This document shows positions 1 through 39,089 of a stretch of DNA of 39,089 bases, piece by piece (position 1 is the stretch's first letter; each line of letters starts with the position of its first letter). The DNA comes from Candidatus Velthaea sp. GTDB lineage: Bacteria > Vulcanimicrobiota > Vulcanimicrobiia > Vulcanimicrobiales > Vulcanimicrobiaceae. The notes below the pieces were generated by a model. The model did not search any database. It saw only the letters and a program-made list of their open reading frames with translations, and was not told where the DNA came from. The translations under genes and the position numbers were made by a program. The stretch is taken from the NCBI GenBank assembly GCA_050012475.1, contig JBEKHC010000042.1, forward strand, positions 1-39,089. Direction: 5' to 3'.

Positions 1-220
1 GAATCGTCAGCTCCCGAGGCCGCCCCAAATGCTCGAAAGCGATCGTCATCGCTTGGGCCGCCGAAGCCACCGTCGTGTTGAATCCGACGTGCAGCGCGAC
101 GACGATCGCGATGAACACCGCCGCCGAACCGATGTCGGGCGAACGCGCAATCTGCCCCTTTTTGCGGGCGTCGGCCTTGCGTTTCTCGGTTGGTTTTTCG
201 GTTTGACCCGGCTTGGCCAT
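1..220 (-). CDS. flhB: Flagellar export protein FlhB, N-terminal part (runs off the window edge)
   Basis: Manual translation from ATG at 220: MAKPGQTEKPTEKRKADARKKGQIARSPDIGSAAVFIA..., the typical FlhB TEKPT..R..AR.KGQ.ARS start; directly downstream of fliR. Confidence 0.93.
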   Translation of the reverse strand, partial: MAKPGQTEKPTEKRKADARKKGQIARSPDIGSAAVFIAIVVALHVGFNTTVASAAQAMTIAFEHLGRPRELTI

Positions 221-226
221 CGGACC

Positions 227-1051
227 TTACGGCGTGGGCGCCGGCAATGGTCCGGGCGACGGCTGCATGTGGCGCAACACCGTGTCGAGCTGGCGCGGCG
301 TCTCGGCAAACACTTCGGGCAGCACGGCTCCGAGCAGCGGCATCGTAATGATGATCATCGACAGGCCGACGAGCATCTGCAAGGGCAGGCCGACCGAAAA
401 CACGTTCATCTGCGGCGCCACGCGCGACATGAGGCCAAGCGTGACGCTGGTGATGAACAGGACCATCGCAACCGGTCCGGCGATGCGCAGCACGATGAAC
501 AGCGCTTGGGAAAAGAACGTGACGACCGAGGGCGTGAGCATCGCGTCGATGCCGGCCCAGGGCAGCGGCAAGATCGTAAACGAGCCGGCGATGCCGGCCA
601 GCAACTGGTGATGCGAATCGGTCATCAGATAGATCAGCGTGGCCAGCGCGAGCTCGAATTCACCCAAGATCGTCACTTGCTGCGCGGTCGTCGGATTGAG
701 CACGCTCACCGCGCCGAAACCCACCTGGATGTCCATGATCGCACCGGCGAACTGGATGCCGGTGAACACCAGAAAAGCCACAAACCCGAAAACCAGGCCG
801 ATGAACGCCTGCGTGAGGATCGCCACCACGAACGGACCCAAGGCCAGCGGTTGCGCCAGCGTCGGCACGTTCTGCGCGATGACGAAGGTCAGCAGAAACC
901 CCAAGCCCAGCCGGACGGTGATCGGAATCTGCGTCCCGGAGAAAATCGGCACGAGCGCGAGCATGATCGTTATCCGGATTGCAACGAGCAGCAGCGTTTC
1001 GAACCGCGCTTCCGATAGACCGAAAAGATCGAAGGTCCCCGCGCCGCTCAT
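227..1051 (-). CDS. fliR: Flagellar export gate protein FliR
   Basis: Hydrophobic 274 aa with IQFAGAIMDIQVGFG and SRVAPQMNVFSVGLP motifs; fliP-Q-R-flhB order. Confidence 0.95.
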   Translation of the reverse strand: MSGAGTFDLFGLSEARFETLLLVAIRITIMLALVPIFSGTQIPITVRLGLGFLLTFVIAQNVPTLAQPLALGPFVVAILTQAFIGLVFGFVAFLVFTGIQFAGAIMDIQVGFGAVSVLNPTTAQQVTILGEFELALATLIYLMTDSHHQLLAGIAGSFTILPLPWAGIDAMLTPSVVTFFSQALFIVLRIAGPVAMVLFITSVTLGLMSRVAPQMNVFSVGLPLQMLVGLSMIIITMPLLGAVLPEVFAETPRQLDTVLRHMQPSPGPLPAPTP

Positions 1052-1061
1052 CGCGTTCGCC

Positions 1062-1331
1062 TTACCTGATCAGCTGCGGAATGCTGCTGAAGACCCGTGA
1101 AGTGAACCCGGTCAACATCGCGAGCATGAACGGGCCGAAAAACAAAATCGCCACCGCGGACACGAGAATTTTCGGGATAAAGGTCAAAGTCTGTTCTTGA
1201 ATCTGGGTAACGGCTTGGAAGATCGAAACCATCAAACCGGTGATCAGGCCCAAGAGCAACATCGGCGCAGCGACGACGAGCGCGGTAAAGATGGCTTCGC
1301 GTCCCAACGACAGTGCGAAGGCGTAGCTCAT
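1062..1331 (-). CDS. fliQ: Flagellar export gate protein FliQ
   Basis: 89 aa with GLMVSIFQAVTQIQEQTLTFIPK signature. Confidence 0.97.
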   Translation of the reverse strand: MSYAFALSLGREAIFTALVVAAPMLLLGLITGLMVSIFQAVTQIQEQTLTFIPKILVSAVAILFFGPFMLAMLTGFTSRVFSSIPQLIR

Positions 1332-1356
1332 GCGGCGGCCTTGGGCTGCGAGGCGC

Positions 1357-2136
1357 TCATTTGAAACTCATGAACAGCGCGTTGACCGTGAGATTCCACC
1401 CGTCGACGAGCAAGAAGATCAGAATCTTGAACGGCAGTGAGATGGTCACCGGCGGAATCATCATCATGCCCATCGAGAGCAGCACCGATGCGACGACCAT
1501 ATCGATGACGATGAACGGGATGTAGATCGCAAACCCGATCTCGAACGCCGTTTTGAGCTCGCTGATGACGAAGGCGGGCACGAGCAGATACGTCGGCACG
1601 TCGGCTTGTTTGGCCGGGCGCTGCTCCTTGGACAGCGTGTAAAACAGCGCGATGTCTTTCTCGCGCGTCTGCTTGAACATGAAGGTCCGCAGCGGCCCGG
1701 TGGCTTTCTCGAGCGCAACGGGCTGGGTGATCTTGTTTGCCAGATACGGCTGCAGGGCGGTCGTGTTGATCTCGTTGATCGTCGGGTTCATGATGAAGAA
1801 CGTCAGCAGCAAAGCCAAGCCGACCAGGACTTGGGTCGGCGGAACCTGCTGCGTCCCCAGCGCCGTGCGCACGAACGACAGCACGATGACGACGCGCGTG
1901 AACGACGTTACCAGCACCAGCAGCGTCGGGGCGACCGTCAACACGGTGAGCAGCAACAGGATCTGCAGCGACAGGGCAACGTCGGACGGTTTGGTCGTGG
2001 GCGACATGCCAAAGTCGATTTTCGGAATCGCGATCGTCGGCGCGACCGGGCCCGCCGCCAACGCCGCATGCGCCGCGACGAGGGTCGCGACGACGGCGAA
2101 GAGCACGGCGCAGGCAAGCGGAAGCGCGCGTCTCAT
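1357..2136 (-). CDS. fliP: Flagellar export gate protein FliP
   Basis: TSFTRVVIVLSFVRTALGTQQVPP, PAFVISELKTAF and SMGMMMIPP...LPFKILIFLLVDGW motifs; N-terminal signal-like segment. Confidence 0.97.
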   Translation of the reverse strand: MRRALPLACAVLFAVVATLVAAHAALAAGPVAPTIAIPKIDFGMSPTTKPSDVALSLQILLLLTVLTVAPTLLVLVTSFTRVVIVLSFVRTALGTQQVPPTQVLVGLALLLTFFIMNPTINEINTTALQPYLANKITQPVALEKATGPLRTFMFKQTREKDIALFYTLSKEQRPAKQADVPTYLLVPAFVISELKTAFEIGFAIYIPFIVIDMVVASVLLSMGMMMIPPVTISLPFKILIFLLVDGWNLTVNALFMSFK

Positions 2137-2486
2137 TGGGGTGCCCGCCAGCGGCTGACGAGCTTCACGACGGCGTCGCGCTGATCGCCCAGCGTCCGCT
2201 TCTGTTCGTCAAGCCAGTGTTGCGCGAGGTCGGCGGGAACGTCGTCGATCTTGGTGAGCCCGGCCGATCCGCCGCCCAAGAGGTAAAACCGGTCGCCGAC
2301 TTTGACCACGTGCAAGGTGACGTTCTGCGCAACCAGCGTCGACTCGACGACCGTGACGAGCTTGCGATTCGCGGAGACGATCAGCCGCCCGCGCGAAAGG
2401 GCGCGCACGACGTAGGTCAAGCCGACCAGTAAGATCGCAACGAGCCCGAACGCACAAACGACCCGCAGGAGAAACGCGATATCCAT
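2133..2486 (-). CDS. fliO: Flagellar biosynthesis protein FliO/FliZ
   Basis: N-terminal TM followed by VVES...LHVVKVGDRFYLLG; ATGA overlap with fliP. Confidence 0.85.
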   Translation of the reverse strand: MDIAFLLRVVCAFGLVAILLVGLTYVVRALSRGRLIVSANRKLVTVVESTLVAQNVTLHVVKVGDRFYLLGGGSAGLTKIDDVPADLAQHWLDEQKRTLGDQRDAVVKLVSRWRAPQ

Positions 2487-2555
2487 TTATCGTATTTATC
2501 GTTCGGCGGCATACCATGCCCCAAAGCGCGTCGACGCGGCGAAAGGCCGAATTCT

Positions 2556-3992
2556 TTACGAACGTCCGGCGCGTGCGAGCAGCATGCCGCGCACGGCCTG
2601 CTCGATCCGCTCGACGGCAGCGCGCCGGTACGGCTCGCGCTCCGCCGCCGCCGGCGGGACGATCATCGTCGCGTTGGCCTCGAAGACCACGACGCGGCCG
2701 CGCGCGTCAAGCGCGAAATCGATGCCTCCGTAGTCGAGCGCCAAGCGCCCGGCGATGGCATGCAGGGCGGTCATGGCAGCGGTCCCGAGTGCACCGGACA
2801 GATCGGCGAGAAACGCCGCTTCTTCCGCCCGGTACGCGGGCTGTTCGCCGGTGTCCGCCCGAAAATAGTGCACCATCCAGTGCTTGGCGATCGCGAGATG
2901 GAGCGGGAAGATCACCCCATCGACGATCATCACGCGATATTTCCGTACGTTGGCATCGCTCGGGCTGCGGACGTCGGCGAACGCAATGACCAGCGCGTCT
3001 TCACCCGGAAGTTCGGCGACGGCAGCTGCGAGCTCACTCGGCCGTTCCACCAAGTTGCAATGCAGGCCGGTCTGAAAGCCCGGCGCCCGCACGATGACCG
3101 GCCATTCGAACCCGGCGGCGGCCAAGGTTTCGGCCGCGCGCGGATCGCGCAGTTGCGCACGCGAAAAAGTAACGGTTCGCGACGCGACGACGCCGGGCAC
3201 TCCCGCGAGCGCCGAGGCCGTTGCCTCCCTGGCCGTTGCGGCTACGGTCGCCGGCGCATTCACGACCGGCGCGCTCGTCGCCCGAAGAAAGCAGGCCGCC
3301 GCGCGGAGAGCGTCGCGGCAGCGGCTCGCATCACCGATCGCGTTGATCACGAAGGCGTGCGGCGGCAGCGCCGCGGTGAAAAACTCCGCCACGATGGTCG
3401 ACTTCGCGAAGGTCTGGTCATCGATGAAGCGGTCGATCGGGACGTTTCCGCCGCGCGCCGAGTGAACGACGAGCACGTCGATCGGCTCGCCCGCGCCACG
3501 GAAGGGCCACGTTGAAGCGCCGGCGCGAAAACCGATCTCGCCGTGCGCCGCTGCGGCGCGCTCGTCGCCTAGCCGCAGCAGCAGAATCGCCAAGCACTGA
3601 TGCGCGACGACGTTGGCCGGATCGAGGGTCAGAACGATCTCGTAGTGCCGGCGTGCCGCTTCGATCTCGCCCGCGTCGAGCAGTACGGTGCCCAGATTGC
3701 CATGACCGGCCGGGTCGTCGGGGTGCAGCGCCACCACGCGCTCGTACACCGTGCGCGCCGCCGTGTGAAAACCCGTGCGGTCGAGCAGCTGTCCCAACGC
3801 GTTGAGCGCGCCGGCGTGGCCCGGATCGCGCGTCAACACCGCGAGATAGGCAGCGCGAGCCGCTTCGGTTCGCCCGAGCTGATCCAACAACTGCGCGCGC
3901 TCGAACGCCGGCGCGATTGGGTCGACTCCGGCGGCGAGCAATGCCTCTACCACGGCCAAGCGCGCTTCACGCAGCGCGCGGGTCGGGATCAC
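2556..3992 (-). CDS. TPR-repeat protein with C-terminal ATP-grasp (RimK/GshB-like) domain
   Basis: Likely GTG start 1 nt after the fliY/N stop (the ORF-track start at 4088 overlaps fliY/N). N-terminal TPRs (ALNALGQLL..., GHGNLGTVLLDAG); C-terminal WPVIVRAPG, RKYRVMIVDG and LDYGGIDF...VFEANA resemble ATP-grasp motifs. Confidence 0.75.
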   Translation of the reverse strand: MIPTRALREARLAVVEALLAAGVDPIAPAFERAQLLDQLGRTEAARAAYLAVLTRDPGHAGALNALGQLLDRTGFHTAARTVYERVVALHPDDPAGHGNLGTVLLDAGEIEAARRHYEIVLTLDPANVVAHQCLAILLLRLGDERAAAAHGEIGFRAGASTWPFRGAGEPIDVLVVHSARGGNVPIDRFIDDQTFAKSTIVAEFFTAALPPHAFVINAIGDASRCRDALRAAACFLRATSAPVVNAPATVAATAREATASALAGVPGVVASRTVTFSRAQLRDPRAAETLAAAGFEWPVIVRAPGFQTGLHCNLVERPSELAAAVAELPGEDALVIAFADVRSPSDANVRKYRVMIVDGVIFPLHLAIAKHWMVHYFRADTGEQPAYRAEEAAFLADLSGALGTAAMTALHAIAGRLALDYGGIDFALDARGRVVVFEANATMIVPPAAAEREPYRRAAVERIEQAVRGMLLARAGRS

Positions 3993-3993
3993 T

Positions 3994-4869
3994 TCAGACC
4001 TTGTCGATCGCCGGGTTGAGCTCGCTGATTTTGATCGCGAACTTATCATCGACCACGACGACTTCACCGCGCGCGATGAGGATATCATTGACGTAGAGGT
4101 CGATCGGATCGCTGGACAGCTTGTCTAATTCGAGCACGCTGCCGCTTTGCAGCGCGACGACATCGCGCAGCGACATCGCGGTTTGGCCCAGCACGGCGGA
4201 AATTTCGAGCGGGATGTCGTGCACGAGATCCAGGTTTGCTTTGCCCGGCGGCGCTGCGCGAATCGGCGTGGGAGGCAGCGGCGCGAAAGCGACGGGCCGG
4301 CTCTGCGGAGCGGGAGCCGCGGCTCGTGCCGCGGGCGGGGGCGGCGGGGGCGGGGGCGCCGGTTCGGGTTTCGGTTCGATCTTGCCCAGCGCCACGCCGT
4401 CGAAGTCGAGCGCCACGTCGATGCTGAACTCACCGGCCACGTCGAGGACCGCCCGATACGATGAAAACGGCGGGGCCGGAAATGCTCCGGCTTCGGTCGG
4501 AACCGTCGAGACGATATTTTCCGAGGCGACCTTGAGCTGCTGGGTCAGACGCTCGGCCATCGCGCTCGAAACCTGCGCAACGGTTTCGGTCACGATGGAA
4601 AGCTGCATCGCGTCCATCTCGCCCTCACCCGCGGGCGTGCCGAGCATCAACGCGACGACTTGCCCCAGCGCGGCTTTATCGTACTGGGTGACGAACGAGA
4701 ATCCAGCCGACGGTATCTCGGTGAGCGTTGCTACCGTTAGCGGGTCGACGCGAATCGAGTTGTCTTCCGAACGTCCCTCGCAAGGTGCGGCGGTTACCGC
4801 TCGATCGACGAGGGTGCCGAGCACGTCGGCAGCCGACGCGAACATGGCGTCGGCGCTGCTCTTCTCCAC
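3994..4869 (-). CDS. fliN: Flagellar motor switch protein FliN/FliY-like (degenerate CheC-like N-domain, Pro-rich linker, SpoA/FliN domain)
   Basis: C-terminal NLDLVHDIPLEISAVLG...GSVLELDKL...ARGEVVVVDDKFAIKI; follows fliM. Confidence 0.88.
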   Translation of the reverse strand: MEKSSADAMFASAADVLGTLVDRAVTAAPCEGRSEDNSIRVDPLTVATLTEIPSAGFSFVTQYDKAALGQVVALMLGTPAGEGEMDAMQLSIVTETVAQVSSAMAERLTQQLKVASENIVSTVPTEAGAFPAPPFSSYRAVLDVAGEFSIDVALDFDGVALGKIEPKPEPAPPPPPPPPAARAAAPAPQSRPVAFAPLPPTPIRAAPPGKANLDLVHDIPLEISAVLGQTAMSLRDVVALQSGSVLELDKLSSDPIDLYVNDILIARGEVVVVDDKFAIKISELNPAIDKV

Positions 4870-4872
4870 TGT

Positions 4873-5862
4873 TTATTCTTCCTCGTCCTTGATGATGTCG
4901 ACGACCTGCACGGTCAGCCGGTCGCGGTTCGTTCCCGCATAGACCTTGAATTTTTCATGATCGTTCACGCGCGCGGTCAGCGGCTCCGAGGTGAGCTTGT
5001 CGAACAGCACGACGTCACCGATCTGCAGTGAGATGAGATCGCGCAGCGAGACCACCGTTCGGCCGAGTTCGACCTCGAATTCCACCTCGGCGCGTTCCAC
5101 GTTGCGGACCAGCTGCGCGATGTCGTCCTCGGTCATCCCGCGGCCCGAAACCACGGAGGGCGACCATTGAAAATCGGTCAATTGCGGGCCGATCGACTGC
5201 AAGACCAGATACGGCAAGCAGAAGTTCATAAGGCCTGTCTTGTCGCCGATCTTGAGTTCGCAGGTGACGAAGGCGACGATCTGATCGAGCGGAATGATGC
5301 GCGGGATGAATTGCGGATTGGAGTCGAGCGCTTCGATCTTGAGCGACAACGTCAGCAGATAATTCCACGATTCCCGATAGCTGTTGAGCATCCGCGCCAT
5401 GAACCGCTGCATGAGCGTGCGCTCGATGTCGGTCAGGTCGCGCAGTTTGGGCGGGAACCAGCCTGGCCCGCCAAGCAGCCGGTCGATGATCGAGAAGGCG
5501 AGGTTGAGATCGAGCTGGACGATCCCCGAGCCGGGCAGCGGATCCATCGAGTAGATCGAGAGGATCGACGGCGTCCCGATCGAGGCGACGAAATCGCCGT
5601 AGTTGATCTGTTCGATCGAAACGATCGTCGCATCGACGCGCGTGCGCAGGTACACCGAGAGCGCGTTGTTGAGCAGGCGGGTGAAATTGTCGTGCAGCGT
5701 GCGCAGCGTCTGCAGCTGATTGTTCGAAAATTTATCGGTCCGTTTGTTGAACCGAAAGTCGAACGGCTTGATCTTGCGCCCTTCGAGCGCAGCGAGCTGC
5801 GCATTGGGCGTCGACAGATTGTTGACGAGCGCATCGATCTCTTCTTGCGACAGCATCGACAT
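4873..5862 (-). CDS. fliM: Flagellar motor switch protein FliM
   Basis: N-terminal LSQEEIDAL CheY-binding peptide, DRLLGGPG motif, C-terminal SpoA domain. Confidence 0.97.
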   Translation of the reverse strand: MSMLSQEEIDALVNNLSTPNAQLAALEGRKIKPFDFRFNKRTDKFSNNQLQTLRTLHDNFTRLLNNALSVYLRTRVDATIVSIEQINYGDFVASIGTPSILSIYSMDPLPGSGIVQLDLNLAFSIIDRLLGGPGWFPPKLRDLTDIERTLMQRFMARMLNSYRESWNYLLTLSLKIEALDSNPQFIPRIIPLDQIVAFVTCELKIGDKTGLMNFCLPYLVLQSIGPQLTDFQWSPSVVSGRGMTEDDIAQLVRNVERAEVEFEVELGRTVVSLRDLISLQIGDVVLFDKLTSEPLTARVNDHEKFKVYAGTNRDRLTVQVVDIIKDEEE

Positions 5863-6623
5863 CAGGGCTGAACCGCCTCATCGGCTTTCGTCGTCGCCGC
5901 GTTGAGGATCACGATGTCGACGCGCCGGTTGAAGCGCCGCTGCGACGGCACCGCGTTGTCAGCCCGCGGCCGATACTCGCCATAACCGGCCAGCGATACG
6001 CGCAAGGGCGAGAGGTGCCTTTGCTCGACCAAGTAGCGGGTTACGCCGGTTGCCCGGGCAGCCGAGAGTTCCCAGTTCGTCGGGTACTCCGGCGTTTCGA
6101 TCGGCACGTTGTCGGTGTTCCCCTCGACGCGCAGGTGGCTGCGCGTGGTGCTGAACAGCGCATCGATCTCGTCGAGGAGGCGTTTGGTTTGCGACGGCAG
6201 ATCGGCGCTGCCACTCGCATACAACGATCGATCGGCCAACAGCGAGATGACCAGGCCGCGACGGTCGATGCGGGTCGTCACCTCCGACTCTAAAGAATTC
6301 ATCCAAATGTACGTCTGCAACTGCGCATCGATCCGGTTCAAGTCCGTGTCCTTGTCGACGTTTCCGCTTTGGACGCCGGTCGAGCCGCCGTTGGGCGGAT
6401 TGTTGAGCGCGTCGTCGGCGTTGAATCCGCCCGAGATCTCGTGGGCCAGGCGCTGCAGCTTGACGCGATCGATGGTCGAGATCGAAAATAAAATGACGAA
6501 CAGCGCGAGCAGCAGCGTGATCATATCTGCGTACGTCAACAGCCAGCGCATCATGCCCGCGCTTTCGGGGTGTTCTTCGCCGCCGCCGGATCGCAACCGG
6601 CTCACGCTGCGGCAACCGATCAT
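5862..6623 (-). CDS. motB: Flagellar stator protein MotB
   Basis: RWLLTYADMITLLLALFVILFS (conserved Asp); OmpA-like VEGNTDNVPI..NWELSAARA..NRRVDIVI. Start uncertain (6605, 6623 or 6632); the ORF-track start at 6719 overlaps motA. Confidence 0.93.
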   Translation of the reverse strand: MIGCRSVSRLRSGGGEEHPESAGMMRWLLTYADMITLLLALFVILFSISTIDRVKLQRLAHEISGGFNADDALNNPPNGGSTGVQSGNVDKDTDLNRIDAQLQTYIWMNSLESEVTTRIDRRGLVISLLADRSLYASGSADLPSQTKRLLDEIDALFSTTRSHLRVEGNTDNVPIETPEYPTNWELSAARATGVTRYLVEQRHLSPLRVSLAGYGEYRPRADNAVPSQRRFNRRVDIVILNAATTKADEAVQP

Positions 6624-6636
6624 CGTCTTCACCGCT

Positions 6637-7476
6637 TCACACGCCCGCCAGGCTTGGTCGAGGCAACGTTCCGCCGCTAATCTCGTCGGCATCTTGATCG
6701 CTTGGATCGAGGAACGCATTGAGTTTCTCTTCGAGCAGGCTCGGATTGTCCCCGGCCTGGATCGAGAGAATGCCTTCGATCATGATCTCGCGCAAGAGCA
6801 ACAGCTGCTTGTTCCGCTCTTTGATCCGAGAGGCCATCGGCAACCAGAGCAAGTTCGCCAGCAAGATGCCGAAGAACGTCGCGACGAATGCTTGCGCGGT
6901 TGCGGTGCCGATCGACGCCGTGAAACCCGCCGTGGTCGCGGCGCTCGTGCTGCCCAGATCGCGCAGCATCGTAATGAGTCCGAGAACGGTGCCGATGATC
7001 CCCAGTGTCGGCGAATATCCGCCCAAGGTCATGAAGATCGCTTCGGCTTTCGCGCCGCGGTCTTGCACGAAGAGCGCCTCGGTCTCCAAGATCTTGCGCA
7101 CCACATCGGTGTCGCGGCCGTCGATGACGAGCTGCAGGCCGCGGCGCAGAAACGGATCCTCGAGCAGCGAAACCTCCGGTTCCAGCGACAGCAGGCCGCG
7201 CCGGCGTGCCGTATCGGCAAAGCGAACCAAGGCAGCGATGACGTCGCGTTCGTGATAGTTGGCCTCGGAAAAAACGGCCCGCAGGCCGCTTTTCATCCCA
7301 CGCGTGAAGATCTTGAAGGGAAATGAGACCAGCGTCGCGCCGATCGTCCCCCCGATGACGAGCAGAAATGCTTCGTAGCGCTGGTACAGGATGCTCAGAT
7401 CGACGCCGCCGATCGCGGCCGAGAGCGCGACGGCGCCGAAGGCCACCAAGATCCCAACTACCGTCGCAACATCCAA
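6637..7476 (-). CDS. motA: Flagellar stator protein MotA
   Basis: ARRRGLLSLE, PTLGIIGTVLGLI, ATFFGILLAN and EGILSIQAGDNP motifs; TTG start. Confidence 0.96.
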   Translation of the reverse strand: MDVATVVGILVAFGAVALSAAIGGVDLSILYQRYEAFLLVIGGTIGATLVSFPFKIFTRGMKSGLRAVFSEANYHERDVIAALVRFADTARRRGLLSLEPEVSLLEDPFLRRGLQLVIDGRDTDVVRKILETEALFVQDRGAKAEAIFMTLGGYSPTLGIIGTVLGLITMLRDLGSTSAATTAGFTASIGTATAQAFVATFFGILLANLLWLPMASRIKERNKQLLLLREIMIEGILSIQAGDNPSLLEEKLNAFLDPSDQDADEISGGTLPRPSLAGV

Positions 7477-7499
7477 CCTCGTCGACCTTTCTCTAAATA

Positions 7500-7527
7500 C
7501 TATCGGCGAACGGAGGGTCGGATGTTA
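7500..7527 (-). promoter_or_regulatory. Sigma-28 (FliA/SigD)-type promoter upstream of motA
   Basis: Minus strand TAAC-N16-GCCGATAG versus consensus TAAA-N15/16-GCCGATAA. Confidence 0.7.
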
Positions 7528-7716
7528 TACCGCGTGGGCGTGAATCTGGCGCTTGTACTCGATGATCTTGGCTTGGATCTCTTCGGGCCGGTCGCGGACG
7601 ATGAGTTTGTTGCCCGAGGTCAAGGTAACGACCGTATCGGGGGTCGATTCGAGCGTCTCGATCAGATCGGCATTGACCATGATCGGTTGGTTGTTGAGGC
7701 GATTGAGTGCGATCAT
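7525..7716 (-). CDS. flbD: Flagellar protein FlbD/SwrD family
   Basis: 63 aa MIALNRLNNQPIMVNADLIETLESTPDTVVTLTSGNKLIV...; ATGA overlap with the GT2 gene; it is the C-terminal part of ORF-track 7525..8406. Confidence 0.93.
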   Translation of the reverse strand: MIALNRLNNQPIMVNADLIETLESTPDTVVTLTSGNKLIVRDRPEEIQAKIIEYKRQIHAHAV

Positions 7717-9215
7717 GCCGGACACACGTACGCGATTCGCAGTGGGATGGCCCGCGTCACGGGCGGGGCCGGGAGCAGCGCGCCCAGTTCGGGCATCGCC
7801 AAGTGTTGCGCGAGCGCCGCGATCGTCGCCGCCGGCTCGCCGTCCGATTCCAGGGCCCGGCCGACTGCCTCGGCCGCACGTTCGGGCGATCCATTGCGCA
7901 GGTGCACGGCGGCGGCTGTTCCGAGCAGCAGCGGCTGCGCACGCTCGCCGACAAACCCCAGCGCGGCATCCAATGCCGCCAGCGCCTCGGCCGTCTGCCC
8001 GCAGCGAAGCAAAAAGTTTACCCATTCGATCGTCGACGATTCGTCGTGATAGCCGCGGAACGCCGCCTCGAACAATTGCCGCGCAGCAGCCAGGTCGGCC
8101 AGCGCCTCGTGACATTTTGCTCGATTGATGACCAGGGGTTGGGCTGCCGGCCGGGCTTGCGCGGCAAGCTCGAACCAGGCCAGTGCTTCGGCGTAGCGGT
8201 GTTCGCGCATCAGCGTGGCGCCGATTTCGCTGTGCGCTTTCCAGATCGCGATCTCGTCGTCGACGACGAACTGTTCGCGATCGTGGGCGCCCGCGGCGAT
8301 GGCACGGGCGAACGCGTTGCGCGCTTCGTACAAGTCGCCGCTGCGCGCCAGCAACTTCCCGTGGCTGAAATGCGCGTTGGAATAGTTCGGAACGAGTGCG
8401 ATGCACTCGCGCACCAGGCGCAGCGCCGCCGGCAGATCGGAGCGGTGTTCGGCGTAGAGGTCGGCGAGGGTCACGAGCGCGTGAATTCGATAGCCGCGCG
8501 GCGACGAGCGCGTGAGTTCGAGCATGCGTCCGAGCGCAGCGATTGCAGCGTCGCGTTCGCCGCTCAAGATCAAGGCCATGCCGAGATTGTAGTGATGGAA
8601 CGCATCGCCGGGCTCGCGTTCGGCGGCCAGCCGGCTCAAGCGCAAGTTGCGTTCACTCTTGTTGCGGCCGATGACGACCCCGCTCAAGTAGCCGTGGTGG
8701 ACGATCTCGACGGTGGTGCGATCGGCGGGCAGACCGCCGTCAAAGCCGTCGCAAGCGACGAACTCATGAATCGGGTTCCGATAGCGGATGCGCGGATCGT
8801 TGGGAAAGATCCGCACCAGCGCGTTGGTCATCGCCCCCGAACCTTTGCAATCGTCGGTCAGGTTGCGGCAGGTGAGCCACTTGCCCCGGTGCCCGGCGGG
8901 CAGCGCGCCGATGGCGCGCAACGCGTCGTGCGAAGCGGGATCGAGCCGTTCGTCGGCATCGAGCACGAAGATCCAGCGCCGCGTCGCCATCGCGAGCGCA
9001 GCATTGCGGGCTTGGGCGAAATCGTCGTTCCACGCCACGTCGACGACGCGCGCCCCGTGCGCGCGCGCGATCTCAACCGTGCGGTCGGTCGACCCCGTGT
9101 CGACGATGCACAACTCGTCGACGACGCCGGCGACGCTGCGCAGCGCATCGGCGAGGAACGCTTCCTCGTTCTTGACGATCATGCACAGGGAGATGCCGGC
9201 CGGTAATGTGCTCAA
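7713..9215 (-). CDS. GT2 glycosyltransferase with C-terminal TPR repeats (candidate flagellin glycosyltransferase)
   Basis: ISLCMIVKNEE...IVDTGSTDRT...WNDDFAQARNAAL...VLDADE GT-A motifs, then TPRs (FHHYNLGMAL, AHFSHGKLL). Confidence 0.9.
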   Translation of the reverse strand: MSTLPAGISLCMIVKNEEAFLADALRSVAGVVDELCIVDTGSTDRTVEIARAHGARVVDVAWNDDFAQARNAALAMATRRWIFVLDADERLDPASHDALRAIGALPAGHRGKWLTCRNLTDDCKGSGAMTNALVRIFPNDPRIRYRNPIHEFVACDGFDGGLPADRTTVEIVHHGYLSGVVIGRNKSERNLRLSRLAAEREPGDAFHHYNLGMALILSGERDAAIAALGRMLELTRSSPRGYRIHALVTLADLYAEHRSDLPAALRLVRECIALVPNYSNAHFSHGKLLARSGDLYEARNAFARAIAAGAHDREQFVVDDEIAIWKAHSEIGATLMREHRYAEALAWFELAAQARPAAQPLVINRAKCHEALADLAAARQLFEAAFRGYHDESSTIEWVNFLLRCGQTAEALAALDAALGFVGERAQPLLLGTAAAVHLRNGSPERAAEAVGRALESDGEPAATIAALAQHLAMPELGALLPAPPVTRAIPLRIAYVCPA

Positions 9216-9227
9216 GCTATACCTGTC

Positions 9228-9261
9228 AAAACATCGGGAGCCGGCAAGCCGGCTCCCGATG
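9228..9261 (-). terminator. Intrinsic terminator after flgE
   Basis: Perfect inverted repeat CATCGGGAGCCGG-CTTG-CCGGCTCCCGATG followed by TTTT on the minus strand, just after the flgE stop. Confidence 0.75.
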
Positions 9262-9266
9262 CGGAT

Positions 9267-10775
9267 TTAGTGGATGAGGCCGATCACCGTCTGCAAATTC
9301 TCATTTGCCGTGGTGATGCTCTTGCTGTTCGCGGTAAACGCGTTCTGGGCGGTGATGAGTTTGGTGAACTCGTCGGCCAGCGAGACGTTGGACATCTCGA
9401 GTGAATCGCCCGCGATGGTTCCGAATTGACCGCTGCCGGCGATACCGATTTCGGCTTGTCCGGACGCGGGTGAAGCGGAATACGTGTTGCTGCCGTTGCG
9501 CAGCAGACCTTGCTGGTTCTGAAACGCCGCCAGCGCAACGCGCGCCAGCGTTTCCGTTTGACCGTTGGTGAACGAGCCGGTGATCGTCCCGTCTTCCGCC
9601 ACCGACATGTTGGACAGCGTGCCGGGAGCCACACCGTTCTGCCCCGTGCTGAGCGCTTGGGCTGCCGAGGCGTTGGACGTCATCGACGAAAAGTCCAGTC
9701 CGATGGGTCCGGGAGTCGTGGTGGTCGTCGCTGAATTGTTGCCGCCCGTCGCCCCACCCCATTGCGACACCATGAGTTGGTCGCCGGTCGCCGCCGACGG
9801 CGTTCCCGTCGCCTGGTGCGTGGCGGCTCCGCCCAACACCGTGCCGACCGGCGGTGCGGCCGTCCCGGACGTGTTGATGAACTGACCGTTCTGATCGAAG
9901 AAGGCGTATTGGGTGTCGGTCGTCGTCGATGTACCCGCGGCGGTCTTGAACAGCGTGCCGTCGGTCGAGGTGACCGTATACGCCCATTCCGTCGCCGCGG
10001 TCACCGCACTTCCGGCCGCGTTGTCGACCTGGAACGGAAGCGGGGCCAGACCGGCGTTCGAGAGTTCGGGCGCGAACGTGATCTGCACGAGATGCGGATC
10101 GCCGAGCGAGTCGTAAATAGTCGTTCCCGCGGTTGCCAGATTGCCCGCGGTGACGCCGCCATTCGATACGGCCGAGGCATACTGCGTCGAGTCGAGATTG
10201 CCGGCGAACGTCATGTCGAAGACTTTGTCGCCCGCCGGGCCCAGCTTGGTCCCGGCACCCGTAGCAACTGCTTGCGACTTGAGCCCGATCGGAATTTGGA
10301 TCGGCTGCGGCGCGCCGGCGGTGACGATATTCCCCGCGGCATTGGCCGTGTACCCCATGACGCCCAGCCCGCTGGACGGATCGTAGAGCATGCCGTTGTT
10401 GTTGAGCGAGAAGTCGCCGTCGCGGGTATATTTGGGCGCACCGGTGCCGTCGATGTTGTTGAGGATGAAATAGCCGTCGCCGTTGATCATCATGTTGGTG
10501 TTGACCCCGGTGGTCTGGACGGCCCCTTGAGCGGTGTTCGTATCGCTCTCGCCGATCTTGACGCCGATGCCGACCTGCTGCGCGTTGATACCGCCGTTGG
10601 TTTTCGAGGGCCCCGACGCCGGCAATTGGGTCTGATACAGCAAATCCTGAAAGGTCAGGTTTTGCGCCTTGTAGGCCGTCGTCCCGACGTTGGCGATATT
10701 GTTCGAGATGACGTCGATCTGCGCTTGGTAGGCGTCCATCCCGCTGACGCCGATGTTCATTGAATCGGAGGGCAT
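9267..10775 (-). CDS. flgE: Flagellar hook protein FlgE
   Basis: GVSGMDAYQAQIDVISNNIANVGT, YTRDGDF and LEMSNVSLADEFTKLITAQNAFTANSKSITT; 502 aa; follows flgD. Confidence 0.95.
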   Translation of the reverse strand: MPSDSMNIGVSGMDAYQAQIDVISNNIANVGTTAYKAQNLTFQDLLYQTQLPASGPSKTNGGINAQQVGIGVKIGESDTNTAQGAVQTTGVNTNMMINGDGYFILNNIDGTGAPKYTRDGDFSLNNNGMLYDPSSGLGVMGYTANAAGNIVTAGAPQPIQIPIGLKSQAVATGAGTKLGPAGDKVFDMTFAGNLDSTQYASAVSNGGVTAGNLATAGTTIYDSLGDPHLVQITFAPELSNAGLAPLPFQVDNAAGSAVTAATEWAYTVTSTDGTLFKTAAGTSTTTDTQYAFFDQNGQFINTSGTAAPPVGTVLGGAATHQATGTPSAATGDQLMVSQWGGATGGNNSATTTTTPGPIGLDFSSMTSNASAAQALSTGQNGVAPGTLSNMSVAEDGTITGSFTNGQTETLARVALAAFQNQQGLLRNGSNTYSASPASGQAEIGIAGSGQFGTIAGDSLEMSNVSLADEFTKLITAQNAFTANSKSITTANENLQTVIGLIH

Positions 10776-10798
10776 TTCCAGACCTTTCGTGTCATGTT

Positions 10799-10856
10799 CC
10801 GCGTCGCGTCATTCCGTCGGCAGCGCGGTCGAAGCCCCTCGTGGGAGGTCCGCTTC
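10799..10856 (-). promoter_or_regulatory. Structured leader upstream of flgE (two hairpins, GGA-rich)
   Basis: Minus strand GAAGC-GGA-CCTC-CCAC-GAGG-G-GCTTC, then CCGCG...GACGGAATGAC...CGCGG, in the 115-nt TIGR02530-flgE gap. Confidence 0.4.
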
Positions 10857-10890
10857 GCTTGAGTGATGTGAGGGTTCTCGGAGTTGGGGC

Positions 10891-11289
10891 TTACTTGATG
10901 ATCGCCGCTGAATCGATGTTGGTGAACACGTTCTCTTTCATCGAGTCGTGATCGACCGCCGTGATGACGGTCCGGTTCTTGATCGAGACGACCATCGCAA
11001 CGTCGTTCATCAAGAACAGCGATTGTTTCGCGCCTTTGGCCGCGGCCTTATCGGCCATGGCGTTCATGCGCGCGACGTCGTCGGTCGTGAGTTTGATATT
11101 GCGGGATTCTAAGCGCTGCATTGCATGGGCACTGAACTTGAGTGACGTTCCGGCCGTCGCGGCAGCCGTGTCGCGCAGGACGTCGCGAAACGGCGTCGCG
11201 CCTGAGGGCGGAATCGTGACGGGCGTTCCCGGCGGCCGGGCCGGCGCGATGACCGGCGGGACGATGACGCTCTTGACAGGGTCAGCCAT
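10891..11289 (-). CDS. Flagellar operon protein, TIGR02530 family
   Basis: LKFSAHAMQRLESRNI...KAAAKGAKQSL...VVSIKNRTVITAVD...KENVFTNIDSAAII; canonical position between flgD and flgE. Confidence 0.92.
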   Translation of the reverse strand: MADPVKSVIVPPVIAPARPPGTPVTIPPSGATPFRDVLRDTAAATAGTSLKFSAHAMQRLESRNIKLTTDDVARMNAMADKAAAKGAKQSLFLMNDVAMVVSIKNRTVITAVDHDSMKENVFTNIDSAAIIK

Positions 11290-11293
11290 GGCA

Positions 11294-11830
11294 CTATTGG
11301 CTGATCGCAGTAATTTGCGAGGTGGTGAACTCGATCGGCGAGCCGTTCGAATCGACGATGGCGTTGCCGCTGGAGTCGACCATGGTAAATTCCGGCGTGC
11401 CGTTGACCACTTGAATCGACTTGACGGTGCCCGAGACGGTCGACGAATTTCCGGTCGAATCCGTGGTTGCCACCGTCACTTTGTCGCCCAACAATCCGCT
11501 GGCTTGCGAAACGGCGAAGTTCGATTCGAAGTCGGCGAAGTTCGTCGCCATATTCGTTGTCGCTTGCAGCGACGAAAACTGCGCGAGTTCCGCGACCGAC
11601 TGCGTGTCGTCCATCGGATTGAGCGGATCTTGATTCTGGAGCTGCGTGGTGAGCAGGGTGAGAAAATCGTTCTCCCCCAGCGCCGTATTCGAGTTCGTCG
11701 AAGACGTCGTCCCCGTCGTCGACGAAGCGCTGTTCGAATTCGCGGCGGCCGTCGAACCCGGCGTGGTCGTCGCGGCGGTCGACTGCGTCGAGCGGAGCAT
11801 GGCACTGGGAAAGGCAGTTGCTTCGGTCAT
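11294..11830 (-). CDS. flgD: Flagellar hook capping protein FlgD
   Basis: [39 protein letters not shown] signature. Confidence 0.96.
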
Positions 11831-11839
11831 GAAGTTCTC

Positions 11840-13639
11840 CTAAGCTAAGTAATTGAAGTCTGCGGCGCCGGTCGCCGCCGGCACCGAGGGGCCGAACGAC
11901 GGAATCGCGGCGAGCGCCGTTTCGTCGGTTTCGTTGTCGCCGTCGGCCGTCGCGCTCGCGCGCCGCGGCCCGCTTTGGGTCTGCGATTGCTGGTTTTGCT
12001 GTTGCGAGAATCCGGCGAAACCGCCGCCCGACAGATCGACGCTGAAACTCGCGAGCTTCAGTCCGGCTTCGGCCAGCGACTTGGTGAGCTGCGGTTGCGC
12101 TGCGACGAGCGCATCGTGGGCCTCGGGCGTGTCGGCGACGACATGCGCTGCAACGCTGCCTGCCGTGACGACGAGCTTGACGCTGACGTCACCCAGCGCT
12201 TCGGGAACGAGCGAAAGCCGGATCTCCGACGTTCCGCCGGTGGTGCGCAGAAACGCTCCGCGCAGAACTTGGTCGGCAATCGCGCTGTGATCGACCGGCG
12301 CGGGGGCGCTCGGCGCCGTCGTTGCGGCCGCCGCGGCGGCCGGCTCGATTGGGCGTGACGCGACCGGCACGACCGCCGCAGCTTGGTTGTCGGCAAGCGC
12401 ATGGGCCGGCGCCGGTGCGGCCGCAGCTTGACCGTCACGTTGGCCCGGCCGCGCCGGCGTGGCCGAACCGTCCGCTTCGAGCGCCGCCTCGAACGCGCGC
12501 ACGAAGGCGGCGAGCGCGGAATTCGCCGGAGTGGCTTGTAACGAGGGAGCCGGCGACCCTTCGGCGTTCAGGGCGGCGTTTGGCGCCGACGGATCGGCCG
12601 CCGGGAAGGTCGACGCCGCGCGCTGCGCGGTCAACGCTGCCGCCGCCGGCGCCGGTGCGGTGTTGGCCGCCGGGGCCGCCGGTTCGACGGACGGCGCCGC
12701 CGCAGCGGCGCGCGCATCGGCGGCCAGCACCGCACGCGTCAAGATCCGGCCCAAACCCGTATCGCCGCCGGTCGAGACCGCTGCGCGCGACCCGATATTC
12801 ACTCGCCGTCCGTCGCCGCCGGCCGCGCCGGTGGCTGCCGGAAGCGTCACGGATGCGAACGCGCCTTCGGCAGCAGTTGCGAAAACCGCAGGCGAGGTCG
12901 CTGCGGACGACGACGCGGCAGTCGCCGCGGCCGCAAACACTGGCACGCTCGCGCTCGATCGGGAACCATGGGCCGCAGCCGCGGTCGCCGGACCGACGCG
13001 ACTCGGCGTGGAATTAGGCGCGACGGGAATCGGCATGACGCCGCTCTGCGCGACGGCATTCGCCGCTAACGCGTCGTCGCTGGTCGTTGTCCGGGCCGGG
13101 ATGTCTTTCGCTCGTTGAGCGTCCAAAACGTTTCCCGCGATTCTCTTCTGCTGCCCTGACGGTTGGCCGGCGATCGCATTGGCGAGGTTTGCGAGCCGGG
13201 TAAATCGTTGCGCGAGGCTGAGCGCACGTTCGCCGGCCGGCGCGCTCGCCGGATCGCCGCGCCCCGGCGGTGCAAGCGCCGTGGCAAAGAGCGTCTGCAA
13301 GGTGCTGCGGGCGTCAGCGCCCGGCGTTTGCACCGTTTGCGCGACCGACGACGCAAGCTGCGCAGCTAATGCGGCGATGACATCGGCTTGCGGCGCCCCG
13401 CCTACGAGCAATTTGCTGATTTTCGTTTGCAACGCTTGAAGCGTCGCCGTGTCGGCCGGGACGAACGTCGTCTGGGCCGGCGTCGCAGCGGCTTTCGCCG
13501 AGCGCACACTGCCGGCAAGCGCCGTCCGGAAGAGACCGGCATCGACTGCCGTCGCCGCTTTCGTTGTCGCACCGCCCGCTGTTCCGTCGGCCGGCGTTTT
13601 GCCGCCCGCGGGGATCAGATCGAGTATGACGTTGTTCAT
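11840..13639 (-). CDS. fliK: Flagellar hook-length control protein FliK
   Basis: Ala/Pro-rich low-complexity body and C-terminal T3S4 domain (IRLSLVPEALGDVSVKL...L.KSLAEAGL, Q-rich tail); likely ATG at 13639 preceded by AGGTGG. Confidence 0.88.
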   Translation of the reverse strand: MNNVILDLIPAGGKTPADGTAGGATTKAATAVDAGLFRTALAGSVRSAKAAATPAQTTFVPADTATLQALQTKISKLLVGGAPQADVIAALAAQLASSVAQTVQTPGADARSTLQTLFATALAPPGRGDPASAPAGERALSLAQRFTRLANLANAIAGQPSGQQKRIAGNVLDAQRAKDIPARTTTSDDALAANAVAQSGVMPIPVAPNSTPSRVGPATAAAAHGSRSSASVPVFAAAATAASSSAATSPAVFATAAEGAFASVTLPAATGAAGGDGRRVNIGSRAAVSTGGDTGLGRILTRAVLAADARAAAAAPSVEPAAPAANTAPAPAAAALTAQRAASTFPAADPSAPNAALNAEGSPAPSLQATPANSALAAFVRAFEAALEADGSATPARPGQRDGQAAAAPAPAHALADNQAAAVVPVASRPIEPAAAAAATTAPSAPAPVDHSAIADQVLRGAFLRTTGGTSEIRLSLVPEALGDVSVKLVVTAGSVAAHVVADTPEAHDALVAAQPQLTKSLAEAGLKLASFSVDLSGGGFAGFSQQQNQQSQTQSGPRRASATADGDNETDETALAAIPSFGPSVPAATGAADFNYLA

Positions 13640-13727
13640 TCCCACCTGTCGTTCGCGACGCGTCCCGGCTTCGAAACCGCTGCATGCTGCCATGCCGCAG
13701 CTTCCGCCCGTGTGCGTCTTAACAGAG

Positions 13728-13754
13728 TTTTCGGCCGGCGGCGCGCAAAGTTGA
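13728..13754 (-). promoter_or_regulatory. Sigma-28-type promoter upstream of fliK
   Basis: Minus strand TCAACTTT-N11-GCCGAAAA versus extended consensus TAAAGTTT-N11-GCCGATAA. Confidence 0.6.
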
Positions 13755-13812
13755 GTCTGAAATTTGACCGTGGACACGGGGGCGCAGCCCTCGAAGCGAA
13801 ACCTCGGTTTCT

Positions 13813-16395
13813 ATGGGGAACAGCGAAGCCGAACACGGCTGCCTGGTCGTCACGGGATCGTCGGCCGGCGGCATCGAGGCACTGTCCGTCGTCCTCGGCG
13901 CACTGCCGTCTGATTTCGGCGCGCCGGTCGTCGTCGCTCAGCATCTCGACCCGGCGGTCCCCAGCAGCTTGGCGGCGATTCTGGGCAAACACACCAAGCT
14001 CCACGTCGTGGCCGTGGACGACTCTGAGCCGCTCGAACCGGCGACGGTCTACGTCGTTCCGTCCGACCGCCAAGTCGAGATCACCGACGGCTGCGTGCAG
14101 GTGCGTAGCGACGGACAACTTCGCCGGCCCAAACCGTCGATCGATTTGCTCTTCGCGTCCGCCGCTGCCGCGTTCGGCGAACGGCTCATCGCCGTCGTTC
14201 TAACCGGGATGGGATCCGACGGCCGCAACGGCGCGCGAGCGGTCAAGCAGCACGGCGGAATCGTGATCATCGAAGACCCGCAAACGGCGAGTTTCCCGTC
14301 GATGCCCGGATCGCTGGAACCGGGGTTGGTCGACGTGATCGCGCCGCTCGACGAGATCGGGCCCGAACTCACGCGGCTCGTCGGCGAAGCGAGCGACCTG
14401 CCCGACGATCTCCCGATCATGCAGAAGCTCTTCGAGCGCTTCCGGACGACGAGCGGCATCGATTTCTCGCATTACAAGATGTCCACCGTTAAGCGCCGGC
14501 TGGCGCGCCAGATGACGTTGAGCGGCAAGCGCAACTTGGCCGAATACCTTACCCATCTGACCAACGATCCGGCGGAATTCAATTTACTCGCCAGCACGTT
14601 CTTGATCAAAGTCACCGAGTTTTTCCGCGACGGCCCGTTCTTCGACAAGCTGCGCAGCGAGATCGTCCCAGAGTTAGTGGAGGAAGCACGCCGGCGCGGG
14701 GCCCACGAACTGCGCGTATGGTCGGCCGGCTGCGCGACGGGCGAAGAGGCGTATTCGATCGCGATGCTGATCGCCGAAGCGCAGCACGGCGAACCCGACG
14801 GGCTCAACGTGCGCGTCTTCGGCACCGATATCGACGAGGCGGCGATCTCCTTCGCCCGGCACGGCCTCTATCCGCTCAAGAGCGTCGCCGCGGTTGCGCC
14901 GGAATTGGTCAAACGCTATTTCAACGTGACCGAAGCCGGCGCCGAGGTCGTCAAGAGCCTGCGCAGTATGACCGTCTTCGGTCAGCACGACCTGGCGCAG
15001 CGCGCACCGTTTCCCCGCATCGATCTAGCGCTCTGCCGCAACGTGCTGATCTATTTTTCGAAGGAACTCCAGCAGCGCACGCTGCACGTCTTCGCCTTTA
15101 GTTTGCGCAACGGGGGTTACCTCGCGCTGGGAAAATCCGAGACGACCAACCCGCTGGCCGACTATTTCGAGGTCGTCGACTCCGGGTTGAGAATCTTTCG
15201 CCGCTGCGGCGAACGCGTGACGATCCCGTCCGCGGCACCGACCAAGCCGCTGCAGAAGCTGCGCCGAACCGACACGCTGCACCAGCCGTTCCCGGCGTTC
15301 GAACCGAATTCGCGCGACAACCGCTTCACCGTCAACGAGAAGCTCGGCGCGTTCCTCACCGGTTCGTCGATCGGCGTCATCCTCGTCGATCGTCACTATG
15401 ATATCTTGTCGATCAACGCCAGCGCCCGCCGGATGTTCAATTTGCACGGCGTCGCCATCGGCGAGGATCTCGTTCATCTCGTCCCGCCCGACGCGTCGGG
15501 ACTGATCCGCACGGTGCTGGACAGTGCGCTGCGCAGTCAGCAGCCGACGGCGGGGGGTGAAGAACTCGAGATTCACGCGGACGACGATGAACCGCGGTTT
15601 CTTTCGGTTCTGTGCTATCCCGAACAACTCGCCGGGGCGCAAGCCAGCGGCGCAGTGATCCTCGCCGTCGACGTCACCGAAATCGCCGTCGCGCGCCGCG
15701 CATCGCTGCACTCGATGGGCGCGCAAGCGCGCGAGATGGAGGAACTGCGCCGGTTTCAAATCCAAGCACGCGAACGCCAACGCAGCCTAGTCGAAGCCAA
15801 TCAGCAGCTCGCGCAAGCCAACTCGGACTTGCGGGCTCAGAACGATGCCCTCGTCATCAATGCCGAGGAAGCCGAAGCCGCAACCGAAGAGATCGAAACG
15901 CTCAACGAAGAGATGCAGGCGACGAACGAAGAACTCGAGACGCTCAACGAAGAATTTCAGGCAACGATCGAAGAGCTCAATACGACCAACGACGAACACG
16001 AAGCGCGGGCGCGCGAACTGAACAACGAAGCCGCAGCGCGCGAAGAGCGGCGCGCAGCGAGCGAGCGCGCCGCCGGTGCGCTCGCGGCGATCGTCGACAG
16101 CTTGCCGGCTGCGGTCGCTGCCGTCGACGCGCAGGGCGCGATCGTCGTGGCCAATCAACGATTCCGCGACATCCAGGCCGGGGCGACGGAGACCTCGGTG
16201 CAGATCGATGACGACGCCGGCGCGACGATCCCGCTGAACATCGTGCTGCGACGGGCCGGCGAAGGCCACGAGTTTTCATTTACGTATCGCTCGATCGCGG
16301 CCGATCAGGTCCGGAGCATCTATCTCGGTCACGCGCGACCGCTCGGCATCGGCGCCGGCGCGTGCAGCATCGTCGAACTCGTCGAGCAGCGTTAA
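13813..16395 (+). CDS. CheB methylesterase/CheR methyltransferase fusion with PAS domains and coiled coil (no kinase domain)
   Basis: CheB triad motifs GSSAGG, AQHL and LTGMGSDG; CheR motifs VTEFFRD, RVWSAGCATGEEAYS, GTDID and LCRNVLIYF; PAS; EE..TNEELETLNEE coiled coil; second PAS-like segment. Confidence 0.93.
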   Translation: MGNSEAEHGCLVVTGSSAGGIEALSVVLGALPSDFGAPVVVAQHLDPAVPSSLAAILGKHTKLHVVAVDDSEPLEPATVYVVPSDRQVEITDGCVQVRSDGQLRRPKPSIDLLFASAAAAFGERLIAVVLTGMGSDGRNGARAVKQHGGIVIIEDPQTASFPSMPGSLEPGLVDVIAPLDEIGPELTRLVGEASDLPDDLPIMQKLFERFRTTSGIDFSHYKMSTVKRRLARQMTLSGKRNLAEYLTHLTNDPAEFNLLASTFLIKVTEFFRDGPFFDKLRSEIVPELVEEARRRGAHELRVWSAGCATGEEAYSIAMLIAEAQHGEPDGLNVRVFGTDIDEAAISFARHGLYPLKSVAAVAPELVKRYFNVTEAGAEVVKSLRSMTVFGQHDLAQRAPFPRIDLALCRNVLIYFSKELQQRTLHVFAFSLRNGGYLALGKSETTNPLADYFEVVDSGLRIFRRCGERVTIPSAAPTKPLQKLRRTDTLHQPFPAFEPNSRDNRFTVNEKLGAFLTGSSIGVILVDRHYDILSINASARRMFNLHGVAIGEDLVHLVPPDASGLIRTVLDSALRSQQPTAGGEELEIHADDDEPRFLSVLCYPEQLAGAQASGAVILAVDVTEIAVARRASLHSMGAQAREMEELRRFQIQARERQRSLVEANQQLAQANSDLRAQNDALVINAEEAEAATEEIETLNEEMQATNEELETLNEEFQATIEELNTTNDEHEARARELNNEAAAREERRAASERAAGALAAIVDSLPAAVAAVDAQGAIVVANQRFRDIQAGATETSVQIDDDAGATIPLNIVLRRAGEGHEFSFTYRSIAADQVRSIYLGHARPLGIGAGACSIVELVEQR

Positions 16396-16414
16396 CAGTT
16401 CTTTCCGCAACCTG

Positions 16415-17443
16415 TTAAGGCAGTCCGGCGGCGCTTTCCAACAGTCGCGCGGCGGTCTTGGGCGGCAACTCGCTGACGATGTCCGCGACGGCGTCCGCCG
16501 GCATCTGGCTGAACACCGCCTTGACGTAACTGTCCGGCAGCAGCTTGATGATCGCGGCGGCTTTGTCGGCGTCCATCCCGGCCCAGTATTCCGCAACCCG
16601 TTTGACTTCGTCCGAAACGGCGGCCGGCGAAGCGGACGCTCCGGGTGCCGGCTTGGCCGCCGCGTCGGCCTGCAGCTGCTTGAGCTGCGACTTGAGCTGA
16701 CCGATCTGCGCGTCTTTCTGGGCCGCTGTTTTGCGATCGCTTTCGAGCGGCTTAGCCGCGTTGGTTCCGGCACCAGCCCGAGCCACCGGTTTTGCGCCGG
16801 ACGTTTCCGCCGCGGCGGGCGATTGTGCCGGTCCGGCAACCGGCGATGCCGCCGTCGCAGCGGCCGATTTCGCGTCCGTAGCAGCGGGCGATTTCGCATC
16901 CGTAGCAGCCGGCGATTTGGCGTCCGCAGCAGCGGGCGATTTGGCGTCCGCAGCAGCGGGCGATCCTGTCGGCCCAGCATCGGGAGCTTTCGTGGCTGCA
17001 GCAGCGGGCGATGCCGTCGGCGCAGCGTCAGGCGATTTGGCCGGCGCTGCAGCGGGCGCTTTCGTCGCGGCCGCATCCGGCGATTTCGCCGGCAACGCGG
17101 CGATCGTTTTGGCGGCGCCGGGTTTGTGATCGAAGCGGGCGAGCAACGGACCGAGCGGACTTTTCACCAGCAGCGCGTGCGTGGGCGGCAGGAAAAACGC
17201 GAGCACGAGCGCAGCGACGAGCGCGCCTGGGACGAGCACGAAAACGATCGGGAAGCCCTTCTTCTTGTCCGAATGCTCTCTGGGCGGTTTGGGCGGTTTG
17301 GGCTCCTTGGGTTTTTTCGGCTCTTTGGGCTTCTTGGGCTCTTTGGGCTTCTTTTCTTTTTTTGGTTTCTTGGCTTTCTTGCCCGATTCGGCGGCCTCAG
17401 CCGGCTCGCCCGAATCGATGCTATCCCGGATCTCATCGCTCAT
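16415..17443 (-). CDS. MotE/YlxF-like flagellar protein (MgtE N-domain-like C-terminus) with low-complexity repeats
   Basis: One TM segment; C-terminal VAEYWAGMDADKAAAII...VFSQMPADAVADIVSELPPKTAARL; position after fliJ as for ylxF/motE. Confidence 0.75.
   Translation of the reverse strand: MSDEIRDSIDSGEPAEAAESGKKAKKPKKEKKPKEPKKPKEPKKPKEPKPPKPPREHSDKKKGFPIVFVLVPGALVAALVLAFFLPPTHALLVKSPLGPLLARFDHKPGAAKTIAALPAKSPDAAATKAPAAAPAKSPDAAPTASPAAAATKAPDAGPTGSPAAADAKSPAAADAKSPAATDAKSPAATDAKSAAATAASPVAGPAQSPAAAETSGAKPVARAGAGTNAAKPLESDRKTAAQKDAQIGQLKSQLKQLQADAAAKPAPGASASPAAVSDEVKRVAEYWAGMDADKAAAIIKLLPDSYVKAVFSQMPADAVADIVSELPPKTAARLLESAAGLP
16840..17095. repeat. Coding 24-bp tandem repeats (8-aa SPAAADAK/SPAATDAK units)
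   Basis: Four near-identical CGATTT(C/G)GC(G/A)TCCG(T/C)AGCAGC(G/C)GG units at 16865-16960 plus degenerate flanking copies. Confidence 0.85.
17281..17375. repeat. Coding KKPKEP-type low-complexity repeats
   Basis: TTTGGGCT-rich repeats encoding KKPKKEKKPKEPKKPKEPKKPKEPKPPKPP. Confidence 0.8.
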
Positions 17444-17901
17444 GCTCGCTCTTCCTTTTCATTTTGAGCGCGCCCGTAGCGGCGCGCGTTTTGATCGTCG
17501 ACCTCGCGCTGTTCGACCAGCGCCGCGTCGGCGCGAAAGGCTTCGTGGCGTCGCGTGCGCAGCGTTTCGAGCACTTTGCGGTCGGTGTTCGCTGCCATCA
17601 GTTTGGCTTGCGCGCGCGTCACTTCATCGCCGCAGGCCGCCACGCGCACCGTTTGTTCGTCGATCGAACGATCGAGGTAAGCCAAATGCGCGTAGGCTGC
17701 GCGCAGCTCTTCGACCCCAAACGACCGGTGATCGCGCGTGAGCGCGTCGCGCCGCGCTTCGCGGTCGCGCGCAAGATTGGCCAGCACCGTTTCGGCCTCG
17801 AGCAGGTCGCGCGCTTTGAGCGCGAGATCGCGCTGGCATTCGTCCACGACCCGTTCGCGGACCTCGAGGACCGGCTGCAGCCGAAAGCGGAAGCGCGACA
17901 T
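17440..17901 (-). CDS. fliJ: Flagellar export chaperone FliJ
   Basis: [15 protein letters not shown]...DRKVLETLR...EQREVDD; overlaps the fliI stop (alternative TTG start at 17904). Confidence 0.93.
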   Translation of the reverse strand: MSRFRFRLQPVLEVRERVVDECQRDLALKARDLLEAETVLANLARDREARRDALTRDHRSFGVEELRAAYAHLAYLDRSIDEQTVRVAACGDEVTRAQAKLMAANTDRKVLETLRTRRHEAFRADAALVEQREVDDQNARRYGRAQNEKEERA

Positions 17902-19235
17902 CAACCAAGCTCCAGAATCGCGCGCTGCGCCGCCTCGAACGTCGATTCATCGTTGACGCCTTGACGCAGGAACGCGCGAATATCCTCAAAGCGCGCAATC
18001 GCCAAGTCGACGCGCGGATTCGATCCGGCCACGTACGCGCCGATGTTGATGAGATCTTCCGCTTCGCGGTAGGTCGCCATCAGATCGCGCACCGCCGAAG
18101 CGGCTTTGGCGTGCTCGCGTGAAACCACATCCGACATCACCCGGCTCACGCTGGCCAAAACGTCGATGGCCGGATAGTGATTCGCGGCTGCGAGCTTGCG
18201 CGACAGCACGATGTGCCCGTCGAGAATCGAGCGCACGGCGTCGGCGACCGGCTCGTTCATATCGTCGCCGTCTACGAGGACCGTGTACAGTCCGGTGATC
18301 GTACCGCGCTCGGACGTTCCGGCGCGCTCGAGCAGCTTGGGCAGCAGTGCGAAGACGGACGGGGTATAGCCGCGCGTGGTCGTCGGTTCGCCGATCGCCA
18401 AACCGACTTCGCGCTGCGCCATCGCGAAACGCGTCACGCTGTCCATCATGAGCATGACGTCGAGCCCGGCATCGCGGAAATATTCCGCTATTCGGGTCGC
18501 CACGAACGCTGCTTTGATCCGAATGAGCGCCGGCTGATCGCTGGTCGCGACGATGACGACCGAACGGCGCAGACCGGCTTCACCCAGATCGCGCTCGACG
18601 AAATCACGCACTTCTTTGCCGCGTTCACCGACGAGTGCGATGACGTTCACGTCGGCTTCCGTATTGCGCGCGATCATGCCCATGATGGTCGATTTGCCGA
18701 CCCCGCTGCCGGCGAAAATACCCACGCGCTGGCCGCGGCCGCAGGTGAGCAGACCGTCCACCGCGCGAACTCCGAGTGAGAGCGGCGTATCGACACGGCG
18801 CCGAGTGAGCGCGTTGGGCGGAATGCCGCTTATTTCGGCCGGTTTCGCACCTGCCACGCGTCCCTTGCCGTCAAGGGGGCGCCCGAGCCCGTCGAGCACC
18901 CGTCCCAACAGCGCGCGCGATAATCCCACTTGCAGCGGCTTCCCAAGCGCCACCACATCTGAGCCGGCGCTGATGCCGCCCAAATCCCCCAGCGGCATCA
19001 GCAGCACGCTGCGGTCGCGAAAGCCGACGGCCTCGGCCAGCACCGGGTCGGCGTTGCGTTTATAGCTGATGTGCGCCGTCTCGCCGATCGACATCGACGG
19101 CCCGTTCGATTCGACCACGACGCCGATGACTTGCCGCACCTTACCGTTCTGACGCATCAGATCGCCCGACCGCAGCTCGCTCAGATAACGGTCGGCGCTG
19201 AACGCGGCTGGGCTTTCGCTCCGGCTCTTCGTCAT
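17901..19235 (-). CDS. fliI: Flagellar export ATPase FliI
   Basis: [11 protein letters not shown]alker [20 protein letters not shown] and [10 protein letters not shown]. Confidence 0.97.
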
Positions 19236-19239
19236 GGCG

Positions 19240-20115
19240 TCAGGAGGCCCGAGCCGCGCTCAGCGGCGCATCGCCGTCGTCGAGCGTCTGCGCCGGGGGC
19301 GGCAAGACGACGAGATCGTCGACGATGTGCAGAATTTTGCGAACCTCGGTCAGCTGCGTCGAGATCTTCGCGTCGACACTGCCCGCGTCGGTTTCGAGGA
19401 TCACGCCGCCGCGATCCACGCGTTGGTCCTCGATGACGCGCAGTGTCTTCACGTCGCCCAGTGCAAGCAGCTCGTCGCGGTGCGCGCGCATCTGCTCGAT
19501 GTCGGCGGGATTCACGCGCATCGTGATGCGTTCACGGTCGACGATGCGCGCGATGGCGGCGCGTGCCATCTCGACGACCACGCCGTGGTCGAGTGCGATC
19601 TGCTGGTGCAGAACGCGTTCGGCAATGCCGACGGCAAGCCGGACGAGTTCGGGCTCAGCCGACACCAACAGGGCGTGGCGTTCCTCGCGCGCGGCTTCGA
19701 CGATCTGGCCTAACGTCGCAATCATGCCGGCCATCGTGGCTTCCACCTCGCGCACGCCGCCGGCGTAGCCTTCGTCATGGCCTGCGCGGCGCGCTTCTTC
19801 GGCCAGCGTTTGGGCCCGCCTTCCGGCCTCCCCGAGAACGTTGGCAGCACGCCGTTCGGCGTCGTCGACGAGCGCCTGCGCGTTGCGCTCGGCCTCATCG
19901 ATGATCGCTCGCGCCTGCGCTTCGAGTGCCGCGAAATCGATCGGCGGTTCAACCGGCGCAGGGGGTGGCGGAGGTTCGGGCACGGCAACCAACGGGCGCT
20001 CCTCGTCCAGCGGTGCGGCGGCAAAGCCCATGCGAGGCGCAGCGACGACGAGCGCCGGAATCGCTACCGTGTAGCACTCCGTACTCCCGGCCGACCCCTT
20101 GATGACTTTGCCCAT
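19240..20115 (-). CDS. fliH: Flagellar assembly protein FliH
   Basis: AxxxGxxxG repeats ([13 protein letters not shown]), RVNPAD and [14 protein letters not shown]. Confidence 0.93.
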
Positions 20116-20126
20116 GAAGATCGTGC

Positions 20127-21221
20127 TTAGACCAAAGCTTCGTCTTTAGAACCACGCGCGATGTCGATCTGACCCTGTTCCTCGAGCGTCCGAATGACGT
20201 CGACGATCTTCTGCTGCGCCTTGCCGACTTCGGACATGCGCTTGGCACCCAGAATTTCGATGTCTTCTTTGAGCGTCGCGGCCGCGCGCGTCGACATATT
20301 CTTGTAGATATGTTCGAGCAGTTCTTCGTTGGCGGTTTTGAGCGCGAGCGCGAGATCCTTGCTGTCGGTTTCCTTGAGCACGCGCTGCACGGCGCGGTCG
20401 TCGAGGTTGATGATGTCCTCGAAAACGAACAGCAGACTCTTGACTTCTTCGGCGATGACCGGATCGCGTTTGGCCAAACCTTCGAGAATGTTGCGTTCGG
20501 TTTGACGATCCACGTAACCCATGACGGTCGCCAGCGACGCAACGCCGCCGGCCTTGGTCGAGTCCGAGCCGCTCACCAGGAGCCGCCGGCCGAGAAGTTC
20601 ATCGAGCTGCTCCAAAATTTCGGGTGCGGTCTTTTGCAAGATCGCGATGCGCATCGCGACTTCGCCCTGCAGATCCGGCTCGAGCGCGGACAGCACCGCT
20701 CCCGCCGATTCCGACGACATGTACACGCAGATGAGCGCGATGGTTTGCGGGTGTTCTTCTTTGATGAACTCCAGCAGCTGCGCGGGTTCGGTCTTCTTGA
20801 CGAGTTCGAGCGGGTTGTCGTGCTTGAGCGCCGCGAACAGGCGGCTCGTGACGTCGTCGGCTTGGCCGGCGCCGAACGAGCGTTCCAAGATCTCTTTGGC
20901 GTACTCGATGCCGCCTTCGTTGATGTATTTGAGCGCGATGGCGCGCTGGTACGCTTCTTGGATGACCGTGTCGCGTTTCTCGATCGAAACCGTAGAGATC
21001 TTGGCGATCTCCAAGACGATGAGTTCGACTTCTTCTTGGCGCAAGAACTTGAACAGCTTCGCCGACAAGTCCAAGCCCAAGGTGATCATCAGGATTGCAG
21101 CTTTTTCCGGTCCTGCCATTTCGCGGCTGACCGGGATGCTGAAATTGGCCAGCGGCGCGGGAGCTGCACCGAAATCATCGCTGTCGGCGCCGCCGATCGG
21201 ACCATCGCTAATCATTGACAT
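20127..21221 (-). CDS. fliG: Flagellar motor switch protein FliG
   Basis: KAAILMITLG, GGIEYAKEIL, EHPQTIAL, LFVFEDI and MSTRAA motifs. Confidence 0.97.
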   Translation of the reverse strand: MSMISDGPIGGADSDDFGAAPAPLANFSIPVSREMAGPEKAAILMITLGLDLSAKLFKFLRQEEVELIVLEIAKISTVSIEKRDTVIQEAYQRAIALKYINEGGIEYAKEILERSFGAGQADDVTSRLFAALKHDNPLELVKKTEPAQLLEFIKEEHPQTIALICVYMSSESAGAVLSALEPDLQGEVAMRIAILQKTAPEILEQLDELLGRRLLVSGSDSTKAGGVASLATVMGYVDRQTERNILEGLAKRDPVIAEEVKSLLFVFEDIINLDDRAVQRVLKETDSKDLALALKTANEELLEHIYKNMSTRAAATLKEDIEILGAKRMSEVGKAQQKIVDVIRTLEEQGQIDIARGSKDEALV

Positions 21222-21227
21222 ACCGGG

Positions 21228-22943
21228 CTACTCCGCAAGCCAAAGTTTGACGAGCTTGGCGATGCTGTCGGGACTTTCCGTAGCAACGCCGGTGACGTAC
21301 TCGATCATCTGTTCGCGCGTGAGATCGGCCGCCGAGCGGATCGGCGCGGCGAGATTCACCGCCCCTTCGAGCATCGGATGCGTTTCAAACGCCGGCAGCT
21401 GCTCCGCCAAGGACGAATCGAACGACGGCAGTTCGGGCGTGAGGCCGGGGACCTCGGGTTTGGGACGCTTGAGTTTGAGCGCCAGGAATCCGGCCAGGCC
21501 CAGGATCAGCACCGCGGCAACCGCAATGACGGGCGCAAGCGGTAGTCCGAGCACGGTCTGCACGCGCTCGACCGGGAACTCTGCGACCGGCGCAAACGGG
21601 ATCGCTTCAACCGAAATCTGATCGCCGCGAGTTGGATCGAGTCCCGCCGCTGCGGCAACGACGTTACGGATCTTGGCGATATCCGCGGCACTCAGGACGT
21701 ACGGGGCAGCCGCAGAAGCGGCGGCCGCTGTCGCGGCCGGCGTTGCGGTCGCTCCGGCGGGCGCGATCGCGACCGGCGGCGTGGCCGGAACGTTGACCAG
21801 CACGGCCACGCTTTCGCGCGTGAGTTTCCCGGGCGCATCGACGTGTTTGGCGTTTTGCTCGGTCACGTCGTAGTTGATCGTGGATTTCGACTTCTTGTAG
21901 TTGCCGGTCGCGCCGCCGCCCGGCGAACCTTGATAGGTCCCGACGTTATTGCTGGTGGTAGCGGGAACGCCGCCGGCGCCCGCACCGTTTTTGGGCTGCG
22001 CGCCGGTGTAGGCTTCCTTCTCGTTTTGCTGCGAAAGAATCGTGCCTTGCGGGGCGTAGGTTTTCGATTCGCTTTCGTTTGCGTCGAAGTTCATGTCGGT
22101 AGCTACGCGCACCGCCGAACGATGCGGTCCGATGACCGAGTCGAGCAAACCTTGAATGTTTTGCTGCAGGTTCGTTTCGTAGCGCTGCTTGGCCAGCAGC
22201 TGTTCCTGCGTCAGTTTGAACGCGCCGGCTTGCGCGGACAGACCCGGATCGCTGCTGTCATTCGCTGACGGAACGAGGACGTTGCCGTCTTGATTGACGA
22301 TCGTGACGTTTTCGGGCTTGAGCCCCTCGACGGAGTTTGCGACGAGTTGCGTGATGCCGCGAACTTCTGTCGGACCAAGCGACATGCCCGGCTTCGTCTT
22401 GATCGCAACCGAGGCCGTCGTCGGTTCCTGAACCGTGGAGTAGAGCGACGCCTCTGGCGAAGCGATGTGCACGCGCGCCGACTCGACGGGCGTCAAGCCC
22501 GCGATCGTGCGCTGCAGTTCGCCTTCGGTTGCGCGCTGTTTGGCGATCTTCTCCTGAAAATCGGTCATACCGAAATTCATTTTGTCGAAGAGTTCGTAGC
22601 CCGAGCCGCCGCCCTTGACCACGCCGTCGCCGGCGAGCAACACGCGCTCTTCGTACACGCTTTCCTGCGGCACGGAGATCGTTGTTCCGCCGTTGCTCAA
22701 TTGGTACGGAATCTTTGCATCTTTGAGCTTGGTGACGACCGCACTTGCGTCATCGGGGGCCAAATTGGCGAAGAGCACGCCGTAGTCGGGCCCGCGCATG
22801 CGCATCGCTGCGAAAATCGCCAACCCCGCGACCAGCGCTACGCCGACAACGCCGGCCAAAAGCCGGATCGACCGGTTCTGCGCTCCCCAAAGACCGCGCA
22901 GTCGTTGCGACACGCTCGCAAACGACAACGTGTTGGTATCCAA
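21228..22943 (-). CDS. fliF: Flagellar MS-ring protein FliF
   Basis: GYELFDKMNFGMTDF...EGELQRTI...ARVHIA, ANSVEGL and two TM segments; likely TTG start at 22943 preceded by AAGG (the ORF track extends to 23015). Confidence 0.95.
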   Translation of the reverse strand: MDTNTLSFASVSQRLRGLWGAQNRSIRLLAGVVGVALVAGLAIFAAMRMRGPDYGVLFANLAPDDASAVVTKLKDAKIPYQLSNGGTTISVPQESVYEERVLLAGDGVVKGGGSGYELFDKMNFGMTDFQEKIAKQRATEGELQRTIAGLTPVESARVHIASPEASLYSTVQEPTTASVAIKTKPGMSLGPTEVRGITQLVANSVEGLKPENVTIVNQDGNVLVPSANDSSDPGLSAQAGAFKLTQEQLLAKQRYETNLQQNIQGLLDSVIGPHRSAVRVATDMNFDANESESKTYAPQGTILSQQNEKEAYTGAQPKNGAGAGGVPATTSNNVGTYQGSPGGGATGNYKKSKSTINYDVTEQNAKHVDAPGKLTRESVAVLVNVPATPPVAIAPAGATATPAATAAAASAAAPYVLSAADIAKIRNVVAAAAGLDPTRGDQISVEAIPFAPVAEFPVERVQTVLGLPLAPVIAVAAVLILGLAGFLALKLKRPKPEVPGLTPELPSFDSSLAEQLPAFETHPMLEGAVNLAAPIRSAADLTREQMIEYVTGVATESPDSIAKLVKLWLAE

Positions 22944-23033
22944 ATGTGACCTTGCGCGAAGGCTTTTAACAAAGCTTCGCCGGCGGGCCCACCATGGCCA
23001 TAACTCACCGAACATCCGAGTCCGACGAATATT

Positions 23034-23061
23034 CTATCGGCTCGGCGTTTTGCGAACCTTA
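23034..23061 (-). promoter_or_regulatory. Sigma-28-type promoter upstream of fliF
   Basis: Minus strand TAAG-N16-GCCGATAG about 90 nt before the likely fliF start. Confidence 0.65.
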
Positions 23062-23163
23062 CCTCGTTTGACGGTCTCTCACGGCGAACGTCAACGGCAT
23101 GCTCGAGCGACCTGGCTACCGGCTGCGCTGCAACCGGCGCAAGTTGCCGGGTTTAACCAAAAA

Positions 23164-24456
23164 TTACCCGACTTCGGCGAATGCGGACCGCTCGGGCCCC
23201 ACCGAGACCAGCGCGATCGGTACGCCGACGAACGATGCCAAGGCATCGACGTAGTGCGCGGCCGCCGCCGGCAAGTCGCGCGCGCTGCGCACGCCGCGGA
23301 TATCGTGCGACCAGCCGGGGAAGTAGGTCGTTTCGACCCGCAAGTCGGGCTCGTTCATCGCCAGCGCCCCGCACGACTTGCCGTCGCCGCGCCGGTAGCC
23401 GGTCACGACGCCGATTTGGTCGAAACCGGACAGAACGTCGAGCTTCGTTATAATGAGGTGCGAGAGCCCGTTGAGCCGCGCCGCATACCTGGCCGCAACG
23501 GCGTCGAACCAGCCGCAGCGGCGCGGACGCCCGGTCACCACACCGAACTCGCGGCCGGCGGCACGCAGCCGCGCGCCGACCTCATCGTCGAGTTCGGAAG
23601 GAAACGGACCGCTGCCGACGCGAGTCGCGTAGGCTTTGGCGATGCCCACGACGTTGCCGACCGCGCGCGGGCCAATCCCCAAACCCGTGCACGCGCCGCC
23701 GGCGATGGTCGCCGAGCTCGTTACGTAGGGATAGCTGCCGTAGCCGACGTCCAGCAACGTTCCTTGCGCGCCCTCGGCCAAGATCCGGCGTCCGGATTCC
23801 ATCGCGTCGTGAAGGTACGCCACGCCGTCGACCACGTGGGGCAGCACGATCCGGGCCAACTCGAGGGTCTCGGAAATCACGTCTTCTTCGCGCGGGACAT
23901 CGCCGCCCGAGCGAGCGAAAACCGCTGCGCGGGCAAGCATCGCTTGGCGAATCTTCTGCGCGCAGGCTTCGGGTCGGCTCAGATCGCCGAATGAGACGCC
24001 CAGCCGACCGACCCGATCGACGTAGGCTGGCCCGATGCCGCGCCCCGTCGTACCGATGGCGGCCGCGCCGCGGTCGCGTTCGTTGAGCCGGTCGAGCGCC
24101 GCGTGAAAGGGGAACACGATCTGCGCGCGGTCCGAGATCCGGACTCGCGACGTGTCGACGCCGACCGTGCGCAGCATGGCCAGTTCCTCGGTCAAGCCGC
24201 GCAAGCTTACGACCGTGCCGCCGCCGATGAACAGCTGCGCGCTGGGGACCAGCGCGCCCGAGGGGACGATCCGCAGCGCCAGCTTCTGATCGCCCACTTC
24301 GATCGAATGGCCGGCGTTGTCGCCCCCGCCGAAGCGCGCCACCACGTCGTATTCGGTGGCCATGAGGTCGACGACGCGGCCCTTGCCTTCATCCCCCCAC
24401 TGAATTCCGACGGCGATATCGACTGGCCTAGCGGGATGGTGCGGGAGCGTGATCAT
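23164..24456 (-). CDS. purA: Adenylosuccinate synthetase
   Basis: QWGDEGKG, GGDNAGH, IGTTGRGIGPAY, EGAQG, YPYVTSS, TGRPRRCGWFD and TKLDVL; ATG at 24456 with GAGG RBS. Confidence 0.97.
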   Translation of the reverse strand: MITLPHHPARPVDIAVGIQWGDEGKGRVVDLMATEYDVVARFGGGDNAGHSIEVGDQKLALRIVPSGALVPSAQLFIGGGTVVSLRGLTEELAMLRTVGVDTSRVRISDRAQIVFPFHAALDRLNERDRGAAAIGTTGRGIGPAYVDRVGRLGVSFGDLSRPEACAQKIRQAMLARAAVFARSGGDVPREEDVISETLELARIVLPHVVDGVAYLHDAMESGRRILAEGAQGTLLDVGYGSYPYVTSSATIAGGACTGLGIGPRAVGNVVGIAKAYATRVGSGPFPSELDDEVGARLRAAGREFGVVTGRPRRCGWFDAVAARYAARLNGLSHLIITKLDVLSGFDQIGVVTGYRRGDGKSCGALAMNEPDLRVETTYFPGWSHDIRGVRSARDLPAAAAHYVDALASFVGVPIALVSVGPERSAFAEVG

Positions 24457-24654
24457 CGTGCCAGCCTCTTCGCCGTCCGCGCACAAACGCCGGTTTCGCG
24501 GTCCGACGCACGGTTGTTGGGGCCATTTGACCCTTCCAAAGGGTTAGTCTCGGTTTAGCGCTGCCTACGTGAACGTGCTAGTTTACAGGGGTATGGTCAT
24601 GTGTATGAGCAGAGTTACCTTTTGCTCGCTAACTGGCCGGCACGGTTTTGCTGC

Positions 24655-25305
24655 ATGTACGTAAGCTCTCCCGGGTCGGCGCCGATCCGTCTCTTCATCA
24701 TCGACGCGCAACCACTCATCGCCGCTGCTCTCTATCACCTCTTCGCCGCGAACCGGCCGTTCGAGGTCGTGGGCACCGGTGGGCACGTGGATGCTAGCAG
24801 GTTACGCGCGACTCGCCCCGATGTCGTCGTGCTCTGTCAGGACCATGGTTCGACTGGGCTGTGCGACATGATCGAGGCCTGCCGAAGTGCTGTCCCCACG
24901 GCAAAAGTTTGCGTCATCGCCTGCCACTTGCACCCTGAAATATTGCCGCGCGTGATGCAGGCCGGGGCCGACGGCTTCACGGTCAAGGATGCCGATCCGA
25001 GCGAATTGCTCGAAGCCGTGGTCCACATCCACGGCGGCGGAACCTACATCGATGCGCGAATGGGGGCTTGTTTGCCCGTGTCGAGCAATTCGGTTCGGCG
25101 CGTCCGGACGCTCAACGCGCTCTCGGCGCGCGAGACGGAGGTTCTCAAGCTCATCGCCGACGGCTACTCGAATCGCGAAATCAGCATCGCCTTGTCGCTG
25201 TCCGAAAAGACGATCAAGAACCACATCAGCCGGATTTTTTCCAAGCTTCACATCACGGCACGCACGCAGGCCGTCATCCACGCAATAAAAACCGGCATCG
25301 CTTGA
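24655..25305 (+). CDS. NarL/LuxR-family response regulator with atypical receiver domain
   Basis: C-terminal LSARETEVLKLIADGYSNREIS..L.LSEKTIKNHISRIFSKL HTH; N-terminal REC fold. Start 24655 (ATG) or 24601 (GTG). Confidence 0.9.
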   Translation: MYVSSPGSAPIRLFIIDAQPLIAAALYHLFAANRPFEVVGTGGHVDASRLRATRPDVVVLCQDHGSTGLCDMIEACRSAVPTAKVCVIACHLHPEILPRVMQAGADGFTVKDADPSELLEAVVHIHGGGTYIDARMGACLPVSSNSVRRVRTLNALSARETEVLKLIADGYSNREISIALSLSEKTIKNHISRIFSKLHITARTQAVIHAIKTGIA

Positions 25306-25308
25306 CAA

Positions 25309-25433
25309 GGTTCGGCTGCGCCGAACCCGTTCTGCCGTTTGGCGCTTTGCGCTAAGCCGCTGTCAGGTTTGGCTGCGCCGAGGCCGTTCTGGCGTCTGGC
25401 GCTAAGCCGCCGTCGTATTTCGGCTGTGCCGAG
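25309..25433. repeat. Cluster of three degenerate palindromic (REP-like) units between convergent genes
   Basis: GGTTCGGCTGCGCCGAACC (25309), GGTTTGGCTGCGCCGAGGCC (25366) and TTCGGCTGTGCCGAG (25419); the first two are each followed by CGTTCTG...GCGCTAAGCCGC. Confidence 0.6.
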
Positions 25434-25449
25434 CAGCGTCGTGTTCGGG

Positions 25450-26784
25450 TCACTCGCCGCGGAAGTCGAGATCGCTCGTGCTTCCGGTCGGCAGCGGCGC
25501 GGAACCGTTGAACGTCGTCATCACGTATTCGCTGAAAAGCGCGTTGGGCCAGCCGAAATCGACCCGCGAGAATTTGGTCGGATCGTTCGGATTGAACGAC
25601 TCGTGCAAGAGATGATCGCCGGGGTCGGAGGCCAGCAGCTGGTCGAGAACCCCGCGCCGCTCGGCGTCCGTCGGCGCCGTGAGGCCTTCCATGATCATGG
25701 CCAGCGGCCACACGTAGCCGTCGTTGGTATGCAGGCTGCCGATGCCGCGCGCGTAGCGGCCGATATAGTAGTTCGGATTGTCCTTGGACAGCAAGAAGCG
25801 GCGCGTGTTGCGGTACACGAAACTGCTGGCACGGGTGTAGCCGATGTAGGGCGCCGAGAGTAAGCTGGGGATGTTCGCGTCGTCCATCAGCGTCGCGTGG
25901 CCGAACCCGTCGACTTCGTACGCATACACGTAGCCGTAGTTTTGGGTGAAGATCTCGCCGTAGGTTTGAATCCCGGTATGCACCTCATCCCGCAGCGCCA
26001 ACGCGCTTTGCGCTTTGATGAGGTTGTGGTAAACGTCGCGCTCGATCTCGCTCAGTTCGCCCAGCGCGACGACCGCCATCATTTCCGAGGGGATCAGGAA
26101 ATTGTATTGGCAGGCGTCGTCCGAGGGACGAAAGCCCGTCCAGATCATGCCGGTGTAGCGCACGGGATTGCCGTGACCGCCGGCGGGCATCTCCTTGTGC
26201 GTGTAGGTCGAGTTGCGCGAGTGGTCTTGCTCGCGCTGCATCGTTTGAAAGTCGCGGTCGAAGCCCAGCGACAAATCCCCGGTGAAGATCGAGGAGTCGC
26301 CGGTCTCCTTCCAATACGTCCACGCCAGCGTGATCGGATACGCCAGGGAATCGAGCTCGAATTTCTGTTCCCAAACCCGGTAATTGAGGCTGAAGGCGTT
26401 GGCGTAAGGATCGATCTGCAAGTACTTGCCCATGCGGGCGATGATGCCGCGCAGCAGCGCCGCGACTTCGGGATCGGATTTGGCGTAAAACAGATACGGA
26501 CGCACCTGCGCGCTTGCGTCCCGCAGCCATTCGGCGGGAATGTCGCCGGTTTTGACGTATGCCGTGCCGTCGCTGGCGACCGTTGCCTGCCGGCTCGTAT
26601 TGAGCAACGCGGTGCGATACATTCGCTCGAGCGCCGCATTGGTGTTGGTGTAATCGGCGGAGGCTTTCGCGATCGATTGCAGTTCGACGGCGCCCCCGCT
26701 GCCCGGAAACATCGCGCTTGCGCCGACCAGTGCGATGATGAGGATTCGCGCGAGCGACCGGAGCAGCGGTGCGGCTTGCGGCAT
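25450..26784 (-). CDS. Glycoside hydrolase family 125 (exo-alpha-1,6-mannosidase-like), probably secreted
   Basis: TGDIPAEWLRD, EQKFELDSL, GFRPSDDAC, YAYEVDG, MDDANIPSLLS and HESF...FGWPNALF; signal-peptide-like N-terminus from ATG 26784. Confidence 0.9.
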   Translation of the reverse strand: MPQAAPLLRSLARILIIALVGASAMFPGSGGAVELQSIAKASADYTNTNAALERMYRTALLNTSRQATVASDGTAYVKTGDIPAEWLRDASAQVRPYLFYAKSDPEVAALLRGIIARMGKYLQIDPYANAFSLNYRVWEQKFELDSLAYPITLAWTYWKETGDSSIFTGDLSLGFDRDFQTMQREQDHSRNSTYTHKEMPAGGHGNPVRYTGMIWTGFRPSDDACQYNFLIPSEMMAVVALGELSEIERDVYHNLIKAQSALALRDEVHTGIQTYGEIFTQNYGYVYAYEVDGFGHATLMDDANIPSLLSAPYIGYTRASSFVYRNTRRFLLSKDNPNYYIGRYARGIGSLHTNDGYVWPLAMIMEGLTAPTDAERRGVLDQLLASDPGDHLLHESFNPNDPTKFSRVDFGWPNALFSEYVMTTFNGSAPLPTGSTSDLDFRGE

Positions 26785-26882
26785 CGCTCGTGTTTCGTGC
26801 TGCGCTGTCCAGGGTTCCTCGATATGGTGCGAGGAGCGGCGTTTTGCCGGCCAAAAGACGCACCCATGGATGAAGGGCGCCG

Positions 26883-27620
26883 GTGACGAATCCGGCGCAG
26901 CCCTCAGCGTTGCTCGCGCGACTCTTTGCGCCGGGGATCGCGACGGCTGAGCTGCGCGAAGACGCCGATGCGTCGCTTCTTTACCCGGCTGAGGCAGCAT
27001 GCTGCGCCGGTTTTGCGCCGCGGCGCATGACCGATTTCGTCGCCGGGCGACTGTGCGCGCGTCGGGCGCTCGCCGATCTCGGCATCGGCAACTTTCCGAT
27101 CGCGATTCAGGCCGACCGCAGTCCGCAATGGCCGCCCGGAATCACCGGCAGCATCAGTCATACCGACGGCTACCGCTGCGCCGTGGCCGCGCGCGAGGCC
27201 GCGGTCGGCAGCATCGGCGTCGACGTCGAGATCCTCGGACGCGTCACCTGCGACGTGGCCGCGCTCGTGCTCACGCCCCACGAAACGGACTTTCTGTCGA
27301 CCCTGTCGAGCGCGGCGCGCATGCATGCCGCGACCATTATTTTCAGCGCCAAAGAAGCACTCTACAAGTGTCAGTATCCGATCGGTCGACAATGGCTCGA
27401 CTTTCGCGATGTGACGGTCGAGCTCGTCCCGCCCGACCTCGCATACCCGAGCGATGTCGATCGAGCCGCGTTCGCCGGGTCGTTTCGCGTCGCAGCATCG
27501 TTCGCGGGGCGCGGAACCGGCCGCGTGATCCCGTCGCTGCAGGGGCGTTTTTCCATCGACGGCGCGCTGGTCGCAACCGGCATCACGCTCCGTCGTCCGA
27601 GCACGGACGTTGACGCCTGA
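26883..27620 (+). CDS. 4'-phosphopantetheinyl transferase (EntD/Sfp-like)
   Basis: FVAGRLCARRAL, PQWPPGITGSISHT, IGVDVE and FSAKEALYK motifs. Confidence 0.92.
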   Translation: MTNPAQPSALLARLFAPGIATAELREDADASLLYPAEAACCAGFAPRRMTDFVAGRLCARRALADLGIGNFPIAIQADRSPQWPPGITGSISHTDGYRCAVAAREAAVGSIGVDVEILGRVTCDVAALVLTPHETDFLSTLSSAARMHAATIIFSAKEALYKCQYPIGRQWLDFRDVTVELVPPDLAYPSDVDRAAFAGSFRVAASFAGRGTGRVIPSLQGRFSIDGALVATGITLRRPSTDVDA

Positions 27621-27625
27621 CGTCT

Positions 27626-27805
27626 CTAGCCGTCAGTGCCGTCCGGCGCCGCGCCGGCGTTCCCGTCGGACGCGACGACCCCGGTGCTTGCGTTGTGGCC
27701 GCAGGCGTCGCAGTAGGCGCTATACGGGGGTGAGCATCGGCAGTGCGCCACCGACTGATTGTCCGGGCAGGCGCACAACAGATGACCGGAACAGTGCTTG
27801 CACAT
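27626..27805 (-). CDS. Small Cys/His-rich protein (59 aa), metallothionein-like; absent from the ORF track
   Basis: MCKHCSGHLLCACPDNQSVAHCRCSPPYSAYCDACGHNASTGVVASDGNAGAAPDGTDG* (8 Cys, 4 His); TAAGGAG RBS 8 nt before the ATG; fills the gap between recX and the PPTase gene. Confidence 0.7.
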   Translation of the reverse strand: MCKHCSGHLLCACPDNQSVAHCRCSPPYSAYCDACGHNASTGVVASDGNAGAAPDGTDG

Positions 27806-27927
27806 CGTCGTCTCTCCTTACGTTAATCGCAGCCAAGCCGGGGGGCCGATATCGTTACTCCGTCGTGCGTGCCGCTGCCGCTGGCTCTTCGACGACGGAC
27901 GGCACGCTCTTCGCGGCGGCGCGCTTT

Positions 27928-28404
27928 TTAGCGCGATCCCGCAGCATCGATGTCGAGCGCGTCGCCGAAGGCTGCCGCAGCGTGCTCGCGCAGCACGCGG
28001 TAGATCAGCGAGGTGGGAAACCCAAGCCGCTCCAGGGCGCGGGCCGATGACTGGTAGCTTAGCTCGCGCTTCGTGCGCCGGAGCTTGTCGTAGGCCAACG
28101 CAATCCGTTCGGACTGGTTGCGCGGCGCCGCCGAAACGGCGCGCTGCGCCGCTTCGCGATCGATACCGCGTTTCACCAACTCGGCGACGAGCCGGACATC
28201 GCCGACCGCCTTGCGCGGCCCCTCGACGTAGAGCGCCGCGAACAACGCGTCGTCGACGTATCCGTCACGCTTGCAGGTCGCGATGGCGGCGGCGACCGCG
28301 TCCCCGGCGAATCCCCGCGCCACGAGCTTCTTCTCCAGCTGAGCCTCCGTCAGCCGGCGTACGGCGAGCATGCGCAGTGCCGCGACCCGCGCCGAATTCG
28401 TCAC
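27928..28404 (-). CDS. recX: Regulatory protein RecX
   Basis: ALRMLAVRRLTEAQLEKKL..RGF, GYVDDALFA, ELVKRGI and LERLGF; directly downstream of recA. Confidence 0.9.
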   Translation of the reverse strand: MTNSARVAALRMLAVRRLTEAQLEKKLVARGFAGDAVAAAIATCKRDGYVDDALFAALYVEGPRKAVGDVRLVAELVKRGIDREAAQRAVSAAPRNQSERIALAYDKLRRTKRELSYQSSARALERLGFPTSLIYRVLREHAAAAFGDALDIDAAGSR

Positions 28405-28424
28405 GTTCCGCGCCTAACGCGGAC

Positions 28425-29483
28425 TCATTCCGCGTCGTCGTTGCCGGTTTGGGCGGCCGCCCCCACGGTTTTGGCCGCGCCATTGGGTGACACGGCCGAG
28501 CGCAGCGCTTCGCGAATCTTCGTTTCGATCTCCACGGCGAGGTCCATATGCTCTTCGAGGAACGCTTTGGCGTTCTCGCGTCCCTGGCCAATCCGCGTCT
28601 CACCGTACGTCCACCACGATCCGCTTTTACCGACGATGTTGCGCTCGAGCGCAACGTCGAGGATCGACCCCATTTTCGAGATGCCCTTACCGTAGGTGAT
28701 ATCGAATTCTGCTTGACGGAACGGCGGCGCGACCTTGTTCTTGACGACTTTGACGCGCGTGCGCGAACCGACGACGTCGGTTCCGATCTTGATCTGCTCG
28801 AGCTTGCGGACGTCCAGCCGGATCGACGCATAAAACTTGAGCGCGCGGCCGCCCGACGTGGTTTCGGGGCTGCCGAACATGACGCCGACTTTCTCGCGCA
28901 ACTGGTTGATGAAGACCATCACGCATTTCGAGCGTGAGATTGCCGCGGTCAGCTTGCGCAGCGCTTGCGACATCAGGCGCGCTTGAAGACCGACGTGCGT
29001 ATCGCCCATGTCGCCTTCGAGTTCGGCCTTGGTGACCAGCGCGGCGACCGAATCGAGGACGACGATATCGACGGCATTGGAGCGAATGAGCATCTCGGCG
29101 ATATCGAGGGCTTGTTCGCCGGCATCGGGTTGCGAGATCAGCAGGTTGTCGAGATCGATGCCCAGCGCCTTGGCGTAGTTGGGATCGAGGGCGTGCTCGA
29201 CGTCGATGAACGCTGCGGTGCCGCCGCCCTTCTGCGCTTCGGCGATCGCATGCAGCGCCAGGGTCGTCTTGCCGCTCGACTCCGGGCCGTAGATTTCGAT
29301 GATCCGCCCGCGCGGAAAACCGCCGACGCCCAGCGCCAGATCGAGCGCGATCGAACCCGACGGAACGACGTCGAACGCCATTTTGTCTTGGAAATCGCCC
29401 AGCTTCATGATCGAGCCCTTACCGAACTGACGCTCGATTTGGGCGAGGGCGTTGTTGAGGGCGGCTGCTTTATCGTCTGCCAA
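28425..29483 (-). CDS. recA: Recombinase RecA
   Basis: [31 protein letters not shown] and [14 protein letters not shown]. Confidence 0.99.
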
Positions 29484-29655
29484 AGTCGTTGCTCCGTCGG
29501 TGCGGCAAAGTGATTGATCCCGGCAAGACTCTCACCGCAGAGTGCCACCTGGTCGGCACTCTGCTGGATGAACCCACGCGGCGTACCGCATTCCCATCAC
29601 GCGCCGGAGCGCCGGGTCAAGGCTCGAATTATCGGCACCGATTCTACGAGCGCGG

Positions 29656-29673
29656 ATCGAACCCTTGTTCGAT
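29656..29673. promoter_or_regulatory. LexA (SOS/Cheo) box, Gram-positive type
   Basis: ATCGAAC-CCTT-GTTCGAT matches CGAAC-N4-GTTCG; lies just upstream of a minus-strand TAGAAT -10 (29641-29646) facing recA. Confidence 0.8.
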
Positions 29674-29770
29674 TACCGGCGGCGCATGCCGTCCGCCCGG
29701 GCTTTGGACCTAATCCCGGTGGGAGCAGCGGCCGCAAAGACTGCGCTGCGAATTCCCTATACTGAAAGCC

Positions 29771-30373
29771 ATGCACGCCACGCCAACTCTCGCTGCCCCG
29801 CCGTTCGTCCACGAATCGGCGTACGTCGATGAAGGAGCGACGATCGGAGACGGGACCCGGGTCTGGCACTTCTGCCACGTCGGCGCGAACGCACGCATCG
29901 GCGAGCGTTGTTCGTTCGGTCAAAACGTCTTCATCGCTCCGGGTGTGCGCATCGGCAACAACGTCAAGGTTCAAAACAACGTGTCGATCTACGCCGGCGT
30001 GGAACTCGAAGATGATGTGTTCTGCGGCCCGAGCATGGTCTTCACCAACGTGTCGACGCCGCGTTCGGGCTTTCCCCGCAACGCGCCGTCCGACTATGCG
30101 CCGACGCTGGTCAAGCGCGGCGCCAGCATCGGCGCCAACGCCACCATCGTTTGCGGACATACGATCGGTGAACATGCGTTCGTGGCGGCCGGCGCCGTGG
30201 TCACGGCCGACGTGCCGGCCCACGCGATCGTGATGGGCGTGCCGGCGCGCCAAGCGGGATATGCGTGCGCCTGCGGCGCGCGCTTGACCCTCGACGGCGA
30301 ACGTGCGCACTGCGGCGACTGCGGCCGGCGCTATGTCCGCGCCGACCGTTCGCTGCGCGAGGTGCGCGCATGA
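29771..30373 (+). CDS. Hexapeptide-repeat sugar N-acetyltransferase, WbpD/WlbB-like
   Basis: [21 protein letters not shown] and [15 protein letters not shown]-terminal CxC...CxxC. Confidence 0.9.
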
Positions 30374-31482
30374 TCCCGATGGTGGACTTGGGCGCGCAAT
30401 ACCAAGCGCTCAAAGCGGAAATGGACGCCGCCGTACTCGCGGTGCTGGCCGACGGCCGCTTCATCCTCGGCCCCAACGTCGCTGCATTCGAGGCAGAAGT
30501 GGCGGCCTGGATCGGCACGCCGCACGCGGTCGGGGTGAACTCGGGCACCGACGCGCTGCACCTCGCGTTGCGTGCGCTGGACATCGGTCCGGGCGACGAA
30601 GTCATCACGACGCCCTTCACGTTCGTCGCGACGACCGAGGCCATCGGGATGGTCGGCGCGACACCGGTGTTCGTCGACATCGATCCGCAGACGTTCAATC
30701 TCGATCCCAGCCGCATCGCCGCGGCCATCACCGCGCGCACCAAAGCGATTCTGCCCGTCCATCTGTACGGCGCGCCGGCGGCGATGCCGGAGATCCTGGC
30801 CATCGCCCGTCAGCACGGGCTGCTGGTCGTCGAAGATTGCGCGCAAGCAATCGGCGCGAAGATCGCGGGCCGCCCGGTCGGCACGTTCGGCGATGCCGCC
30901 GCGTTCAGCTTTTTCCCCTCGAAGAATCTGGGCGCGTACGGCGACGGCGGCTTGGTGACGACCGCCTCGGCCACGCTCGCTGGACGGCTGCGCGCGCTGC
31001 GCGCACATGGCGGCCGAATCAAGTATCAGCACGAGGAACTGGGCCTCAACAGCCGCCTGGACGAACTCCAAGCCGCGATTCTGCGGGTCAAACTCCCGCA
31101 TCTGCACGCGTGGAATACCGCGCGCCGCGCGGTCGCTGCGCGCTACCGCGAGTTACTCGCCGGAATCGCTGACATTCGCCTTCCCGCTGAACCACCCGAT
31201 TCGTACTGCGTCTACCATCAATTCACGATTCGCTGTTCGGATCGCCGGCGGGTGCAGGGCATCTTGGCCGATGGCGGCGTGCAGAGCATGGTGTATTACC
31301 CGATTCCGCTGCATCGGCAAGCGGTGCACGCGCAGCTCCCCGGGCGCGCAGCGTCGCTGCGCGAGAGCGAGATCGCAGCCGACGAAGTGCTCTCCCTGCC
31401 GATCTATCCCGAGCTGCCCGAGGCCGAGATCGAGCGCATCGCGGCGCTGCTCGCGCGCGCCCACGACGGCGTTACGGCCTAA
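30370..31482 (+). CDS. DegT/DnrJ/EryC1/StrS aminotransferase (WbpE-like)
   Basis: [32 protein letters not shown] and [13 protein letters not shown] 30370 overlaps the acetyltransferase stop (ATGA). Confidence 0.93.
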
Positions 31483-32462
31483 GCCGCCGGCGAATCGGGC
31501 GCCGCTGCGGCCGTGCCGTTGCGCGCCTTGGCGACGCGCAGCGCTTTGCCGCGCACGCGATCGAGCAGCCAACGCCGCTCGAGCGCGAGATGTTCGCGCG
31601 GCCCGATGACGTGCAATCCGCGCTCGTTTTCCAGCCGGGCGAGAATCTCGCCGACCGGAACGAACCAGCCGTTGCGCTCGGCCAAACGCTGCAGTGCGCG
31701 CTCGACGCCGGGTTCGAGCTTGCCGTCGCGAACGAAGCCGCTGGCCACGTGTGTGTACACGATGCACGCTCCGCCCGCCGCCTCTAGTCGCTCGAGTGCC
31801 GCCGGCGTCAGCAGCGCGGTGAAATCTGCCGCACTCGCAGCATCGGTTCCGGAAAACCAAGCGCGGACATACGGGCGGCGCGGATCGGCATACGGCATGT
31901 ACGGGTCGACCGCGGTCGTCACGATATCCCTGAACGTAAAGCCGCGAACGTAACGGATGCGTTCGCGGCACAAGTCGGCCCAGAAATAGGGGCTGGCCGG
32001 CGTCGAGCCGCCGAAGCGAGTCGGTCCGCGCCGAAACGCCCGATAGACGGCGCGGATCAGCGCCGCGTCGAAGCGTTCGCGGCCCCAGTAAATCGATTCG
32101 TTGTTCTGAGCGTGATTGGCATAGGTGGCCGGCCAATTTCCCAACACGTCGCGGAACACGTCGAGCGCGTGGCTGTTGAGCGCCCGCGGCGTCCCACCCG
32201 AGCGTGCTCCGTGCCAGCCGATCTCGAAACCCGCGCCGGCGAGTTCTTCGATCCAGGTGCGATACGCTTCATCCGCGAGCGTTTCCCCGGTAAACCGGTC
32301 GCCGGCGACGCACGGCAGCGACCACACGGTTTTCGTCGTGCGCAAACCGTAGTGGTGCAAGGCATCGTAGAACGGCCGCACGTTCGCCAGGGTCGCACAA
32401 TCGGTGTCGTCGATGATGCTCAACGCGAAACGCTTGCCGGCGGGCCATGCGAGACGAACCAT
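31479..32462 (-). CDS. Polysaccharide deacetylase (CE4/NodB)-like protein
   Basis: [24 protein letters not shown] and terminal WFVPVGEIL resemble NodB-fold motifs; translationally coupled to the GT4 gene. Confidence 0.55.
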
Positions 32463-33670
32463 CAGACCGCGGCCGCGACCTGCGCAACGTACTTGCGCAC
32501 GAGCGTCGAACGTTCGTAGCGCTCCAGCACGAACGCTCGTCCGGCGGCGCCCAGCTGCTGACAGCGTCCGCGATCGGCGGCCAGTTCCGCGATTGCCGCT
32601 GCCAGGGCGGGCGGATCTTCCGGCGTCACGACGATGCCCCCGCCCGATTGCGCGATCAGCCGCGCCGCTTCACCGTGCGCCGAAAGCACCACGGCCGTTC
32701 CCATCGCCAACGCATCGAACATTTTCTTGGGCAGCGCGTCGACGACGTTGGCACGCAGGGGCACCAGGGCAATGTCCGCATCGCGCTGCAGCGCCTTGGC
32801 CTCATCGCTGGTGCGCTGGCCCAAGAATGTCACCCCCTGCAACCCCGCGCGCGCGGCGACCTCTTCCAGCCGAGCGCGTTCGGTGCCGTCGCCGGCGATG
32901 ACGATGCGGATTTGCGGCTTGTCGCGCAAGAGCATTGCGGCCTCGAGGATCGACTCGACTCCGCTGGTCAGTCCGAGCGTTCCGACATACGCTGCGACGA
33001 TCTCGTCGGGCCGGCGGGCATACGGCGACGGCGTCCGCTCGTCGAACACGTCGAATCCGTTGGTGAACAGCACGACTTTCCCGGGCGCGATGCCGCGGGC
33101 CACGATCGAGGCCAACGCCGTCTCGCTGACGGTCGAAACGAGGATAGCCCGGCGATAGAGGGCGTCGCTGAGGGCGTTCACGACGCGGTCCACCGGTGAA
33201 CCCGGTTGCCAGAGATTCAGCTCGATCCCGCGCGTGGTCAAGACGTCGCGGACGTCGACGACGAGCGGCGCGCGCAGCAGCACCCCAGCCGCCAATGCGA
33301 CCAGCGACTGCGTGATCGGCGGAAAGCTGGCCACGATGAGATCGTAGCGCCGGCCGCGGATCGCGTTCCAAGCGATCGACCCGAGCATGCCCGCCGCTAC
33401 CGACGTCCAGTTCAACACGCGGTCGATTCGGCGCAGCCGCGGCGACGCATAGGTCCAGACCCGTTCGACCTGCGCGCGACCGACCTGCTCGACGACGCGC
33501 CATTTGCCGCGATAGCGCTGCGGAAGCGTTCCCGTTGGAAACGACGGCATCGCCGTGAGCACGTGAACGTCGTTCCCGACCGCAGCGAACTGCGCCGCAA
33601 TGGCGGCAGTACGCTCGCTGGCGGCACCCGTCTCGGGAGCGAAGAACTGCGTCAGCAGCAAGATGCGCAT
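32462..33670 (-). CDS. GT4 glycosyltransferase (WbuB-like)
   Basis: MRILLLTQFFAPETGA, VHVLTAMPSFP, YVGTLG, IAGDGTER and PKKMFDALAMG. Confidence 0.9.
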   Translation of the reverse strand: MRILLLTQFFAPETGAASERTAAIAAQFAAVGNDVHVLTAMPSFPTGTLPQRYRGKWRVVEQVGRAQVERVWTYASPRLRRIDRVLNWTSVAAGMLGSIAWNAIRGRRYDLIVASFPPITQSLVALAAGVLLRAPLVVDVRDVLTTRGIELNLWQPGSPVDRVVNALSDALYRRAILVSTVSETALASIVARGIAPGKVVLFTNGFDVFDERTPSPYARRPDEIVAAYVGTLGLTSGVESILEAAMLLRDKPQIRIVIAGDGTERARLEEVAARAGLQGVTFLGQRTSDEAKALQRDADIALVPLRANVVDALPKKMFDALAMGTAVVLSAHGEAARLIAQSGGGIVVTPEDPPALAAAIAELAADRGRCQQLGAAGRAFVLERYERSTLVRKYVAQVAAAV

Positions 33671-33808
33671 ACGCTTCTTTTCGGTCGCGGTGTCCGTTCC
33701 GACCCGCGACCTAAAGAGCGAAAGCGGCTAGGAATTTGGTCCCGGGCGTTCCGCTTCCATCTGCGCTACCATTGCCGGAGGTGACGCCGCGCCGCGCCGC
33801 GCCACGCT

Positions 33809-35374
33809 CTACGCCGGCGCCAACACGTCGAAGTCGCTCATGTGAATGGTTGCCAGACACGCGCTGACGCCGGTGGTGTCCCAAACGTTTGCGGTATTGC
33901 TGTCGGCGGGGTAGATCCCGTTGCCTTGGCTGCCGGTATCCGATTCATATCCGCCGTAGTGCTGCAGGCCGTACACGATGTGCGCCGCTTGCGTGCTGGC
34001 TGCGCACGGCGCGCTGGCGAACGTCGGATGGAGACGAAGGTGCGCACCGAAACACAGCTGGTGTGCGGTTCCCGTACCGGTGTACGCGGTGCCTGCGCTC
34101 GTGCCCGCCGGTGCTACGAAGCAATTGCCGAGCGAGCCGGCTTTGGCATCGAGGTTGATCGCGTGATCGAGATTCGCGCCGGCAATTTCGTCGAGCTTGA
34201 CCAAACCGAAGAACATGCTCAACCCCGACGCCTGCGGTGAACTGGCGTTGGGATAGCCAAGTCCCAGCGGCGATTCGTACGCTTGGCCCAGGGGCCACAT
34301 GATGCCGTTGTACCAGCTCACGGCCGTGCCGGTAAACGCCGTCGAGTACGCCTCGTAGTCGATGCAGCCGTTGGGCTTGGCGGGCGAATCGAGGACGAAC
34401 GAATGCGCGTCGCCGACTCCGTTGTTCTCAATGTAGTAGCCGCTCGACCAGGGCCAGTTTCCGGCCGGGGCGGGATGATAGGACGGATTTCCGGTGACCG
34501 GATACTTGGTCGCCGTGTCACCTTCGTCGAGATTGATCTTCTCTTCGCCGAAATAGGTCTCGGCCGCGAAACTCGAGCTGTCGACGCTCGTTTGCGACGC
34601 GATCATCGCCGCGCTGTACGGATCGACGGCAGCATTCGTCACATCGGCGTTATACGCGTCGCCGGGAGCGCCGATCGTGCATCCGTCGTACATGGCCACA
34701 TTGGTCGAAGGGACCGCGGGCGCAGAAGTCGACGCCGGGGGCGCGGGCGTTGCCGCTACGGCTGCAGGTGCAGGGTTCGACGACACTTCGATCCCCGCGA
34801 GCAAGGCGTTGTCGATGATCGTTTTGAACGCCACCGCGAGCTTGCCGTTCGCGTCGGCCGGTTCCGAAAAGGTTTTGGTATCGGCCACGTATCTGCCGCC
34901 GCTGTCTTTGAAGACGTCGAAGTTCTTCAACACCGTCGTGCCGTTCAGTGCGACATCGAACAGACGCTTGCCGGCCGCAGTCCAGAAGTTTTCGCTGAAG
35001 TGCAGCCGTACCGTATAACTTGCATTCGGCACGAGCCCGGTTACCGTGTACGAGAAATTGCCGTAGCGGGACGTCTGATAGACGGCCTGAGGGGCTGGGT
35101 TGATCACGCGGCTCGTGTCGACGGCGCGCGCGGTCGAACCGGTCCAACCGCCGCCGAACGCTTTATCCGCCGACCATGTTCCCGCCGCTGCGCCGCCGGC
35201 GTCGATCATTACGGCAGCGGCGGCCGCGGCGCTCGTAACGCCCAGCGGACGCGCCATCGACACAGCCGGCAATCGCTGGGCGCTCGGAACCGTCGTTCCC
35301 ATGCCTCCGGCAGCCGAACATCCGCTGACGACGGCCAGCAGAGCCGTGGAAACATAGCGTCTGAGTCGCTTCAT
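33809..35374 (-). CDS. Lipoprotein with malectin-like carbohydrate-binding domain and uncharacterised C-terminal domain
   Basis: ATG 35374 with GGAG RBS; lipobox-like LLAVVSGC; malectin motifs IDAGG, VYQTSRYG.FSY, YTVRLHFSE and GKRLFDV.LNG..VL.NFDV. Confidence 0.85.
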   Translation of the reverse strand: MKRLRRYVSTALLAVVSGCSAAGGMGTTVPSAQRLPAVSMARPLGVTSAAAAAAVMIDAGGAAAGTWSADKAFGGGWTGSTARAVDTSRVINPAPQAVYQTSRYGNFSYTVTGLVPNASYTVRLHFSENFWTAAGKRLFDVALNGTTVLKNFDVFKDSGGRYVADTKTFSEPADANGKLAVAFKTIIDNALLAGIEVSSNPAPAAVAATPAPPASTSAPAVPSTNVAMYDGCTIGAPGDAYNADVTNAAVDPYSAAMIASQTSVDSSSFAAETYFGEEKINLDEGDTATKYPVTGNPSYHPAPAGNWPWSSGYYIENNGVGDAHSFVLDSPAKPNGCIDYEAYSTAFTGTAVSWYNGIMWPLGQAYESPLGLGYPNASSPQASGLSMFFGLVKLDEIAGANLDHAINLDAKAGSLGNCFVAPAGTSAGTAYTGTGTAHQLCFGAHLRLHPTFASAPCAASTQAAHIVYGLQHYGGYESDTGSQGNGIYPADSNTANVWDTTGVSACLATIHMSDFDVLAPA

Positions 35375-35522
35375 GGACACTCCAAAAAGAAGAGCCGCGT
35401 TGCGGACAGCAAAAAAGACGCACACCCAACATCAAGCAGCGCCGGCCGTCACGAGCTTCGTTGCGAAGGAATTAGGACACGTTGAACAGCACGCCGCGAT
35501 GACGGCGCGTTATCCGGCTACA

Positions 35523-35549
35523 CTATCGGCGATTGATGATTGCTATTTA
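35523..35549 (-). promoter_or_regulatory. Sigma-28-type promoter upstream of the malectin-GT4-CE4 genes
   Basis: Minus strand TAAA-N15-GCCGATAG (1 mismatch to consensus); a second GCCGATAA at 35632-35639 has no good -35. Confidence 0.72.
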
Positions 35550-35759
35550 AGCTTCAATGTGTTTGCAATTCGACACATTGCCGAATGCGCGCACAATTGA
35601 AGTTAAAGAACAATGCAGATTCACAATGCTCTTATCGGCAATGCCGCTAGTGATCTTCGCTTCAGCGGATAAATCGGGAGTTTGTTGTGCGATGGAACAC
35701 ACGTGGCAGCGTCGCTGTACCGCGTTCGTATCGCGCCGCGACCTGCGCTGCCGCGTTCA

Positions 35760-35800
35760 CGAGAACGCTTGCGGGGCGCAGTGCGCCGCAAGCGTTCTCG
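35760..35800. repeat. 15-bp perfect inverted repeat
   Basis: CGAGAACGCTTGCGG-N11-CCGCAAGCGTTCTCG; no U-tract on either strand. Confidence 0.8.
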
Positions 35801-35902
35801 CGCATCCGCCGCGGCGTCCTCGAATGCTTGCATTGCGTCCTGCAGCGGGCCCCAGACCTTCTGTTTGCGCGCGCACAGGTTGCTGCGGAATCAGCTCGGT
35901 AG

Positions 35903-36097
35903 CGCACGCAGTCGGCTTACAGCGCCCGCGCACGCGCTCGCCTAGCCGTGCGCCCGGCTTACAGCGTCCGCCAACGTACTCGAATTGTCGTGCGCGCCCA
36001 CGCGGTCGGGTCGCAGTACGCGCACGCGGTCGGCTTGCCGTACGAGCGCACGCCGTCCGCTTGCAGTGCGCGCACGCGGTCCGCTTGCAGTGCGCGC
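35903..36097. repeat. Degenerate 24/26-bp tandem repeat array (about 7 copies)
   Basis: Consensus CGCACGCGGTC(C/G)GCTTGCAGTGCG; best copies at 36047-36094; no unique spacers. Confidence 0.75.
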
Positions 36098-36141
36098 GCT
36101 GTGAGATTGAGAAGTGACTGCAAACTGCGCGCTCTAGGCCG

Positions 36142-36468
36142 TCACGCTTCGGGGAGCAGTTCGCGTTCCTCGTCCGTTGTCGGCACGATCTTCCAGCTGA
36201 CGGCGAAGACACCAGGCTCGATACCGATCTTTGTCACGATTTTCTCGAGCTTCGCATCTGCACGCCCCGACACCGTGACATCGGCGATGACCTCCACTCG
36301 GCTTGTCGACTCGATGTCCTCGCTGTACACGGCAATAAGCGACATCGCCGCGCTCCGGACCGTCGAGATCATGAGCGTTCGTAGCCGCTCCTCGACATCC
36401 TGACGACACACTGCACGTACTTCGTAGCTTGAAATCACTTCTATCCCGGGCGATGATCGTCGGTTCAT
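36142..36468 (-). CDS. Stand-alone MgtC/SapB C-terminal ACT-like domain (possibly a truncated mgtC)
   Basis: YEVRAVC...E.RLR.LM...S.DIE...VEV.A.V......AKLEKIV..IGIEPGVFAVSW resembles the MgtC C-terminal domain; no TM domain upstream; lies under an M-box. Confidence 0.75.
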   Translation of the reverse strand: MNRRSSPGIEVISSYEVRAVCRQDVEERLRTLMISTVRSAAMSLIAVYSEDIESTSRVEVIADVTVSGRADAKLEKIVTKIGIEPGVFAVSWKIVPTTDEERELLPEA

Positions 36469-36641
36469 TGCCGGTGCCGCAGGGGCCGCGCTTTGCGGCG
36501 GCGCTGCATCATCGTGCTCACCATGAGCTCAAGCAGATGCAGCGTCGTCGCATCGCCCGCTCGCCAGGCACGTTCCTGTGCCGCGTGCGATTGCGCAAGC
36601 GGCGAGAGGTAGAGTCCGCGAGCCATCAACCCGCTCGTCAT
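36465..36641 (-). CDS. Hypothetical small protein (58 aa); absent from the ORF track
   Basis: MTSGLMARGLYLSPLAQSHAAQERAWRAGDATTLHLLELMVSTMMQRRRKARPLRHRQ*; ATGA overlaps with neighbours at both ends. Confidence 0.5.
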   Translation of the reverse strand: MTSGLMARGLYLSPLAQSHAAQERAWRAGDATTLHLLELMVSTMMQRRRKARPLRHRQ

Positions 36642-36835
36642 CGCGCGTGAAGAATCCAGAACGAAGGGCCCGTATCGGCTGGGTCTAGGCGATTGTGGCG
36701 CGTATGTTCTCGTTCCAGGGCGCGCTGCAAGGAGGCGGCGCCATCGGCTTGCCGGCGCATCCGATCGATGGCGCGGGCGCGTAAAAACGTAATCAAGTTC
36801 GCCGCGTCCGTGCGCGGCGTCGAGAGAAAGTTCAT
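36638..36835 (-). CDS. Hypothetical small basic protein (65 aa)
   Basis: MNFLSTPRTDAANLITFLRARAIDRMRRQADG...FWILHAR*; AGGA 9 nt before the ATG; stop overlaps the next ATG. Confidence 0.5.
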   Translation of the reverse strand: MNFLSTPRTDAANLITFLRARAIDRMRRQADGAASLQRALEREHTRHNRLDPADTGPSFWILHAR

Positions 36836-36846
36836 GTCAGAAAATC

Positions 36847-36936
36847 CTAGTGAGAGTCGCCGCCGATGGCGGCGCAGCAAGCTACCTGCCCGGGTGCGGG
36901 CGGAGGTTGAGACTGACGTGTACTGTTGCCGTCCAT
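36847..36936 (-). CDS. Putative Pro-rich leader or mini-peptide (29 aa)
   Basis: MDGNSTRQSQPPPAPGQVACCAAIGGDSH*; preceded by AAAGGGGGTGAT (close to the extended SD AAAGGAGGTGAT), though the spacing is long. Confidence 0.4.
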   Translation of the reverse strand: MDGNSTRQSQPPPAPGQVACCAAIGGDSH

Positions 36937-36988
36937 CGTGGATCCATCACCCCCTTTGCTGGCATTACTCGCCGACGCGTTCTGACAC

Positions 36989-37020
36989 AAAAAACCGCTC
37001 GGATCGTCGGTCCGGCGGTC
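36989..37020 (-). terminator. Riboswitch expression-platform intrinsic terminator
   Basis: Minus strand GACCGC-CGGA-CCGACGA-TCCG-A-GCGGTTTTTT; preceded by hairpin GAACGACGC-AAACAAG-GCGTCGTTC (37025-37049). Confidence 0.8.
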
Positions 37021-37049
37021 AAGGGAACGACGCCTTGTTTGCGTCGTTC

Positions 37050-37210
37050 GGCCTCTACGTCCGGGGTTTGGCACCATACGCCGTAGAGCCGAGGCTTAGC
37101 CACATTAGATCCCGCCTTGATTCGACGGGGCCTGGTAACCCATTGGGGTCTCTCGACCTTTCCGGGCAGCGGCATATTTGTCGTACGGACGCCTCGCCTA
37201 ACGAGGATTC
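37050..37210 (-). ncRNA. M-box (ykoK leader) Mg2+-sensing riboswitch
   Basis: Minus strand CCTCGTTAGGCGAGGC...GCCGCTGCCCGGAAAGGTCGAGAGACCCCAATGGGT...AAGG...CTAATGTGGCT...GTGCCAAACCCCGGACGTAGAGG follows the M-box conserved blocks in order; flanked by a promoter and terminator and upstream of an MgtC domain. Confidence 0.92.
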
Positions 37211-37218
37211 CAGCTGTC

Positions 37219-37246
37219 ATTGTACCGCCAGGTGGCGTTTCGTCAA
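37219..37246 (-). promoter_or_regulatory. Sigma-70/SigA promoter for the M-box transcript
   Basis: TTGACG-N16-TACAAT, placing the transcription start near 37212, just before the aptamer. Confidence 0.8.
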
Positions 37247-37446
37247 GCCCAACCCGGTTCAGAAACGCTGTCGCTGAACTGTTGATCCTTTCGCAGCCCG
37301 TCTCAGCGCGAGAAGCTCTTACCCGACTCGTACCTGGAATAGCTCGACAAGTTTTGGTCCATGTGCATTGACGGAATCAGGATCCGGCATTCCTTGGAAA
37401 ACCCTGGGATTGGGGAATCCTAGGCGCGGCCGTCAAATGTCTACAC

Positions 37447-37719
37447 ATGTTGTCCCTTGATGAATATCACGCTTTGGTGCACGCCGACGCACGGGACGCG
37501 GCGGAACGTAGCTTGCGGTGCGAATTCGGTCGCCTTAGCAACAGGCGCATTGTAAGTGTCTTGCGACCGGCGGCCGACCAAGTCGACGAACTACGCGGAC
37601 GCTCCGATCGCGATCTTCTCGATGACTGGTTTATGGCGTTTACGCTCTATCGGAAAGAGATGCGGAGCGCTTCACCCTGGGCTCCGTTCGAGCACGCGGC
37701 GTTGAGACTAAGCCGCTGA
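37447..37719 (+). CDS. Hypothetical protein (90 aa)
   Basis: Plausible helical composition and occupies an otherwise empty region; no clear RBS or family motif. Confidence 0.4.
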   Translation: MLSLDEYHALVHADARDAAERSLRCEFGRLSNRRIVSVLRPAADQVDELRGRSDRDLLDDWFMAFTLYRKEMRSASPWAPFEHAALRLSR

Positions 37720-38054
37720 CGCCAGCATCGGCTAGGCGCGTGCGGGCGATCACAGATCGCGTCTTGAGAAGTGCTGTGAGACCGCGAAGGGGATGCGACT
37801 GGCGGTCCGTTGGTGCTCGGCGATGGGTTGTCAGGAGCGCTCATGAGCGGCCTCTCGATCAAAGACGGCGCCGAAGTTGAGTGACTTTGTCGTTGCGCGC
37901 GACATGGAGGCTGTCCGTCGTCGACCGATACCCGGTTTCGACGGCGCCGTTAACCGGCTGCCCCGATCTCACCAAGGGATTGACCGGCGGCTTCACACGG
38001 CGTAGCGCGAACCGCGATCTGCAGACGTGTCCGGTGTCAGTTAGCTTCTGTATC

Positions 38055-39059
38055 TCAGTTTTGAGGCGACAGCAAAACACGGCCCGTCAACTCATGTGAC
38101 TCGAGAAGCTCGTGGGCTCGTGCCGCTTCGGCCAGCGGCTGGATGGTGTAGTTTGGTGGACGGATGAGGCCGGCGCTCAGCCGGTTTGTGAGCGCTGAGA
38201 TGCCGTCGCGAAGCGCATGACCATCGAGTGTCTCGGAAGAGTAGCCGGTGAGCGTGACCGGACGGATAAGTTCCCAGGCGTCGAAATTGACGTTGCCTCC
38301 GGCGACTGCGCCAACGAACGAGAGGACGCCGCCTGGCCGCAGAGCCTTCACGCATGTGCCAAAGAGATGACCGCCCACCGCGTCGATGACCCCGTCGAAG
38401 GTTGCCGCTTCCAGCACCGGCGGAGCGTCCTTCGGAGAGATCACCACGGCACAGGCGCCGAGGGCGCGGACGGCCTCCTCGTGCTCGGGGCGGGAAATCA
38501 CTCCGGTTACGAGTGCTTCTTGAGCTCGGGCAATCGCTACGGCCGCCGAACCAATCCCGCCGGCAGCTCCCGTCACAAGAATTCGCTTGTTCGGCATGGA
38601 CCCGATTCGGCGCAACCCCTCATAGGCGGTAATGCCGACGAGCCCGAATGCCGCAATGTCGTACGGATCGACTCCGGCAGGCAATGTGGTCGCTGCAGCA
38701 GCGGCGACATCTAAATATTCCGCATAGCCTCCGGTGCGCTCCGCGCGAACGCCGCCAAGACCTTGCATCATGGTGATTACGCGATCGCCGCGGCAAAAAT
38801 CCAATACGTCACTGCCGATCGCCACGATCTCGCCGACAACCTCAACTCCTGGAATATATGGAAATGGGTCGGGCGCTCTGATCGGCCAATTTCCTGCCCG
38901 TATTTCCAAATCGGTATGATTAACCGCCGATGCGATGCTGCGAATCCGGACGTCGCCCGGCTTGAGCGGCGGTAGCGATACCTCTGCGCGGGTTAGCACC
39001 CGGGGAGGGCCATATTCGCGCATGAGGATTACGTGCGCACTAGTCGGCATTTCGGCCAC
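38055..39059 (-). CDS. NADPH:quinone oxidoreductase, zeta-crystallin-like MDR family
   Basis: AVNHTDL..R.G, PYIPGVEVVG, GGYAEY, ILVTGAAGGIGS and EAARAHELLES...GRVLL; GTG start with AGAGGG RBS. Confidence 0.9.
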   Translation of the reverse strand: MAEMPTSAHVILMREYGPPRVLTRAEVSLPPLKPGDVRIRSIASAVNHTDLEIRAGNWPIRAPDPFPYIPGVEVVGEIVAIGSDVLDFCRGDRVITMMQGLGGVRAERTGGYAEYLDVAAAAATTLPAGVDPYDIAAFGLVGITAYEGLRRIGSMPNKRILVTGAAGGIGSAAVAIARAQEALVTGVISRPEHEEAVRALGACAVVISPKDAPPVLEAATFDGVIDAVGGHLFGTCVKALRPGGVLSFVGAVAGGNVNFDAWELIRPVTLTGYSSETLDGHALRDGISALTNRLSAGLIRPPNYTIQPLAEAARAHELLESHELTGRVLLSPQN

Positions 39060-39089
39060 GGTAGTCCCTCTACACGGTCGACGAGAATT

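Follow-up and report, generated by a model that had tools for sequence, protein, structure and literature searches.

A probable mgtC deletion remnant behind an M-box leader with a conserved small-ORF cassette in Vulcanimicrobiota

The stretch of DNA analysed here (39,089 nt, referred to as the window) carries on its minus strand an M-box Mg2+ riboswitch unit that had been predicted to control an operon of small proteins of unknown function with no Mg transporter. Our analysis indicates instead that the locus is an M-box-mgtC operon of the usual type, damaged by a deletion. On balance we favour a reading in which mgtC has lost its membrane domain in this deletion and a conserved small-ORF cassette in front of it likely acts as a ribosome relay, which would add translational control to that of the riboswitch.

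The leader starts with a candidate sigma70-type promoter, TTGACG-16-TACAAT (37246-37219, minus strand, as are all features below unless noted). The promoter scan found 3 sites against 1.1 +/- 1.1 in shuffles, and in a related locus, L012, the two hexamers are unchanged, as is the distance of 16 nt between them, and the spacer letters have changed. The M-box (ykoK) aptamer (37212-37046) matched the Rfam covariance model RF00380 over its full length (1-169/169) with 113.8 bits against a gathering cut-off of 44, and it is the single M-box in the whole genome, which is 94% complete. It is followed by a hairpin (37049-37025) that separates it from a candidate intrinsic terminator with a U tract (37019-36989), both from folding; the predicted fold of the region 37049-36989 had a z of -3.3, with 0 of 200 shuffles equally good, and a consensus terminator scan made no call at 37019-36989. 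The closing pair of the terminator is A-U in the window and G-C in L012, and in the predicted fold of the whole leader the 3′ arm of the terminator pairs with the 5′ strand of the aptamer. The original prediction had placed all of these elements correctly. An M-box allows read-through at low Mg2+. At high Mg2+ it causes transcription termination, as stated in the accessible text of PMC12810186.

Behind the terminator lie four ORFs of 29, 65, 58 and 108 aa. The first, uORF1 (36936-36847; 29 aa, Asp at position 2), was recognised from the sequence and its relatives and is led by a strong, extended Shine-Dalgarno sequence (SD; 36956-36947) that relatives conserve. ORF2 (36835-36638; 65 aa) is basic, without a membrane helix and with a conserved C-terminal FWILHAR; ORF3 (36641-36465) has 58 aa in the window and 61-73 aa in relatives; and the 108-aa ORF (36468-36142) is, by Pfam and homologs, a remnant of MgtC comprising its C-terminal soluble domain. 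The uORF1 stop codon overlaps the ORF2 SD, and ATGA overlaps join ORF2 to ORF3 (36641-36638) and ORF3 to the 108-aa ORF (36468-36465). The four ORFs and both overlaps had been predicted at these positions, and the nesting of the 29- and 65-aa ORFs inside longer frames, of 76 and 80 aa, was confirmed. Contigs from RNA run X15, of a related strain, covered 36893-37195, which is the leader only, and showed neither strand nor level; the run has no cover from ORF2 to the MgtC remnant, which is not evidence of silence.

uORF1 proved to be a leader ORF found across the class. Our sample comprised 151 Vulcanimicrobiota genomes, related and hence non-independent, 115 of which had an M-box above cut-off, and 130 loci (L044-L173), a few of them matching twice, gave 136 usable M-box rows. 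In 60 of these rows, representing all three families, an M-D-(D)-G ORF stands behind a strong SD; the other 76 have no cassette. When the motif was not presumed, the first SD-led ORF past the terminator was short in 69 and long in 43 of 151 rows, 37 rows having no SD and 2 being too short; these rows had been partly chosen by likeness to the window. Asp2 occurred in 67/69 of the short first ORFs behind M-boxes, as compared to 15/506 in a genome control. Among 65 unique copies the SD-to-start spacer was 8-10 nt in 63, the next SD began within -9 to +16 nt of the uORF1 stop in 60, and the length was 27-33 codons in 52. A strict DNA pattern for the uORF1 start matched in 9 of the 151 genomes and missed the window itself; eight of the nine sites were just behind M-boxes, and one (G017) had no M-box. 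Behind uORF1 there is usually another short ORF, which in turn precedes an Nramp-like gene, mgtC or a gene for an unknown exported protein.

The body of uORF1 showed no such conservation at the protein level. Codons 7-30 gave a pN/pS of 1.1 (11 equal-length copies), and at codons 2-6 synonymous sites vary freely (pS 0.54), the low pN there being due to selection of the set. The Ser codons are skewed to AGT, hinting at a constraint at the nucleotide level. A consensus fold of 14 members of the window's subfamily contained an anti-SD against uORF1's own SD (36909-36902) and two hairpins (36901-36888 and 36874-36858), with compensatory change in 5 of 21 pairs; a second, larger subfamily had two weaker hairpins in the same order, with covariation in 1 of 13 pairs. 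Single-sequence folding of the uORF1 region was no better than shuffles (mean z -0.39), and the consensus folds of this region had no conserved helix over the ORF2 SD. The triple proline of uORF1 was considered as an EF-P/proline sensor, an idea weakened by its coincidence with the anti-SD and hairpin 1 and its absence from the larger subfamily. At least three D/E/P in residues 2-7 were present in 36/65 relatives versus 22/415 in the control, a difference inflated by Asp2-based picking, and the window's own uORF1, with a single D/E/P (one acidic) in these residues, is a weak match to ribosome-destabilising sequences. Leaders that act in cis are marked by a conserved start, an unconstrained body, a stop at a fixed position and hairpins that overlap the ORF; uORF1 is likely cis-acting since the positions of its start and stop are conserved and its body is not, and judging from these comparisons we give a cis-regulatory role an even chance.

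ORF2 had 40 homologs of 34-85 aa, and their alignment showed an invariant W-I-L-x-x-R right before the stop and a middle that shortens in frame, such that the ORF shrinks from 65 to 34 aa with only its ends kept. The pairwise pN/pS of ORF2 was 0.56, 0.52 and 0.27 (Fisher p 0.047, 0.032 and 0.003) and that of ORF3 versus L012 was 0.25 (p 0.0003), and a shifted-frame control gave 0.9-2.9. A second ORF2 subfamily has a C-terminal block of 24-25 residues with a pN/pS of 0.17-0.34, the block having been chosen by motif. An ATGA overlap likewise joins ORF2 to the gene behind it in L023, L039, L040, L125 and L154; this gene is a further small ORF, an Nramp gene or one for an exported protein. Database homologs of ORF3 have 65-73 aa, and a profile search of 1.84 billion representatives returned 11 matches, of which 8, at 61-70 aa, share the core of ORF3; the remaining 3 were long repetitive proteins and were set aside. 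Neither ORF2 nor ORF3 has a Pfam family, and against NCBIfam they gave only matches far below cut-off (e.g., a sigma-factor model, 15.9 vs 222 bits). Their maximum 19-residue hydropathy of 0.16 and 0.62, respectively, gives no membrane helix, and their net charge is +4 and +7. The small ORFs are thus real, as had been predicted, uORF1 as a class-wide leader ORF and the other two with homologs under purifying selection; we are fairly confident that they are translated, and ORF2 and ORF3 probably yield short helical peptides of basic character.

These peptides, and perhaps uORF1 as well, could instead be low-Mg2+ small proteins that act in trans like MgtR, MgtU or MgtS by binding a transporter, MgtC or another target, in which case the ATGA overlaps would only provide co-expression and the deletion reading would be unchanged. 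Purifying selection along the full length of the 65-aa form of ORF2 and of ORF3 is in keeping with such a role, as are the ORF3 core, conserved in 10 further relatives, and the motif-chosen C-terminal block of the second ORF2 subfamily. However, proteins of the MgtR/MgtU/MgtS type are single hydrophobic membrane helices, and no such helix was found in ORF2 or ORF3. For MgtR itself the helix is described in the accessible part of PMC6813294. In addition, ORF2 shortens to 34 aa and precedes unrelated genes, and the uORF1 body is unconstrained, so that a role in trans appears possible but doubtful to us.

The cassette in the window leads to what is left of an mgtC gene. The claim that every product of the operon is a small protein without a known function did not hold for the 108-aa ORF, which matched the whole Pfam profile MgtC_SapB_C (PF21770; 1-77/77, E 3e-20) as well as two solved MgtC C-terminal domains (PDB 7qa5 and 2lqj). 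The MgtC membrane domain (PF02308) was not found on this contig by profile or by tblastn. All 43 longer homologs of the 108-aa ORF contain the C-terminal MgtC domain, and 42 of them contain the membrane domain too. The best of these, P0001, is a full-length MgtC of 247 aa with 89% identity to the 108-aa ORF, the start of which lies at an internal Met that MgtC has natively (residue 140 of P0001) and has no SD of its own. The longest contig is 13,375 for each of P0001, the ORF2 homolog P0064 and the ORF3-cluster members, and solely from this shared value we infer that they are co-located.

Comparison with L012 located the damage. There the promoter, aptamer and terminator, 88% identical in DNA to those of the window, are followed by an ORF3 homolog with its own stop and then by an intact mgtC, and the window aligns with L012 on both flanks of a 466-nt gap. 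The 466 nt absent from the window comprise the last part of ORF3, the spacer and the membrane domain of MgtC, and the deletion junction (36472-36470), at a GGC microhomology, supplies the last residue and the stop of ORF3; in the database homologs P0045-P0048, ORF3 continues beyond the junction point. Thirty-seven related loci were read upstream, of which 2 come from the population of the window itself and 7 had to be excluded (L006-L008, wrong strand; L030-L033, partial matches), and the membrane domain was in frame in 28/28 informative loci, some of them duplicates and one, L035, without the first helix of the domain. An M-box was found upstream in 11 of the 33 loci L011-L043. L011 has the same junction state as the window. 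In L014 (99% identical DNA), one extra C at about 36487 fuses ORF3 in frame to the MgtC domain, so the second ATGA is not fixed. The state of the window probably predates that of L014, where an assembly error is possible, because the ancestral frame is preserved in the window as far as the junction. A contig from peat run X3 spans 36161-36755, junction included, without differences; runs X4 and X5 did not span the junction and hence are uninformative. With the junction present in L011, L014 and the X3 contig, an assembly artefact was ruled out as its source. The 58-aa ORF was also considered as a frameshifted MgtC N terminus on account of a five-residue start in common, and this was ruled out by the separate ORF before the intact mgtC in L012.

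The lack of an Mg transporter is therefore true of the locus itself, but its cause is local damage, the state of the locus being very probably that of an M-box-mgtC operon hit by deletion; the MgtC fragment, as far as these alignments tell, is probably a recent, non-functional remnant. The prediction of a stand-alone small-protein operon without an Mg-homeostasis gene did not hold, given the identity of the last ORF and the membrane domain kept in all informative loci, and the two ATGA junctions, which had been taken as an argument for the small ORFs, have different meanings, the first being conserved and the second a deletion scar. We consider it improbable that the locus is a functional transporter-free small-protein operon with the free MgtC C-terminal domain as a deliberately coupled product. 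The deletion is present outside this assembly, and the 108-aa frame is ATGA-coupled, free of stops and frameshifts and has a pN/pS of 0.12 versus L012, but this low value mostly reflects the history before the deletion, and the junction is polymorphic and found only in near-identical sequences. Moreover, with an A behind the native Met codon, any deletion that brings the upstream ORF into the right frame creates ATGA, which we infer would happen by chance in about one deletion of three. It is hardly credible that the whole region is a decayed remnant with the small ORFs as chance frames over conserved RNA structure, as the neutral, hairpin-bearing codons 7-30 of uORF1 and its AGT-biased Ser codons might suggest, given the third-position excess and frame-specific pN/pS in ORF2 and ORF3, the sharp SD spacing, the clustered uORF1 lengths and the fixed stop position. 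The original prediction had named beforehand, as the sign of such a remnant, relatives with an intact mgtC here and no conserved small ORFs; relatives do carry the intact gene, yet the small ORFs are retained in them as well.

The same genome has an intact mgtC on contig C34 (L001, G000:C34:20591-23953) as well as three Nramp-like and two MgtE-N-like matches, and no M-box or uORF1 was found upstream of any of them. These genes may buffer the loss of MgtC. The gene divergent from the mgtC paralog is one that we take to resemble kdpA.

The surroundings of the cassette vary among the loci. Genes downstream of M-box cassettes are mostly Nramp-like, mgtC or an exported protein without a Pfam match. 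In 26 of 108 parsed rows the M-box is followed by a protein that looks exported, has an N-terminal linker rich in Pro and Ser and matches nothing in Pfam, with examples at L046:2035-3134 and in the window's own genome on C25 (~27868-26882) and C108 (~1926-2900); our guess is that it is a candidate outer-membrane Mg2+ uptake protein. uORF1 and ORF2 were also seen with no M-box upstream at L043:3186-3450, between a promoter-like site and an intact mgtC, and at L190:1500-1816. L012 (3300-3360) has undergone a different deletion, in which uORF1 and the bulk of ORF2 were lost and the start of ORF2 was joined to ORF3, with mgtC still intact; this indicates that the cassette is modular. At L021:1135-1869, a protein of 245 aa with weak likeness to PhoU has the ORF2 start fused to it and precedes an Nramp gene and mgtC. 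Paired M-boxes about 660-670 nt apart occur in L128 (G099:C33) and L160 (G113:C3), and in L128 each M-box has its own uORF1 and ORF2. ORF2 precedes a His-rich membrane protein at L177:1615-2500 and in L180, presumably one resembling a nickel/cobalt transporter. In the window, GC-rich degenerate tandem repeats (35776-36099; periods 22, 24 and 42) lie right behind the MgtC remnant, and the repeat region has a different length in L011. The window's neighbouring genes, for a malectin-domain protein (33809-35425), a group 1 glycosyltransferase (32462-33670), a zinc-binding dehydrogenase-type protein (38055-39059) and a 90-aa ORF without a Pfam match (37447-37719, plus strand), are not shared with L012.

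Parts of this arrangement are known from other bacteria. According to the accessible text of PMC12810186, the M-box leaders of M. tuberculosis pe20 and rv1535 carry uORF1 and uORF2 (Rv1805A) in an operon that includes mgtC; as in the window, the M-box precedes two small ORFs, each with its own SD, uORF1 contains an anti-SD, and a uORF homolog is likewise found without an M-box. That platform, however, is described there as translational and Rho-dependent without an intrinsic terminator, whereas the window has an intrinsic terminator before the uORFs, and the Rv1805A peptide is called mycobacteria-specific. The portions available of PMC8092293 and bioRxiv 10.1101/2021.02.02.429294 report that N-terminal acidic residues of MgtL and MgtQ destabilise ribosomes, an effect that is stronger at low Mg2+. 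These leader ORFs, Salmonella mgtQ and E. coli mgtL, resemble uORF1 in being short ORFs before an Mg2+-homeostasis gene and, as far as predicted for uORF1, in N-terminal acidic residues (Asp2 in MgtQ) and overlapping hairpins, but as described in these portions they have 8-17 codons, PhoP control, no M-box and tested destabilisation, whereas uORF1 is a predicted ORF of about 29 codons with a second small ORF behind it. The 108-aa ORF corresponds to the whole C-terminal domain of MgtC/SapB proteins (PF02308 + PF21770), but the hydrophobic N-terminal domain, which the accessible part of PMC4469704 gives as conserved, is deleted in the window. The M-box-NrmT operons of PMC4072509 are similar in that an Nramp-family gene stands behind the M-box in most cassette-bearing relatives; the available part of that paper mentions no intervening small ORFs, and the window locus has no Nramp gene. 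M-box leader uORFs and M-box-Nramp operons were known already. In the literature searched on this phylum with riboswitches or magnesium, and on M-boxes with uORFs, no description of the Vulcanimicrobiota small-ORF cassette was found.

In the ribosome relay that we favour, low Mg2+ would lead to read-through of the M-box, and a ribosome would load at the strong SD and translate uORF1. By analogy to MgtL and MgtQ, uORF1 may act in cis, with its Asp-start, two hairpins and stop position mattering and its product not. Ribosomes would be handed from uORF1 to ORF2 by the placement of the uORF1 stop on the ORF2 SD, and from ORF2 by ATGA to the next start, which in the window lacks an SD, such that downstream translation would depend on finishing each small ORF; in this lineage the relay would end on the soluble MgtC fragment. 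If low Mg2+ aborted uORF1, simple coupling would give less downstream translation, which is the wrong direction. L012, with an intact mgtC and no uORF1, and the M-box rows without the cassette, more than half of the total, also speak against the relay. We tentatively propose a two-peptide Mg2+ checkpoint, in which the Asp-start uORF would sense ribosome stability and the C-terminal aromatic motif of the second peptide (FWILHAR or FSFWRALVS), next to the stop, might be a new ribosome-arrest signal that gates Nramp-like, mgtC and unknown exported genes and could work without a riboswitch too.

The small-ORF cassette stands behind about four in ten M-box rows in a class of peat and soil bacteria. 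Should uORF1 and ORF2 indeed target the ribosome, a single leader would sense Mg2+ in two ways, by its RNA fold and by translation, and would join mechanisms so far known separately from Bacillus and the enterobacteria, for which the many natural variants of the cassette provide a ready test set.
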